In this document: piece by piece, positions 1-64,000 of the stretch
How positions within the stretch are numbered: the first letter of the stretch is position 1
How the letters are laid out: every line of letters starts with the position of its first letter
Source: a virus
Virus record (IMG/VR): IMGVR_UViG_3300009164_000001
Location: 19,557 to 83,556 of that record
Strand: one strand, 5' to 3'
DNA: 64,000 bases
Program-made: the position numbers and the translations under genes
Notes under the pieces: model-generated
The model's input: the letters and a program-made list of their open reading frames with translations, nothing else
Told to the model about the DNA's origin: nothing
Databases searched by the model: none

Positions 1-2432
1 TCAGCACTTCCATCACTAAGGGTGTTAACAATATCATTCATGTTAGATGCAAGATTAGATGGGTACATAGCTTTACCCTTACTGTTCACAAAGCTTTCTC
101 CAATTGTATTTAGCATTGGAGTAAAGTAATTAACAATACCTGTAACTAATGCTTTATTTAAACTGATGTAGTCTGCTGTTGGAGTGATTGTCTCAAGCTG
201 TTCTACAGTACTTTGTCTAGAAGGTGTGAATTTTGCAGACAGTTTTAATACTTTAGTTAAATCTGCTGCAAGTAATTTAAGTAATCCAGTTCCATTATAG
301 TTTCTAACTAATCCATTAGGGGATTTAATTCCTACACCAACGTTTATTAAAGACTGTAATGCCCATTTAGTTTCAGCTATATTTGAAGAGTCAGTTCCGA
401 TGTGCATCCCTAAGGCCCACATTAATTCTGCTACTTTTTCTACAGTCTCATTGATAGATCCATCAGATGTTTGAACAACAAATGTTCTTGGATCAGATTT
501 ATTTAACCCTTTTTCTAAGTCTCTAACAATAGCAGCTGCTGCTAATATTTTTTCTCTATCAGCTTCTAAGTATGTTACTGGACTTCCATCAGAGTTTATA
601 GTTGGTTTACCTGCAGCATCAAGCACCGGTTTTCTTTGGTACAAGGCTCTAGGGTTCTCATTGTTATCTCTGATAAGTTGGGTTTTCCAACGGTCAATTG
701 TCCCAGCTACTACGTCCTTTCTATTAGGATTGATTACGTCTGCAAATCTTTTATTGCCTTCAATACGATCTTTGATCATAATGAATTCAGTATTTACAAG
801 AGCAAAAGCAGTGTAAAGCATTGCACAGTCACGGTCATCTAATTTTGACATGAAATCTGCTATAGGCTGTAGCACTGGTTTTAATTCTGCAGCTTTTTTT
901 ATTGCTGCATGCATAGATTCAAAAGTTTGTTTACCAGTAAATACACGTAGCATTTCTTGGTACACATCTTCTCTATTCATATAAGAACGTACCCCTAAAA
1001 GATTTGGTTCTATATTTCTGATAGTACTCAGCAATTCCTTAACCTTTCCCGTTAATCTTTTTGACGGAGATTCTTGTAAGGTAGTCATACTGTATATTTT
1101 CATAGTACCCTCATCAACTAACTTCATCTCTTCTTGAAGAGCATCTAAATCTGCTGGGTCTAATTCATTGTTAGCATCTATATCAAAGCTGTCATCTTTA
1201 TCTTCCTCTATATTTCCTTCAGCAGTAACTGTATTGTTAATCTTTATACCGGCCTCACGAAGTTTAATCTCTAAGAATGTTCTCCAACCTGTTTGTATTG
1301 AGTTTCCTGTAGCAGGATCGTACACATCATTCCACGTGGATGCTACATTTTTGAATACATTTCGAAGAGTGATGTTCTCTTCCATCGTAAACTCTGCACC
1401 CACTTCTTCAAGTGCATTCCACATAGCAGCTTCTGCATCGTCAAGTGACTCTGGAGTAGCAGCATCCATTGCTGTCTCAGCTGCAAATAACTTGTTAGCT
1501 TCTGCAGCAGTGATAACACTCCCATCAGTTTTCTTGTACATCTGCATTTGAAACTGATCTACGATAGCACCGTTCTTTCCATCAACACCTAATTGCACTT
1601 GTGCACTAAATCTTCTTCCTAGATCTTTTTTAGTATCCATAAAGATTGTGTAGATAGTATCTAACGATGCTTTAAACATTGCATCCCCCATTTCTGGACG
1701 GTACATGTAAGCTTTCTTTGGACCTTTAAATTTCTCTGGGTTTCTGAATACCCCTCTACCAAGAATAGAAGAATTCATTTTACCACTCTCAATTAAAGAG
1801 TATGCTTGACGAAGGCTAAGGTTGTTTGTAACTAATGCTTTGAAGAAGTTCCATAGATCTCTAAAGAACTTTCCAATTTTAGCAGGTAAACTTTTTTCAG
1901 TGTATCCTTCAGTTAGCACATAGTCTTTAAAGTCATCAGCCATTTTCTCTTCCAAAGCAGCTTTACGTGCTTCTTCATCAGAGATTTCTGGGAATGTTCT
2001 TTTGATGTATCGAATCTCTCCTGCAGTCGGTTCTCCAAATCTTGTAGCAGCTTCTGCATACAATTGCTCTCTTTGACTTTCAGACAACATAGTTCTGAAT
2101 GACAAGTGATAAGCTTCGTGAAATTCTGTCCCAATATCAGAGTTAGTCCACATATGAACTACTGCATTCTCTACATAACCATGCACTTCTTCTGACCCAA
2201 TTTTTTCAACAGTATCAAAAAGATTTGCTTCTATCCCTCTTGAAGTAAGCCAAGCTTTTTTTTGGTCTGGACTTAACAAAGTATCTATTGCAGAACCTTT
2301 AAGTTTATTTCCATAATAAAATCCTGGAACTGTACCACGAAACTTATCCCATAATTTATGAGCAATAGCATCACCTTGAACAGCTGCAAGATCCTTGTAT
2401 TCTTTTGAATTAATATTGGGGCAAAAAGCCAT
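1..2432 (-). CDS. Giant virion cargo protein, 5' part only, with N-terminal zincin-like metalloprotease motif; probably the virion RNA polymerase-bearing protein
   Basis: Not in the ORF track because its stop lies outside the window. Translated by hand from ATG at 2432 (MAFCPNINSKEY...), open to the window edge. HEAYH at 2106-2120, then EEKMADDF. Lies after the other cargo genes as in crAss-like phages. RNAP catalytic motif not seen in the window. Confidence 0.75.
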   Translation of the reverse strand, partial: MAFCPNINSKEYKDLAAVQGDAIAHKLWDKFRGTVPGFYYGNKLKGSAIDTLLSPDQKKAWLTSRGIEANLFDTVEKIGSEEVHGYVENAVVHMWTNSDIGTEFHEAYHLSFRTMLSESQREQLYAEAATRFGEPTAGEIRYIKRTFPEISDEEARKAALEEKMADDFKDYVLTEGYTEKSLPAKIGKFFRDLWNFFKALVTNNLSLRQAYSLIESGKMNSSILGRGVFRNPEKFKGPKKAYMYRPEMGDAMFKASLDTIYTIFMDTKKDLGRRFSAQVQLGVDGKNGAIVDQFQMQMYKKTDGSVITAAEANKLFAAETAMDAATPESLDDAEAAMWNALEEVGAEFTMEENITLRNVFKNVASTWNDVYDPATGNSIQTGWRTFLEIKLREAGIKINNTVTAEGNIEEDKDDSFDIDANNELDPADLDALQEEMKLVDEGTMKIYSMTTLQESPSKRLTGKVKELLSTIRNIEPNLLGVRSYMNREDVYQEMLRVFTGKQTFESMHAAIKKAAELKPVLQPIADFMSKLDDRDCAMLYTAFALVNTEFIMIKDRIEGNKRFADVINPNRKDVVAGTIDRWKTQLIRDNNENPRALYQRKPVLDAAGKPTINSDGSPVTYLEADREKILAAAAIVRDLEKGLNKSDPRTFVVQTSDGSINETVEKVAELMWALGMHIGTDSSNIAETKWALQSLINVGVGIKSPNGLVRNYNGTGLLKLLAADLTKVLKLSAKFTPSRQSTVEQLETITPTADYISLNKALVTGIVNYFTPMLNTIGESFVNSKGKAMYPSNLASNMNDIVNTLSDGSA

Positions 2433-2442
2433 AGTTGATTAT

Positions 2443-5400
2443 TTATTTTGGGTTACAAATTTCTTGTATGTTCTCTCCAGAGGTATCTAAATTAGATATC
2501 ATGCTCTCTAAGGATTGATTTCCCATTGCAGCTAGCATGTCATCTGGTAAAGCACTCATATCTACTGCCCCACCTCCCATTGAAACTACTTTCATTCCTC
2601 CAGTTGTAGTTTGTGAAGTTACAACATTTTTCTTACTTCCAAAGAATGCAGAGTTTGTTTTTGGAGCCACAAGCCCATCAGTGCTTGCTACTACTGGTGT
2701 AGCTGCAGGTGGCCCAGGTACAGTTGGTGTAACAGGAGCTGCAGGTGTAGTTGGAGCAGGTGCTGATGGAGTTGACGGAGCTGCAGGACCTTGAGGGCCT
2801 GAACCTTTAATCATTCCTTCAACTCTTGGTGCATACGATACAGGAATTCCAGGTCTATTAAATAAAGATGTAATATTTCCATCTGCATCATAATTTATTT
2901 CAAAAGGCATAATGCCTAATTTTTTAACACTAAGTCCAAGCATCTTATTAAATAAATAAGCATACCCAGAGACTTGAAGCTGATGTTTTTCTTTTTTGCT
3001 AAGTTGCCCTGGAGCAAAAGATCGAGAATAGCTTTCCCAACTTTTTAACTTGCTAGTTTTAACATCGTAGATCATGTAGTTACCATCTTTGTCGACAGCT
3101 AAGATGTCAATCTCTCCTGCTACTTTAGAAACTTTATCATAGACTACAAGATTTCTAGTTATATATCTTCCACCTACAGCATCTAATTCTTTCTTGATTT
3201 TGTTAAGCTTTGTCATAAGCATATTAAATGCTCCTTCAGAGATCCCCTCAGGTCTTGTAGTATCACCTTCATCAAAGAATCTTTTAACAATTTCGTCCAC
3301 AGTGTTTCCAGCAACTCTGCTATTTTCGTATAAAGCAGGGTCTCCAGTAAAATCATCAGGAAGAACATTAGTCATACGTTTGTATAACTCTCCATCAATG
3401 ATGTAGAATTGCTCGTCTGCTGTTTTACCTTCTACAAGCTTTTGAGATTCTGCTAGTAAAGTCTCAATGTCAACTGCATTACTAGGGGCTGCTGGAACTA
3501 CTGGAGTTGCGGCCGGAGTAGAAGAAGTTTTAGGGAGTGCAGTAGTTACTACAGAGTTTGCAGCAACGTCAGCAGCTTTTTCAGCTGTAGCTCCTTTAAC
3601 ACCTACTGGGCCAAACTTCATATTAACATCATGGAATACAGATCCGTTTGCATTTGGAACTGTATCTACTGCTAAGATTGAATTGTGTCCCACTCCTTCT
3701 GTTCTAGCTTCTCCTGCAAATTGAGCAGAGTCAGAAAGGTACTGCATGTAAGGATGAGTCTTTCCGTCTTCGTAAGGATAAACAGTTCCATCAATTGGGC
3801 TAGTGAATGGCTCGTTAACTCCAAATTTAAATTTATCTACTTGATATTTTTTAGACATCGTAGCCTCTTTAAATTCATCACCAACGTTGTTTTCTACAAC
3901 TCCATAATCTGCAGGTTCTTTTTTAACAGCTGTGAATTTGATAAATCCTTGGTCGTTGACTTCAGATTCTATGAAACTAAATTTAGGCCTGCTTCCATTT
4001 AAAGCTGCCTTCATTTCACTAGCATTTATTTTTATAAGGCTATTTGCAGATTTAGAATAGAATATAAATATTGTTTGCCCATCTTCTAACTGGTATGTAG
4101 ATATAAATTTAGTTAAACTATCAGGACGTTTAAGTTCTTCTGCAAGAGACTTATCTGTTATAGCTACTTCATCAGACTCTGATTTAGCTTCTACCTCAAG
4201 TAAGTTACAACCTACAATCTGGCCGTACTTATATGCCTCAGGAATTTCTTTGGTGATGTGGTTAAGTGCAGCTGTTGCTCCTCTTGTATCCATATCTTTT
4301 GTACTGGCCATAACCATTACAGGAGTACCATCTGGAGACTCAACTAATACAGCAATTTGTCCTGGAGTAACTCCGGTTGATTCTGGGTCGGCCGGATCAC
4401 GAGGGAATGGACGAGACCCAGTTGCAATAACTTCTGCATTACCTTCTTCAGAATCATGCATTACTTTCCAAACTAAATCACCATTCTCACTACCTACATA
4501 GAATAATGTTGGAGTAGGCTGCTTTGTGATCTTAGTCACAGGGTAGAAGAACACTTTTCCAGAAGAAGTTCTAGCATTACTTATCTCAGAAGTATCATTG
4601 AACTTTTCCATTACACTTACTGTAGGAGTAAACCCATCTAAGAAGTGCTGTACAATTTCACGACGTTTGTTTCCTTTAAATCCTTCTGGACTATCTTCTT
4701 TATATGCAGCCAATAATTGAAGACGTGTACCATCAGGAAGAGCTGCATAGATTGGAACGTTTTTCCAACCAACAGTCATCATCCACTCTTTAAACTTTTC
4801 TGGGTCAGTAGCTGTATCACTTACTTCTGCTTCATTAGGAATCTGGCTTTTAAACCAGTCAGTATCTATTGCTACAATTAAATCTAACGTAGTTCCAACT
4901 GGGACCATTTCTGAACTAGTCAAATGTTCTGGGAACATTAGCACAGTAGAACCTTCAATTGTTTGCCCCATTTGACCACGTAGAGCTGGGTCATAGCCTG
5001 GCATATCTTTTTTAGGGGCTTCAGTTCTAGTCTGGCCATTAAGGTCTACTAAAACTTTTCCATTCTTTTTAACAACGGTTCCTTTTGCTAATTGAATATC
5101 ATTAGCTTCTCCAGACACAACTGCTTTTGGGGCACCTGGATCCTCAGTAGGGGCTTCAAATACAGGATCACCTGCACCCATTCTTAGGACATCTTCAGCA
5201 AGTAAAGCTTCTTCTTTAGCTTTTCTTATAGCTTCGGCTTCTTCATTGGTGATGGAGCCATCCATCCCTTCCGACGTAAGTCCTGCTGCAGGGTCGATAT
5301 CCGCTGCTTGAGGCTCTTGCCCTTCAGGAGTAGAGCTAGGTCCTGCGGTACTGTCACCGTTTTGATTACGTTTCTCAAGTTCTCTTTGCTCATTGACTTC

Positions 5401-8400
5401 GTTTATTATGTTTTGTTGTCTTGTTATCTGTCCTTTCTTAGCAGAAATTTTTCTATCAGTAGCTAATTTAGAGTTTTTTGCAGCATCTACATCTTGTTCT
5501 CCATAAACACCGTCAATAATTTTTTGGTACTCATTGGATAAGTCTTCAAGCCTAGCTTTTTCTTTAGTTAATTCTTGAATTTTTGCATCAGCTGTAGCAA
5601 TAATAGTGTTATATTCTATTTCTGTAGGAGATAATTCAATTTCCTCTTTAGCATCTAATCCTGCTTTTTCAGCAGCTTTCATTTTGCCTAGAACTTTGAT
5701 CTTCTTTTTAAGAAGGTCATTCATTCTTTTTCTAAGTTCTAATAACTGTGCAACTTGTGCATCAGCTTTAAACTCTTTCATGCTAAAGCCGGCCTCAAGT
5801 GCAACAGCTCTTTCCATTGCAAGAACCTCATCAAGTTCTTGAAGATCTTGTTTGATTAACTCTACTTGATATCGAAGTTCATCCATGCTCAGACCTGCCG
5901 TCTTTGACATGTCTTTCATTTCTTTTTGCAGAGTATCTTCTTTAGCTAAGATTTCTTCAGTATCAGTGATTAAGTTTTCAGCTATTACAGCAATGTTTTC
6001 TTTAGACTCTTCTAAGGTAGTAGTATCAGTCTCTGATATTGGACGAATCTTAGAAGCTTGCAATAAAAGATTGTATGCAAGTAATGTAGCAATTGCTGTT
6101 TCTCTTTCTATAGCAGCATTAGTTGCATCGGCCTGAGCTTCAGCTGCAATTTGAGCAGCCTCTCCAGGTTTCATTACTACTCCAGTTGACAGCTGAGTCT
6201 CTTGATAATCCTGTGGATTAACGTTAGCTACAGGGACAGTTGCTTCTTGTATTTTCCAAGTAACTTCATTTCCAGTTTGCCAGTCAGTAAGTTTTACTCC
6301 TACTACTTCTCCAGCATCATCTAGAATTAAAGCTTCTACTGGGTCAGCACTCTCCATGTAGTATTGCCTTCCATCAATATTAAATTGAGTTCCGTTTGGA
6401 GAAACCATTATCTCATCCAACAGAGTTTGCTCCATTTCAGACAGATTGACAAGTCCTGCACTTTCCCCTCCAACAGTTTTAAATTCTTTTTCAGATTTAA
6501 GTTGATCGGGAGTAAGTCCTTTTTTTCTAGCTTCTTCAGTTTTAGCCTCCATTGCTTTCATCAATGCCGATTGAGACATTGCATCTAAGCTTTCCATGTC
6601 AATAGTTTTTAGATCTTCTAAATCCATTGTCATGTACTGAGCAATCTTAGCTTTTTCTTCAGTTTCAAGTTGAGCACGTCTCTCTAAAGCAGCAGCTTTA
6701 ACTTCTGGAGAAGCATCTGGATCCACAGCATCTGTAAGATCGTCTGCAGTTTCTGCTCCTGCAATTGCTTGTTTAGCTCTATCTTCTGCAGCTCTCTTCT
6801 GTTCTTGTTCCTGCAAAGCCATTTGAGCTTCTACGTACAAATCCATTTGTTCTGGATTACGAGACAAGTTTTTAAATGCCTCTGAAAGACCTGCACGTTT
6901 GATTGACAGGTCACGAAGGTGAAGTAATTCAGCTTTAAACTCATCAGCAGTTGCTACATCTAGTTCTGATTTAGCAGCATAGATTTCGTTAAGTTGTTTA
7001 CCAAGATCCTCTTTAGGTTTAGCAGAAGCTGTTGTTTTAAATGATGGATTACCATTTGAATCAAGTTCTACTCCCCCAACTTTGATCTGGAACTTCACTT
7101 CATCTGGATCTAGTTTTGCTAGAGCTGGAGCAAGCTGTACAAGTCTATCATATTGCTCGTCAATTCTACTATCAATAGTATCAATGTCAAGAAGATTGTG
7201 AGTTAAGATTTGTCCGTAAGTTCTACGTACAGCATCTTGAATCAGTTTGTTCTTTTTAGTTTCTTCTGTTTGAAGCCCTTCTTTAATCTTAGCCACTAGT
7301 GATGTACCAGGGTTAAACTGTGAAAGGATGTTGTGCACCTGCTCTGAACGTTTGATAGCAGATTGCATTTTAGTTTTTGTGTCCTCAATGATTTGCATCT
7401 GAGTTTTACCAGTCTGCTGCTCAAGAGTACGATTCATGTCATAACCAAAAGCTTGCTTGAATTCTTTTTCCTCCATTGCAGCAGCATCATCAAACTGCTC
7501 CATTGCATAATCGATTGCCCCTAACCCATTCATCTTAGCAAAGACTCCATGGATTAATCTCATACGAGCTGTTTCAGCTTTTAAATCGTTTTGACGTCTT
7601 TCAGCTTTTGTAATTCCTTCTCTTTCATTGTCAAGATTAGCATCATTAATGTCTTTGATAAATGCTAAGTTCTCAGCACTTTGCTCTGCATTCTCGATAA
7701 TTTTCTTAATAGCCCCTGAGTTAAGCATTTTTATAGCTTCAGTAGTATTAAGTCCTTTTTGAGCAAGAAGTTTTTTCTCAGCTCCCATAAGACGACTTAC
7801 TGCTCCGGTACCACCTCCGACTAATGCTCCAATCAATATGTTCTCTAAACCTTCTTTAGTCCCTATAGTCGATGACAATGCTTTGCTCATTGCAGAAGCC
7901 ATGTCTCCTGTACCATCGTTAAATTTTTCTCCGTAGTAGTTACGTGCATATTGAGACCCAGCAAACTGGCTGGCCTCTTGGAAACCTTCTTCAGCAGAAG
8001 TTTTAAGTACAGGCCCAAATGTTTTTTGTGCTCTACCATAAGCTTTTCCAAACTTAGAGCTTGCAGCTTTTTCAACCCATTCTTCCCCTGCAGTTAACCC
8101 TTTCTTCTCAATGTCGTACATTGTTTTTTCCCCAACACGGGCACCCTGCATTGCTTTACCAAACATCAATAAGTTTGTAGCAGTTAAAAGAGGAAGGTTA
8201 ATAGCAAACGTAGTATTACCTACAGCATTAGCACTTTGCAAAATACCGTCTTCTACATCTTTTGGCATAACCTGACCGGGGTTTTGCTCTTCCCACTCTG
8301 CTTTACGTTCTTCAATAAATGAGTTTTTAGCTTCACGAGCTTCAACAGAAGATTCAGCTAATGACATTTGAGTTCCAACTGCTAGGTGTTTTGTAGCAGT

Positions 8401-9261
8401 TTTAATTTTAGCATATCTATCTAAAGCTTCTAACCCTTTACCAGCTGATTTAGCATCTTCTACTCCTTTGATAGTTTGGTATAAAATCTTTTCTTTACTA
8501 CCTGCTTTAGCTGCATTACCTGCAACTTTTGCTAAGTCGTCGGCCACATTAAGTATGTCACCTGCAGCATCTGCAATTTTGGCTCCTTGTGCACCTTTTG
8601 CAACAAGTGAACCTAACTTAGCAGATAGTCCTAATTCTCCAACACCAAGCCACATTGTAGCAATAGATCCAAGAGTATATCCTAAACCTCCTGCAAATTT
8701 ATCTGCCCAGAAGTTAGCTGTAGCAAGATTAGATCCTAGACTTCCGTTTACCTCTGCTTTGGTATAATAGTTTGGGAGAGCTGATTGAGCCCATGTGTTC
8801 ATCTCATCAACTTGTCTTCCAACAAAGTTGTCGTAGTATGAGCCACCAGTCATCATAGAACCAACACCTGCTAATACCCCTACTGTATTTTCATACACAG
8901 AACCTAATGTAGTAAGACCTGCTTTAGTCAAACCATTCATCCACTTTTGAGCAGTTCCTTGGTTCTGAGCACGTTCTTCATTCCAGTCGTTGAATGGATT
9001 TAATGCAACATTGTATGCTGCATATTTTCCAATAGGGTCAGTGTAGACATTAGTTAAGTCTACAGCTTGGCCACCAATATCTAAAGGACTATAGTTATTG
9101 TACTTAGGGGCTTTGTTTTCAAGTTTAGCCCTACCTCCAGACAATGATTCAAAAGCACCTTTTATAGGGTCCCCATCAGGTTTACTTTTATTTACAAAAG
9201 ATTCTTTTGGTTTTCCTGACAGGTTAGTAAAAGCATTGAGGATTGCGTCTGATTCAGCCAT
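2443..9261 (-). CDS. Large virion cargo/ejection protein (2272 aa) with C-terminal PD-(D/E)xK nuclease domain
   Basis: Gly-rich hydrophobic N-terminal segments and long coiled coil. C-terminal VAGEIDILAVD...IYDVKTS...QLQVSGY is a RecB/Cas4-like motif set flanked by Pro/Ala/Thr linkers. Confidence 0.75.
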   Translation of the reverse strand: MAESDAILNAFTNLSGKPKESFVNKSKPDGDPIKGAFESLSGGRAKLENKAPKYNNYSPLDIGGQAVDLTNVYTDPIGKYAAYNVALNPFNDWNEERAQNQGTAQKWMNGLTKAGLTTLGSVYENTVGVLAGVGSMMTGGSYYDNFVGRQVDEMNTWAQSALPNYYTKAEVNGSLGSNLATANFWADKFAGGLGYTLGSIATMWLGVGELGLSAKLGSLVAKGAQGAKIADAAGDILNVADDLAKVAGNAAKAGSKEKILYQTIKGVEDAKSAGKGLEALDRYAKIKTATKHLAVGTQMSLAESSVEAREAKNSFIEERKAEWEEQNPGQVMPKDVEDGILQSANAVGNTTFAINLPLLTATNLLMFGKAMQGARVGEKTMYDIEKKGLTAGEEWVEKAASSKFGKAYGRAQKTFGPVLKTSAEEGFQEASQFAGSQYARNYYGEKFNDGTGDMASAMSKALSSTIGTKEGLENILIGALVGGGTGAVSRLMGAEKKLLAQKGLNTTEAIKMLNSGAIKKIIENAEQSAENLAFIKDINDANLDNEREGITKAERRQNDLKAETARMRLIHGVFAKMNGLGAIDYAMEQFDDAAAMEEKEFKQAFGYDMNRTLEQQTGKTQMQIIEDTKTKMQSAIKRSEQVHNILSQFNPGTSLVAKIKEGLQTEETKKNKLIQDAVRRTYGQILTHNLLDIDTIDSRIDEQYDRLVQLAPALAKLDPDEVKFQIKVGGVELDSNGNPSFKTTASAKPKEDLGKQLNEIYAAKSELDVATADEFKAELLHLRDLSIKRAGLSEAFKNLSRNPEQMDLYVEAQMALQEQEQKRAAEDRAKQAIAGAETADDLTDAVDPDASPEVKAAALERRAQLETEEKAKIAQYMTMDLEDLKTIDMESLDAMSQSALMKAMEAKTEEARKKGLTPDQLKSEKEFKTVGGESAGLVNLSEMEQTLLDEIMVSPNGTQFNIDGRQYYMESADPVEALILDDAGEVVGVKLTDWQTGNEVTWKIQEATVPVANVNPQDYQETQLSTGVVMKPGEAAQIAAEAQADATNAAIERETAIATLLAYNLLLQASKIRPISETDTTTLEESKENIAVIAENLITDTEEILAKEDTLQKEMKDMSKTAGLSMDELRYQVELIKQDLQELDEVLAMERAVALEAGFSMKEFKADAQVAQLLELRKRMNDLLKKKIKVLGKMKAAEKAGLDAKEEIELSPTEIEYNTIIATADAKIQELTKEKARLEDLSNEYQKIIDGVYGEQDVDAAKNSKLATDRKISAKKGQITRQQNIINEVNEQRELEKRNQNGDSTAGPSSTPEGQEPQAADIDPAAGLTSEGMDGSITNEEAEAIRKAKEEALLAEDVLRMGAGDPVFEAPTEDPGAPKAVVSGEANDIQLAKGTVVKKNGKVLVDLNGQTRTEAPKKDMPGYDPALRGQMGQTIEGSTVLMFPEHLTSSEMVPVGTTLDLIVAIDTDWFKSQIPNEAEVSDTATDPEKFKEWMMTVGWKNVPIYAALPDGTRLQLLAAYKEDSPEGFKGNKRREIVQHFLDGFTPTVSVMEKFNDTSEISNARTSSGKVFFYPVTKITKQPTPTLFYVGSENGDLVWKVMHDSEEGNAEVIATGSRPFPRDPADPESTGVTPGQIAVLVESPDGTPVMVMASTKDMDTRGATAALNHITKEIPEAYKYGQIVGCNLLEVEAKSESDEVAITDKSLAEELKRPDSLTKFISTYQLEDGQTIFIFYSKSANSLIKINASEMKAALNGSRPKFSFIESEVNDQGFIKFTAVKKEPADYGVVENNVGDEFKEATMSKKYQVDKFKFGVNEPFTSPIDGTVYPYEDGKTHPYMQYLSDSAQFAGEARTEGVGHNSILAVDTVPNANGSVFHDVNMKFGPVGVKGATAEKAADVAANSVVTTALPKTSSTPAATPVVPAAPSNAVDIETLLAESQKLVEGKTADEQFYIIDGELYKRMTNVLPDDFTGDPALYENSRVAGNTVDEIVKRFFDEGDTTRPEGISEGAFNMLMTKLNKIKKELDAVGGRYITRNLVVYDKVSKVAGEIDILAVDKDGNYMIYDVKTSKLKSWESYSRSFAPGQLSKKEKHQLQVSGYAYLFNKMLGLSVKKLGIMPFEINYDADGNITSLFNRPGIPVSYAPRVEGMIKGSGPQGPAAPSTPSAPAPTTPAAPVTPTVPGPPAATPVVASTDGLVAPKTNSAFFGSKKNVVTSQTTTGGMKVVSMGGGAVDMSALPDDMLAAMGNQSLESMISNLDTSGENIQEICNPK

Positions 9262-9267
9262 ATTCTA

Positions 9268-9275
9268 CAAAGATA
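9268..9275 (-). promoter_or_regulatory. Bacteroidota sigma-A -7 element (TATCTTTG)
   Basis: Matches TAnnTTTG, 6 nt upstream of ATG at 9261. Confidence 0.6.
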
Positions 9276-11591
9276 TTAAAATTCTATTGCATAACTCTCA
9301 GTATTATTATCATAATAATTGACAATATCTTTTAAGTCTTGAGAGTCTAGTCTATGTTTTTGACTAAGTATTGCTGAGCTTCCTCCAAAGTTTTGCCAGT
9401 TTTGATCTACATATCTAATATAAGGATGCCCTGCCCCATCTGATTCTACAACCATGTGTGCAGGCATACGTCCATTTTCCCCTAAAATTGTAACCTCTCT
9501 AGTAGAAACTTCTCCTTTTTTATGCATATCTAATTGTGCAACTAATCCGGCCATCCTGTTTTCAGGAGTATTTAACATTTTGTCTAAAGTTGTGTTACGA
9601 ATGTACTGCCCATCTAAGTGAACTGTTTTGTTTATAGGGGCATCTTTTGTTCCCCCAACAAGTTTTAATTCGTATATGTTGTTAGTCATATTCCACCCAA
9701 CATCGGCTACTGTAAATCCTGCAAGCTGAGCTCCAGTAATAGTTGTAGCACCTTCTTCAGTAATATCTGTAAGTGTAAAGTCTGCAGTAATAGGTTTGTT
9801 TACAAAGAAATTTTGTATAGCAGATGTTAAATTTTTAGATGCTTCTAAAGTAGGAGCATCAATACGTCCGTAGTTAAACGTAGTAGAAGTTTTAATTTCT
9901 TTAAATTGACTGTTTATTCTATCGTCAAACTTATGTCCTAAATCAAGATCAATTGTTGTTGCTGCTGCTGTATTTTTATTTAATGCAAATGGGTCACCAT
10001 ATGCTCTACCTGTAACAATATCTTTTGCATCTTGTGTAGATGTCCCATTAGGTATACCTGTTTTTGAAGGATCATTTTTAACTCCTGTAAATTCTGTTCC
10101 GTATTTTTCTTTAAATTTATTTTTAAAGTTAGCATAATCTTGACCATTTACATCGTCAGCAGCTTGTTGATATCTTATATATAATTCTCCAGGTTTTGCC
10201 CAAGGATATAATTCTTTTAAAACTGTGTAAGTTTGCCAAGCTGTTGGAGAAGATTTTACAATATCATTTTCACTAATAACTCCGTTAGCTGCAGTAAACA
10301 TTTGTTGTTGAATAAGAAGAGCTTGATCTTTATAGGATTTTAAAGTAGCTCTTTCTGCTTTTAAAGATTTCGGAGATAAACTAGCTACGTAGTCTGGGTT
10401 ATTTAATTTTTGCTCAAGTGCATATGCTGATGCAAATGCATTTTTCATGTTAGTTGTTTTTTCATCAAGATTAGCTCCGTTTCTATCTGCAAGGCTAACT
10501 TTACCCACAACTTGAAGACTTTGGTTAGCAAGTTCCCATTCTCTATCTTTAAGATATGATTCAGAGAATTCTTTACTTCTAGTACTGCTTTCACTTCTTA
10601 TAGCTTTCTTTTCTCCATAAGATTGGTAAGGAGCTATAATCTCGTCTTCGTATTTATTTTTAATGTAATCGTAAGACAGTTTTTCATCTGCTGCAACTTT
10701 TGTAGCTTTTGCAATTTCTCCAGTTAATGTTTCAATTTGATTTTTAATTTGAACTCTTTCGTCACTTTTAAGACTAGGGTCATCAAGCTTAGCAGTAAGT
10801 TTTCCAAGTACATTTGAGTAGTTGTCAGCCATAGAGGTTACAGTAGCAGATGCCCCTTGCCCTTTTGTAGCTGCATAAGCTTTCATATCTGCAAATTGAT
10901 TTACATAAGCTTTTACATCTGGTTCAGAAAGTACAGCATCAATTACGTCTTGAACATCTCTTTTATCAATTGTAATTACTTCAGTATCTGTAGTAAACTT
11001 GTACATGTTACCTTCTCCAGTGTACCCAGTAATTTTATTTTTAAAAGTTTCAGGTTGCAGGATAGCTAATCTAGCTTGTAACTTTTCCATAATTTTAGGA
11101 TCTTTTACAGCAGTTGGAGCAGAGAACATTGTTCCTTGCTTTGCTCTTCCTGTAGCTTCGTCCATTTCAAACCCTTTATATCCCTTTACCATGTAAGATG
11201 GGAATAGGTTTGCATACTCTTCGTTAACATCTCCTTTCTTAACACTTTCTTGAAGCTCAGTCATAGCTGCTGCATAACGAGTATAGTTCTCTTTGATAGG
11301 AGCATATTTACGAGAGAAGTCTTTTGCTTCTTTATGAATTACAAAACCTAAGTTTTCAAAGTCTCCACGATTAGCAATCTGTGCAAGCTTCTCATCTAAT
11401 TGAGCTTGCAATTCCTTCTTCTTCATCATATCGTTTTCAAAAGGCAATGCAGCTTGCATCTGATCAACAGCCATAGCCAATTGATCATTTGCTTTGAAAC
11501 TATCCATATAACGATTATGGAGAGTCTCCCCTATCTCTATAGACTTTGGGTCTACATACTGACTTACATATTCACCAAATTTATACGGCAT
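9276..11591 (-). CDS. Putative virion cargo/ejection protein (771 aa)
   Basis: Long helical ORF between the muzzle and the giant cargo genes, matching crAss-like gene order. Confidence 0.6.
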   Translation of the reverse strand: MPYKFGEYVSQYVDPKSIEIGETLHNRYMDSFKANDQLAMAVDQMQAALPFENDMMKKKELQAQLDEKLAQIANRGDFENLGFVIHKEAKDFSRKYAPIKENYTRYAAAMTELQESVKKGDVNEEYANLFPSYMVKGYKGFEMDEATGRAKQGTMFSAPTAVKDPKIMEKLQARLAILQPETFKNKITGYTGEGNMYKFTTDTEVITIDKRDVQDVIDAVLSEPDVKAYVNQFADMKAYAATKGQGASATVTSMADNYSNVLGKLTAKLDDPSLKSDERVQIKNQIETLTGEIAKATKVAADEKLSYDYIKNKYEDEIIAPYQSYGEKKAIRSESSTRSKEFSESYLKDREWELANQSLQVVGKVSLADRNGANLDEKTTNMKNAFASAYALEQKLNNPDYVASLSPKSLKAERATLKSYKDQALLIQQQMFTAANGVISENDIVKSSPTAWQTYTVLKELYPWAKPGELYIRYQQAADDVNGQDYANFKNKFKEKYGTEFTGVKNDPSKTGIPNGTSTQDAKDIVTGRAYGDPFALNKNTAAATTIDLDLGHKFDDRINSQFKEIKTSTTFNYGRIDAPTLEASKNLTSAIQNFFVNKPITADFTLTDITEEGATTITGAQLAGFTVADVGWNMTNNIYELKLVGGTKDAPINKTVHLDGQYIRNTTLDKMLNTPENRMAGLVAQLDMHKKGEVSTREVTILGENGRMPAHMVVESDGAGHPYIRYVDQNWQNFGGSSAILSQKHRLDSQDLKDIVNYYDNNTESYAIEF

Positions 11592-11600
11592 GGCATTTTA

Positions 11601-14600
11601 TTATATCGATTGTTTAGCTGTAGTATTTCTTTTAGTAGACAAATCACCTAGACGAGATGTGTATTTTCTACCCATTCCACCAAATCTTTTCTCCTCTTTG
11701 TCATCTGCTAAAACTTGTACTACTTTATATCCTAAGTCAGAAGCAATTTGCTGAAGCTCTCCTTCTGATTTTTGGTACACAGGGCTTTCTGGATTCTTAG
11801 CTTGCTTTCTTAATTGCTCCATTATCTCGTAACGGTTAAGTGATCCAGTTTTATCCAGACCTCTTGCAATTCTGTATTGCATATCAAGCTTACGTTGGTC
11901 CATTGACATTCCTGCAAGGCCTTTACCAAGAGCTTCTGCAACCCCTAAGTTACGTTCATCCATGTATTGGTTCTGATTGATATCAGCCATCATGTTTGAC
12001 TTACTTGCTTCAAGTTGTGCAGCTTGGTTTCTTCCAGCAACTTCAGCAGCTATCTGTGCTTCTGAGTTTTTAATTGCTCTGTTTTCTTGATCTTGTCTTT
12101 GAGATATTTTAGCAATTTCATCAGCTGTTTTAGTTGCTACACTTTGCATGGCAATGATTTTACCAGGACCTAAGTTTGTATTCTTTAGGTAGGTATTCAT
12201 AGCATTTTGTTGACGACGTGCATCTTCAATTTCTCCTGACTTATCTACTCTTGCAAGACTTGGGGCAGTTACAGATTGAGCTGCAGCCATGCCAGCAGTC
12301 TTTTTATAAGGCTTAAGCATTGCATAAGCAGGCCCTGCTAACTGTGCTAAACCTCCAAGAAATCCAGGGTGCTCTTCTAACCAAGTCTTACTTAGATCTA
12401 ATTTTCTTTCTGGATCTTTAGGAAGGTTTCCTGGCTCTCCATTATCTTGAGGTCTAAAGTTATAATCTAAAAGCTCTTGCTTTAACCCATCTTGAACTTT
12501 AAGATCTGTTTTTGTAGAAACAGGAAATGGTATAGGCTGATTTGTTTTAGGATCTCTAATATAATCTCCAGTCTGGGCATCCATTCTATATTCAACAAGT
12601 TGGCCATTTAGCATAAATCCGGTGCTAGGCTCATTTGTAGGACCCGTTGGAAGATCGTAATTTTCCATCCCCGTATAATCTTTGAAATCTTTATATGATG
12701 ATTTCTTTTTAGGATCTTTCTTTTTGCCACCTCCAGCATATTCTTGCATGCCACCAGTTCTAGCAATCTGTTTAGGATCACGGCCTGCTTGCTCTTCTTG
12801 CTGACGAGCTAAGTCTTTTATGATATTTTTTTTAGAAATAGGGTCTAAAGACGGATTAGAAGCAATAGCTTTATGTGCTTGAGAATACGGTTCTCCTTTT
12901 GGAGTTTTTAATACACGAGAGAAGAAGTATTGGTTTCCGTTAATTTTAGTTCCAGTTTCTTTATCTTCTACTTCAGTATATTTATCAAGCTTAATTCCTC
13001 CTTCTTCATGGGTATTTCCTAAATACTCAACATCATTAGAGTTTGGGATAGGTTTAATCTTTCCACCTTCTGCATAACGAGTTCCTCCAAGGTCGTTGTA
13101 AGATCCTCCAAACTCATAGCAATTAGGATCCATCATTCCACCATCAGCATGGCTGTTTACTTGTTGACAATGTTTGTTTAATTGTCTTTGAAAAAAATCT
13201 GCACCTGTCTGTCTTTTGCTGTGGTCACCTCCATAGTTAGCTTTACCTTTTTTAGTAAATAAACCACGAAGACCTCCACCACCTCCACCAGAACTTTGCT
13301 CTTCTTCAACAGGCCTTTCTTGTCTAAAGCCTAAGTCTTGATCTCCTTCCATTAAGTTGTTGTTCCAGTCATTTAACATTCGAGTTCCTGGACGTTTAGG
13401 ATCTGACTGATAATGGTCAAAGAAAGTTCCAGGCTCTTTTCCTGCATCCACACGACGCTGCTCTGCTGGAGAAAGAGGCATTTGTGGATAAGGAATTCTA
13501 TCTTGAAGTGTATGAGGATCAGCAGAATCAATGTCTACTCTACGGGCTTTTGCCCAATCCATATTGTACTGCTGTTTCTTTTGCTGGTACTCTTTTCTAG
13601 CATTTCTTCTAGCACTTTGCTCATCAAACGAATTGTACATTTCCCCAGAAGCTTTGTCTTCCTCAGGGGCAACAGCAGGAGTAGTAAAGTAGTTAAATTG
13701 TGGAGTGGCTTGAGCTACTGGATCACATGCCCCTGTTGCAGGATTGTATGTAGTTCCTGGAGGACATTCTGATCCACCCATAGCATATCTTTTCATACCA
13801 CCGTTACGAGCCATTTGATTTCCTCCTCTATAGGAGTCCATCATTTTGCTGTTAATGAAAGAATTATTAACTGCAGACATTTGATCTGTATCAGCCATAG
13901 CAAGTTTACCTGCTTCTTCTGTTGATGCTTTGTTATCTTTTATAGTGTCGTAAATTCCATAACCAAGTCCAGCAACTGCTCCTGCTAATGTTCCATATGG
14001 GCCTGCTACTGAACCGTAGCTTGCACCTTTTCCAACACTTGCCATGATGTTACCTACACCATAATGGTTTCTTTCTTTTTTTGTAAAAGTAGCAGCGTTG
14101 TTATCACTACCAGTATTTTTAATTATTTCTCCACCAATATTTAAAGCTGCTGCTACAGGCTGTCCGTAAGAACTTACTCCTGCCATAAATGAGCCTGCAG
14201 TATTTGCAGCATTAACAGCAGTTGATCCAACACTAGCTCCAGTAGATGCAAGATCTACTCCTGCCTCTCCAGCCATTGCTGCATTTGTACCAAACTCTTT
14301 AGCTGCAGTACTAGCTACTGTTTTTGTAGCTGCGGCAGCTGCTTGTTTAGCAGCTCTTTCTGCAAAAATATCTTTACCAGTGCTAAGTGCAAGTTTACCC
14401 AGCTCCATACCAGATTGTTTAACAACATCTTGTTGCTGCTTTTTTTGGTCTTCATTAAGTTTTTTTAACTCGTCTTGAGTTTCTTTTAATGATTGTAAAG
14501 CAACGTTTTGATTTTTACCTGCCTCATCTGCTGCAGATTGCCCTAGGTAATATGAAGCCTGTGGAGCTTGTGAAACTCCACTTAGGTTATATCCAGCTAA

Positions 14601-14666
14601 AGAGTACTTCTTAACTTTCTTTAGTGCAGGTTTTTGTTGTTGTCTACTAATTAGTTTTTTGGCCAT
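11601..14666 (-). CDS. Putative virion cargo protein (1021 aa) with multiple xxxGG motifs
   Basis: Directly after the muzzle gene. Gly/Ala hydrophobic segments, GNTHEEGG...EVEDKE block, repeated YAMGG/YEFGG/YAEGG motifs. Confidence 0.65.
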   Translation of the reverse strand: MAKKLISRQQQKPALKKVKKYSLAGYNLSGVSQAPQASYYLGQSAADEAGKNQNVALQSLKETQDELKKLNEDQKKQQQDVVKQSGMELGKLALSTGKDIFAERAAKQAAAAATKTVASTAAKEFGTNAAMAGEAGVDLASTGASVGSTAVNAANTAGSFMAGVSSYGQPVAAALNIGGEIIKNTGSDNNAATFTKKERNHYGVGNIMASVGKGASYGSVAGPYGTLAGAVAGLGYGIYDTIKDNKASTEEAGKLAMADTDQMSAVNNSFINSKMMDSYRGGNQMARNGGMKRYAMGGSECPPGTTYNPATGACDPVAQATPQFNYFTTPAVAPEEDKASGEMYNSFDEQSARRNARKEYQQKKQQYNMDWAKARRVDIDSADPHTLQDRIPYPQMPLSPAEQRRVDAGKEPGTFFDHYQSDPKRPGTRMLNDWNNNLMEGDQDLGFRQERPVEEEQSSGGGGGGLRGLFTKKGKANYGGDHSKRQTGADFFQRQLNKHCQQVNSHADGGMMDPNCYEFGGSYNDLGGTRYAEGGKIKPIPNSNDVEYLGNTHEEGGIKLDKYTEVEDKETGTKINGNQYFFSRVLKTPKGEPYSQAHKAIASNPSLDPISKKNIIKDLARQQEEQAGRDPKQIARTGGMQEYAGGGKKKDPKKKSSYKDFKDYTGMENYDLPTGPTNEPSTGFMLNGQLVEYRMDAQTGDYIRDPKTNQPIPFPVSTKTDLKVQDGLKQELLDYNFRPQDNGEPGNLPKDPERKLDLSKTWLEEHPGFLGGLAQLAGPAYAMLKPYKKTAGMAAAQSVTAPSLARVDKSGEIEDARRQQNAMNTYLKNTNLGPGKIIAMQSVATKTADEIAKISQRQDQENRAIKNSEAQIAAEVAGRNQAAQLEASKSNMMADINQNQYMDERNLGVAEALGKGLAGMSMDQRKLDMQYRIARGLDKTGSLNRYEIMEQLRKQAKNPESPVYQKSEGELQQIASDLGYKVVQVLADDKEEKRFGGMGRKYTSRLGDLSTKRNTTAKQSI

Positions 14667-14677
14667 AATCGTAAGGT

Positions 14678-17600
14678 TTATCTACTCGTAGTACGGTAGT
14701 TAGCTTTAGCTGTATACAAATTTATTAAATTTTGAGCTCGGTTGTTAGAAATTAATCGTATTCCTAAGAATTTATCTATGAACTTTCTTTGCTCATACCA
14801 AGGTTTGTTTGGCTCTAAGTAAGCAGTGTTTACTATTCCTTCTGATGTAAACATAGGAATTATACCTCCAGGAGCATATGTTCCTGTGTAATAGTCACCG
14901 TTTACATTTACTTGGTTTTGAGCCAAAGTTGTATTAAAATTTATTTTTGATAAATCTCTGAAGTCATTAAACACCCAGTTGTGATCAACTTTTCTAATGT
15001 TTTTAAGGTAAGTTAAATCTTTAACCCCTGAAATTTGCTCAGTAGTGTAAACATAGAAACTGGTGAATCCAGGATTTAAAGTTGAAGTTACTTTAGAGAT
15101 GTTATTAGCATCTGCTTTATATGTTTCTAAAAAATAAGTGATAGCCGAATATAGTTTATTATCACTTTTAGTAGTTGAAACAGCCCCCGTTTTAGACGTA
15201 GATACATCCCCAGTAGATATAAATTCAAACTCAAAATTAGATACAACACCATAAAAATTACCAGGATTAACATAATCATTATGTACATAAAACTTCGATG
15301 TAGGTAATGAATTAAAGCTGTACAGGTATTTAGTATTGAATGCATAAAGTGGTGGTATATAAGAGTGTCTACTAGCCCAAGCACCTGTGTCTAAAGATAA
15401 TGAAATTGTCCATCCCCCTTTTGTGAAATTAGTTCCTTCTATAAGAGGTATTGGCTCTCTTTTAATTTTATCTGTAACAAGTCCTCCAGTGATAACAATG
15501 GTTCCTAAAGTAAGTTGTGAATTAAAAGCATTTGTAGGGATAAGGTCTCGTTTAGTTATGATAATTCTTTTTAACAATGGATCGTAACTAACAAGGTATC
15601 CAAAGTTATTTGTTGGGGCATCTAGGTTTATTCCAGCAAGAGATGCTCCGTAGTTTTGTAAAGCAAATGGTACATTCTCTCTAGCCCAAGTTGATAATCC
15701 AAGGTCAGTTAAATCTTGTACTTTGTCTGTAATTAAGAAGATTTTTCTAGAGTTTCTAGATATAAACACATACCCATCTTTGGTTACTAAGGCTCCCATT
15801 TTATTGGTTAATCCCATGTACCCATCTGTAGATTGCACGAATTCATCAGGTTCTTGTGCAAATAAGTCACCTGAACCAATGTATGCTTGAGATGCATCAG
15901 CTAACTCAAGGTTTTGTTTACCTTTTGTTTTGAACAAACTCTTTTCAGTATGAATGTAAATTAATGCATTCAAGTTGAAGATGTTTGTAATAGATCCTTT
16001 GTTTTGCCCAAAGTCTTTAAGATCAATTGCTAAGAAATAACGATATGAATCTGTAAAGTTACCGTCTTGAATTATTGATCTGATTACACGGTTAGGAAAC
16101 AAGTTAGTAGATTTGTCTTTCTTTGGGTAAGGTATTGCTACTCTAATATCTTGTAAAGCAGAATAGTGTTCTTCGTAAAGTAAGTTTTCTTTTTTAGTAA
16201 GGTCATGTACAGGAGATCTCCACAATACATCTGTAGCAGTGTACTTATCAAAGTACATACTATCAGCTGTGCTTACTCCTTTTTCTGTATCCCCACAATA
16301 ACGGAAATTGATATTGTCATCAGATTCTATTATAATTTGATGTAAAATTGCATGAGGATCCCAATAAGCATTATCATCACCTAACCAGTTATTGTTATCA
16401 AGAATATCTGAATTGCTAGTATTAATTTGTTGATCAAGTGGTACATAAGAAAAAGTAGAATTAATGTTATCATCAACAATATTATCATCAAGAGAATTAG
16501 TAAATTCTGCGTAAAATGGTTCTTTTTGATTTCCAACTTCTTGTTTAAAATATCTAAATCCATATGCTTGAGACGTTAATCTATAAGCATATCTACATAT
16601 GTAAGTATCTCCTCCAAAAATGTCAGGAGTACGTACTCCAGTATAGTAATTACCTATTGTTGGATCATCTCCTGTAGTGATATTAACTTGTAATGTAGAT
16701 TTATAGAATCCAGTCCACACTAATCTTTGAGCATCAAATGGTTCAAATACGTCTGTTTTTGTTGAACACAAATTTGCTATGTATATGTTTGGTCTTGAAT
16801 ATTGTCTAGTAGCCGAGTAATAAGGATTAACTTTTTTTAAAATTGAAGCATCTTCTCCAATATAAGGATATTTACCTGTACCATGTAAAGGTGGAATTCC
16901 CGATTTCAAACCAAGCACAATTGAGCTTTCTCCACTTAGATTTAATAAGTATGTTGCTCCTTTAAATGCAGTTGAAGAACTGTTTTTAAGAATTGATAAT
17001 CCTGCTAAATAACTTGCACTGTCTGGATCTAATGGAAATATAGTTTGATTTGCTCCTAAAAATGACTGGTTACCGTCGGCTGCTCCAACAGCTACTCCAA
17101 AATCTACTCCAGTAGTTCCAGGCATATTATATTGTGCTGCAACCATTAAAAGTCCAAAAGCATTTGAAGTTCCATAAACAGGAGTGTCATCTGCATCATA
17201 ATTATCTGTGTTTCCCAAAGTAGAACTTATCCATTGGTACTCTGTTTCTCCACTTCTAAATTGAGTAAAACTCCAACTACTATCTACTGCTGGTGGGTCC
17301 CCGGCATTCATGTACCCAGGTTGAATTCCTTTGTGCCTTCCTCTCCATTGTTGCATTGTTGCAACATATTGCAAATCTATATGAGTTGCTTGCCCTAAAC
17401 TTTTTTGAGTTCTAAGTAAATTAAAGTCATGAAATTTAAATACTGATTGAGCTACTACGTTTTCGTTAGGTGTACTTGCCCAAGGATAGGCTGCATAAGC
17501 AAACGACTCCGTGTGAGGCAAAGCATCCATATACCATAAATGATAATATGGACCAAATTTAGCATCATCTATTTTATTAAATAAATTTCCTGATTTAATC

Positions 17601-19531
17601 CATTTAGCTGGATGAAGCCCACTTTGTCCTATTATTGTCTTATCACCTTGGTTTCTTTTTGCATAATACACTTTATATCCTTGTACTTGCTGAAGAATGA
17701 ATTTAGGAATTTTTAAATTTGCTAATTTAAATCCTAGTATTCTAGTAGTTTCCTTAAATGTTGTTTTAGAAATATTTGAAATTTGTGCAGAAGTTAAAGG
17801 TGGGTTTGAAAAATTTGTATTAGTAACTAATGTAGAAAACGAAGGATTATGGTTAGAAGGCATTTTGTGGTGCCTAACTTTTGTGTTTCTTATAGTTTCT
17901 GTGTATACAGGTGTACCAGACCCATCTACACTAAATACATCAAAGTCTGGAGAATCTGGATAAGTTTCATTTTTGTTTTCCCAATATCCAGTTGTCTGAC
18001 TTACATGCAAGCTTGTATCTAAATACTGATACATTGCTCCATTTGGATCTGTTTGTAAAAATTCTGCAGGGTTAAATCCTGAAACATCAACATTATTTAG
18101 AGAACCGTTTTCCCAAGATTTAACTACATTACGTCCAGGAATATGATATGCATAACTTTCTGTACCATCTTTAAATATAAATGATATATAGAACGAGTAT
18201 ACTTCTCCTCTTCTGTAACTTTTTTCTTTAAACAATCTGTTTATATTTCTATATCCTCTGTCTTTCCCATTTTGCAATGGGTAAGTTATTTGAGAAATAT
18301 AATTATAATCTACTGGAAAAGGATAGTTTAAATCTTGAGAAACTGCTGCATACCCATAATTAATATTGTATAGATCATAACTTCTAGGATCAAATTCTAC
18401 AATATCTTTTGTAATGGCTTGCAACTGTATTCCGTTAGCAAATCTTTGAAATCCTAGGTCTTTTCTTCCAGTTAAGTTTGCAGCATACATTCTATTATCT
18501 AACTGTGCAATAGATTTTGCACTGAGATAATTGACTTTATCTAATACTGCATCTTCTACAGTAGCTTTATCTACTTGTTCTAAACCACTATATGTAATGC
18601 TTATAGTTGTAGTTTTAATTTCTACAAACTCAAGTTTGTACACAAATTGAACATCTCCTATTTTTTGAAGTACATATGGTACAACGTATGTGTAGTCAAT
18701 GTTTAAATTTGTTAAATCCCATTTGATAGATTTGTTTGTTTCAACTCCACCTGGAGCTCCTCCAATCATTTCAAATGGAATATAGTTTTCTGAAGATGGG
18801 TGTACATATACTGGATTAGCCATCCCTAAAACATTAGTTTCAGTAAAGTCTTTATCTGCATATGCCACTGCTAAATAGTAAGCACCTGTTACAACTCCAC
18901 CACCTTCTACTATAGATGCGGCATTAAATTCAGGAATTCTTCCAGAATCCATAAACATGTTAAGCATGGTTATATTCTGACCTGTAGATGTGTATAATTT
19001 GTTTGAGGTGCCTCCAGAAGCTAAGAAAGTCTGCTGTCTTGTAACATTAAATACTCGTGGAGGATTATAGTACTCCGGGTATTCAATTTTAGTTACAGGC
19101 TCTACTGTGAACTTGTATTTGTTATCTGTGAAGTATATAATGATTTCTCCTGTAGGAGAAACTCTAAATTCTCCCGTAATAGGGTTATCTATATCAAAAT
19201 TTAAATGGCCAGTTGCTTCTCCAGTAGTTGTTGTAAGTAAAGCAAGTAAAATGTTTGTTGAAGTATTTACATAAAAAATACTTGAAGTAGATGTTGGAGT
19301 ACCAGCTTTGTTAGCAAAAATTATAAAGTTGTCATCAGGAAGAGCAATCTGGCCGACAGGTAAAAATCCTGTTGGGAGATTTGCCACAAGTTTGTTTCCA
19401 AATTCATTGCTAATAGCTCCTTTATTAATGTCCACTACAGCATTAAGTGCATCTCTATATGTACCGTCGACCTGATCTGAAAGACCAGTATCTTTGTTCA
19501 TCCCCTTTAAAAACTTTAATTCTGATGCCAT
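14678..19531 (-). CDS. Tail stabilization (muzzle) protein, P22 gp10-like
   Basis: N-terminal KGMNKD...YRDALN, beta-rich 1617 aa, FGGDTYI, C-terminal WASRHSYIP; follows the ring protein gene. Confidence 0.8.
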   Translation of the reverse strand: MASELKFLKGMNKDTGLSDQVDGTYRDALNAVVDINKGAISNEFGNKLVANLPTGFLPVGQIALPDDNFIIFANKAGTPTSTSSIFYVNTSTNILLALLTTTTGEATGHLNFDIDNPITGEFRVSPTGEIIIYFTDNKYKFTVEPVTKIEYPEYYNPPRVFNVTRQQTFLASGGTSNKLYTSTGQNITMLNMFMDSGRIPEFNAASIVEGGGVVTGAYYLAVAYADKDFTETNVLGMANPVYVHPSSENYIPFEMIGGAPGGVETNKSIKWDLTNLNIDYTYVVPYVLQKIGDVQFVYKLEFVEIKTTTISITYSGLEQVDKATVEDAVLDKVNYLSAKSIAQLDNRMYAANLTGRKDLGFQRFANGIQLQAITKDIVEFDPRSYDLYNINYGYAAVSQDLNYPFPVDYNYISQITYPLQNGKDRGYRNINRLFKEKSYRRGEVYSFYISFIFKDGTESYAYHIPGRNVVKSWENGSLNNVDVSGFNPAEFLQTDPNGAMYQYLDTSLHVSQTTGYWENKNETYPDSPDFDVFSVDGSGTPVYTETIRNTKVRHHKMPSNHNPSFSTLVTNTNFSNPPLTSAQISNISKTTFKETTRILGFKLANLKIPKFILQQVQGYKVYYAKRNQGDKTIIGQSGLHPAKWIKSGNLFNKIDDAKFGPYYHLWYMDALPHTESFAYAAYPWASTPNENVVAQSVFKFHDFNLLRTQKSLGQATHIDLQYVATMQQWRGRHKGIQPGYMNAGDPPAVDSSWSFTQFRSGETEYQWISSTLGNTDNYDADDTPVYGTSNAFGLLMVAAQYNMPGTTGVDFGVAVGAADGNQSFLGANQTIFPLDPDSASYLAGLSILKNSSSTAFKGATYLLNLSGESSIVLGLKSGIPPLHGTGKYPYIGEDASILKKVNPYYSATRQYSRPNIYIANLCSTKTDVFEPFDAQRLVWTGFYKSTLQVNITTGDDPTIGNYYTGVRTPDIFGGDTYICRYAYRLTSQAYGFRYFKQEVGNQKEPFYAEFTNSLDDNIVDDNINSTFSYVPLDQQINTSNSDILDNNNWLGDDNAYWDPHAILHQIIIESDDNINFRYCGDTEKGVSTADSMYFDKYTATDVLWRSPVHDLTKKENLLYEEHYSALQDIRVAIPYPKKDKSTNLFPNRVIRSIIQDGNFTDSYRYFLAIDLKDFGQNKGSITNIFNLNALIYIHTEKSLFKTKGKQNLELADASQAYIGSGDLFAQEPDEFVQSTDGYMGLTNKMGALVTKDGYVFISRNSRKIFLITDKVQDLTDLGLSTWARENVPFALQNYGASLAGINLDAPTNNFGYLVSYDPLLKRIIITKRDLIPTNAFNSQLTLGTIVITGGLVTDKIKREPIPLIEGTNFTKGGWTISLSLDTGAWASRHSYIPPLYAFNTKYLYSFNSLPTSKFYVHNDYVNPGNFYGVVSNFEFEFISTGDVSTSKTGAVSTTKSDNKLYSAITYFLETYKADANNISKVTSTLNPGFTSFYVYTTEQISGVKDLTYLKNIRKVDHNWVFNDFRDLSKINFNTTLAQNQVNVNGDYYTGTYAPGGIIPMFTSEGIVNTAYLEPNKPWYEQRKFIDKFLGIRLISNNRAQNLINLYTAKANYRTTSR

Positions 19532-19541
19532 AATTTTAGTA

Positions 19542-20435
19542 TTAGAAGTATCCTCTTCCGTAAGCTCCTCTGTTTAATTCTTCTCTTGTTCCCAAATTCT
19601 CGAAGAAGTTTGCATGTCTGTTCAAGTTTGGGATAAGTCTTACCCACTGATTCATGAATGATTCGTACTTATCGATGCTTGGGAAGTTAGCTTGATTACG
19701 TGCTTGAGTACAGTAGTATTTCCACTTAGTATCTGCAAAATTGTAATCAATTCCATTCATAGCTGGGGTATATCCCCCTAATAACATTTGTTTGTAAATG
19801 TACCAAAACATAGCTTCTTTAAAGCTGATGTCGTCTGGCACCATTGGGTAACAGTCTTCATCTACTGGAAATGCTGTGTAGCTAAAACAAACTACTCCTT
19901 TTTCAAATGAAGTATTAAGATAATCCCCATTGATTGTATAGGTGTCTTTTGATTTAGCAAACTTGTTTTCACATTGTTCACAGTGAAGTCCAATAGGGAA
20001 ATTGTTTGTCCCGTACTGCAATGGTGATAATGGTTGCCCTGATGAAAGGTAAAGGTTTTCAATTACTGAAATCCTTGCATTTAACTCTCTAAGTTGGTAG
20101 TTAAATCCTGTAGCATCATCTGGGTTAGACTGAATAAGATCATTTAAAGCTTTTACCTCAGCAAGTAATTCAGTCAATTCAGTCGACATTGACGGACTAA
20201 TTGTGTTGTTAATAGCCACTTGATTTATGTAATACAAATCAGCTGGCATTACAGTTTTGAAGTTTTCGATATTTAAAACACATCCTTTTTGAACAAGCTG
20301 TGGGGCAGAGCCAATATGCTCTAGAGCCTCTCCAGTCCATTCAACAGCATCATCAATCCAGTTATCTCCAGGGGGTTTTAAGTCCCTCATGACTTTACGG
20401 ATAATTACTTTGCTAGATACGTTTTTATAAATCAT
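19542..20435 (-). CDS. Tail tubular/ring protein (P22 gp4-like)
   Basis: EWTGEALEHIG, YTAFPVDEDCYPMVPD, EAMFWYI, W.YYC.QA motifs typical of crAss ring proteins. Confidence 0.75.
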   Translation of the reverse strand: MIYKNVSSKVIIRKVMRDLKPPGDNWIDDAVEWTGEALEHIGSAPQLVQKGCVLNIENFKTVMPADLYYINQVAINNTISPSMSTELTELLAEVKALNDLIQSNPDDATGFNYQLRELNARISVIENLYLSSGQPLSPLQYGTNNFPIGLHCEQCENKFAKSKDTYTINGDYLNTSFEKGVVCFSYTAFPVDEDCYPMVPDDISFKEAMFWYIYKQMLLGGYTPAMNGIDYNFADTKWKYYCTQARNQANFPSIDKYESFMNQWVRLIPNLNRHANFFENLGTREELNRGAYGRGYF

Positions 20436-20441
20436 GACTAA

Positions 20442-20942
20442 TTATTTTTTTGTCGGTGTGTATTTCTTGAACCTCAAATAAGCAATATCATCTTGTTTTA
20501 AAAGAGCTGTTAACTTCTCTTTATTCCCTTTCAATCCTCTAGAGGCGTCAAATCTGTAAGCAGTTTTGTTAGCCACTTTTGCTTTGTGTTTGGTCCAATG
20601 GAACTTACAGTAATACTTGTCAGTATAATATATGTGCCATTTTTGCCCTTCTCCAGTTGTACTATCGAACAACTTTACTCCTTTCTCAATAAGTTCTTTT
20701 TTGTACTTATTGGTTTCCATCCAATCAACTGTCAAGTTTCTTGGGTCCCGTTCTACTCTTTTAATCGATAATGTTCCGAGATTACTTTGCATGTTAAACT
20801 CATACCCGTCAAGGAGAGCTTCAACTATTGCTAGGTTAAACTCGGAACATATATCAGAAAACGTGTTGAAACTTATTTCGTCTTCAGTTTCAGTATTGTA
20901 GTCTTTATGAACGGCTTTTAAAGTGTGTGATTTGGCTTGCAT
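20442..20942 (-). CDS. IHF/HU-like protein of the crAss structural block
   Basis: FNMQSNLGTLSI...VDWMET...YRF pattern; position upstream of the ring protein. Confidence 0.6.
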   Translation of the reverse strand: MQAKSHTLKAVHKDYNTETEDEISFNTFSDICSEFNLAIVEALLDGYEFNMQSNLGTLSIKRVERDPRNLTVDWMETNKYKKELIEKGVKLFDSTTGEGQKWHIYYTDKYYCKFHWTKHKAKVANKTAYRFDASRGLKGNKEKLTALLKQDDIAYLRFKKYTPTKK

Positions 20943-20946
20943 TCAA

Positions 20947-21828
20947 TCAACACATTTTGCCACCCATTTTCTTTTTACCTGCAGCAGCCATAGATTGGAA
21001 TTTGCTTTTTCCGTATTTCTTACGACCAGCAGATGCTGCAATAGCTTCAGCAGATTCTTCAGACTTTCCTTCTTTCTTTAATCCTGAAACCATCTTAGCA
21101 AATCTTCCACCACCACCTGGCTCCATTGTTTTAGCTCCACCTTTTTTATACTTACCTCCCATCATTTTTTGAACAGGGTAGCCATCTTTATCATATCCAG
21201 TCTTTCCTTTATTAGCTTGCCTTGCTTGATTGCTTCTTGCAGTTTCTTCTCTTTTTCGAGATTCTTGAAAAGGTGTAGATTTAAAAATAGAGTCAAGAGA
21301 ACTACCTGGTTTAGAATTTTTTACTAAATCTGCTTGTGTTTTAAATTCAGCCTGTCTTTGATTAGAAAAATATACACTACTATCTGCAGTAGCTTTTAAA
21401 GGATCTCCTGGTTTTTGACCACCATCTTCGTATTTTTTAACTCCACCAGTTTTATACATTTTCTTTTTACCAGCCATGGTAGCTTTACCTTCAGCTTGAT
21501 TTTGACGAGCATTTGCTTGCATACCTGTCTCAAGACCACCCATCATATATTTCATAGGAGGCTTAACACCTGGAGCTTCAAAGTTAATTTCTTTGTTCTC
21601 CTCCATAAAAGATTCTCCCTCTTTACGGGCCTCTTTCATTACTTTCTTTTTAGAGGTCTTGCCTCCTTTTTTATACATTGAGTTCATGTTTTCTTCTTTT
21701 TTAATTTTAGATTCTTGCTTAAGCATTTCTTTTGTAGGTTCTTTGCCAGAACCTTTATTTTTACGGATGTTATCCCAGAGCCCTCTCTTAGAGTATGAAC
21801 CGTCTTTTCTTTTAATCAGCTTGCTCAT
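20947..21828 (-). CDS. Basic low-complexity protein with 7 xxxGG motifs
   Basis: K/G/M-rich; YKKGG x2, YMMGG, YKTGG, YEDGG, KMMGG, KKMGG. Confidence 0.6.
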   Translation of the reverse strand: MSKLIKRKDGSYSKRGLWDNIRKNKGSGKEPTKEMLKQESKIKKEENMNSMYKKGGKTSKKKVMKEARKEGESFMEENKEINFEAPGVKPPMKYMMGGLETGMQANARQNQAEGKATMAGKKKMYKTGGVKKYEDGGQKPGDPLKATADSSVYFSNQRQAEFKTQADLVKNSKPGSSLDSIFKSTPFQESRKREETARSNQARQANKGKTGYDKDGYPVQKMMGGKYKKGGAKTMEPGGGGRFAKMVSGLKKEGKSEESAEAIAASAGRKKYGKSKFQSMAAAGKKKMGGKMC

Positions 21829-22039
21829 CTTCTTTCGGTTTATCTAGCATTTGTCTTTCTTGACGTGCTTTAAGTGCTCTTTCAACATTGAACCAAATCA
21901 GGGTAATACCCCCGATTATTCCTATGATCCAAGTTATACTATTTGTAAACATGGCATATGATATTGTAGCCCATGCTACGTTTAATCCTGCCCATTCTCC
22001 GTATTCGGTTATTTTAGTTGTGTCAATGTTAAAGGCCAT
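21812..22039 (-). CDS. Small membrane protein, holin-like
   Basis: Hydrophobic segments followed by a charged C-terminus. Confidence 0.45.
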   Translation of the reverse strand: MAFNIDTTKITEYGEWAGLNVAWATISYAMFTNSITWIIGIIGGITLIWFNVERALKARQERQMLDKPKEDEQAD

Positions 22040-22050
22040 TATATTAAGTG

Positions 22051-22311
22051 TTACCAGTTACTGCAACTTCCACAGTTCCAGATTCTAAGTGATTTGTTAA
22101 TTCTTGAGTTAGGATCATTTGCTGTTTTAGAGCTAGTAAGTTTGGCCTTCATCCCACACATTCTAGAACAGAATGAGTTTCTCCTGCTACCACCTTTAGG
22201 TTGAGGAGCTTTTAGGTTAGATCCAGGGTTAGCTTTTTCGTAAGACTTTCTGCCTTTTTCGTTTAAACCTCCTTTTGGATTTTTACCTTCTTTATTTTGC
22301 CAAGCTGCCAT
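22051..22311 (-). CDS. Conserved small phage protein (DUF6321-like)
   Basis: AWQNKEGKNPKGGLNEKGRKSY...RRNSFCSRM.GMK...SRINKSLR.WNC; ATG at 22311 preferred over the track GTG. Confidence 0.65.
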   Translation of the reverse strand: MAAWQNKEGKNPKGGLNEKGRKSYEKANPGSNLKAPQPKGGSRRNSFCSRMCGMKAKLTSSKTANDPNSRINKSLRIWNCGSCSNW

Positions 22312-22316
22312 AGTCA

Positions 22317-22324
22317 CAAAGTTA
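22317..22324 (-). promoter_or_regulatory. Bacteroidota -7 element (TAACTTTG)
   Basis: TAnnTTTG 5 nt upstream of ATG at 22311. Confidence 0.6.
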
Positions 22325-22335
22325 GTTAAAATTTT

Positions 22336-23043
22336 TTATTCTTGAGCAGGTTGTTGTGCAGTTTGTGGGGCTCCTCCAGTTAAATCTTGTCCACGGTCAA
22401 GAGCAGTGTCAGAGAATGTTCCAGCTAACAATCGAAGTTCACCATTCATCATACCTTGAGTAATACCTTGAACCATGTCCATAGGCATAGGAAATTGGCT
22501 TGCACCACTGTAACACACTTGTCCTTCACAATCAATGAATTCAGCAACTTCTTCTGGGTCTTCAAAGATTCCACGAATATTTACAGTAGACATGCCGTTA
22601 GGATTGAGGACATATAAGTAATCCTCAATCATAAAGGCTTTGGCATTTTTACCAGTAAATTTATCTGCTGAAATGTAATTGGCCTCAAATGGTTTAATCA
22701 TTTGGATACGGCCTAAACCCGATACATCACCTACATATGTAATGGCTTCTTCAAAGTTAAATCTTACTGTTCTTGGGATCTTTTTTATGCTTCTATAAGC
22801 TTGACATTTTAAATCGATGTTGCAACATTTTGATAAATCAACTTGTTTAAGTTGCACACACTTTAAATCTTGCTCTAAGTGACGAGTTACAAGACCATTT
22901 CTTGCATAGTCTCTACGTATAAATACAGCACGATAGTGCTTAACGTTAAATTTGATTTGGCTCAAGGATATTACCTCATCCTGTGAGCTACGTCCACCTC
23001 TAAATAGATTTAAAAGGTTAAATGAAATTTCATCTAAAGTCAT
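22336..23043 (-). CDS. Tail ring protein
   Basis: MTLDEI...DYLYV...IRGIFEDPEEV...FPMP pattern of crAss ring proteins. Confidence 0.7.
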   Translation of the reverse strand: MTLDEISFNLLNLFRGGRSSQDEVISLSQIKFNVKHYRAVFIRRDYARNGLVTRHLEQDLKCVQLKQVDLSKCCNIDLKCQAYRSIKKIPRTVRFNFEEAITYVGDVSGLGRIQMIKPFEANYISADKFTGKNAKAFMIEDYLYVLNPNGMSTVNIRGIFEDPEEVAEFIDCEGQVCYSGASQFPMPMDMVQGITQGMMNGELRLLAGTFSDTALDRGQDLTGGAPQTAQQPAQE

Positions 23044-23054
23044 CTTTCTGTATT

Positions 23055-24212
23055 TTATCTAACATTGCTTTGTAAATATCCTTCAAGTCCTTCGTCGTGA
23101 TTCCAAATGAATGCCTGAGCTGCCCTGAGTGATTGGTATCCCATCTTCTTATGCCATTCATCTAATGCACATATTGAAGGAAGGAATCTCACCTTAACAC
23201 CTCGGTATTCGTTTACCTGTTCTTTGTGGTAATGCCCACAATGAGCTTCTCTAAACTCAGTTGTTGCAAACATTTCCGGTTGCTCGGTAGCCATTATTAG
23301 TGGCATATCAGCAGGTTTTTCGTTATCTCCGTGGGTAAACATAATCATGTTTTTCCCGTACTTGTAATATTTTCTAGGCATTGTAGAGTTATCTACAGTC
23401 ACACTTGGGTCGTTTCGGTACCACCCGGCCAGGACATCCCCAGCATAAAACATTCTCTCATAATCATGGTTTCCTGATACAACAATAATATCAACGGGAG
23501 CCACATCTTTCAAGAAATCTACTGCTCTAACTATTAGAGTCCAGTATCCTTTAAATGATTCTTTCCACCCTACAGTATCGTGTTGAGGGGTACCCTTTGT
23601 TGTAGCCATTCTCATGCCGTCTGTATTCATTCCATCGTTTCCGATTGGGAGAAGAATCTTTTCGATATTTATCCCTCGACCTTTGTTAACTAAGTCCTCA
23701 ATTGTATCAAGGAATTGTTTCTCCATTTCTTCTAGGGTAATATCTGTTAACTTTCCATAGTGAATGTCGGGGAGAGAAATCTCTAAAGTTGATTTTACTT
23801 TGTAGTCATGCCCTCTCCCTTTAGTTATTACTCTAGCTTTAGGGCTATAACTAGCAGCAAATTCTTCAATGTCTTTTTGAATCTCTTCTGCTGACCTATC
23901 ATTTTTGGTAACTACAGAGAACCGTTGTTCTCCCTTCATGTTTTGCCAGTATTTAACGGAATTGACCATTGAGTGATCAATCCCGTTTTTATCTAAATAC
24001 TGTTCAAATTCTGTAATAACATTGTCAGAATCGTTAGATACTTCAACTGTTACAACTTTTCTATTAACTTCTCTACTCTTTGCCCTTGCAATTTTTAATG
24101 CTGCACTGGCATCGTGTAAACTAACTTTAAATTTTCTAGCTACTAAAGCAGGTCCTTTCTTTAAGAACCATGGCCTGGCCGTTAATGTCTGGGTTAGTTC
24201 TAGTAGAGTCAT
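23055..24212 (-). CDS. Calcineurin-like metallophosphoesterase
   Basis: DIHYG, GND, GNHD, HGD and GHYH motifs in canonical order. Confidence 0.85.
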   Translation of the reverse strand: MTLLELTQTLTARPWFLKKGPALVARKFKVSLHDASAALKIARAKSREVNRKVVTVEVSNDSDNVITEFEQYLDKNGIDHSMVNSVKYWQNMKGEQRFSVVTKNDRSAEEIQKDIEEFAASYSPKARVITKGRGHDYKVKSTLEISLPDIHYGKLTDITLEEMEKQFLDTIEDLVNKGRGINIEKILLPIGNDGMNTDGMRMATTKGTPQHDTVGWKESFKGYWTLIVRAVDFLKDVAPVDIIVVSGNHDYERMFYAGDVLAGWYRNDPSVTVDNSTMPRKYYKYGKNMIMFTHGDNEKPADMPLIMATEQPEMFATTEFREAHCGHYHKEQVNEYRGVKVRFLPSICALDEWHKKMGYQSLRAAQAFIWNHDEGLEGYLQSNVR

Positions 24213-24646
24213 TATGCTACATATAATCTTATTTTAAATACAAGTCCATACACAGGAATATGAGATCCTGCTCCATCACTGACTGGGTTAATTGTAAATT
24301 TATAATCTACTACTTCTGCAGCCCATTGTGTGATTCCAGCAGTATAGGTGCTGTTCATTTCAGATATTAAAGTTGAGTCAATAATGCTTGCTAAAGACAC
24401 TCTAATGTCTCTTGTAGCAGCATAAGGACTATTTGCAGGAAGTTCAGTCCCCATAGCTACGTAAGTTTCATTATATATACTTGGTATATTAGTATTGAAA
24501 CCTGTAGGAACCTTTAAGTTGCTTAGTCTTAGGTTTGAACCTGCAATAACACCTGATTTATTTATCCAAAAGTTTGTAGACAATGGTTGTTCAAGCTCTT
24601 GACGAATATTTTCTAGTAGCTGGTCGGTAGTAGTATAGTACGGCAT
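24212..24646 (-). CDS. Hypothetical protein (tail region)
   Basis: 144-aa ORF tightly packed in the operon. Confidence 0.55.
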   Translation of the reverse strand: MPYYTTTDQLLENIRQELEQPLSTNFWINKSGVIAGSNLRLSNLKVPTGFNTNIPSIYNETYVAMGTELPANSPYAATRDIRVSLASIIDSTLISEMNSTYTAGITQWAAEVVDYKFTINPVSDGAGSHIPVYGLVFKIRLYVA

Positions 24647-24650
24647 TATA

Positions 24651-25076
24651 TTAATTTATTAGTTTTGAAATCATTTCAAGTTGCTCTGCATTAAGGTCTT
24701 CTGGAAGAATTTTCTCATTAATCATCTTAAGTTCAAGAGTAACTTCTTCGTCAAGTTTTGCTTGCACTTCTGCTAACTGTGCTTTACGGCTTTCTACCAG
24801 TTCAGCATTTTCTTCTTCTAACTGTTTTAGGCCAGCTTCGTTTTCTTCTTTTATAAGTTGTTGAGCTTTCATTGAAAGTTCAATAAACTCTTGAGAAGGT
24901 GTTGCCATTGCTTCTAACTCATCTAATTGTTCTCTAATAACTTTAGAGTTGATTAAATTGATAGTAGCATACTTAACATTTTTAACATCTTTAGTTTCGT
25001 TAAAAACTTGAAACATGTTTAAAAATTCTCTTTTTGTCCCAGTGATGTTCACACCGTTTCCTTTTGCTTGTAACAT
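24651..25076 (-). CDS. Hypothetical coiled-coil protein, possible fibre chaperone
   Basis: Acidic helical ORF directly after the tail fibre gene. Confidence 0.5.
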   Translation of the reverse strand: MLQAKGNGVNITGTKREFLNMFQVFNETKDVKNVKYATINLINSKVIREQLDELEAMATPSQEFIELSMKAQQLIKEENEAGLKQLEEENAELVESRKAQLAEVQAKLDEEVTLELKMINEKILPEDLNAEQLEMISKLIN

Positions 25077-25101
25077 ATAACTATTTGTATTGGTTTATTA
25101 T

Positions 25102-26376
25102 TTATTCTGCTGTAGCATACACTCTGATCCATGCATCTACACCGTTAATTTGTACTTTAATTGCTCCAGTTTTAGCTGCAGCTGATGCAGTTGAACTAGA
25201 TAAAGAGTTAGCTGATGCTGCACCAACAGTTCCTTGGAAATTAGTAAAAGCTATTGTTGTTGAAGCAGCTGTTTGGATTACTTTACCTGCAGTTCCTGAA
25301 GTGGTGTTTCCAGGAGTAAGATTAATACTTCCTGCAGTACCACTTGTAGAGTCTCCTGCTACAAGATTAATTCCACCTGCAGACCCACTGTCTGCATTTC
25401 CTCCTCCTAATGTTATTTGACCACCTGCTCCAGATCCTGTAACTACGCCTCCACCTGCAATGTTTACTTGACCTCCTGCACCTGTAGTGTTTCCAGTTCC
25501 AGCATATAACCAAAGTGTGCTTCCTGCTACACCTGCAGCAGTTGAATTTGCACCTTGAATTACAAAAAATCCTGGAGTTGCAGAACTTCCCATCGAAATG
25601 TATTGATTAACATTTCCGTTAAGTGCAATGCTATTGTTTACGTTAAGATCGTAAGTGTAGAAAGCTGTTGGAGTAGAGCTACCTACGAATACTCTTCCTG
25701 ATGAATCTACTTTGATACCTTCATTGTTTCCATCCCCACTAATCCAACCTGTTCCGTAAATGTTATAAGTTGAAGCATTTAAGTTAGCAGTTAGGGTGCT
25801 TAAGTTAGCGGCAATTGTAATAGTACCAATACCGTTGGTAATTGTAACATTTGCTCCTGCAGTTAAGTTAGCAAGAACTGGAGATAAGCCTGTACGACCG
25901 ATTGGAATCTGACCGTCAGTTGCAACTCCTAATGCTGTTAGAGCTGAAGTTCCGTTACCCACATACAAGCTGTTGCTTGTTAAAGTAGCTAGGCCGGTAC
26001 CACCGTTAGCGACAGGCAGTGTTCCTGTTACTTGACTGGTTAAACTTATTGTCCCAGATAAAAACTGAGATGTAGCATTATTACAAAGAGCTAAGTTGAT
26101 GTTTGCAGGGTTAACCTGAAGAGTAATGTTATCACTTGCAGTAGCAACTGTTAGCAAACTATCTAGAGACTTTATCCCTTTAAAGTTTAGATTGTTTTTA
26201 GTTGTTACACTTATAAACAAAGCCTCACTACCAGTTCCTACTGTAGTTACTGTAGGAAACAAGTCTTGAATTAAAAACTTGTAGTTAGTTGGAACAGTTG
26301 AGTTAGCTATTAATAAGTAATCGGTTGCTCCGATACTTGTTTTAGCTAATGCTGGTAATGAGGTAATAGTTGCCAT
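25102..26376 (-). CDS. Tail fibre protein
   Basis: T/G/A/S-rich; GTLPVANGGTG, AGANVTIT and repeated GG.I.I.GG beta repeats. Confidence 0.75.
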   Translation of the reverse strand: MATITSLPALAKTSIGATDYLLIANSTVPTNYKFLIQDLFPTVTTVGTGSEALFISVTTKNNLNFKGIKSLDSLLTVATASDNITLQVNPANINLALCNNATSQFLSGTISLTSQVTGTLPVANGGTGLATLTSNSLYVGNGTSALTALGVATDGQIPIGRTGLSPVLANLTAGANVTITNGIGTITIAANLSTLTANLNASTYNIYGTGWISGDGNNEGIKVDSSGRVFVGSSTPTAFYTYDLNVNNSIALNGNVNQYISMGSSATPGFFVIQGANSTAAGVAGSTLWLYAGTGNTTGAGGQVNIAGGGVVTGSGAGGQITLGGGNADSGSAGGINLVAGDSTSGTAGSINLTPGNTTSGTAGKVIQTAASTTIAFTNFQGTVGAASANSLSSSTASAAAKTGAIKVQINGVDAWIRVYATAE

Positions 26377-26383
26377 TTCTTTA

Positions 26384-26815
26384 TTATAAGTTTATGTTTC
26401 CACCGTTTTCTAGTGTAATTTCAGTTACACCATCTTCAGCAAATAGTCTATATGTAGTAGCTGCTGCAGTAGTAGCAGGTACAAGGGTTGAGGTAATACA
26501 GTCTTTGCAAAATCTTGAGGCAAAATTTACAAAACTTTGCAAATGCCCAGCAGAAGTAAGAGTTGTTTCAGAAAAATCTAATTGAACCATTCCTGGAAAA
26601 GCAGTTTCGTCAAATATACAGTCAAGGCCTATATCTGATCTATTCCCCAAAAGATAAATAATTAACTCTAACTTCAATAAATCAGAGTTACTGTATTTCA
26701 TTCCTCCAACAAGTCTATTATGATACACAGTACCTTTAGTATCTAAGCAAGTTTTATAAGAACTTAGCAGAGTTGTAAAGGGTGTATTATTAATTGAGTT
26801 AGGAATGTATCCCAT
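26384..26815 (-). CDS. Putative tail hub protein
   Basis: Likely start MGYIPNS at 26815; Cys-containing; sits between the auxiliary capsid and fibre genes. Confidence 0.45.
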   Translation of the reverse strand: MGYIPNSINNTPFTTLLSSYKTCLDTKGTVYHNRLVGGMKYSNSDLLKLELIIYLLGNRSDIGLDCIFDETAFPGMVQLDFSETTLTSAGHLQSFVNFASRFCKDCITSTLVPATTAAATTYRLFAEDGVTEITLENGGNINL

Positions 26816-26826
26816 TTTATATATTT

Positions 26827-27297
26827 TTAGCAGCCACAGCCACAAGTTTCATCACAGAAACTTTTAGCAGTTTTGTACTTATTAATTGCATCGGTAATGT
26901 TGCTATTTATCACAGCATATTTTGCTGATTCTGATAACAAATGAATTTTTTCAGCTTTTCTCAAGTCGTCATCACATTTACTGCAATTGCATGCACAGTC
27001 TATTGACGTCTGCAATAGATTTGCAACACAGCAGTCAAGTTCACAAGTTCCAATTAAGTATGCTCTAGGAGTGTTTACATCTCCTATATCTTCTAACACT
27101 GTTAAAACACCACTTAAAGAAATCATGCTAGATGTAACAGTCCAAGTGTTGCCTACTACTCCTCCTGCAATACTTGCATAGATAGTTGCTCCAGATACTT
27201 CGTTAGTTAAAAGATCTGCGGCACCAGGAGCTGATGAATACACCAATGTTAGTGTTTTGCAATCTGCTGATAATGTGGAGCTGGTTAAAGTAGCCAT
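26827..27297 (-). CDS. Putative tail hub protein (Cys-rich C-terminus)
   Basis: LDCC...CACNC...CGCGC; crAss-like gene order. Confidence 0.5.
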   Translation of the reverse strand: MATLTSSTLSADCKTLTLVYSSAPGAADLLTNEVSGATIYASIAGGVVGNTWTVTSSMISLSGVLTVLEDIGDVNTPRAYLIGTCELDCCVANLLQTSIDCACNCSKCDDDLRKAEKIHLLSESAKYAVINSNITDAINKYKTAKSFCDETCGCGC

Positions 27298-27325
27298 TGG
27301 AGATTAATTTAAGTGTAAAGATAAT

Positions 27326-27355
27326 AAAAAGTAGGGGATTGCTCCCCCACTTTTT
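27326..27355 (-). terminator. Intrinsic terminator
   Basis: Minus strand AAAAAGTGGGGGA-GCAA-TCCCCTACTTTTT, just after the 27371 stop. Confidence 0.8.
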
Positions 27356-27370
27356 AGATTTAGTTTAAGA

Positions 27371-28396
27371 TTATACAGTCTGTAATACAAAGTCAGCAAT
27401 TTGCTGCTCATCAACTCCAGCTGCAATACCAAGTGCAGTACCAATAGTTCCAAGTGCGGCCAAAGCAGTAGAAGAAGTTCCTACGAAAATCTTCAATGTG
27501 TTGATTTCACCTGCACGAGCAATACCTGTAGAAGCTGGCCAATCATGCTTGTACTGAATTTCAATCATATCGTACTTGTATCCAGGTTGAGCATAGTCAA
27601 CTTGAGCTACAGGGAAATACATACGGTTGAAGTTACCATAACGAGCACGTTGTGATTTCTCTGCAGAAATTACTTGAGTGTAGTTAGTAGCAGGAGTAGT
27701 ACGAGAAGGAGTAACAGTTCCAGCTGCTCCAGTTCCATCAGAATTCTGAACAACTACATCAAATTCAACACCTACGTGACGAGCAGTCATAACTAAAGTA
27801 GTAGTACCACTTGTAGCAAAGATTGAATTTAAAGTTGGATTAGCAGCAATTGCATTTTTTACAAAAGTAACAGCAAGAGTAGGAGTAGCAGTAGAAACTA
27901 CTGGAATCTCTACGTTGAAGATCTGACGACCAGCAGCAAAGTTACCAACCAATGGGAATACTTTTCCAGCTCCTGTAGTATCTAAGTTAAGATTACTAGG
28001 ATTTGCAAAAGCCTCATAATTGGTAGGAGCAGTACGAAGTGCAATACGAACCATTACGTTCTTAGTTGTACCCATTGCTGGGGTACCTGCAGGATCCCAA
28101 GTTATAACTGCATTTGATTGAGCATCAAGTGCAAAACCGTTGTAGTTAATACGAACGATGTTAGCAACATCGATGATCGGGGTAGAGATAATATTACCCA
28201 ATGTTTGCTGAGTAAATTGAACTCTTGTTACTGCAGTAGTAGCAAGGTCTGTTGCAAAGTAATCAGCTGTATCTACATTGTAGATTCCCATTTTAGTAGC
28301 ATTTGCTGTAGCAGCAGAAGTGTTGAAAGCAACACCAGCAGCCAATAGGGCTGTGTCATGTACTACGAACACTTGAGATAGATTAGTCGGTGCCAT
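27371..28396 (-). CDS. Putative auxiliary capsid/structural protein
   Basis: A/T/V-rich, followed by a terminator, lies downstream of the MCP cluster. Confidence 0.55.
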   Translation of the reverse strand: MAPTNLSQVFVVHDTALLAAGVAFNTSAATANATKMGIYNVDTADYFATDLATTAVTRVQFTQQTLGNIISTPIIDVANIVRINYNGFALDAQSNAVITWDPAGTPAMGTTKNVMVRIALRTAPTNYEAFANPSNLNLDTTGAGKVFPLVGNFAAGRQIFNVEIPVVSTATPTLAVTFVKNAIAANPTLNSIFATSGTTTLVMTARHVGVEFDVVVQNSDGTGAAGTVTPSRTTPATNYTQVISAEKSQRARYGNFNRMYFPVAQVDYAQPGYKYDMIEIQYKHDWPASTGIARAGEINTLKIFVGTSSTALAALGTIGTALGIAAGVDEQQIADFVLQTV

Positions 28397-28432
28397 TTTA
28401 ATTTAGTTTTAGGCGTTTAACACATTATTTAA

Positions 28433-29566
28433 TTATTCACTCTCCAATGTTTCCATTGATTGAGTTTGATACCTTGGGTCTTGAATACCTTCTAGTATGC
28501 TTTTTATAGTCATTTCAATTATTTCGTGATGAGTGTGAACAGCTAGCTCACATCCAATTCCTTTTGTAATTGAAATTTCTAAAGGTTTCCGAATATACTT
28601 AATTGTAACTTTCGGAACTACAAATTCGTTATCGGTGTAAACATCGATATAATTTCCTTCTATTGTATATGTTGGCTCTTTGTACCAAGCTTTATTAAAT
28701 GGATCATCCATCATATACAGAATATCATCATGTTGGCCAAATGAGGCCAGTGAAGTCATTTGTTTAGACCCGTCAGACTTTCGAGTTGTTTTAGCAGCTA
28801 CTTCGATTTCATTGCTAAAAACAGGTGGTAGTTGACCAGCCATATTTCCATTTGATGGCATCCATGTTAAACTAACATAGTTAGGTCCGTACCAAATTGG
28901 ATCTCCAGTGTAATCTGCATACTTAATCAAATACAAATGATTGCTATCAGCTTGTATAGGATCTTGAGTGGTAATCCCGTAGTTTACAACTTCAGCAGAT
29001 GTTGCAGGCAAAATTCCAAAATTATAATTATTGTTGTTAATTAATAAATCTGGGGTAATTTCCTGCCCTAAAGGTAGGTTAGTTATAATTTCATAAGTTC
29101 CTACTGAATTTCTTCTAGAAATAGCAGTTAAAACGTACCCAGGTGCAGGTGGAGTTAAATCTATTTTTATTGCTTTTGTAACAGTTTCTTCCGATACAAT
29201 TGCAACAGCTCCTCCACATCCGTATTGAACAAGTGTTCTTACTGATATAAGAAACAGATAGTCTAGTGGAAGGGTATACCTATCCACATAGACATCTGAA
29301 TAATTTGAAGTATAAACTACTCCTTGGCTATCAGTAGAGTTTGAATGTTCTACTAATAGTGTGCGAAGATCGTCTATTCTTTTTTGAGACTGCTCGAAAC
29401 CTTTACCAATACGGTTAGACGTAGGGCTAAATCTTTGCTTGATAAATCTCATCATAGCAAGGTTCAACTCATGGTCTATCTCCTGAGGTAACAAGTTGTC
29501 AACCTGGAAGGATGCAATTTTTTGCACCCCTTGGTTGACAGCTATATGCATTTCGTTAACAGTCAT
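28433..29566 (-). CDS. Head-tail ring protein
   Basis: MTVNEMHI...PQEID..LN...GFEQSQKRIDDLRTL...YIRKP...CEL..HTH.EI. Confidence 0.75.
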   Translation of the reverse strand: MTVNEMHIAVNQGVQKIASFQVDNLLPQEIDHELNLAMMRFIKQRFSPTSNRIGKGFEQSQKRIDDLRTLLVEHSNSTDSQGVVYTSNYSDVYVDRYTLPLDYLFLISVRTLVQYGCGGAVAIVSEETVTKAIKIDLTPPAPGYVLTAISRRNSVGTYEIITNLPLGQEITPDLLINNNNYNFGILPATSAEVVNYGITTQDPIQADSNHLYLIKYADYTGDPIWYGPNYVSLTWMPSNGNMAGQLPPVFSNEIEVAAKTTRKSDGSKQMTSLASFGQHDDILYMMDDPFNKAWYKEPTYTIEGNYIDVYTDNEFVVPKVTIKYIRKPLEISITKGIGCELAVHTHHEIIEMTIKSILEGIQDPRYQTQSMETLESE

Positions 29567-29584
29567 CGACTAGTTAGGTTTTGG

Positions 29585-30388
29585 TTAAGATACTTCTTTC
29601 AATCTTGCTTTCATTACATTAACTTGCCCAGAGTTTTTCTTGTTTTTGAAGTATGTGATTGTGTCTTTCATGTCTTCTCCAATTGTTTCGTCCCCAAAAA
29701 TAATTTGGTTACCAATTTTACGAAGAACAGAAGCTTCAACCATTTCTTCAATTTCTGCTTGGATCTCAAGGTTTGGATCTTTGCAGTATTTCAAGAATCG
29801 TTCTGGGTTAGAATTTTTGTAATCATACAAGTTATTTTCTAATTCCAGTTCTGCCATTCTGTTAGGATCTGTGTTTAATAACACTCGTGCTAACACTTTC
29901 ATTTTGTCAAGATCACTAGATACTTTGATAAACTCTCTATCAGCATCTTTTCTTACTTGAACCTTTTCGTTACGTTTCAACAAATCTTTTTCTGGATCGT
30001 AAATGTAAAACCTTTTACCGGTTTGTTCTTTCATCTCCTCTTCGTTGATTGCAACTTGACGGTGTTTTAAAGCCCATTTGTAGATAATGTATTCCATTCT
30101 CTCTTCAGGTTCTCCGTCTTCATCTACAGTAATGTTCAATTCAACCCCTTCAAATGGGACCTTAACACTAAGGCTTGCCCAAAAGTCTTTGGTTTTTTCT
30201 GGCCATTTCTCATGTCCAGGTGGTACATCAATAATTCCTTTTAGAAGTTTTGCTTCTTCTGTGTCAGTCAATCCTCTGAGTGGCTGACGGTCCACAAAAA
30301 GTGAACCTAATTTGATCTTTGCTCCTGCTCTGATCTCTTTTGGGAGGTGATTTAACACTTCCTTTCTTCTCAAAATAACTTTTCTCAT
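29585..30388 (-). CDS. Conserved crAss-like protein downstream of MCP
   Basis: Gene order; FW..L, HRQVA, RFYIYD motifs. Confidence 0.6.
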   Translation of the reverse strand: MRKVILRRKEVLNHLPKEIRAGAKIKLGSLFVDRQPLRGLTDTEEAKLLKGIIDVPPGHEKWPEKTKDFWASLSVKVPFEGVELNITVDEDGEPEERMEYIIYKWALKHRQVAINEEEMKEQTGKRFYIYDPEKDLLKRNEKVQVRKDADREFIKVSSDLDKMKVLARVLLNTDPNRMAELELENNLYDYKNSNPERFLKYCKDPNLEIQAEIEEMVEASVLRKIGNQIIFGDETIGEDMKDTITYFKNKKNSGQVNVMKARLKEVS

Positions 30389-30451
30389 TTTATAGTTCTT
30401 TTTTCTTTATCGTTAGGGGAAAGAATAACCTAACATGTTTTTATATAAGAT

Positions 30452-30483
30452 AAAAAGGAGCAGGCAGAACCTGCCCCTTTTTT
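30452..30483 (-). terminator. Intrinsic terminator after MCP
   Basis: Minus strand AAAAAAGGGGCAGG-TTCTG-CCTGCTCCTTTTT. Confidence 0.8.
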
Positions 30484-30501
30484 AGTGCAAACCAACACAA
30501 A

Positions 30502-31929
30502 TTACGATGCTACACATTGTAGATCTAAGCTGGTATCGAAACGACGAAGTAAGATACCTGCAGTCTTCAACATGTGAACAGAAGCACCGTCAATATCACT
30601 TGCACGTGCATCAGTTCCAGTGAATCCTTTCGGAACAACTGAACCTGCAACACACCAACGAAGTAACTCACGACCTTTCTTGTTGATCATTTGAAGGTTG
30701 TTTTCACCATCATAAGTAGATTGGTCAACAAATACCATACGGTAAGACTCCATAGGAAGACCAGAAACTGGATGCTTCTTAGAAGCTTGAGCAACTGGAC
30801 CGTGATCAAACAAGTGAGATTTAACTACGTTCACAGAATAACCATCAACGTGGTCATAGCTAGTGAAGTAACCAGTGATTCCCAAATTACGACCTGATCC
30901 AGTGATGAATTTAGGTTGAGTAGTTTGTAAGAATGGGCTACCAGAGTAGTATGTACGAAGAGCTTTGTCAAACTCACGAGCTCCACCGATACCAGTGTAA
31001 AGGGTAACTTGCTTGTCTGTAGCATCAGTCATACCATAGAACAAATCTCCAATTGTTTCTTCAAGTTTAGTTTGAGTCAACGTAGAGTAAGTGTCTTTGT
31101 TGATGATTTGCTCAAGAAGACCAGGACCTGAAACAACTGGTTGGCCATTCTCATCCAACATGGTAGAAGCACCATTTGCATCGTGAGTTTTAGCTCCGTA
31201 CCAGTAGTACATTTCACACTCTTCTTTGAACTTCAACATGTGACGGTACTCTTCGTAATCCATCCACAACTTAGTTTTGCTACCTTCTTTCAAAGGAAGT
31301 TCGAATTGTGCAACATAATCTTTAGCATTTCCAGAGAAGTGGTAAGATTTACGGATAGTTCCAATCTTAGAACGAACTAAACCTGGAGCAGTCCAGTTAG
31401 AAGCATTTCCACGAGAGAAATCGATACCTACGTTAGCATACAATTGACCCCAAAGAGCACCAGCAGCAATATCTCCACCAGCTGATGCAGACAATGCAGC
31501 AGTTTGATCAGGTGAAACACATTTCAAAGTGTATCTCCAACCAGCTCCATCAGGAACAGGCTCATCCATGATACGTGCCAACACACCTGATTGAGAAACC
31601 AATGTGTAAGGGAATACGAACCATTTGTCTGGGAAAGTTAATTGAAACGGTGCACCAGATGCTCCAGTACCGACATTAGCAATAACTGGACGAACATTAA
31701 TTTCGTGTGTTTTAACACGGTACTCATACTCAAAACGATCGATAGATTTAGTGTTTCCAACACCTTCTGTTAAGAAAGACAATGGGAACTTTTTCTCTTC
31801 ACGACCTGCTAAGTGAGTAATAATAGGAGATAACTCCTCTGGACGTTCCATAAGTGCATTAACCAACGAGTTAGTGTCGGTCATTTGTGCATCGTTATAG
31901 TACGTTTTTAATACTTGCATTACTGACAT
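30502..31929 (-). CDS. Major capsid protein (crAss-like)
   Basis: 475 aa; TDTNSL, FPLSFLTEG, GPGLLEQI, LYTGIGG, HP..GLPMESYRMVFVD; high-expression codon bias; followed by a terminator. Confidence 0.9.
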   Translation of the reverse strand: MSVMQVLKTYYNDAQMTDTNSLVNALMERPEELSPIITHLAGREEKKFPLSFLTEGVGNTKSIDRFEYEYRVKTHEINVRPVIANVGTGASGAPFQLTFPDKWFVFPYTLVSQSGVLARIMDEPVPDGAGWRYTLKCVSPDQTAALSASAGGDIAAGALWGQLYANVGIDFSRGNASNWTAPGLVRSKIGTIRKSYHFSGNAKDYVAQFELPLKEGSKTKLWMDYEEYRHMLKFKEECEMYYWYGAKTHDANGASTMLDENGQPVVSGPGLLEQIINKDTYSTLTQTKLEETIGDLFYGMTDATDKQVTLYTGIGGAREFDKALRTYYSGSPFLQTTQPKFITGSGRNLGITGYFTSYDHVDGYSVNVVKSHLFDHGPVAQASKKHPVSGLPMESYRMVFVDQSTYDGENNLQMINKKGRELLRWCVAGSVVPKGFTGTDARASDIDGASVHMLKTAGILLRRFDTSLDLQCVAS

Positions 31930-31959
31930 GATTCTTAGTTTTTAAAGTTAATTTGCGTT

Positions 31960-33078
31960 TTATTCAAACAGCCTCTTTATATCCAGGTTATCTGGGTTAA
32001 ATTTCTTATTTCCTCCTTTTTCTACTTTGCCCATGTTCTTCACACGTTCTTGGTGTCCTTGGATTCTATCTCTTAGACCTTTAGCACTAACTGTTTTAGC
32101 TTTAGTGTTAATTATGTCTTCAAGTTTCAAACCCTTGTACATTAAGTAGTCCAAGGCTAATTTTACATCTATATTAGATTGAGCATAGTCCATATCTCTT
32201 TTTGTTTGGCCATTTTTGTTAGCTGGTGCAGAGATGTAGTCGAAGAATTTTGCTTTTTCACGATCAGGAATTCTGATACCAGCAAATTCATTTCCACTAT
32301 CTATACGGCCAGCTACGTCCTCCCAAAATTCTTGTTGACGTTGTGCTTCTAATTGTTGTTGTTGACGTTGTTGTTGAACTAGTTCTCCTCTTTCTCTTTC
32401 TTGAATAGCCCCTAATTGCTTTTTAGCATGTTGGGCTTTATCGTAAAGTTTTCCAGAGTCTTCAAACTCTTCAAGCATCTCTTTGATAAACTCATTGTCA
32501 TGGCCTTTGCTTTTGAAAAACTCTGCTACAATTCCTTTTTGAGTTCTTGTATCACTTGCATCAATTTCAATTCTGTTGAAATCTAATGCAGGATTGTAAG
32601 CATCGAAGAATTTTTCAGGATCCCCACCAGCCATTACAAAATCAAGATGTTTTTGTACTAGTGGGAACTGCTCAAATAATTCTTGCAGTTGTTCCTCGGC
32701 AATGTTCTGAGCAATGTCTTTTGTGAATTCAATTAAGCCTTCCTCTGTGTCTGCATATTCAGCATCCAATTCGTAGCCTAAAGCTTTTGCAATTGTATCT
32801 GCTACAGACCCAATAGAGTCGTCTTCATCTTCATCATCAAAATCACCTTCGTCATCGTTATCGTCATTTACTGACTTATACTTTTGTCCAGGTTCATCAT
32901 CAGAGTCATCATCATCAGGAAGATTTGGATCTTCATCCTCGTCCTCCTCAGGATCGTCTTCTAAATTGTCAATGTTTTTATCAGAATCCTCTTTAGGATC
33001 TGAGGGTGTCAGTCCGTCTCCTATCATGTCGTCGAAAGAGATGTCTGAGAAGTTAAGTTTTTGTTCTGGTTTACTCAT
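31960..33078 (-). CDS. Putative scaffold / conserved protein upstream of MCP
   Basis: Very acidic N-terminus and coiled coil, immediately upstream of MCP. Confidence 0.65.
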   Translation of the reverse strand: MSKPEQKLNFSDISFDDMIGDGLTPSDPKEDSDKNIDNLEDDPEEDEDEDPNLPDDDDSDDEPGQKYKSVNDDNDDEGDFDDEDEDDSIGSVADTIAKALGYELDAEYADTEEGLIEFTKDIAQNIAEEQLQELFEQFPLVQKHLDFVMAGGDPEKFFDAYNPALDFNRIEIDASDTRTQKGIVAEFFKSKGHDNEFIKEMLEEFEDSGKLYDKAQHAKKQLGAIQERERGELVQQQRQQQQLEAQRQQEFWEDVAGRIDSGNEFAGIRIPDREKAKFFDYISAPANKNGQTKRDMDYAQSNIDVKLALDYLMYKGLKLEDIINTKAKTVSAKGLRDRIQGHQERVKNMGKVEKGGNKKFNPDNLDIKRLFE

Positions 33079-33082
33079 ATAA

Positions 33083-33090
33083 CAAAGGTA
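33083..33090 (-). promoter_or_regulatory. Bacteroidota -7 element (TACCTTTG)
   Basis: TAnnTTTG 4 nt upstream of ATG at 33078. Confidence 0.6.
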
Positions 33091-33156
33091 TTGGTTTACT
33101 TTTAATCTTAAAGTATAAATTTATCTTTTATACTTTTACTTATTGTATAGCACTTG

Positions 33157-35736
33157 CTATAATTTTAGCTTAGCAAATTTTGAAGAAACTTTTGATTTAA
33201 GTCCTCCTTTTTTGAAGTAATAGTCAGCATTTACACCATTAGTATTACCTGAGAATCTGTTAACTCCAGGGTCTTGCCAAGATTGTTCTGATCTTGGACC
33301 AGTTGTAGAGTTTGCATTAAGCATGTTTTTATTCATCCCTCCTTCTGCATATCCAGCAGAAGTTTTTCTTTTAAATGGTTCCTCTGGTTTAGGGGCTCCT
33401 TTAATAAATCCTTTCAAGCTTCTTCTAGTTTTAGTCTCAACACTGTTATAGTCTCCCTCATCGTACATGTCTTGTTTAATGACATAGTTTTGGTCACTAC
33501 TTTTAGTTCTAGTGCTAAGTTCTTTAGTACGTTTTCCAGGATCTTCAAAACCACCCATAGCTTTTTTCTCCCTCTCTATTTCTTCTTGTGCTTTTTTTAA
33601 TTTTGCTTTTTGTTTATCTTTTAACTGTTGCTCGTATTGTTCTTGAGCAGTTTTTTCTGTTTCCACTTGAGTCATTTCTTTTTGTAGGCTAGCATCACTT
33701 TTTGTTTTTAATCCTCTTTCACTTTCAACAATCTGAAGAGGTTCTTGCACATTAGAATATATTTTAGCTTTAGGATTATATTTTACAGATTTGCTTCCCC
33801 CTTTTGAACTAAAAAATTCATTTTCCTCTTCAGGAGTCATCCAGTCTCTAGTTAAAGTAGATCCTACTAGTTCTTGTTTAACAACATTTCCATTTTTATC
33901 ACGAATTGTTTTGTGGACATAGGCAACACCTCCACCATTACCTGTTTGCTGCAGTGTATAAGATTCTTGTGGAAGTTGGCTTTCAATTTTAACAGGGGCA
34001 GATTTTGATTCAATTGGTTTCATTCCAATAGGTTCCATTGGTTCCCCAGCTGTTTCAAGAACATGGTGTTCCTGTGGGGCTGGGTAATATCCTATAGGAT
34101 ACCCCATTGGGTCATAATTTATATTACTATTAGCAACATTTTTATAAAAATCATCATGCCAATTTGGTCCGTAACTACCTTTGTTAAAGTAACTTTGCAC
34201 ATAAACTTCTCCTGGAGTTTTACTTGGCCAAACTAGTCCACCATTGGTAGGTTTAATTTCTTTTCCAGTAGCACTATTTACTGGTTTTTTTCTATTTTCT
34301 TTGGTTGTTGTTCCTGCAATAGCTATTTTTTTTTGAAAATCTTCTAATATTTCAGGAGGCATTACTACTGGTTTACTTCGTATCTGTGGATAAATTTTTA
34401 AATAGTTTATAAGGTCTTTTGATGCCTGGTGGGCAAATGAACTATCTGCCTCTGCACCACTTGCTATTTGAAATTCTCTAGGATCAGTATGGTAAACAAT
34501 CCTAGGGTTAGTTACAAAGTAATTAGGAGGAAAAGCTTGATTAGTAGATTTTTTAGCAGGTTCTTTCTTTTTAGATGGTCCTCCATTTTCATATTTGTAT
34601 CCACCATAACGAGCTGCTTGAGGAAGACCGTAATCTTCTGTGTTTGTTTTGTTTTCTGCTACAGCATTGTGAGTAATTAGAAATCTTTTAACTGCGTCTC
34701 TTTTAGCTTGATTGTATTGTTCAAGTTCATCACCAGTAAGATCTTCAATATTTTTTCCATTTACAAATTTAGAAGATCCTGTAGGATAACCAATAGCTTG
34801 ATAGAATCTTGTCATTTGCCCTTCTTCTGCACTTTCTTTATTAAAAAGCCCAGATTTACCTTTAGTTCTACCTGATTCTAAAATATCATACATTTCATCT
34901 TCAGTGTAGTTTTTTGTAGCATCTAAATTAAGGGCTTTTCTAGCAGTTTGTAGACTGGTGTAATATTCTTCTGGGTCTGCATAATAAGCTCCCATGCTTT
35001 TATCGACATCTTTGTATCCCATGCTATTTACTAAATCTGGAGTAATAGTGTTTCCAAGTATTTCCATACCTGCAGCATGAGTGTTATTAGGAATTTGTCC
35101 AGCTATGTTTGAACCAATATGGTTAAGTTCCTCATAAGCTACATAAGGCCTTGCTCCTTCTAGCCCTCTATAATACACAGAATTTGTATTTAAATAATCT
35201 TTTTCTCCAGCTTCATTTATTGTTTTCATGTACCCTTTTTCTAATTTAGGAGAAGAGTAAGGATTGTTTTTTAAAGCTTCGTCTGCAGCATCTTGGATAT
35301 TACCTGTTTGAATATTATCAAAAAGAGCAGGTGTAGCAGCAGTTGCTAAACTAGGTGCTTTTCCACCAAGGTAGTTTGTTTTATTATAAGCTTCTTCTGT
35401 AAAATATTGAGCTGGTGCAGAGTTCCTAAACGTATTTAAAAATACATTTGATGTGTCTGTAAATTGTGGAAGTTGTTTTCTTTTTTCAAACCAATCATTT
35501 CCCCAAGATCTAGCTTCAGAGTCAGCTTTGTCAAAAACTTCTTTATTAGCTTTATAATATTCTGGAAAAAATTGATCTTTTGCTGGGCCTCCTGTAGTTG
35601 TAATTGGATTTTCAGGATCTATTAAATTTTGCAGATCAAGATTTGCAGGACCACCTACAGCAAACTTACGGGTAACATTTGCTTTAAGGCTTTTTGCCTT
35701 AGCTATTGCTGTATTTTTTGATAATTTCTTAGCCAT
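33157..35736 (-). CDS. Modular putative virion protein with xxxGG motifs and a degenerate zincin-like module
   Basis: Likely start MAKKLSKN at 35736. FAVGG, ARYGG, YENGG, KAMGG, YAEGG, FKKGG; EELNH...Y..PEE...L..AR. Confidence 0.6.
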   Translation of the reverse strand: MAKKLSKNTAIAKAKSLKANVTRKFAVGGPANLDLQNLIDPENPITTTGGPAKDQFFPEYYKANKEVFDKADSEARSWGNDWFEKRKQLPQFTDTSNVFLNTFRNSAPAQYFTEEAYNKTNYLGGKAPSLATAATPALFDNIQTGNIQDAADEALKNNPYSSPKLEKGYMKTINEAGEKDYLNTNSVYYRGLEGARPYVAYEELNHIGSNIAGQIPNNTHAAGMEILGNTITPDLVNSMGYKDVDKSMGAYYADPEEYYTSLQTARKALNLDATKNYTEDEMYDILESGRTKGKSGLFNKESAEEGQMTRFYQAIGYPTGSSKFVNGKNIEDLTGDELEQYNQAKRDAVKRFLITHNAVAENKTNTEDYGLPQAARYGGYKYENGGPSKKKEPAKKSTNQAFPPNYFVTNPRIVYHTDPREFQIASGAEADSSFAHQASKDLINYLKIYPQIRSKPVVMPPEILEDFQKKIAIAGTTTKENRKKPVNSATGKEIKPTNGGLVWPSKTPGEVYVQSYFNKGSYGPNWHDDFYKNVANSNINYDPMGYPIGYYPAPQEHHVLETAGEPMEPIGMKPIESKSAPVKIESQLPQESYTLQQTGNGGGVAYVHKTIRDKNGNVVKQELVGSTLTRDWMTPEEENEFFSSKGGSKSVKYNPKAKIYSNVQEPLQIVESERGLKTKSDASLQKEMTQVETEKTAQEQYEQQLKDKQKAKLKKAQEEIEREKKAMGGFEDPGKRTKELSTRTKSSDQNYVIKQDMYDEGDYNSVETKTRRSLKGFIKGAPKPEEPFKRKTSAGYAEGGMNKNMLNANSTTGPRSEQSWQDPGVNRFSGNTNGVNADYYFKKGGLKSKVSSKFAKLKL

Positions 35737-35737
35737 G

Positions 35738-37945
35738 TTATCTTCTTTTTTTAAGTAGTTTTTTACCACCAGTAGCAAATTTAAATGATTGTTTAGCTTC
35801 GTTTTCTCTTCTTCTTTTTAATTGAATATTTTGTATGGCTGTTTCTTTTTGTTCATTTCTAAGTTTTTCAACTTCTTGAGTAGCATCATACATATCGTGA
35901 TAAATCATGTGATCTGGGTCTTTATCTCTAGGATCGTAATCTATTCTACTAGACATATCGTTATTGTCAAACTTTTTTTGATCTGCATCATTAAGCCAAT
36001 CTTTAGCTAAAGATGGTCCTACTACTTTTTGAGTGTATGTTCCATCATCATTATAGGTTCTTCCATGAATTACTCCAACTCCTGGGTTTCCACTAGGCAT
36101 TAAAAAATATTCTGTTTTAGGTTTTGCAGGATAGGGGTTTGACATTCTTGGTATATTTTGCAATTGTGGTTGCAAGTCTATTTTTGGAACAGGTAGTAAT
36201 CCAGGCTCTTTCATTTTAGGTTGAGGTACTGGATTTTTTAAATCTTGAATACCTTGTTTAACACTTGCTTTATTTTTATAAGGAGTCCCACTTCCTCCGT
36301 ATTGCTGAAGTCTTTTTAATTTTTCTGCATCTGAAAGGTCTTTCCACGGAGTTACTGCAAGCTTGTCATAACTAACAACTTCTGCAGCATCTCCATCTAG
36401 ATATACTGTATATTTTTGAGGCAAGATTCTATCATCATATCTTGATCTAGGAGCGTTTGGATTTAAAACTCCTGTAGTTAATTCTCTTTGCTCAAATCTG
36501 TGATTTCCTGGTGTATAATTTGTATATTCATCGTAAGACATGCTACTATTAGGGTATCTTTTGTAATCTTCTCTAGTATTTTTAAGTTTTGTAAATATAT
36601 CGTTTATATTACCAAGTGGTGGTTGTCCTTCATACAGTGTTGAAATTTCTGCAGGGCTTAGAGATCTATATCCATCTTTTATGTAAAAATTATGTACTTC
36701 ATTAGCTCTATCAGCTACATAACTTGAATCAGCTGCAGTAGCTATGTTTGCTTTTTTAAGTGGGTCACCTTCTAGCCCTCCTGTTTCAAATTTAAAATGA
36801 GTTTTTCTTAGTTCAGGATTAGACAGCATTTCTATTGTACCTGTACCTGTATTTGTAGGTGATGGTGAAGGCGGTGAAAAATAATCTGAAAATGTTTGAC
36901 TAATTCCTGCTATTTTATTTGCTAAATCAATGTTTTTTAAAACTTTTACAGCTTTATTTCCAAGTCTTAATCCCGTTGCAACTTTTCCCCCTAAGACTGG
37001 GATAGCACTCATCATGTTTAAATAATCATCATAACTACCTTTTCCTTCTTTTACATTTTTATATCCTAAAGCAGCATCATTCCATGAAGATATTCCCGTT
37101 GGGTCAATTAATTCTATACCGTCTTCTATAGGGCTATCCCAATCTGCTGAAAGATCTCCCCCAATCCTTCCTGAAGGCATTTGTTTTGGGTAAAATTTAC
37201 CGTTAGTGCTTAAACCTTTTTTTAAATAATCTATTTTAGAATTTTCTACAGTTGGGCCAGGATTTAAAAATGGGGGCCTAAATCCGGGATCTGGGTTATC
37301 TTCTCCCCATGTAGGAACTGGAGCATTTCTTTTAGCTACAATTTCAACAGTAGGTAAAGTATATGATGGAGGATCTTTTTTCATCCCCCCTACTGCATAC
37401 TTTAATCCCCCAAATACATATTTTTTAGGATTTACCATTGTAAGGTCAGGGTGTTCTATTGTTGCATTGTGTGCAATAGACCCACGTTGTTCCTTAGAGA
37501 AAGGAAAGTGAGAGCTAAATTTATTATACTGGTCTTCTGTAAACTTTTCTACAAATCCTCCTGTAGCCATTAGCACTTGCCCACCTGAAGATCCTTTTGC
37601 ATTAGTTGCCATCCCAACAGGTTGTTGTTGAGTTGAATCTACTAAGTTAGGATTAGCTGGAGGTTGTGGACCTGGAAGACTTTGACCTTGAAGCCCCGGA
37701 GGTGGTCCTGCAGGAGCTTGGGGCATTTCCTGTGGAAGAGGTTGTTGCCCAGGAGGCATCATCCCAGCTTGTTGTGCAGCCATGTCAGACATTTGCTGAC
37801 CTTGTTGTTGTTGCTGTTGCTGTTGGTATTCCCCAATTATATCTTTACCTTGCTCGTAAGCAGTAAACACATCCAAGATACTTCCTGGAAAGCCTGATTG
37901 ACGAGCCTTAGATAAAAGCTCTCTTCGAGTTTGGTTATCCAACAT
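35738..37945 (-). CDS. Modular putative virion protein with xxxGG motifs
   Basis: Q/P-rich linker; MATGG, YVFGG, YAVGG, FETGG, FATGG; DPTGISSW module. Confidence 0.6.
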   Translation of the reverse strand: MLDNQTRRELLSKARQSGFPGSILDVFTAYEQGKDIIGEYQQQQQQQQGQQMSDMAAQQAGMMPPGQQPLPQEMPQAPAGPPPGLQGQSLPGPQPPANPNLVDSTQQQPVGMATNAKGSSGGQVLMATGGFVEKFTEDQYNKFSSHFPFSKEQRGSIAHNATIEHPDLTMVNPKKYVFGGLKYAVGGMKKDPPSYTLPTVEIVAKRNAPVPTWGEDNPDPGFRPPFLNPGPTVENSKIDYLKKGLSTNGKFYPKQMPSGRIGGDLSADWDSPIEDGIELIDPTGISSWNDAALGYKNVKEGKGSYDDYLNMMSAIPVLGGKVATGLRLGNKAVKVLKNIDLANKIAGISQTFSDYFSPPSPSPTNTGTGTIEMLSNPELRKTHFKFETGGLEGDPLKKANIATAADSSYVADRANEVHNFYIKDGYRSLSPAEISTLYEGQPPLGNINDIFTKLKNTREDYKRYPNSSMSYDEYTNYTPGNHRFEQRELTTGVLNPNAPRSRYDDRILPQKYTVYLDGDAAEVVSYDKLAVTPWKDLSDAEKLKRLQQYGGSGTPYKNKASVKQGIQDLKNPVPQPKMKEPGLLPVPKIDLQPQLQNIPRMSNPYPAKPKTEYFLMPSGNPGVGVIHGRTYNDDGTYTQKVVGPSLAKDWLNDADQKKFDNNDMSSRIDYDPRDKDPDHMIYHDMYDATQEVEKLRNEQKETAIQNIQLKRRRENEAKQSFKFATGGKKLLKKRR

Positions 37946-37956
37946 AATTTAAAAGT

Positions 37957-38382
37957 TTAAGACAAGAACTTAAGCTTGTATTTAGCAGAGTTCAATGTAG
38001 TTTTTACATTGTCTAATTCGTTATTAATTTCAGAAAAAGTGTTAATATCTTGGATATCAGAAACTTTATCATGAAGCTCATCAATATACACAAGTGCCTC
38101 TTTAACACTTGACATTGCAGGTGCACATACGTATGAAGGCATATCTGCAGGATATTTTGGAATTTCCCCAGTAGCTCCTTGATAGCTTTCAGCAATTCCG
38201 TCTGCCAGGTCAGGAAGAGCATCATATAATTCGTTTAATGCTTTGTGTGCTGCATAACTTCCAGGGCCTGTTACAGTCAAATGAAGAATGTGAAACTTAA
38301 GTGCTGCATCTAGCATCTCCACAACTAAGCCTGGAATGCTTGATTTCTTTTTTGAATCTTTTAGTTTGTCAAGGTATCCCAT
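37957..38382 (-). CDS. Dps/ferritin-like protein (DUF5856-like)
   Basis: HILHL..TG..SYAAHKAL.ELYD...D..AE.YQG and terminal YKLKFL. Confidence 0.75.
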   Translation of the reverse strand: MGYLDKLKDSKKKSSIPGLVVEMLDAALKFHILHLTVTGPGSYAAHKALNELYDALPDLADGIAESYQGATGEIPKYPADMPSYVCAPAMSSVKEALVYIDELHDKVSDIQDINTFSEINNELDNVKTTLNSAKYKLKFLS

Positions 38383-40598
38383 TATTGTGGAGTATTATTT
38401 ATGGTTTGTGATTTAGCATCAATTGCTTTTTCTTTGATTGCTAAATCTTGTTGTTTAAGTTGGAAGTCTTGCATCATTTTTTGAAGATTAGCTGATGCAT
38501 TTTTCTCTGCAGATTCTGCTTGAATAAGAGCAATTTCAATTTGAGTTTGACGATCTTTTTCTTTATCCATTTCCTCCATTTCCATGGCCTGTTGTTTAAG
38601 TTGTTGATCTTGCTGTTTAGCTTGCTGTTCTGCTTGTTGTTGAGCTTGTTGCAATTGCTCTTGAGCTTTTTCAGCTTGTACGATTTTGTCTTTAATCTGA
38701 CTTAAGCTGTCTGATTCAAACATAGATATAGCTGCAGAAAGTGGGAGACCATTTTGAACAGCTGCTTGAGCTAGTCCTTCTATCTTTTGCTTCTTCTCAA
38801 GATCTTTACCTGCATCAGTTACAAAGATTCCGTACTCAGTTTCCATGTGAGTCATAGGATCTACGTCTACGTTAGCTAGAGTATTGTCAGGCATAACGTA
38901 CATTGCTTTCTTCCCTTTGGCCCAAGCTTCTTTAGAGTAATCAAGTAATCCACGTAATTCTCTTTCTTCAAAGTAACTAAATTTACGGAAGATATCTTCT
39001 GTAATGTGAGAAGATTGTACGATAGATTGTTGAGATGTAGATTTACCTTCGTAAGTTCCCATCTGCCCTTGACGTTGTCTAGTTACCCCACTTACCTTTT
39101 CCCACTCGACCATGATAGATTCAAGAAGTGTAAGATACTGAGAGATTGTCTTGATAGACATGTCAAGCACTGATTGGTGTTGAGGAGACAACTGAATTCC
39201 TTCTTTGTTGTAGTCAACCCAAGCAATACCAGTACCTTCTACATAGTACATAAACTTATCCATGTCCCAGTTCTTTGGGATCATGTTAATATCGAACTGT
39301 GCAATGATATCTTTTGATCTAGCTATAGCTAATTCAAGACGGTATTTATAAATGTTGTAATTTAGCTGGTATGGAATACCTAAAGTTACAAGAGATATGT
39401 TTTGTGAATTAATATCAGAATACTTTCTTCCGTTAATTGGAAGCTTACATATGGATGGATTGTCTAAGCTATTTCTTTGGTTTAGACATGGACGAATGTT
39501 GATGTAGAATCTTCTATCAATACGAGTTCCCTCCCATACTTCGTTTACCCACTCCCATTCTAATTTAGCTCCAGCTTCTTTTAACTCTGGGGTTAATTTG
39601 TACCCTTCTGCTACGTCAAATGTTTCTTCAGCTCCTGTTTCAGGGTCCATGTATGTAACAAAGCCAATTCTTTTACGAGATTTCCAATACACGTGTGCAA
39701 CCTCAGTAAGACGGTTACGATAAATGTTGTCATCTGCTCCTGATGCTTCTGAACGATACAAAAGGTATGCTTCAGCCGAGGTGTGAGTTGGATTTTCTAA
39801 TTCTAAGATTTGGTCATCTGATAAGAATTCCCCGTATACATCTACTACTGTAGAGGCATGTGCAAAACGTCTTAGAATTGCCCAGTCACCGTCTTCTACA
39901 AAGTCAATATCTGGATCTTTATCGTAGTCAATGTCCAATGGATTAACTACATCATAGAATGGTTCGTTACGACGTACACCTTTGTGAGAATAACATTCAC
40001 CAGTTACTAAAAAGTGGAACCATTGCTTTTGTAACTTGTCATATATTTCATTAAAATACATGATATAGTTAAGGGCAGCCTGTCCACTGATTGCTCTTTG
40101 GTCTACGTAACTTCTGTTAAACTCTTCTTGAATTTGCTTTGGAAGTGGTGGCTCTTCTTGCCCTTCTGGCATTTCCATTTCACCTTGTCTAGCAAGTTCT
40201 TGAATGAAGTGTGATTTAACATTTTGAAGAAGAAGATTTTTAAGAGCCTCTTCTTTTAAACTTACAGAGTCTGCATTTTGAACTGTAACTGTGTATTCTA
40301 AAGGACGTTTAGATTTTTCTCCTAGCAATAAGTCAATAATTGGCTTAATGATAGGGTAGTTTCTCATTTTAGACGGAAAGTTCTTTCGAGTTTTTCCGTA
40401 CGGCTTTAATACATAGTTGTAATCTTCTTCATCGATTACTCCATTGTAGTAGTCATACAGAGATTTAAGGTAGCTGCGACGTTCACTTATACCGAATTTG
40501 GATAAGTTGATGAATGCATCTACACAATCCTTTCTCCACTTGTCATCCTTCTGGGTGAGTGGAATTCGTTGTTTAGGTATATGGGCTTGTCCGTACAT
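38382..40598 (-). CDS. Portal protein
   Basis: 738 aa after TerL; IPKQRIP, YPIIKPIIDLLLGE, NEVWEG, KLPING, GVTRQRQG; Q-rich coiled C-terminus. Confidence 0.9.
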   Translation of the reverse strand: MYGQAHIPKQRIPLTQKDDKWRKDCVDAFINLSKFGISERRSYLKSLYDYYNGVIDEEDYNYVLKPYGKTRKNFPSKMRNYPIIKPIIDLLLGEKSKRPLEYTVTVQNADSVSLKEEALKNLLLQNVKSHFIQELARQGEMEMPEGQEEPPLPKQIQEEFNRSYVDQRAISGQAALNYIMYFNEIYDKLQKQWFHFLVTGECYSHKGVRRNEPFYDVVNPLDIDYDKDPDIDFVEDGDWAILRRFAHASTVVDVYGEFLSDDQILELENPTHTSAEAYLLYRSEASGADDNIYRNRLTEVAHVYWKSRKRIGFVTYMDPETGAEETFDVAEGYKLTPELKEAGAKLEWEWVNEVWEGTRIDRRFYINIRPCLNQRNSLDNPSICKLPINGRKYSDINSQNISLVTLGIPYQLNYNIYKYRLELAIARSKDIIAQFDINMIPKNWDMDKFMYYVEGTGIAWVDYNKEGIQLSPQHQSVLDMSIKTISQYLTLLESIMVEWEKVSGVTRQRQGQMGTYEGKSTSQQSIVQSSHITEDIFRKFSYFEERELRGLLDYSKEAWAKGKKAMYVMPDNTLANVDVDPMTHMETEYGIFVTDAGKDLEKKQKIEGLAQAAVQNGLPLSAAISMFESDSLSQIKDKIVQAEKAQEQLQQAQQQAEQQAKQQDQQLKQQAMEMEEMDKEKDRQTQIEIALIQAESAEKNASANLQKMMQDFQLKQQDLAIKEKAIDAKSQTINNTPQ

Positions 40599-40603
40599 TA
40601 ATA

Positions 40604-40611
40604 CAAAATTA
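40604..40611 (-). promoter_or_regulatory. Bacteroidota -7 element (TAATTTTG)
   Basis: TAnnTTTG 5 nt upstream of the portal ATG. Confidence 0.55.
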
Positions 40612-40675
40612 GGTTCGAAAAATCAGACAAGCTAAATTAATCCTTTTTTTCTTTACTTGTTATATTTATCCCACT

Positions 40676-42649
40676 TTATTCGTAGTTTTTATCAAACCAG
40701 TCATTGGTAGAATTGTCCCTATCGTCAAGTTTTAGCTCTTTATTGTACAACTCACGGGTGTGATACATACCAATCATCAAGGCCATGGCTCGGTCAAAGT
40801 TACCTTGACGGTTAAATTTAATAAGTTCTAACAAAAGAGCCGGGTCATAAATCTTATGCATGTTGAGGGTTACCTCCCCATCCTCGTTGGCCCCTCTACC
40901 ACTAACTAACCAATCTCTGATGTACAATTCTCCTTGAGCTTTTCTCTGCTCGGTCATGTGCATACCGTACTGTCGTTTTACCGTTTTGCTTCTAAGCTCT
41001 CTTTTATCCAGCATTTCGAACTCTTCTTGCAATAAATGCATTTTTCGGAATCGTTTAGCATAGGCAATAACTTCTCCTCGGTCATTTTCAAAACCGATTT
41101 TAGCATTGTAGTATTCAGCCAGCATAAATAGATTTCTATTGTATTCATCTTGTGACTGCGGTCTTCCGACATACGAAGCCACAATAATATCATCAGGTTT
41201 AGAAACATTGTTCGGAACTTTGATAACATAAGCAGCACCCAAAGATGTAGCCGATGCAGATTTTCCTTGAGCATATGGGTCATGGCAAACTACGTATAAA
41301 TTTTTTGGAATGTATTCTTCAACTTCAGTTCTGTATGGGGCTTCGTAAATTACAACTCCCCCAGTCAAGTTATCGTCTTTTCTGTGTGGGAATTTGACAA
41401 TAGGTTTAAGGTTTCCGTCAGGTCTAAACTTAACTTTACCTGCAGAATCGTACAGCATTTCCCCAATTACTCCGATCTTCTCTAGACCGTTTGCAATTAC
41501 ACGATTGTACTGTTCTTTTAACGAAGCAGTGTCAAACGTATTTGCAGTAACTTGAAGGGTTGCCTCTTGTGGGGTAAACGGCATCTCGGCTATGTACTGG
41601 TCAAAAGCTTTTGGGTCGTTACCTTTCTTCTTCTTTTCTCTTTGAGATTCTTCGTAGGCCATTGCCTCGTCAATTAAACTGTTTCCGTCTTTATCAATGA
41701 AACCGTCTAAGTTTTTGTAGATTGGAACGAAGTAACCACACTGTGTACCCATGGCCCCAGCATCCCAATCGTTATCAAATGAAAGACAGTCATAAGCTTC
41801 GGGGTGATAGAACAATTCTTCCATACCTTCAAAGCCTGGCCCCTCTTCTCCACCTGTTCCAAAGGCAACCATTGTTCCTAAAGTCTTAGAACCTTGTCTC
41901 ATTGTAGGCATGGCTATTTCCCAAGCTTTCAACAGTCCTGAGAATGAACCTGCCTCTTCAAAGAAGATAAGTTCACCTGCTTTACCACGGATTTTGTCTG
42001 GGTCATCTTTTAAGGATACCCCGATTATCTGTGATTTAAATCCAAGAGTTACATCGGCCCCGTTTACATTCTTTTTGTACCCAGACTGCTTGTGCATCTC
42101 TCGGTCAATCAAACGTGGTTGGGTCCAAGCTGTGTTATCGTCTACAAACGAGACAATGTCCCAAGCTTTAGATAGCATTCCATCTCCTGTTAAGTACTGC
42201 TTGTCAGAAGCAAATACAAAATTCTTAGAATTACGAATATGGAAGTAATTACGGCAGAGCATAGCTGCAGCCTTGTAGGAGAATCCTTTTCGACGGGCTT
42301 TAAGTACGACAAGATGCTTGTTGTCTCTACGTGCTTTATCCACCGAGCTGAAATACTCGTGGTCACCATCATAAAATGCTGGGAAACTTCGGTCACGTCG
42401 TGAAATAATTTCACCATCAGGTTGTTCTTCATCTATAATTCTATCTATTGGACAATAGTTTAAATAAAAATAGTGGAATCCAGAAATCTTTACCCCATTA
42501 ACTTCATACCCGTGCATGCATCTGAACTGCTCTGTGTCCCAGTACTCATAGTACTGCTTTGTGCCAGGTAAAGCTGCAGTATAAAAGCCGTTCTCAATGT
42601 AATGGGCAGCGGCCGGAGCAAATAGGTGTGTGTCTTTAAGTTTACTCAC
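40676..42649 (-). CDS. terL: Terminase large subunit
   Basis: HYFYLNY, LKARRKGFSY (Walker A), FFEEAG (Walker B), GTGG, nuclease HDPY and GNFDR. Confidence 0.93.
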   Translation of the reverse strand: MSKLKDTHLFAPAAAHYIENGFYTAALPGTKQYYEYWDTEQFRCMHGYEVNGVKISGFHYFYLNYCPIDRIIDEEQPDGEIISRRDRSFPAFYDGDHEYFSSVDKARRDNKHLVVLKARRKGFSYKAAAMLCRNYFHIRNSKNFVFASDKQYLTGDGMLSKAWDIVSFVDDNTAWTQPRLIDREMHKQSGYKKNVNGADVTLGFKSQIIGVSLKDDPDKIRGKAGELIFFEEAGSFSGLLKAWEIAMPTMRQGSKTLGTMVAFGTGGEEGPGFEGMEELFYHPEAYDCLSFDNDWDAGAMGTQCGYFVPIYKNLDGFIDKDGNSLIDEAMAYEESQREKKKKGNDPKAFDQYIAEMPFTPQEATLQVTANTFDTASLKEQYNRVIANGLEKIGVIGEMLYDSAGKVKFRPDGNLKPIVKFPHRKDDNLTGGVVIYEAPYRTEVEEYIPKNLYVVCHDPYAQGKSASATSLGAAYVIKVPNNVSKPDDIIVASYVGRPQSQDEYNRNLFMLAEYYNAKIGFENDRGEVIAYAKRFRKMHLLQEEFEMLDKRELRSKTVKRQYGMHMTEQRKAQGELYIRDWLVSGRGANEDGEVTLNMHKIYDPALLLELIKFNRQGNFDRAMALMIGMYHTRELYNKELKLDDRDNSTNDWFDKNYE

Positions 42650-43139
42650 TGTACTTGTTTGTTTTTACTCCAGCTCTGTTAGGATTATCTTTAGCTTGTT
42701 GTTTTTGTACTAGTTCTTCTAACCTGTCTAAGCCTTCTACAACTTCTCCAACCTTAGATAGGTTAGCAACTAAGTCTTTTGCTTGGTAAAGAAGTTTACC
42801 ATTGGCATCCATAGCTGTTAAGTCAATGTTCTGAAAGTATTTTTCAAGCTTGTTTACTGAAGATCTAGCTGCTTTCAAGAGTTTTATCCCGTGGGTTTCA
42901 CTTAGCTCTTGGTATTTCTTTACGGCCCCTGCTAATTTTGGATTGACTTTTACTTTTAAGTCTTCTTCTAGTTTTGTTTGACGTTCTTCGTCATCATAAG
43001 CTGCATAGCTGGACCTGTGATCAGCATAAAAGAAGACAAAGCTCAACTCTTTGATTGATAACTTCTCAAATTCTGGAATAGTTAAAGCATACACTGATGG
43101 TATGACTACATTATTATTTACCGTTAGCAAGTCTCTCAT
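42642..43139 (-). CDS. Conserved protein upstream of TerL, possible terminase small subunit
   Basis: Overlaps the terL start; helical. Confidence 0.5.
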   Translation of the reverse strand: MRDLLTVNNNVVIPSVYALTIPEFEKLSIKELSFVFFYADHRSSYAAYDDEERQTKLEEDLKVKVNPKLAGAVKKYQELSETHGIKLLKAARSSVNKLEKYFQNIDLTAMDANGKLLYQAKDLVANLSKVGEVVEGLDRLEELVQKQQAKDNPNRAGVKTNKYSE

Positions 43140-43347
43140 TTTTCTTTCTTGTTAGCTCATTTAAGTAAGCAATCCTTGTTTTCTTTGCATGAAATTTTCC
43201 AAAATACGGAAGTCTTACAGACTGAAAGTTACCCTCTTTTATGATTTTGGCCGTGTACTTAAACTGATGGTATATAATCTCTTCTATCTTGGCAAGTGGT
43301 AAGTTAAACTTGCTTGCAAGTTTTTGAATGATTATCTTTTCCTTCAT
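43114..43347 (-). CDS. HU/IHF-like DNA-binding protein
   Basis: Basic; VRLPYFGKF matches the HU V.L.GFG.F motif. Confidence 0.7.
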   Translation of the reverse strand: MKEKIIIQKLASKFNLPLAKIEEIIYHQFKYTAKIIKEGNFQSVRLPYFGKFHAKKTRIAYLNELTRKKNERLANGK

Positions 43348-43628
43348 TTTTTTAAGTTAAGTTTTTTTCCTTCTTCCCCAACTACATGTCTATCCCATCT
43401 TTGTGGGGTGTCTGGACAAGTGCTGGTAGCCCACTTAGCTTTTGTTTCTACAAAGCAGCCACATAAGCCACATTGTTTTTCATCCACTAAATGTGGGCAA
43501 GAGTTACAAGCTTGTAGCCTTTGCTCGTACTTTTGATTTGATACATGCTCTGCACCTGTGGCCACGTGTTTAGCAACTGCAGACATCAAGTTTTTTGCCA
43601 TCTGAAATTTACTCGGTAGTTTGCTCAT
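43344..43628 (-). CDS. Cys-rich zinc-binding protein
   Basis: R...CNSC...QCGLCGC....KAKW....CP....W. Confidence 0.65.
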   Translation of the reverse strand: MSKLPSKFQMAKNLMSAVAKHVATGAEHVSNQKYEQRLQACNSCPHLVDEKQCGLCGCFVETKAKWATSTCPDTPQRWDRHVVGEEGKKLNLKK

Positions 43629-43749
43629 CTTCAAAAATTATTTCAAGTAATTCTACTTTACCTTTTCCGTTTTGCACAACCCCTAACCGTACAGAATCCA
43701 TGTAGAAATAGGTAACTACTTTGCTACTGGTTACTATTGTTGGGATCAT
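43609..43749 (-). CDS. Hypothetical 46-aa protein
   Basis: Hand translation MIPTIVTSSKVVTYFYMDSV...EQTTE; fills the gap and overlaps both neighbours. Confidence 0.5.
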   Translation of the reverse strand: MIPTIVTSSKVVTYFYMDSVRLGVVQNGKGKVELLEIIFEDEQTTE

Positions 43750-44057
43750 ACTGGAATTACGTTAATTTGAACCTGTTCTTTCTTAAGTAGTGGAGATAAC
43801 TCGTACCCGTTCTTTGTTTGAACTATGGCATTCTTATCTTTCAACCTTTTAACGTAATTGTTTAAAGTATTGTGGTCTTTGATTTCCATTACTTCTGCTA
43901 CTTTCTTTTTGTTAGCAGGAGAGCACAGGTTTACAGTCTCACTATTGTCAATGAAACTAGCTAGAATTCTAAGTTCTGTGTCTGTTAATTCCAGTATCCC
44001 ATTGAACACTTGTAAGAACTTTAACGTGTTGTCTGTTTTAATGTTAAACTTCCTCAT
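43746..44057 (-). CDS. Winged-HTH / RepL-like DNA-binding protein
   Basis: LTDTELRIL...KKKVAEVMEI...TLNNYVKRLKDK. Confidence 0.6.
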   Translation of the reverse strand: MRKFNIKTDNTLKFLQVFNGILELTDTELRILASFIDNSETVNLCSPANKKKVAEVMEIKDHNTLNNYVKRLKDKNAIVQTKNGYELSPLLKKEQVQINVIPV

Positions 44058-44304
44058 CGTCTTCTTTAAGTTTGATTAATTGGATTTTTGCACGGCCATC
44101 CACGATGTGCACTTTGCAAGTTTTAGAGTAACTATTGAACTCTTCAAGATGTTCGTCAATATTTTCTCTTGTAACCAAGAAAGTAAGAAATACTTCAATC
44201 TCTTTAGTAGCTTGAAGTATATCTTTCTTTAATGATTGGAGATTTGGGGAAGCATCTCTAAGAGCATGATAGTCCTCTAGTGATAGAGTGACTGATCCGT
44301 TCAT
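44044..44304 (-). CDS. Hypothetical protein
   Basis: Packed ORF. Confidence 0.55.
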   Translation of the reverse strand: MNGSVTLSLEDYHALRDASPNLQSLKKDILQATKEIEVFLTFLVTRENIDEHLEEFNSYSKTCKVHIVDGRAKIQLIKLKEDDEEV

Positions 44305-44576
44305 TACATTACCCCTAATACAGCCATTGACTCGTTAATCATAACATAGTCATTGCCATCAATTTCAATGATTACTCCGTCACTTGCTGGGTGAATGTAT
44401 ACAACATCTCCAGGTTTGCATTTGCAATCTGGTCCTGCAGCTAGTACAGGAAGTACGTTAGAACGAAGTGCAGATGCTGATTTTTCTGATAGGATGATAC
44501 CTGCATCAGTTACTTTTTTGTCCGGCTTTGGGACTACCAACCAATCACGGGTTGGTTTAAAATTAAAATTTTCCAT
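44304..44576 (-). CDS. groES: Co-chaperonin GroES-like
   Basis: FKPTRDWLVV...TDAGIIL...VLAAGP...GDVV...DYVMINES.VLG. Confidence 0.85.
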   Translation of the reverse strand: MENFNFKPTRDWLVVPKPDKKVTDAGIILSEKSASALRSNVLPVLAAGPDCKCKPGDVVYIHPASDGVIIEIDGNDYVMINESMAVLGVM

Positions 44577-44597
44577 TTGTTATTAGTTTGCTTGATG

Positions 44598-44605
44598 CAA
44601 ATATA
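44598..44605 (-). promoter_or_regulatory. Bacteroidota -7 element (TATATTTG)
   Basis: Intergenic, 21 nt upstream of the groES ATG. Confidence 0.55.
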
Positions 44606-44632
44606 ACAAGGAATCTTATATAACCAAATCTT

Positions 44633-45079
44633 TTACTTAAAAACTGCAACTATAGTAGTGGCAATGAATAGAGAAGTAGTGAATACAAATACCCCTGTTG
44701 AAATCTTATAGGTACGTAAATCCTCTTTTGTGTTACCAAGCTCAAGGTTTAAGTTGTCGACATCTAGTTGCAAGGTCCCAATCTTTTCAAGGTTTATTTT
44801 ATTTGAATCTACCGATTTAACATATGAGTTAGTCAATGTCTTGATAGCTAAGTCTTTATCAGCTAATCTTATTTCATAAGAATTAACATTTTGATTTAGT
44901 AGGAATTCACTTTTCTTACAAGCATCTAGGTTTACTAATGCCTTAAGTAGTAGCTCTTCTTGTTTAGTTGTAAAGAATACTCCAGCTTGGCTGTTGTAAT
45001 TAATCCTTTGGGGAGTAAGTTGCCCATAGCTGATCACGTTCATCGTTATCAGCACTAGAAATACGACCAATGACTTCAT
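44633..45079 (-). CDS. Spanin-like protein (signal peptide, coiled coil, C-terminal TM)
   Basis: Overlaps the upstream membrane gene within the lysis cluster. Confidence 0.45.
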   Translation of the reverse strand: MKSLVVFLVLITMNVISYGQLTPQRINYNSQAGVFFTTKQEELLLKALVNLDACKKSEFLLNQNVNSYEIRLADKDLAIKTLTNSYVKSVDSNKINLEKIGTLQLDVDNLNLELGNTKEDLRTYKISTGVFVFTTSLFIATTIVAVFK

Positions 45080-45362
45080 CTCTGTCTTTTTTTATGTTAA
45101 TGATTAGGTGTGCATTTGCAAGTATCTTGTATTTGTTGATACTATCGTGATAAGCTAAGCTATCTACAATGTGCATAGTCTGTATTGAGTCAATTTTGAG
45201 CTCATACAAATCTGATATTACTTTTAGTCTAGCATCTGCTTTTCTTTTAGCCTCTTTAATATCCTGTAGTTGGGAAACTACCCCAATTAGAATAGTAGCC
45301 AATACTGCACATGCTAAAAACGCTACTCCTTGCCAAGAAATTACTTTATCCTTCTGGTTCAT
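45000..45362 (-). CDS. Inner-membrane spanin-like protein
   Basis: Likely start MNQKDK; N-terminal TM plus helical region; follows the holin candidate. Confidence 0.5.
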   Translation of the reverse strand: MNQKDKVISWQGVAFLACAVLATILIGVVSQLQDIKEAKRKADARLKVISDLYELKIDSIQTMHIVDSLAYHDSINKYKILANAHLIINIKKDRDEVIGRISSADNDERDQLWATYSPKD

Positions 45363-45591
45363 TTGCTTTTGGTTTTCCAAATACTTTTGATACATTTTCT
45401 ACTGCTGTAAATCCCATTCCTGCTCCCGATAAAATCAATAATCCATCATAAATAAACTCTGGACAAATGTAAATTGTAAATGTTGACACATATGCAATGA
45501 TTAAGCATGTCAAAAGAGCTAGGAATGACCCAACTCTTTTGTAGCTTACATCTCCTTCAGCAGAAAACATTGATTTTACCCACTTTTTCAT
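45346..45591 (-). CDS. Holin candidate
   Basis: 81 aa, two TM segments, SYKR motif, next to the endolysin candidate. Confidence 0.65.
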   Translation of the reverse strand: MKKWVKSMFSAEGDVSYKRVGSFLALLTCLIIAYVSTFTIYICPEFIYDGLLILSGAGMGFTAVENVSKVFGKPKANEPEG

Positions 45592-46136
45592 TAGAATTCT
45601 CTAAGTAAAGTGTAAGTAAATGCTTTTCTACCCGATGTCTTACAAGAGCTAATCAATGTTTTGAACTGTTCGGGGTCATCTAACACTTGACATCCTGCAG
45701 ACCACTTATCTATAAATTTAGAAATAGCAGCTGAGTTAGCACGGTGTATGTTAATACCAAATAAACCGGTATCTTCTTTACCTTGCTCTTCTGCAGTATC
45801 ATCTTTGTCACCATCACGGTATACAGTAACAGGCTTAGCTTGTACTAATGCCTCGTACTTACCTTGATGTAACCCTAATTTCCAACTGTCGACGTATTGT
45901 CCTGGCTTGAGGACTGCAGTTCCTTTAGGATTTAGTAAATTCTTTAACCAGTGAGTTCCAGGATTAGTAGTTCCTGAGTATACGTACATTATTGGGCCTT
46001 TAATCAAGTAAAAATAATCATCAAACTTGTTCTTTTCGTTGGCTTTAGATCTTACACCAATAACATGCATTGTTGGCCATTGATAGTTAAGCTCTTTGAA
46101 CTTGTTTTCTAATTCTACGTAAGAATACTTTTTCAT
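45591..46136 (-). CDS. Endolysin candidate (YkuD / L,D-transpeptidase-like Cys-His fold)
   Basis: TTNPG, GINIHRA...WSAGCQV; heads the lysis cluster. Confidence 0.65.
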   Translation of the reverse strand: MKKYSYVELENKFKELNYQWPTMHVIGVRSKANEKNKFDDYFYLIKGPIMYVYSGTTNPGTHWLKNLLNPKGTAVLKPGQYVDSWKLGLHQGKYEALVQAKPVTVYRDGDKDDTAEEQGKEDTGLFGINIHRANSAAISKFIDKWSAGCQVLDDPEQFKTLISSCKTSGRKAFTYTLLREF

Positions 46137-46393
46137 TCTGTTTGGTTTATAATTGTTACTCCTATTGCATTAGCTACACATTGGTTTATATAAGTATTAT
46201 CTAATCCCCAAGCTGCAAACTCTTCTTCAGTTAGGGTGTACTCACCTCTAGATATTAAGTTATTTTCTTCTGAAATTAGTTCGTAATATGTTTTGCAAGT
46301 TACTGCATTAGTAGCAAAGTTCAAAACTGTCACAGTCATGTGGGTAGCAATACCTTGATTTAAAGGAAATATTACTGGCTCTATTTGTATCAT
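46133..46393 (-). CDS. Small fibre-associated protein
   Basis: Likely start MIQIEPV; directly after the fibre gene. Confidence 0.5.
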   Translation of the reverse strand: MIQIEPVIFPLNQGIATHMTVTVLNFATNAVTCKTYYELISEENNLISRGEYTLTEEEFAAWGLDNTYINQCVANAIGVTIINQTE

Positions 46394-46401
46394 GTTGTTT
46401 A

Positions 46402-49020
46402 TTATATTGATGTAACTACCTCCCAACCTGCATTACCCCCAATTACAAGCTTACCTAAAGTGCTATCATAAATTAAAGCCCCTTTAACGTAAGCAGGTCG
46501 AGAACCTGTAGCGTATTGTTGAATGTTTACTCTAGCTCTTAAAATAGTATCTGTTATTGAAGTATTTCCAATTGTTGCTGTGTTAGATCCAGCACCTACT
46601 GCATTATAACCAATAACAATTTGATTATTTTGGCTATCTGCTAATGGGTAAGCATTTGCTCCAATAATTACAGATGTATTAAGAACTGTAGCTGCTGTTG
46701 CACCACCACTTATATACCTACCTGCTTGGTTTCCTATAACAACATTAGTTCCACCAGTAAGATTTGATAACAGGGCTTGAAATCCTATGGCTACATTTGA
46801 TATACCAGAAGTATTTGATGAACCTGCTTGCCACCCAAAAAATGCATTGTTACTTCCTGTAGAGTTTTGCCCAGTGTAAGCTCCGTAAAATGAATTGCTA
46901 CTTCCAGTTGCAGCGGCTCCTGAAAAATAACCCATATATACATTTTGTGTTGTAGTTACGCTAGATTGGCCAGCATATGTTCCAACAAATACGTTTTGCA
47001 CCCCTCTTGTTGTATTTATCCCTGCTTGATGCCCAACAAATACATTAGAAGTGCCTGAAGTATGAGATTGTCCAGCAAGAGATCCTATAAATGTATTCTG
47101 AGATCCCGAAGTATTTCTTTGGCCGGCACCTGTACCAAAGAATAAATTGTTATTTGAGGATGAGTTTCTAAATTCGTTAACTACTGTTCCACCATTAGTT
47201 TGCCATGACATTGATGCTGTAGAAGTATTAATCTGTTTAACAGATAATACAATTGTCCCATCAAAGTCAGTAGTTGGTACAATGTTTAAAGCTGTTGTTG
47301 CTGTTGCTTTTATGCCAAATCCTCCAGAGGCTGTTAATCCAGCTAATGATTCACCAGCATAGTTAATAGTAAAATTTCCTAGGGTTCTTCCTGTAACAGT
47401 TATAGTAATTTGATAAAAAAACCCATTAGTTGCAGTAAGAGCAGAAGTCAATGCAACTACACTACCTGTAGTATGAGTATATCCTGTTGCAAAAGAAGTT
47501 CCTGCCCAGTTAGTTCCCGATGCTGTTGTTGCAAGTTCAGAACCTAATGGAGCAGAGTCCATATTAACAGTGTTCCTGAAGTTCATCGTATCTCGGAACA
47601 TTGATGTACCATTGTCATCGAGCTTGAAGCCTGCGTCTGTTGTGGTGCCGATGAGGAAGTTACTTCCTGTATTTACATAACAAGCAGCTGTAGTACCTAT
47701 ATTAAAAATATTTGTATATGCTGAATTGTATACAGCAAATGCAGTTGCTGTTGAAAATCCTCTTATATATGAAACAGCACTTGCGTTGAATTTAATATAC
47801 CCACTACTATTAATTACAGCTGCATTAGCACTTGCTGATGGTGTTAAATTAAGCAGGTTGTCTCCACTACTAACAAGATTCAAACGTTTGTTTGTATTGT
47901 CCCAACTAAACGCTGTGTTATCTTGAGCTATCGTTGTTCCATTGCTGAATAGAACACTACCACTTGTTAAAGCTGGCAATGTAAACTTTGCATTCCATGT
48001 AGCAGCCGAAGCAATCCTTGAATCAGCTAAAGTACCTAGCCAAGTTAATGTATGAGTTGTCCCTGAAGAAACTATTGATACGTTTGCATCATTTACAAAT
48101 GTTTGGGCTGCTGCAGTTAAACTGTTTAATGCAGTCATCCCAGTTCCAGCCATAATACCTGACTGTTGAGTCACTGTTAAAATAGCTGATGGTGTTGCAG
48201 GATGTGGTGGTGTAGCGGCTTCCGCAAATATCTCAACGTGAATATTCGACACAGCCCACATTAATTCGTAGTAGTCCCCAGCTACAACGTCCAAGACATA
48301 GTTCCAAGCTGCTATTACTGGAGAGGCACTTGCCGATCCTGTTAACACAACCTTACCCGTAGTAGACGGAATGTCAACTCCGTTTTTTCTTAACCATATA
48401 TCGGCAGTCATATTTCCGCTTCCTCCATTCTTCTCTAGTTGTAAAGAGAATTGGATATTGTATATGCCTGTATTTGCAATAGTTATTCTAGTAGGATCTC
48501 CACTTCCATTATTAACTATTGTAATACCATCTGATAAGTCTGTGGTATTTAATTTAACTGCGTATGGGGTATTAATTGCAGCTGCTAATTGTGTAGTATT
48601 ATCTTGGAAAGCTCCGTAGTAACCAGTTGGGGTAGCCCCACCTCCAGTAGAATTTATTGTAACATTTCCAGTTCCTCCTACTGGAGAAATAGATATGTTA
48701 GAGCCAGCTATAATTTTAGTTACTCCTGAGTTTGTAATGGTTGTTAATCCATCTTTGTCTGTAGCTACTGTTATGCCGGTACCCCCTTGAAGGAGGGAGG
48801 TTAGATTTTTAAACCTAAATGATTTTACTTTACCAAGGGTTCCGTTCTGATCTATCACTTCTGCATAAGCTGTAAGGATTTGATTGTGTTCAATCTTCCC
48901 AACTGCTCTTGTAGTTCCTGCCATTATACCACCAGTCTCATCGATATCAATAAGTTGTCTAAGAGAGATATCAACTTTCTTAGTTGGCTTAGATTCTTCT
49001 ATGATGGTAAAGGTATCCAT
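46402..49020 (-). CDS. Tail fibre / receptor-binding protein (872 aa)
   Basis: AGSNISIS repeats, C1q/BclA-like domain (YGAFQD...TGIYNIQFSLQ...DYYELMW), about ten 14-residue N..(I/V/F)G..AG YadA-head-like repeats. Confidence 0.8.
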   Translation of the reverse strand: MDTFTIIEESKPTKKVDISLRQLIDIDETGGIMAGTTRAVGKIEHNQILTAYAEVIDQNGTLGKVKSFRFKNLTSLLQGGTGITVATDKDGLTTITNSGVTKIIAGSNISISPVGGTGNVTINSTGGGATPTGYYGAFQDNTTQLAAAINTPYAVKLNTTDLSDGITIVNNGSGDPTRITIANTGIYNIQFSLQLEKNGGSGNMTADIWLRKNGVDIPSTTGKVVLTGSASASPVIAAWNYVLDVVAGDYYELMWAVSNIHVEIFAEAATPPHPATPSAILTVTQQSGIMAGTGMTALNSLTAAAQTFVNDANVSIVSSGTTHTLTWLGTLADSRIASAATWNAKFTLPALTSGSVLFSNGTTIAQDNTAFSWDNTNKRLNLVSSGDNLLNLTPSASANAAVINSSGYIKFNASAVSYIRGFSTATAFAVYNSAYTNIFNIGTTAACYVNTGSNFLIGTTTDAGFKLDDNGTSMFRDTMNFRNTVNMDSAPLGSELATTASGTNWAGTSFATGYTHTTGSVVALTSALTATNGFFYQITITVTGRTLGNFTINYAGESLAGLTASGGFGIKATATTALNIVPTTDFDGTIVLSVKQINTSTASMSWQTNGGTVVNEFRNSSSNNNLFFGTGAGQRNTSGSQNTFIGSLAGQSHTSGTSNVFVGHQAGINTTRGVQNVFVGTYAGQSSVTTTQNVYMGYFSGAAATGSSNSFYGAYTGQNSTGSNNAFFGWQAGSSNTSGISNVAIGFQALLSNLTGGTNVVIGNQAGRYISGGATAATVLNTSVIIGANAYPLADSQNNQIVIGYNAVGAGSNTATIGNTSITDTILRARVNIQQYATGSRPAYVKGALIYDSTLGKLVIGGNAGWEVVTSI

Positions 49021-49250
49021 TAGTTAAGTTTAGTTCTAGCTTGGATATACAAATGTGACTTCTCTTGTTCTGCAGCCATTACAGCCATTATCCCCCGTAG
49101 CTCTTCATATGTAAATTGAAGAACTAAGTCATCTTCAGCATTTAAGACTTGGATAACATTCTCATCAATATACACTACAGCTTGCTCGGCCTCCTCTTCT
49201 AATTTAGTAAAAGGAGGTTGATAAACCCCAGTCTTAAGGTAAGTTGGCAT
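49020..49250 (-). CDS. Hypothetical protein
   Basis: Stop overlaps the fibre start; TATCTTTG at 49269-49276 upstream. Confidence 0.55.
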   Translation of the reverse strand: MPTYLKTGVYQPPFTKLEEEAEQAVVYIDENVIQVLNAEDDLVLQFTYEELRGIMAVMAAEQEKSHLYIQARTKLN

Positions 49251-49289
49251 TTGTACTTAATTTGAAATCAAAGATAATCAAATTCTTGG

Positions 49290-49535
49290 ACATAGTTATC
49301 CCCTTGGAGTTTTTTGTGTTTAAAATTGACCTTCAGATTACTGCCGTCTTTAGCCTTCGGAGGAACATTTCTGTCAGCCTATAGTTTTAACCCTCCCCAG
49401 TATCCTATATCAATTCAATTTTTGCAACTATTGGGGACAACTTTCTTCAGCTATGTTACTGAAAATAGAACCCAACTTCTGACCCCCTACTTTGGTTACC
49501 TCAGGGGTGATCGTATTGGCTTACGGTTGCAGATG
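49290..49535 (-). ncRNA. Candidate structured ncRNA of unknown class
   Basis: No convincing ORF, higher GC, several stems, TATATTTG immediately upstream at 49536-49543. Confidence 0.5.
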
Positions 49536-49552
49536 CAAATATAATAAGTTTG

Positions 49553-49687
49553 TTACCCTTGTCCTACTGAAACTTTCCGATACAACTTGGAAGTTTTCAA
49601 CTTAGACGACTTTTTTTTACCGTGAATTCCAGGACGTTTTCTCTTTGGTTTTGGATTAAAGTTTGATGTAGTTGCTACTTTTGCCAT
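49553..49687 (-). CDS. Small very basic protein (44 aa)
   Basis: Hand translation MAKVATTSNFNPKPKRKRPGIHGKKKSSKLKTSKLYRKVSVGQG. Confidence 0.65.
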   Translation of the reverse strand: MAKVATTSNFNPKPKRKRPGIHGKKKSSKLKTSKLYRKVSVGQG

Positions 49688-49692
49688 TGCTC

Positions 49693-49848
49693 TTAATGCT
49701 TTTCTAATGTGATTCTAAATGATGTGTTGTACAAATATATGCTTAAGTACAATTCCCACCACAATTTACTTTCTGGTCTTACAAATTTGAAGTCCACCCC
49801 AATTCTTTGGGTAAGCTTCATCTTTCTTTTGGTTACTCTAAATTTCAT
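49693..49848 (-). CDS. Hypothetical 51-aa protein
   Basis: Hand translation MKFRVTKRKMKLTQ...LEKH, packed between neighbours. Confidence 0.45.
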   Translation of the reverse strand: MKFRVTKRKMKLTQRIGVDFKFVRPESKLWWELYLSIYLYNTSFRITLEKH

Positions 49849-49864
49849 CTTTCTTTTATTTTAG

Positions 49865-50017
49865 TTAGCTGCCACAGTATAGACAATCCTCATTATCGTC
49901 GTCATAATACCCACTGATGATTTTTTCCATCTCGGCATTAATTTGATTGTCATCCCAATCGGGGTTCTTCATCTTAACTTGGACTCTTAAAAATTGGTAT
50001 TGTTCTAGACTGTGCAT
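49865..50017 (-). CDS. 50-aa protein ending in CxxCGS
   Basis: Hand translation MHSLEQYQFLRVQVKMKNPDWDD...DDNEDCLYCGS; -7 element upstream. Confidence 0.65.
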   Translation of the reverse strand: MHSLEQYQFLRVQVKMKNPDWDDNQINAEMEKIISGYYDDDNEDCLYCGS

Positions 50018-50022
50018 GGTGA

Positions 50023-50030
50023 CAAATATA
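50023..50030 (-). promoter_or_regulatory. Bacteroidota -7 element (TATATTTG), first minus-strand promoter
   Basis: 5 nt upstream of ATG at 50017. Confidence 0.6.
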
Positions 50031-50502
50031 CATAGAAAATTGTTACCACACTATAGTAAGTAATGTCCGTTATAACTCCTAAGATTAGTTAGTTTTATAC
50101 CCTGTATGATACTTTAATGTGGTTTTTGCATATTGCAATACCTCGACGGGTACGAATTCTATGTGGAAAATATTCTCCAAAATTAGCCTTTTAGTGGAAA
50201 ATAATCCTCAATTCCTTTGCCAAACTCCGTAATAAAATGCTGCCAAACTCGGAAGTCTGCCGAATTACCTTGTATGATTTAACATGCATTAACATATAAT
50301 TTTGGGATAATGACTGATATAGCATGCAAAAGCATATAGTCGGAGTCGACAAGATGGTGAGTGTTACTCTCCAACTGAAAAAAATTTTATGGGGAAAAAT
50401 TTTAGGGGAAATTTTGTGAGAGTGGTGTCCTACAGAATCAAAGACCCCCCTAAGCATCGACGGGACAAGGTGTCCCCGTATATAACCTAATATTTCATTG
50501 CC

Positions 50503-50685
50503 ATGAAAGCAAAATTGATTTACGTGTCCAACTTAGGACAAGACAAGAACGGTGTAGATATGATGTGGGGTAGAACCTCTGAGTACATTGACTCAGCTGG
50601 TGTGTTCCATGCAGGTGCATTGGTAACGTGCTACAACTCAGACTTGTGGGACCGTTTCGTGGTGGGACTGGAGGTGCAGCTATAG
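50503..50685 (+). CDS. Hypothetical early protein
   Basis: First plus-strand ORF after the strand switch. Confidence 0.5.
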   Translation: MKAKLIYVSNLGQDKNGVDMMWGRTSEYIDSAGVFHAGALVTCYNSDLWDRFVVGLEVQL

Positions 50686-50920
50686 GCTGCCCTTCGGGGA
50701 TGATCGGAGAGCCTGAGAACAATCACGAAGTTGTAATATGACAGTCTACTTTATTGAGGTAGGCTTACAGAAATTCTCATAATTCCATACAGGGTAATTC
50801 CCCAAGGTGGTGAGGTCTAAGTTACAACTAAGTGATTGCCCACCAGCGTCTTCACCATCCAATCAATGGCTATTGACTAATGCCTACAAATTAGTCTATC
50901 AAATTATATAACACAATGTC

Positions 50921-51097
50921 ATGAAATACTTTCTATTGACTATCATCATCATTGCTATGCTTGACAGCTTTGCATTGTTGTATTTTACTGTGGTATTACT
51001 CAATCCATCAGTGTATGTAATTACATTCGTATCGTTTGTTTCTGCATTCACAGTATGGTTATTAATATTTCACATCAAAGAATTAAGAACTAAATAA
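50921..51097 (+). CDS. Small 2-TM membrane protein (58 aa)
   Basis: Hand translation MKYFLLTIIIIAMLDSF...HIKELRTK. Confidence 0.55.
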   Translation: MKYFLLTIIIIAMLDSFALLYFTVVLLNPSVYVITFVSFVSAFTVWLLIFHIKELRTK

Positions 51098-51103
51098 AAC
51101 ATT

Positions 51104-51494
51104 AACCAACAGCATTGAGGTCTGATTTATCTACATAAGTCTTTCGACTGATATGTTGTTGGTTTGTATTAATGCATCATTCCAACTTCACAAGGGTTGG
51201 CAGTTAATAGTATCACCATACCTCAGGTTGCTAGAAAAGAACCAAACTAGCAGGGCAAGAAAGTTGGGACTATTAACTGAATGCAGAGTGGTACAACATT
51301 GCAGTATTTATCTCGAATCCTCAAGAAAAGTTATAGTAGAGATAATTATTCGTGCACAGAATAGACTGTTATAAGAACGGAATAAACCATCATGAAGGGT
51401 TTGTCTGCTGCAATGTTATTTAATTTTACAATAGAAAGGACGTGATATTCGTCGTATTCCTAGGCATGAAGACAAACTGCCTTATATATTGTAA
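51104..51494 (+). ncRNA. Array of four multi-stem structured RNA elements
   Basis: Long closing stems 51104-115/51153-164, 51201-211/51269-279, 51295-305/51407-417 and 51426-433/51487-494, each with internal hairpins. Confidence 0.55.
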
Positions 51495-51515
51495 TCAATT
51501 AACCTATAAATAATC

Positions 51516-51728
51516 ATGAAAAAATCAACTGCTTATGTGCTGCTTTACTTTGCAGCAATCTTATCGATAGCTATGCTATCATCATGTAATGCACATTCTA
51601 TTGCCACTAGAGATAACAAGACTAATCCTTGTTTCTATGATGATGGTAGTGGTACAATAAAACCTAAGAACTCAACATACAGAGTTACAGAACGTTACAA
51701 CTTTGCTAATCCATTAAAACAAGATTAA
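51516..51728 (+). CDS. Putative lipoprotein
   Basis: MKK, hydrophobic stretch, LSSC lipobox. Confidence 0.6.
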   Translation: MKKSTAYVLLYFAAILSIAMLSSCNAHSIATRDNKTNPCFYDDGSGTIKPKNSTYRVTERYNFANPLKQD

Positions 51729-51730
51729 TC

Positions 51731-51943
51731 ATGAGACGACAATTCAAACAAGTTATCCGTGGTACAGCAGAATTAGCTGTTGTATTCACAATGATCTTTG
51801 TAGTTCCAGCATTACTTGCTGCGTTAGTAAACTTTAATATTGATGTGTACTTCAGTTGTGTACATCATGCAGCTTATGATGCAGTAATGTCTATCATTGG
51901 AATTATCTTCTGTTTAGTGTATACATCAATGTATCAAGACTAA
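51731..51943 (+). CDS. Small membrane protein
   Basis: Two hydrophobic segments. Confidence 0.55.
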   Translation: MRRQFKQVIRGTAELAVVFTMIFVVPALLAALVNFNIDVYFSCVHHAAYDAVMSIIGIIFCLVYTSMYQD

Positions 51944-52128
51944 TGAAGAAGTTTAAGTATCACATTCAACTCCATTGGTATTGGGAGGATAGAATATTTA
52001 TATTCATTCCTACCATTGCCTTTGGTGCTTGTTTACCAGAATATGATGATTCATATTGGCTGGCATTCATGTTTGGGCCTATGAGACTAGGCTTCAAACT
52101 AGTAGATAATAATATAACACAAGAATAA
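51943..52128 (+). CDS. Hypothetical protein
   Basis: TAATG stop/start coupling. Confidence 0.55.
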   Translation: MKKFKYHIQLHWYWEDRIFIFIPTIAFGACLPEYDDSYWLAFMFGPMRLGFKLVDNNITQE

Positions 52129-52130
52129 TT

Positions 52131-52352
52131 ATGGCAGAATTATCAATCAACAAACTCGATGATGGTATCACTGAACTCATAGTAAAATTTGAGGACAGAA
52201 GAGATAAGCCTTGGTTACCAAAAGACAGAGTTCATTTACCTCATTTTGTTAAAGATGAGGAAGGTAAACTGCTTGAAAGAGTTAAAGAAAGAGGAGTAAA
52301 CATTGCTCCTTGCACGTTTTCATTTAAGTATAAATTATGCATAAAGTCGTAA
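52131..52352 (+). CDS. Hypothetical protein
   Basis: Packed ORF. Confidence 0.55.
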   Translation: MAELSINKLDDGITELIVKFEDRRDKPWLPKDRVHLPHFVKDEEGKLLERVKERGVNIAPCTFSFKYKLCIKS

Positions 52353-52498
52353 GATATTATGCACACAGTGATGTTCAACGTAACATCATTGACAAAGAAG
52401 ATGTAATTACCATTGATGGTAAAAAGTATCTTAGAGGTGATGTACAACTCATCGAAAGACCTCTCATTAGAGTAGAGTTTCATTTAATGGAACTATAA
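52337..52498 (+). CDS. Hypothetical 53-aa protein
   Basis: Hand translation MHKVVRYYAHSDVQ...HLMEL. Confidence 0.45.
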   Translation: MHKVVRYYAHSDVQRNIIDKEDVITIDGKKYLRGDVQLIERPLIRVEFHLMEL

Positions 52499-52569
52499 CA
52501 AAATCACCTAAGCAAGTGTTGAAACTGCTTTCAAATTTGGATTTAATCATAAATCAACATATAAAAATC

Positions 52570-53175
52570 ATGAGTAACACTCTAAACAGCGGTTCATTGG
52601 CAGGTTTGTCAATGAATAGCACCTTGTTAGTCCAAGCTAGGAAAGTGAATGGACAAAAATTGCAGTTGGAATTTGCTGAGGTTCTTCAAAAAGAATCTAA
52701 TCAGTCAGTTAATCCACTTGCTATGTTTAATGCAGGTGATGACCGTTTCTCTCAAACAGGAGGAGCTCGTCGTGCTTGGTTAACAGTAGAAGCGAAAGCT
52801 GCTACGACATTGTTAGGCATTGACTTGTCTGATAACAATGATGCTTGGACTATTGATGCAATGGGACGTGAAGTTCTTCCATTGAATGTTCTTAACCCAG
52901 TAGCTATTGTTAATGGGGAAGAAATTCCATTGAAGGTAGAAGTTGCAGAGACTACTCAGCCTACTGAGTATCAGTTGAACAACATCGAAACCTCTGCTAA
53001 ACGTAGAGGTAAAGATGGTGCTTATTGCACACATCAAGGTCTGTATATCTTTGCTAACACACGTATGGCTTTCCACAAAGCTAATCACGTATTCTTAGCA
53101 ATGGATGCAGTCGAGACAAAGACTACAGGTATACCAGCTGGTATCTCTGCAGCAACAGGAGAAATCTTTAACTAA
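52570..53175 (+). CDS. Hypothetical protein, apparently highly expressed
   Basis: Likely ATG at 52570 after an A-rich leader; followed by a strong hairpin. Confidence 0.65.
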   Translation: MSNTLNSGSLAGLSMNSTLLVQARKVNGQKLQLEFAEVLQKESNQSVNPLAMFNAGDDRFSQTGGARRAWLTVEAKAATTLLGIDLSDNNDAWTIDAMGREVLPLNVLNPVAIVNGEEIPLKVEVAETTQPTEYQLNNIETSAKRRGKDGAYCTHQGLYIFANTRMAFHKANHVFLAMDAVETKTTGIPAGISAATGEIFN

Positions 53176-53214
53176 TTTTTCGATTTGATTAGTATAAAAG
53201 ATCGCTGTTAAACA

Positions 53215-53249
53215 AAAAGTGCCTAGGGGAGAAATCTCTTAGGCATTTT
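53215..53249 (+). terminator. Terminator-like hairpin
   Basis: AAAAGTGCCTAGGGGA-GAAA-TCTCTTAGGCATTTT. Confidence 0.65.
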
Positions 53250-53302
53250 AATGTACCATTCTTAGTTCCCAAGGCTAAGCAGTAACTACTGAGTACAGAG
53301 GG
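53249..53302 (+). ncRNA. Twister-like self-cleaving ribozyme candidate
   Basis: U|AA, P2 UGUA/UACA, P4 CUUAG/CUAAG with loop UUCCCAAGG, P5 hairpin, GAGGG; both pseudoknots can pair. Confidence 0.6.
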
Positions 53303-53317
53303 TTAGGTTAATGATTA

Positions 53318-53377
53318 GGCAAGTAGTACCATAGGAGAGTTGGCAATGCTCTCTTATGGCTACTGACTTGTTTTTTT
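53318..53377 (+). terminator. Long imperfect hairpin followed by a U-tract
   Basis: GGCAAGT-AGTA-CCATAGGAGAGT pairs with GCTCTCTTATGG-TACT-ACTTGTT, then TTTTT. Confidence 0.5.
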
Positions 53378-53425
53378 ATAGCAAAGATTTAATTACTAAT
53401 AAACACAATTTAAAACCAAACAATT

Positions 53426-53809
53426 ATGAAGAAAATCGTTTTTGCATTTATGTTGCTTGCTAATGTAGCAATTGCACAACCATCAGTAATTCACGGAGTT
53501 TCATTACAAACTGCTGAACTTAATGAACAAATTGATGGAGAATACACATGGAATAAAAGAATTCCTATGGATTTTGTTGTTATCATGCACAGAGACACAA
53601 TCATTATGAATTATCCTTATCAAGTTAAAACTTACTTAACTAGCGATTATAAAGAAATTGATGATGATACAGATGGATGGAAAGCAATAGATGAATCTGG
53701 TAACAATTGCTGGATATATTTAATAAGTTTTTTAGATGCAACATTCTTACGAATAGAATATGCAGATCGTGCATATTACGTAGAGCTTCAAGAGTATGAT
53801 TTAGAGTAA
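53426..53809 (+). CDS. Secreted/periplasmic hypothetical protein
   Basis: MKKIVFAFMLLANVAIA-Q signal peptide. Confidence 0.65.
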   Translation: MKKIVFAFMLLANVAIAQPSVIHGVSLQTAELNEQIDGEYTWNKRIPMDFVVIMHRDTIIMNYPYQVKTYLTSDYKEIDDDTDGWKAIDESGNNCWIYLISFLDATFLRIEYADRAYYVELQEYDLE

Positions 53810-54090
53810 TAGATAGCGTTAGGTAGAAATACCTGATGCTGTTTGTATTATCTTGCAAGATAATAATCACGACAATAGCTCCGTTGATCAGGAGATCGTA
53901 AAACACAGTAACTCCTCTGATTTATCATGAAACTGTTCTCATCGTATAGGAGATAGAGTTAGCCTACTCGACGTCGTTTAAAAAGGCAAAACTATTAGTA
54001 AACTTTAGTACCCGTTCTGAGGACGTAGGGCTAAGTAAGATACAATTCCGTCATGCAGGGAGTAGAATGCTAAAGAGCTAATAGTAAAAT

Positions 54091-54272
54091 AGTCAGGTGG
54101 CGGAATATCAATCGCGTGCGTGTGAGCTAAATAGAATGGCTAAGACCCATCGCGGGATTGATTTGGTAGACGCTAAGTGAGTTCAAACGTGTCACTGTTT
54201 AATTCAGTGTGTAGGTCGCAGGTAGGATAGTCTGCCACAATGAACGTACAGGTTCGAATCCTGTCCTGACTA
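54091..54272 (+). ncRNA. tRNA-like RNA 1 (Leu-type D-arm) with expanded D-loop and anticodon/variable region
   Basis: Acceptor AGTCAGG/CCTGACT, D-arm GCGGAAT[56 nt]TTGGTAGACGC, T-arm ACAGG-TTCGAAT-CCTGT; no encoded CCA. Confidence 0.75.
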
Positions 54273-54388
54273 CGAGGGGTGGTAACCATTTCAACAGCCC
54301 TAATAGATAGGAGGAAAAGCTTTTAGGAAGCAAGTCCAAGTTGATGGCCAAAATGTGGATGGTGACAGACGGGGAAAGACCCGTACAT

Positions 54389-54505
54389 AGTAGAGTAGTG
54401 TATTGGTACATCGGATGGTTATAGCACCGATAGCAAAAAAGCATCTGAACAAGATGTGGTCACTGTAATGGCAGCTACATAAGGGTTCGAATCCCTTCTC
54501 TTCTT
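54389..54505 (+). ncRNA. tRNA-like RNA 2 with extended anticodon and variable arms
   Basis: Acceptor AGTAGAG/CTCTTCT (6 of 7 pairs), D-arm GTGT-ATTGGT-ACAT, T-arm AAGGG-TTCGAAT-CCCTT. Confidence 0.65.
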
Positions 54506-54537
54506 CTAATTTTAAATAATAATTAACCCCTAAATTT

Positions 54538-54762
54538 ATGGCAAAAAAAGAGAAAACAATTAAAAACGAAAAAAGCCACACTTTCAAAGTGACTACGTAT
54601 TCAGATGGTTCAGTATCTATGCAGAGAGAAAACGATGGCTTTACTGCATTGGAACTATTAGGCTATACTGCACATATCCAATTGGATATTCAAGAAAGAC
54701 TTGCAAAGCTTGCTGAACCTGACAGTGTAGAAAGAACAGTTATTATACGTAAAACTAAATAA
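54538..54762 (+). CDS. Hypothetical protein
   Basis: Packed small early gene. Confidence 0.6.
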   Translation: MAKKEKTIKNEKSHTFKVTTYSDGSVSMQRENDGFTALELLGYTAHIQLDIQERLAKLAEPDSVERTVIIRKTK

Positions 54763-54764
54763 CT

Positions 54765-54974
54765 ATGATACCAAAAGAAAAAGCAGAAGAGTTGGTAAGC
54801 AAGATGCTTAAAGAAGTAGGCTATGATACAGATTTAGCCTTACCCTGTGCCTTGATAGCAGTAGATGAGATAATGAATGAATTATCTGAAATGAATTATG
54901 GTCTACAATACTTAAATAGAGTGGCGCATTGGCAAGAAGTAAAAGAAGAAATAGAAAATCTAAAAACTAAATAA
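54765..54974 (+). CDS. Conserved small Bacteroidota-phage protein
   Basis: PKEKAEELV...CALIAVDEI...WQEVKEEI pattern. Confidence 0.65.
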   Translation: MIPKEKAEELVSKMLKEVGYDTDLALPCALIAVDEIMNELSEMNYGLQYLNRVAHWQEVKEEIENLKTK

Positions 54975-54976
54975 CA

Positions 54977-55177
54977 ATGGAAAACCTCACAGTATATTCT
55001 ACAAATGGTAATCTTATTGAACATTCAAAACCTATCGTTACTATTGAGACGGAAGTAGAAATTGCAGGGCAAGGAGAACTACCAATTAAAATAATTGCAG
55101 ATTTTACAGATATTCCTGAGCATAAACATGAGCTGTTTTTTCAAGCATTCAAAATGATGTATAATATTAAACTTTAA
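54977..55177 (+). CDS. Hypothetical protein
   Basis: Preceded by the AAAACTAAATAAC leader. Confidence 0.55.
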   Translation: MENLTVYSTNGNLIEHSKPIVTIETEVEIAGQGELPIKIIADFTDIPEHKHELFFQAFKMMYNIKL

Positions 55178-55189
55178 AACTAAATAACT

Positions 55190-55360
55190 ATGGAAAAAAA
55201 GTATGTAGTAAAAGATTTTTTAACAAATCAATATTGGTCTGTTAATTCCGAATGGGATAATGAATTTGAAGCAAGATTCTTCCATTCAATTGAAGATGCT
55301 CAAGGCTTCATTAAGCATAAAGATGGTCAATTTGTAATAGAAACAATTTACATAATTTAA
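55190..55360 (+). CDS. Hypothetical 56-aa protein
   Basis: Hand translation MEKKYVVKDFLTNQYW...; same leader repeat. Confidence 0.55.
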   Translation: MEKKYVVKDFLTNQYWSVNSEWDNEFEARFFHSIEDAQGFIKHKDGQFVIETIYII

Positions 55361-55559
55361 AACCGAATAAAGATGGAAAAGAAACAAACTGCGGTTGAAT
55401 GGATTAAAAAATAAAATTATAGAAATGAAAAAACAAAATTGTATATGTATCAGATAGTTGTTTGGAATATCAAGGACATAATAGGACTAAGTCTTTTAGG
55501 CCTAATAATAGTTGTTGTTGCAATACTACTGCTAATTGCTAAAATCAAAGGAGGTAACA

Positions 55560-55796
55560 ATGACAATTAAACAATGGCTTAGTAATGCCTTTTACGATGA
55601 AGATGGACAATACTTATGGGCTAAACATTCTGATGGTAACCAACTGATTGGTGAAGTTAGAGGTTGGGGTGCATTACAACATGAGTTCAAAACTGAAGAG
55701 GAAGCAGAAGCATTTCAAGATGAGGTAGGTAAGTTTATTGCAGATGCTATTAATGAAAAAGTACAAAGAGATTTAGGAGGTCAAGATGAAAATTAA
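55560..55796 (+). CDS. Hypothetical protein
   Basis: Likely ATG at 55560 (MTIKQWL); EVRGWGAL motif. Confidence 0.6.
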   Translation: MTIKQWLSNAFYDEDGQYLWAKHSDGNQLIGEVRGWGALQHEFKTEEEAEAFQDEVGKFIADAINEKVQRDLGGQDEN

Positions 55797-55802
55797 TCAG
55801 CT

Positions 55803-56009
55803 ATGGGTTATATGAAGTGGGTAAAAGGCCTGATGGATACAGGTCGGCACACAATTCTTCGTGAGAAATACGATGAAGCAATTAAGTGTGAGTTTAAACG
55901 AATAGAATTTGACAATTCTAATCTTGATGTTACATTTGTAGGTCACGTTCTTGACTTTATTGACAAGAATGATGATGCTCATACAGCAACAAGACATGAA
56001 AAGCTCTGA
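55803..56009 (+). CDS. Hypothetical protein
   Basis: Overlaps the polA start. Confidence 0.55.
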   Translation: MGYMKWVKGLMDTGRHTILREKYDEAIKCEFKRIEFDNSNLDVTFVGHVLDFIDKNDDAHTATRHEKL

Positions 56010-57912
56010 TTCTATCTATGTAGTTAATGGTAAAGATAATCTCTTTGATCACCCATTGAATTCATGTACAATGCAGGAATGTGTAACGTATTTGCAATCT
56101 ATCCCCTTAATTGCAGTAGATACTGAGACCGAAGGTTTCGACTTCACAGGCAAACGATTGTTAATGATTCAAGTTGGGGATAAAGACAAGCAGTTTGTCA
56201 TTGATTACAGAGTAACTAGTAAACAAGACATAGCATTGTTGAAATCTGTTTTAGAAGATGATTCTAAAATTAAGATACTTCATAATGCTAAGTTTGATTA
56301 CAAGTTCCTCAAGTTCTATTGTAATATCAGCCTTAATAATGTGTACGACACATTCTTGGTGGAGAAGATATTACACTGTGGTAAGGACGATTATGGTTTT
56401 GCTCTTGGCAAGCTTACTCAAAGGTATTTAAACGTCACTCTCAATAAAGAAGTACGTAACAGATTCGTAGACCTTGGTAGTAATCCATTCACTGTTGATC
56501 AAATGGTGTATGGTGCTAAAGATGTAGAATATCTAATCGATATCTATCACAAACAACAGCCTGATATCGAGCTTAAGAGACTACGAAGTGTAGTTAGGCT
56601 TGAGAATGAAGCTGTTGTAGTTTTCTCTGAGATTGAGTATGAAGGATTAATCCTTGATACTGATGCTTGGCAAAAACTTGCAGTCAGAAACAAAGCCATG
56701 TCTATTCAGCTTGAGAAAGAGCTGGACAAGTCATTGGTTGCTGATGAAAGGTTTACGAAATACAAGGCACAAAAGCAGTTGGATATGTTTACTGCTGTAG
56801 AAGATTTGAAAGAGTCTACAGTTAAGTGGTCGTCCCCAACTCAAGTGGTTAAGATTTTCAGACAGTTAGTACCTGAGCTTGAGAATGCTAATGGTAAGAA
56901 GCTTGCACCTTATAGGTTTAAGCATGCTCTTATCGATGAGTATATCAAGTATAAGGAGAAGGATAAGTTATCATCTGCATTTGGAGATAACTTCTACACA
57001 TTCCTTAGTGCTGACAAGAAAGTTAGAACGAATTTCACACAAATCCTGGACACAGGTCGTGTTAGTAGTTCTGAGCCCAATATGCAACAAATACCTGCTA
57101 CTAACGAGTACAGAAATTGCTTTGTGGCCCCTGAAGGTTATGTGTTTGTATCTAGTGACTACTCATCACAAGAACTAAATGTAATAGCATATGGTTCTCA
57201 AGATCCTGTGTTTCTAAAAGCTCTCGAAAATAATGAAGACTTGCACTCAGTATGTGCAGAGTTAGTATTCGGAGAAGTATGGAAGAATGCAGCAGAAGAG
57301 GATTGTGCCTATTACAAAACGAAAGAGAAGTGTGACTGTAAAACTCACAAGAAATTAAGAACTCAAGTTAAGACAATCAATTTTGGATTGGCTTACGGTA
57401 TGGGGCCTAAGAAGTTATCTGAAACAATCAATTGCTCTACAAAAGAAGCAAAGGATTTGATTACTAAGTACTTCAAAGCTTTCCCTAAAATTGAGGCATT
57501 CTTAAGTGGTCTTGGTGAGTTTGGAAAGAAACACGGTTACATTGAGACTTTCCCCCCATTCAAGAGGAAGAGGTGGTTTAACAGTTGGACTCCAAAGATG
57601 TACAGTGATAAAGATAGCTTTATGGAACTGGGATCAATTGAGAGAGCATCTAAGAACACACCGATTCAAGGCAGTTCAGCTGATATGACTAAGCTTGCAT
57701 TAGTTCTCATTTACAGGTGTATCAGGGAAAACAATTTACCTGTTAAAATAATCATGACCGTTCATGATCAGATTGACACAGTTTGCCCAAGAGATTATGC
57801 AGATGAATGGAAACTACAAATGACTGAGCTTATGAATACAGCAGCTGAAGTTGTTATTAAGAATGGATTGTTGAAAGCAGAAACATCAATTACTAACGTA
57901 TGGAGCAAGTAG
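55996..57912 (+). CDS. polA: Family A DNA polymerase with 3'-5' exonuclease
   Basis: Exo DTET, HNAKFD, YGAKD; TGRVSSSEPNMQQIP; motif A DYSSQEL, motif B R..KTINFGLAYG, motif C VHDQI; likely ATG at 55996. Confidence 0.95.
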   Translation: MKSSDSIYVVNGKDNLFDHPLNSCTMQECVTYLQSIPLIAVDTETEGFDFTGKRLLMIQVGDKDKQFVIDYRVTSKQDIALLKSVLEDDSKIKILHNAKFDYKFLKFYCNISLNNVYDTFLVEKILHCGKDDYGFALGKLTQRYLNVTLNKEVRNRFVDLGSNPFTVDQMVYGAKDVEYLIDIYHKQQPDIELKRLRSVVRLENEAVVVFSEIEYEGLILDTDAWQKLAVRNKAMSIQLEKELDKSLVADERFTKYKAQKQLDMFTAVEDLKESTVKWSSPTQVVKIFRQLVPELENANGKKLAPYRFKHALIDEYIKYKEKDKLSSAFGDNFYTFLSADKKVRTNFTQILDTGRVSSSEPNMQQIPATNEYRNCFVAPEGYVFVSSDYSSQELNVIAYGSQDPVFLKALENNEDLHSVCAELVFGEVWKNAAEEDCAYYKTKEKCDCKTHKKLRTQVKTINFGLAYGMGPKKLSETINCSTKEAKDLITKYFKAFPKIEAFLSGLGEFGKKHGYIETFPPFKRKRWFNSWTPKMYSDKDSFMELGSIERASKNTPIQGSSADMTKLALVLIYRCIRENNLPVKIIMTVHDQIDTVCPRDYADEWKLQMTELMNTAAEVVIKNGLLKAETSITNVWSK

Positions 57913-58253
57913 AAAGAGAAAAAATTCAAGTACTAACATTATTAATGTGGTTACAAACTGCTGTTTATGCTGCAGATGAATGTCAAGAGATTAAATGGTT
58001 TAATACTAAACGTAGTAAGCAACTATTAAAAGCAACTGTAGACACTATTCTGAAAGAACATGGTAAAGTCTTCATGAGTTTATGGGATACTGACGGGGTT
58101 CAAATGCCAGAAGTTACCAGAGCTATTGAAGAATTCACTAAACTCTTATCTACTACTGACTATTACAAACTGCCTGAGGTATCAGCTCTTATCAGAGCTT
58201 ATCAAGCAGGAGAATTCGAAGAAACTTTTAATCCTATAAAAAATGAACATTGA
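57900..58253 (+). CDS. Hypothetical protein
   Basis: Overlapping packed ORF. Confidence 0.6.
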   Translation: MEQVEREKIQVLTLLMWLQTAVYAADECQEIKWFNTKRSKQLLKATVDTILKEHGKVFMSLWDTDGVQMPEVTRAIEEFTKLLSTTDYYKLPEVSALIRAYQAGEFEETFNPIKNEH

Positions 58254-58569
58254 TAAGCTAATAGCTGAGGCATACGACTCAATGATGAGAACTAAAGGTA
58301 GAGAACATGCCCCTACTTCAGCTGAGATACAAGCATGGATAGATAAAAAGAAATCTACTGTAGAAATAAGTAATCGTAAAGCTATATTCTCAGAGCTTGC
58401 TCACTATGACCATCTTAGTAAACCTGATGACTTCATAGAGGTAACAGAGTGGTCTAATGGAGAAGGTTATGATGTAGAGATTGCTACCTCACTTGGTTCT
58501 AGATTCCAGTTAACACATGGGCAGTATGCTGCACTAAAAGATTTAATTACTAAATTAGAAACACAATGA
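58243..58569 (+). CDS. Hypothetical protein
   Basis: FIEVTEWSNGEGYDV motif. Confidence 0.6.
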   Translation: MNIDKLIAEAYDSMMRTKGREHAPTSAEIQAWIDKKKSTVEISNRKAIFSELAHYDHLSKPDDFIEVTEWSNGEGYDVEIATSLGSRFQLTHGQYAALKDLITKLETQ

Positions 58570-58805
58570 ACAGTAACTTACCAGCAGGGGCAGAAAATGA
58601 CCCTAACCAACCATGGGATACTTCAGAGAAGTATTGCCGTGTTTGTGAATCTGATTCTATTGGAGATCTAGTTGATACATATTTAGCAGAACACCCTAAC
58701 TGTGAAGATTGGGATGCTGCTTATGAGAAGCTAGAAGAAAATGAACAGATTGGATTATGTAGACATTGTCATTGGGAAGAAATGGGGGAATGGGACAATG
58801 ATTAA
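58566..58805 (+). CDS. Small zinc-binding protein
   Basis: NLPAGAENDP..PW; CRVC and CRHC pairs. Confidence 0.6.
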   Translation: MNSNLPAGAENDPNQPWDTSEKYCRVCESDSIGDLVDTYLAEHPNCEDWDAAYEKLEENEQIGLCRHCHWEEMGEWDND

Positions 58806-59094
58806 TCCAGATAAAATCCAATTAATAGTAAAGCATCTTATAGATAAGATGTTTGAATGTGCTAATCTTGATGTTAAGTATGAGGATTTACTAGATCGTA
58901 AAGACGACTGGTATGCCCAGTATACAATAACACAGGAGCAGTATGAGGTATGGAGAGACTACTCCATTAAGTACATCAAGAAAGAAAAGAAAGTACCAAT
59001 GAAGTATGCTGAACGAGAGTTTGCATGGTTCAATCTTTCTTACGGGCTAAAAGTGGAGCAGCCTGAGCCTCCCGAAACAGATAACATAAATTAA
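58798..59094 (+). CDS. Hypothetical protein
   Basis: Likely start MINPDK (ATGA overlap); WFNLSYGLK. Confidence 0.6.
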   Translation: MINPDKIQLIVKHLIDKMFECANLDVKYEDLLDRKDDWYAQYTITQEQYEVWRDYSIKYIKKEKKVPMKYAEREFAWFNLSYGLKVEQPEPPETDNIN

Positions 59095-59095
59095 C

Positions 59096-59266
59096 GTGAA
59101 AAAGTTATTCATTCTTATACTTGTGTTTGCTTCATGTAAGCAGGCACCAGTAAACATTACAGTTCATTGTCCAGAAACAAAGGATACAACGAAACTGTTT
59201 GACTTAGAGACTGTAGGTACTACAACAGATCCAACAGAAGAAGAACTTAATCAATTAAACAATTAA
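59096..59266 (+). CDS. Small lipoprotein (56 aa)
   Basis: Hand translation from GTG: MKKLFILILVFASC lipobox. Confidence 0.55.
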   Translation: MKKLFILILVFASCKQAPVNITVHCPETKDTTKLFDLETVGTTTDPTEEELNQLNN

Positions 59267-59272
59267 AACAAA

Positions 59273-59575
59273 ATGGTTATAACAATCGTAATTTTATCAA
59301 TAATAGTTGTAATACTATTATTTGTTGTTCTTATTGCATCTCATGCAACTCAAAGACTTATCAGAGAGATTAAGTACCAAGAAGACATCATTGAAGCTAA
59401 GAATGAGGCTTTATCGTATTATGTAGAAGCTTATCAAGAGAAGTTTGATGACTTAATGAATCTTAAAGTTGCTATAGCTAAGAAGAAACCTGTTGGCCGA
59501 CCTAAAGGTTCTAAGAACAAGGTTACTAAACCTAAGTTCGATAAGGTTAAGTTCAACGACAAATACGGGAAGTAA
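59273..59575 (+). CDS. Membrane-anchored coiled-coil protein with AT-hook-like motif
   Basis: N-terminal TM; KKPVGRPKGSKNK. Confidence 0.6.
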   Translation: MVITIVILSIIVVILLFVVLIASHATQRLIREIKYQEDIIEAKNEALSYYVEAYQEKFDDLMNLKVAIAKKKPVGRPKGSKNKVTKPKFDKVKFNDKYGK

Positions 59576-59760
59576 TGCCGGATCTGTCAATGTGTAAAGG
59601 GGTTAATTGCCCCCTTGCCTTTAACTGTTACAGGTTTACAGCTAAGGCTAATCCTTATCGACAGTCTTATATGACTGAAACTCCATGGAATGAGGAGAAA
59701 AAGGAATGTGAATATTATTTACCAAACGAAAAGATTAAAGTTAAATCAGATGACAAATGA
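59575..59760 (+). CDS. Small Cys-rich phage protein
   Basis: MPDLSMC....CP....CYRF......QSY...CEYY. Confidence 0.65.
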   Translation: MPDLSMCKGVNCPLAFNCYRFTAKANPYRQSYMTETPWNEEKKECEYYLPNEKIKVKSDDK

Positions 59761-60326
59761 TCAAGAAAAAAAAGAAAGTAAAACAGATTTACTCAACAAG
59801 AAGGAAGAACCAAATCTTAGCTATGATAGAAGCTTCACGGGATTCCTCGATAAGCTTTACGAAGTCACGAGACCCACTGGATATAGCAGAGATGATGCTG
59901 AAGATAGTGGAGCATCTCTTTGCAATTCCGAGAGCTGAGTTCTTAACTAACAGTAGACTTAGAGATCATGTAGTTAGACGTTGTTTAGTTGCTAATCTTG
60001 TTCTTACTTATACAGATCTTAGAGATGCAGCTATTGGTAGTATTATCACTCGTGATAGAACTTCTGCTTTGCATATGTTTAGGCTCCATGATGACTTAAT
60101 GATTGTAGACAAAACTTACAAGGATTGGTTTGAGAGAGCTTCTAGTTTGTATGCAAGAGCTAATTTTATTCCTCACATTGATGATGTCACAATGGATAGC
60201 ATTATCGAGAGAATAATCAAGCTTAATGAAGAAGTAGAAACTCTTAATGGAATGCTAGGTAACCTATTAGTTAACGTAAAATCTAAAGACAATGTCACAA
60301 GTACAGAACAAGCTCTTACTGATTAA
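59757..60326 (+). CDS. DnaA C-terminal-like HTH protein
   Basis: SR.RDHV..R......T.L....IG....RDRTSALH resembles DnaA domain IV. Confidence 0.65.
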   Translation: MIKKKKKVKQIYSTRRKNQILAMIEASRDSSISFTKSRDPLDIAEMMLKIVEHLFAIPRAEFLTNSRLRDHVVRRCLVANLVLTYTDLRDAAIGSIITRDRTSALHMFRLHDDLMIVDKTYKDWFERASSLYARANFIPHIDDVTMDSIIERIIKLNEEVETLNGMLGNLLVNVKSKDNVTSTEQALTD

Positions 60327-61491
60327 AGATCAAGAGCAAAAGAAGGCATTGAATGCTTGGAAAGATGAAGGCTACATAGGTACTGTTATAGCTGGTACAG
60401 GATTCGGGAAGAGTCGTGTTGGTGTTATTGCCTGTGGAGCTATGATTCGTAAACATGGAGGTAGAGGCTTGGTCTTAGTCCCTACTAATCAATTGCAAGA
60501 CCAGTTTGAAGAAGAATTCAAGAAGTGGGGTTATGAAGATGTGTTAGAGAGTGTAGATATTCTATGCTATGCATCAGCTCATAAACTTCGAGGTGTTTCC
60601 TACACTGTTACAGTAGCAGATGAGGTTCACCTTGGTTTGTCCCCAATTTATCGAGAAGTATTCTTACAAAATGACCACGAAAGACTTCTTTGTATGACTG
60701 CCACTGCCCCAGAGGAAGAGGAGTACAAAGATTTACTTGATGATATAGCCCCAACGGTTTATACCATTACCCTAGATGAGTGTGTACAGAAAGGATTAGT
60801 GGCCCCTTACACTATTCACTGTGTCCCCGTTCCATTGTTAGATTCAGAGAGAGATGCTTACAAGGCTGCAAACAATGCCTTTGTTCATTATAAGTATCAC
60901 CTTGGGATGTACAATGCTTTCGAGGAAGCAGGTAGAATATTGAAGGACCCTAATGCTAGTCCTGTACAGAAGAAGAATGCAACTTTGTTCTACAAAGCTA
61001 TTCGAGATAGGAAGGAAGTAGTTCAGAAGGCTCATAACAAAATTCTTTATACTGCAATGATAGCTCAGACTAAAGCAGATAAGAAAATACTAACGTTTGC
61101 CGGAACTAACGAATTTACCAATCAAATGTATACAGAGTTGAATGAAAATGGTTGCAATGCAGCTAGGTATCACTCAGCTCTTGGTAAAAAAGAGAAGGAC
61201 AAAGCTCTCAAGGATTTCAGAGAAAATGAGGTACGAATACTGTGTTCTACAAAGGCATTGAATCAAGGATTCGATATACCTGATGCACAGCTTGGAATCA
61301 TCTGTGGCCTTGATAGCAAAGCATTAGCCATGATTCAGAGAGTGGGTAGATTGTTACGACTTAGTCCAGATAAAACTGGTGAAGTAGTAATCTTATACGT
61401 AAAAGACTCTCAGGAAGAAAAGTGGTTAAGAAGTTCCATCGAAAGTTTATCAAATATAGTTTGGTGTTCGGATATTTCTTCTTATATTTGA
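60292..61491 (+). CDS. Superfamily 2 helicase
   Basis: GTGFGKS, DEVH, MTAT, LNQGFDIP, QRVGRLLR. Confidence 0.9.
   Translation: MSQVQNKLLLIKDQEQKKALNAWKDEGYIGTVIAGTGFGKSRVGVIACGAMIRKHGGRGLVLVPTNQLQDQFEEEFKKWGYEDVLESVDILCYASAHKLRGVSYTVTVADEVHLGLSPIYREVFLQNDHERLLCMTATAPEEEEYKDLLDDIAPTVYTITLDECVQKGLVAPYTIHCVPVPLLDSERDAYKAANNAFVHYKYHLGMYNAFEEAGRILKDPNASPVQKKNATLFYKAIRDRKEVVQKAHNKILYTAMIAQTKADKKILTFAGTNEFTNQMYTELNENGCNAARYHSALGKKEKDKALKDFRENEVRILCSTKALNQGFDIPDAQLGIICGLDSKALAMIQRVGRLLRLSPDKTGEVVILYVKDSQEEKWLRSSIESLSNIVWCSDISSYI
61483..61490 (+). promoter_or_regulatory. Possible -7 element (TATATTTG)
   Basis: At the end of the helicase gene, 37 nt upstream of the next ATG. Confidence 0.4.
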
Positions 61492-61527
61492 ATACGATTA
61501 CTTATAGAAAGTATAAAAGAAACTTTT

Positions 61528-62091
61528 ATGATCATTGAAATTGATACAGAAAAGCTTGTAAATCATGGGTTTACAGCTGACGAGTTTTTATTCTTATCTA
61601 TGCTTAGTCGTGACCTTGATTCTAGTGACTTAAAGTTAATTATTGACCGTGAGAAATTGCAAACCAACGGTTGGATTAAGTTGGGAGAGGAGGACGAATG
61701 TACATTGAGAGAAAAATTTAACGACGAATTCTCAAGTACAGAAGATGTCATATGGCACGGCCTCCTTTCTCACTATCCACTCAAAGTAATTGCAAATGGA
61801 GCAGTCAGAATACTTAGAGCTAAAGATCCCAGCTCTAAGGCAAATGCAAAGGCAAAATCCCGTTATCTCAAATACATAGGAAAGGACAAGAAAAAGCACG
61901 AACACGTTATAGAGTGTCTGCAACGAGAGCTCCTATTACGTAAGAGAGGCAATAACTTAGGATTTATGCAGCAGCTAGAAACATGGATTAATAATCACAC
62001 ATGGGAGAAGTACAGTGATTTAAGTGATGGAGAATCAAAATCAACAACTGAGTCATCAGGCTCAGAAAGTAGAATCACAAGACAACTTTGA
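61528..62091 (+). CDS. Putative replication initiator / helicase loader
   Basis: W...YP...KA...Y...FMQQLETWINNHTWE; directly upstream of DnaB. Confidence 0.5.
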   Translation: MIIEIDTEKLVNHGFTADEFLFLSMLSRDLDSSDLKLIIDREKLQTNGWIKLGEEDECTLREKFNDEFSSTEDVIWHGLLSHYPLKVIANGAVRILRAKDPSSKANAKAKSRYLKYIGKDKKKHEHVIECLQRELLLRKRGNNLGFMQQLETWINNHTWEKYSDLSDGESKSTTESSGSESRITRQL

Positions 62092-63004
62092 CGACTCGTT
62101 AAAGGATTTTAGACACATCTCTCATTCAGTAGACAAATCAATAGAAGAAATTAAGCTTGCTCAAACAGGGCAACGAATTGTCTTCCCTACTGGATGGTCG
62201 AGATTGGATAAGAATCTTCTTGGAGGTTTGCAGAAAGGTAAGATGTACGTTATTGCCGGTCGTCCTGGTGTAGGTAAATCTGCATTTTCAAACCAATTAA
62301 TCTTTGATGTATTAGATAGAAACAAAGACAAGAAAGTAATAGTACTGTACTGGACGTTCGAGATGCCTGACTATCAGCAGATCATGAGAGCTGCATCGAA
62401 CAAGGCTCAACTCCAGTTTTCACAGTTATACAGTGTCGACCAAAAGTTATCTGACGATGGATTAAAGAAGTATGAAGATGCAGTAGACAGCTATAGGAAG
62501 TATCCTATCTTTTTCTGCTCTATTCCACAGAACATGGTGAAGATTAAAGAGATTAACAACAGAGTGTATCAAAAGCACCCTGAACACACAATCATTAATC
62601 TTTATGACCATTCGAGATTGATTCTAGGTTCAGAAGACACAGAGCTTCAGAAACTAAATCAAGTATCGAAGACATGTATGTGGTTGCAAGCACGAATGGG
62701 TAGTATCTCTATCCTGTTGTCACAGCTAAACAGGAATATCGAGCAAGAGTATCGTGCCAAACAACAGTATCAACCACAACTTACAGACCTATTTGGTGGT
62801 GATTCTATTGGGCAAGATGCTCACGTAGTGATGATGCTACAAAGACCATTCGACCTTTACGGTATTACAGACAGCTATTGTGGAGAAGATCCTGAAGGAC
62901 TTCTAGCCTGTCATATCGAGAAGAATCGTGATGGTCAATTGGGTATGATTCCCTACGAAGCTGATTTGTCAACATTCAATTTGACAGAAAGAGTAAAAAA
63001 GTAA
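62027..63004 (+). CDS. dnaB: DnaB-like replicative helicase (C-terminal domain only)
   Basis: PTGW..LD, GRPGVGKS, FEM, LSQLNR, IGQDA, KNRDG. Confidence 0.9.
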   Translation: MENQNQQLSHQAQKVESQDNFDDSLKDFRHISHSVDKSIEEIKLAQTGQRIVFPTGWSRLDKNLLGGLQKGKMYVIAGRPGVGKSAFSNQLIFDVLDRNKDKKVIVLYWTFEMPDYQQIMRAASNKAQLQFSQLYSVDQKLSDDGLKKYEDAVDSYRKYPIFFCSIPQNMVKIKEINNRVYQKHPEHTIINLYDHSRLILGSEDTELQKLNQVSKTCMWLQARMGSISILLSQLNRNIEQEYRAKQQYQPQLTDLFGGDSIGQDAHVVMMLQRPFDLYGITDSYCGEDPEGLLACHIEKNRDGQLGMIPYEADLSTFNLTERVKK

Positions 63005-63021
63005 ATTAATAAATTGACTCA

Positions 63022-63693
63022 ATGGAACTAATCAAGAGCATTTGTATAGACACACTGACGGCTATACAGAATGAAGATTTTATGAGAGATAAAAAGAAGC
63101 CTGGCCACGATCAATGGAAAGATTATGGTCAAGACATTTATACTTTCATGTCAGACATTCAGCAGTTAGGATTCGAGATCATCTTAATCTTGGGAGAGCC
63201 TGGTACAGGTAAGTCTTCAGGAATGAGAACTCTTGCCCCTAATACCAACATTTGGTACAATGCTGACAATAAGAATCCAGTGTGGGAGGGAGGCAAAGCT
63301 GAGTACGGCAAGAAAGCTGCACCTAGATCTCCGTATCACGTAATCCCAACAGATTATGCTGGTATAATTAACCACATCAAAGGGGGGATAAGCAAGGGCT
63401 TACTTGCCGATGAGAGATATGCATTTATCACTGGTCATACCGAAACTTATAAGGTTGGTAACGACACCAAAGAACGTCTTAAGATTTTAGGTAAGTTAGG
63501 TACTAAAATGCAGTTAGAGGGTAAGATGGAGACTGTACTTTATTCAAGAGTAGAGATGGAGGGAGGTAACCCCAAGTATGTTCTAGAGACTCAGAATAAT
63601 GGCTTTAACACTGCTCGTAGCCCACAGAACTTGTTCGAGGGTAAAATCAACAATGATTATCAGATGATAATCGACAAACTTTCAAATTACTAA
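63022..63693 (+). CDS. AAA_24/Sak4-like ATPase with rearranged motif order
   Basis: ICIDT precedes GEPGTGKS; FITGHTE, TARSP, IND. Confidence 0.75.
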   Translation: MELIKSICIDTLTAIQNEDFMRDKKKPGHDQWKDYGQDIYTFMSDIQQLGFEIILILGEPGTGKSSGMRTLAPNTNIWYNADNKNPVWEGGKAEYGKKAAPRSPYHVIPTDYAGIINHIKGGISKGLLADERYAFITGHTETYKVGNDTKERLKILGKLGTKMQLEGKMETVLYSRVEMEGGNPKYVLETQNNGFNTARSPQNLFEGKINNDYQMIIDKLSNY

Positions 63694-63711
63694 TTTTAAA
63701 ATCTTAAAAAA

Positions 63712-64000
63712 ATGGCTATCGAAGCTAACATTCAACAAAATCCAACTGTTGCAAATAATGCAACAACTGACGGACCAATCGTATTAACGGTAACAGGAAT
63801 TATCAATGACTTAAACGATGGTATCGATCGTGATGGTATTGCAACTAAGTATGGCTTGACTAAAGCTGAAGTTACTGAGTTGTTCAAGCACCCTAAATTG
63901 GTAGGTCTTCGTGCTCGTAAGAAGATTGCTGTACGTTTTACATTGGTAGATGATACTATCATCAGTAAGTCTAATGCTAATGATTTAGATAACGTAGATC
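63712..64000 (+). CDS. Hypothetical HTH-like protein, 3' truncated
   Basis: Hand translation MAIEANIQQ...GIDRDGIATKYGLTKAEVTELFKHPKL, open to the window edge. Confidence 0.6.
   Translation, partial: MAIEANIQQNPTVANNATTDGPIVLTVTGIINDLNDGIDRDGIATKYGLTKAEVTELFKHPKLVGLRARKKIAVRFTLVDDTIISKSNANDLDNVD

Follow-up and report, generated by a model that had tools for sequence, protein, structure and literature searches.

The element described here lies in a 64,000-nt stretch of viral DNA (the window), in a 250-nt gap between a gene at 52570–53175 and another at 53426–53809, all on the + strand. The window comes from a distant crAss-like lake phage; its genome carries direct terminal repeats and its DNA polymerase is nearest to those of crAss-like phages, with 27–30% identity. 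The upstream gene, in whose 3′ UTR the element is found, codes for a 201-aa protein with 171 metagenome relatives. Neither this protein nor its neighbours could be assigned a function from Pfam, PHROGs or the ESM Atlas. Assembled metatranscriptome contigs cover 52555–53205 (X1) and 51191–51308 (X4, part of a second copy of the element), and none of them spans 53240–53924. The features of the locus are the following:

51170–51290, + strand: second copy of the same variant, found by descriptor search, with T1 CAC/GUG, P2 UGCAU/AUGCA and a P5 insert of about 80 nt
52570–53175, + strand: upstream gene, 201-aa protein, from the ORF list
53217–53248, + strand: upstream hairpin of 14 bp with a GAAA loop (53231–34); its last pair, A53217–U53248, abuts U53249; P0-like, at the place of the P1 5′ strand
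53249–53251, + strand: predicted cleavage site U53249/A53250, then A53251 (L1 5′ strand: N-1, the general acid A1, and A2); aligns with 'UAA' of the Rfam twister-P1 consensus
53252–53256, + strand: P2 5′ strand UGUAC, partner 53293–53297
53256–53257, + strand: candidate T2 5′ strand CC, partners G53274 and G53273; C53256 is common to the fifth P2 pair
53261–53265, + strand: P4 5′ strand CUUAG
53266–53274, + strand: L4 UUCCCAAGG, made of the extra U, U, T1 strand CCC (53268–70), AA (53271–72) and T2 strand GG (53273–74)
53275–53279, + strand: P4 3′ strand CUAAG
53280–53291, + strand: P5 hairpin CAGU-AACU-ACUG, stem CAGU (53280–83) with ACUG (53288–91)
53293–53297, + strand: P2 3′ strand GUACA (UACA, 53294–97)
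53298–53302, + strand: GAGGG, with the candidate general base G53298, A53299 and T1 3′ strand GGG (53300–302); identical to 'GAGGG' of the Rfam consensus
53323–53377, + strand: terminator-like long hairpin (53323–53365) followed by UUGUUUUUUU, from sequence and fold

The element comprises 54 bases and reads U/AA, UGUA(C), C, AUU, P4 (CUUAG, UUCCCAAGG, CUAAG), P5, A, (G)UACA and GAGGG. Every feature listed in the original prediction, namely U53249 followed by AA, P2, the CC/GG pairing, P4, CCC/GGG, the loop AA and P5, can be read directly from the sequence at the positions given above. Their order, with CC/GG instead of the usual GC/GC, was said to be that of the twister core, and it agrees with the Rfam twister-P1 consensus, as do the key bases (from the alignment, ccuu UAA cgCc GC [P3] cCG GUCCCAAGCC CGg UAAA gGcg GAGGG aagg). 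The two deviations that had been pointed out, one extra U in L4 and the lack of P1, are also present, with 0 consecutive P1 pairs in this copy. Compared with GUCCCAAGCC of the Rfam consensus and CCGGTCCCAAGCCCGG of the rice twister (PMC11662667), L4 keeps the form U-T1-A-A-T2 with the additional U. All the core bases kept across the variant family described below are intact, and the P5 is the shortest among the 131 unique copies of the matches listed. As the prediction had stated, P1 is dispensable in minimal twisters according to published work (PMC11662667, PMC6154101), and P1, P2 and P4 may also be imperfect (PMC11662667).

The hairpin that ends at the predicted cleavage site had been described as a terminator. 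The hairpin stands, and the 45 nt upstream of the cut site fold with −19.2 kcal/mol, but it is terminator-like and not a clear terminator, because just four U follow. Measured against the definition of an intrinsic terminator, a G+C-rich hairpin with a run of at least five U behind it, 53217–53248 falls short: it offers only UUUU, three of them in the stem, followed by AAUG, and it is absent from the terminator scan. The stronger terminator-like hairpin is the one after the ribozyme, which is also absent from the simple scan, having a loop of 9 nt.

The search with twister covariance models that had been proposed as a check gave no Rfam match, even at E ≤ 10. At this threshold, the 351 nt and 73 nt around the element contained no twister, only chance matches to snoRNAs, and no match to hammerhead, twister-sister, pistol, hatchet, HDV-like or hairpin ribozymes. 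Rfam 15 at gathering thresholds had no match in the window, the twister type P1 model (RF03160) found nothing in the whole 83.5-kb phage genome, and the 53249–53302 copy gets no score against the gathering cut-off of that model, 67.2 bits. Searching with blastn for the region and for a typical family copy among GenBank phages yielded no real match, and an exact 37-mer search across viral contigs yielded nothing. The fold energy of the element alone is no better than that of shuffles (z +1.14), a value that is uninformative because the RNA is pseudoknotted. Taken alone, the catalogue failures and the unremarkable fold energy would suggest a chance resemblance.

The relatives of the element give a different picture. 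They were fetched via the 201-aa upstream protein, which yielded one viral contig and 80 metagenome loci, and blastn of the intergenic region against them located the two motif halves in many of these loci, at differing positions and with varying spacing. A scan of IMG/VR with the 5′-half pattern AATGYAYCAN{7,8}TTCMCAAGG found at least 119 contigs. The predicted 3′ half was defined for each match as the reverse complement of its own P2, then GA, then the reverse complement of its own T1 triplet, and among the matches listed this exact 3′ half is found at most 450 nt downstream of 141 of the 149 5′ halves that have a complementary P4. The T1 variants CCC/GGG, CAC/GUG, CCA/UGG, GCC/GGC and UCC/GGA each come with the matched partner, again among the matches listed. 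Altogether, more than 140 copies of the core were found in uncultured phage contigs and in lake or marine metagenomes; they are intergenic (1 of 131 lies within a long ORF), on the same strand as the neighbouring genes, and their P5 inserts range from 14 to 314 nt. Rfam, run on 18 loci with family copies, had no twister match at the copies themselves.

Cellular genomes served as a control. Among the viral loci, 130 matches to the 5′-half pattern include 124 with a complementary P4 and 119 with the exact 3′ half, versus 9 and 7, respectively, of the 121 pattern matches found in 596 Gb of bacterial and archaeal genomes (Fisher p = 1e-48). Therefore, the 5′-half pattern alone is chance-prone, and the complete element is practically confined to phage DNA. 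The bacterial and archaeal matches, mostly due to chance, pointed to no reliable host. A covariance model built from the variant family (R1, whose E-values are rough) detects two copies only in the window and the whole genome, with 88.6 bits (51170–51290) and 72.9 bits (53249–53302, a score to be read in the light of this copy being part of the training set). A weak R1 match at 4421–4472 of the window on the − strand (UAAUGCAUGAUU..AAUGCAGAAGU; 13.5 bits, E 0.29) may be a remnant or chance.

Covariation was assessed in an alignment (A2) of 121 distinct copies among the matches listed, counting the structure with P1, P2, P4, P5, T1 and one T2 pair. The copies were chosen by P2 and T1 complementarity and many columns are fixed by the search patterns, so that invariance in A2 is partly by construction. 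Paired cells amount to 89.8%, against 75% in shuffles, none of which (0/500) reaches 89.8%; when the partners are slid, the value falls to 30–50%. In P4, all five pairs covary and 99.7% of the cells are paired. The base of P5 covaries as well (e.g. GC 79, AU 17), and P1, with 63% of its cells paired, has both-sided changes at all six positions; a P1 of at least 4 bp is found in 59 of 131 family copies versus 15% in the control, among the matches listed. P2 contains two covarying pairs, of which 15/215 is CG in 99 copies, UA in 22 and unpaired in none. The T1 pairs, present as CG, AU, GC and UA, are paired in 100% of the cells, the T1 match having been a collection criterion. Because P2 and T1 were both selection criteria for A2, their independent support is the recovery of the 141 of 149 exact 3′ halves. 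The N-1 base is U in 114 of the 121 copies of the family among the matches listed.

The second covarying pair of P2 involves columns 17/213, which correspond to C53256 and G53293 and were unselected by the search; they are CG in 91 copies of A2, UA in 30 and unpaired in none. Therefore P2 seems to have 5 bp (or a base triple at this point), in competition with the first T2 pair. As for the proposal that CC/GG forms T2, CC 53256–57 can pair with GG 53273–74 and these bases are near-invariant, with C17, C18, G35 and G36 kept in 63 of 65 copies gathered by the 3′ half only; on the other side, C53256 covaries with G53293 and may extend P2 instead, and no covariation of T2 was seen. The near-invariance is compatible with T2 and no proof of it. 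A T2 5′ strand is canonically 'NC', with 'GN' as its partner in L4 (PMC11662667), so that CC is within the known range. The pair 17/213 predicts structural variation at the P2/T2 junction of a well-studied fold.

A link to accepted twisters is provided by related loci in which Rfam twister-P1 does find matches: L087 at 2047–2112 on the − strand (59.5 bits), L081 at 572–623 (56.7 bits), and L013, L030, L003 and L004 (44–50 bits). Their E-values lie between 3e-7 and 3e-13, and none of the six reaches the 67.2-bit cut-off. R1 matches the same six elements with 22–26 bits (E about 1e-3), and all of them are neighbours of the gene homologous to that of the 201-aa protein; in L004, L003, L030 and L013 the gene begins at most about 100 nt further downstream. 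Their sequence is UAA-UGCA-[A/G]C-(P3)-P4-UCACAAG[U/C]-P4′-UAA-UGCA-GAGUG, UAAUGCA...UGCAGAGUG being common to the six, and their P2 and T1 sequences are those of the variant family. The twister identity claimed in the original prediction is thus backed by homologues, through more than 140 phage copies, the covariation of P2, P4, P5 and T1 and the relation to Rfam-detectable twisters, and a twister-class fold for 53249–53302 is very probable. As read from the aligned sequences, the family is a large phage-borne twister variant, uncatalogued relative to Rfam. Its topology is that of type P1; P3 is absent, P5 accommodates long inserts, L4 has 9 nt and P2 has an additional covarying pair. The Rfam model plausibly misses it because of six differences from the consensus, in P3, P5, L4, T2, 17/213 and P1.

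The bases of the element can be compared with those required in known twisters, of which McKinley et al. 2024 assayed about 2,600 natural examples (PMC11662667). In that work the N-1 position accepts any base, and cleavage depends strictly on A1, A2 and the G of the L1 3′ strand. Either pseudoknot is sensitive to change, wobbles excepted, and L4 may vary at its ends. Activity was seen for every twister with a P5, and an upstream P0 hairpin went with a lower mean cleavage, 0.40 vs 0.85 (PMC11662667). According to Kobori et al. (PMC4513843), more than 97% of twisters share a conserved 'GU' at the start of L4, and the CUU or UUU start found in most members of the family is a real deviation from it.

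The second copy in the window is located in a gene-free region (51098–51515), ahead of a small lipoprotein-like gene, and has a P1 of 6 bp (51164–69 with 51291–96). The P1-less arrangement of the 53249–53302 copy is found in two relatives. Locus L002, where the neighbour protein is 97% identical, has the same element, its P5 being longer by about 78 nt. In L174, whose homologue of the 201-aa protein is 63% identical, the order of gene, hairpin, UUUU/AA, P1-less ribozyme and terminator is conserved, the site after the ribozyme being occupied by a different hairpin and U-run. Between the window and L174, P2 changes from UGUA/UACA to UGCA/UGCA and P4 from CUUAG/CUAAG to CUCAG/CUGAG, both in a compensatory manner, and the upstream hairpin has compensatory C-G / U.G / U-A changes in the L002 and L174 copies. 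The layout of L174 and these compensatory changes therefore argue that the P1-less, hairpin-abutted form is maintained and is no fresh accident. The first viral-contig relative of the protein (L001, 45% identity) has a terminator-like hairpin alone after the gene, with no ribozyme.

Hairpins next to the cut site are not restricted to these loci. In the family, the 45 nt upstream of the site have a mean fold energy of −8.5 kcal/mol, versus −4.8 kcal/mol for the downstream flank, and a strong hairpin at most 3 nt from the site accompanies 15 of 56 copies with a P1 of at most 2 bp versus 3 of 59 copies with a P1 of at least 4 bp (p = 0.0017).

Several further observations concern the family. The long P5 inserts fall into conserved types, which in A2 are found in backbones with different T1, P2 and P4; common inserts are shared by L021 and L108:1163, by L022, L123:9422 and L159, by L092:7976, L136 and L175, and by L002 and L174:791. 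On sequence, these inserts look like modular cargo RNAs. Different T1 sequences within one contig occur in 10 of 18 multi-copy contigs, the lineages not being independent: the window combines CAC and CCC, L027 has CCC, CAC and CCA, L188 has CAC, CAC and CCA, and L100, L103, L108 and L116 each have CAC and CCA. Differing T1 sequences could keep neighbouring ribozymes of one transcript from mispairing.

Other copies are altered in their 5′ half. In L016 (975–1096), L019 (250–366), L009 (1–170 and 780–961), L024 (861–1007) and L007 (1172–1362) it is swapped for GCACUAACCUUAGGGUGA, P5 and the 3′ half being kept. The GCACUAACCUUAGGGUGA form has no L4, and therefore neither T1 nor T2 is possible; its recurrence in several phages suggests either shared descent from a decayed copy or a variant put to another use. 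A further 5′ half that recurs, UUAAUCAGYCUCCCAAGG, is preceded by GAUGUGAAACCACAAUGAUUAAG and a variable hairpin and followed by a normal P5 and the 3′ half GAGUGCAGAGGG (L133 8449, L327 71, L340, L343 11808, L398 2734 and L400 3274).

The surroundings of the modules are variable. When L174 (reverse strand, 7100–8090) is compared with 51516–53425 of the window, the gene that follows the module in L174 is a homologue of the 51516–51728 gene (MKKSTAY...), which in the window lies upstream of the 53249 element and after the first ribozyme copy; the order in L174 is rearranged around the modules. In some relatives, a tRNA gene follows the 201-aa gene, in the place of the ribozyme of the window (L019 1691–1769, L016 3133–3211, L013 2063–2143, L004 2244–2334 and L008 3123–3196), and in several of these tRNAs the anticodon loop is enlarged by 12–16 bases, which may be small introns. 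A 700-nt gene-free stretch is found in the window at 53810–54505 (+ strand), where spurious ORFs read 'GFEP', a hallmark of the tRNA T-arm; ARAGORN and Rfam detected no tRNA in the window. In RNA contigs from two studies, 54106 is followed directly by 54247, so that 140 nt are missing; the short side has only 20–22 nt, and this junction may stem from tRNAs of other organisms. Other RNAs beside family copies in contigs of related phages (L153 4367–4761, L019 3483–3698, L098 69–403 and L081 3302–3643) comprise a GOLLD-like RNA, a group I intron and two tmRNA genes, the GOLLD-like RNA being directly ahead of a ribozyme copy and scoring 100.8 bits, under its cut-off of 150.

Considering all these data, 53249–53302 is probably a self-cleaving twister-class ribozyme of a phage variant subfamily, and we consider it likely that this copy is active. 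Transcription past the 201-aa gene would produce the hairpin and the ribozyme, whose RNA would fold P2, P4 and P5, with L4 docking on GAGGG through T1 and on CC through T2. Cleavage would separate U53249 from A53250, G53298 and A53250 serving as catalytic bases, and would leave a 2′,3′-cyclic phosphate end on the upstream product and a 5′-OH start on the downstream one. The mRNA of the 201-aa gene would then end in the hairpin followed by UUUU>p, which would probably be stabilising, and the detached remainder, of approximately 130 nt, would contain the ribozyme and the terminator-like hairpin.

Hairpins at the 3′ end and blocked 3′ ends slow bacterial 3′ exonucleases and polyadenylation. A 3′ end set by the RNA itself would be independent of the transcribing polymerase, which suits a phage with possibly more than one RNA polymerase. 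We infer catalysis, the exact cut site, the trimming of the mRNA at its hairpin and an advantage for the phage; the benefit of such trimming is not obvious, because a terminator-like hairpin directly follows the ribozyme. Polymerase-independent formation of the 3′ end of the upstream mRNA is a role that the element might have, with a chance somewhat below even. The complete proposal is more tentative still: a natural and maintained P1-less twister with a hairpin in the place of P1, by which distant crAss-like phages would give an early mRNA, whatever the polymerase, a hairpin-capped, cyclic-phosphate 3′ end, within a very large phage-only subfamily in which one pair has moved from the pseudoknot to a helix and P5 is swappable.

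The most serious competitor to an active ribozyme, although an unlikely one, is that the family is real and this copy a relic, retired or of weak activity, acting only as a structured 3′-UTR spacer between two hairpins while termination and host RNases define the RNA ends. The absence of P1 and the shortest P5 in the family would fit a relic, as would the reduced cleavage of P0-type twisters in the published assay (PMC11662667) and the decayed copies present in relatives, L008 (734–942) with a mutated GAGGG and L016, L019, L009 and L024 without L4. However, every core base that the family keeps is intact in 53249–53302, P1 is reported to be dispensable, and the P1-less layout is kept in L002 and L174 with compensation in P2, P4 and the hairpin, which argues for selection on the fold. 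The several copies per contig at positions that vary relative to the conserved gene, the same P5 inserts in different backbones and the different gene order around the module in L174 and the window could instead reflect a role at the DNA level, as conserved joints for the recombinational exchange of gene and RNA cassettes, any ribozyme activity being secondary or selfish. This is improbable, since the compensatory changes preserve RNA pairing, including that of the pseudoknot, and so indicate selection on RNA and not on DNA identity, and the copies keep to the strand of the neighbouring genes; such a role would be compatible with RNA cleavage too.

A twister-shaped RNA without catalysis, for instance one that binds a protein or serves as a scaffold displaying the P5 insert, would account for the lack of any score from Rfam models, for the departures of T2 and L4 from the consensus and for the conserved P5 inserts of many copies. 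It is very improbable given that the bases reported as essential are conserved (A1, A2, the G of GAGGG, the AA of L4 and T1) and that Rfam-type twisters fill the same genomic niche in relatives. As for a chance resemblance in an ordinary 3′ UTR with two terminator hairpins, the motif was spotted by eye in 64 kb of sequence and its own fold energy is no better than that of shuffles, but family conservation, covariation and the cellular-genome control exclude it practically with certainty.

What twisters do for bacteria and phages is still described as elusive (PMC6765202). The fixed place of this element between hairpins, behind a conserved gene, would offer a testable role, the production of a defined and protected mRNA 3′ end without host enzymes, and 53249–53302 is a natural minimal form of 54 nt, simple to test. 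As the standard model misses this subfamily and its hundreds of copies, ribozyme counts in phage genomes are underestimated.

In comparison with type P1 twisters (RF03160), in the account of Roth et al. 2014 given in PMC6154101 and PMC11662667, the variant has the same order of N/AA, P2, T2, P4/L4, P2′ and G-A-T1′, with P5 on the 3′ side of the junction; it shares the sequences UAA, CCCAAG and GAGGG with them, and T1 covaries. It differs from them in lacking P3, which 78% of twisters have (PMC6154101), and in having a P5 in every copy, often a long one, whereas about 1% of twisters contain P5. Its L4 has 9 nt with the extra U, its T2 is CC/GG, the 17/213 pair stands where the consensus has an unpaired A, making P2 effectively 5 bp, and its P1 is often weak, and missing in the 53249–53302 copy. 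The core of the P1-less 'mini-twister' of Kosutic et al. 2015, as reported in PMC6154101 and PMC11662667, works without P1 in the same way as proposed here; that molecule is described there as a laboratory truncation, whereas here the P1-less form is natural, kept in relatives, and has an upstream hairpin one base from the cut site. Twisters with an optional P0/L0 stem-loop (PMC11662667) also carry a hairpin directly 5′ of the ribozyme, but P0 normally precedes an intact P1, and here the position of the P1 5′ strand is taken up by the hairpin. Finally, the HDV-like theta ribozymes of gut phages, found beside tRNAs (PMC10879173), are similar in being a phage-specific subfamily that processes phage RNAs and in having been discovered by context and not by a standard model. 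They belong to a different class and cut at their own 5′ edge to free a downstream tRNA, whereas the element described here would define the 3′ end of the RNA upstream of it.
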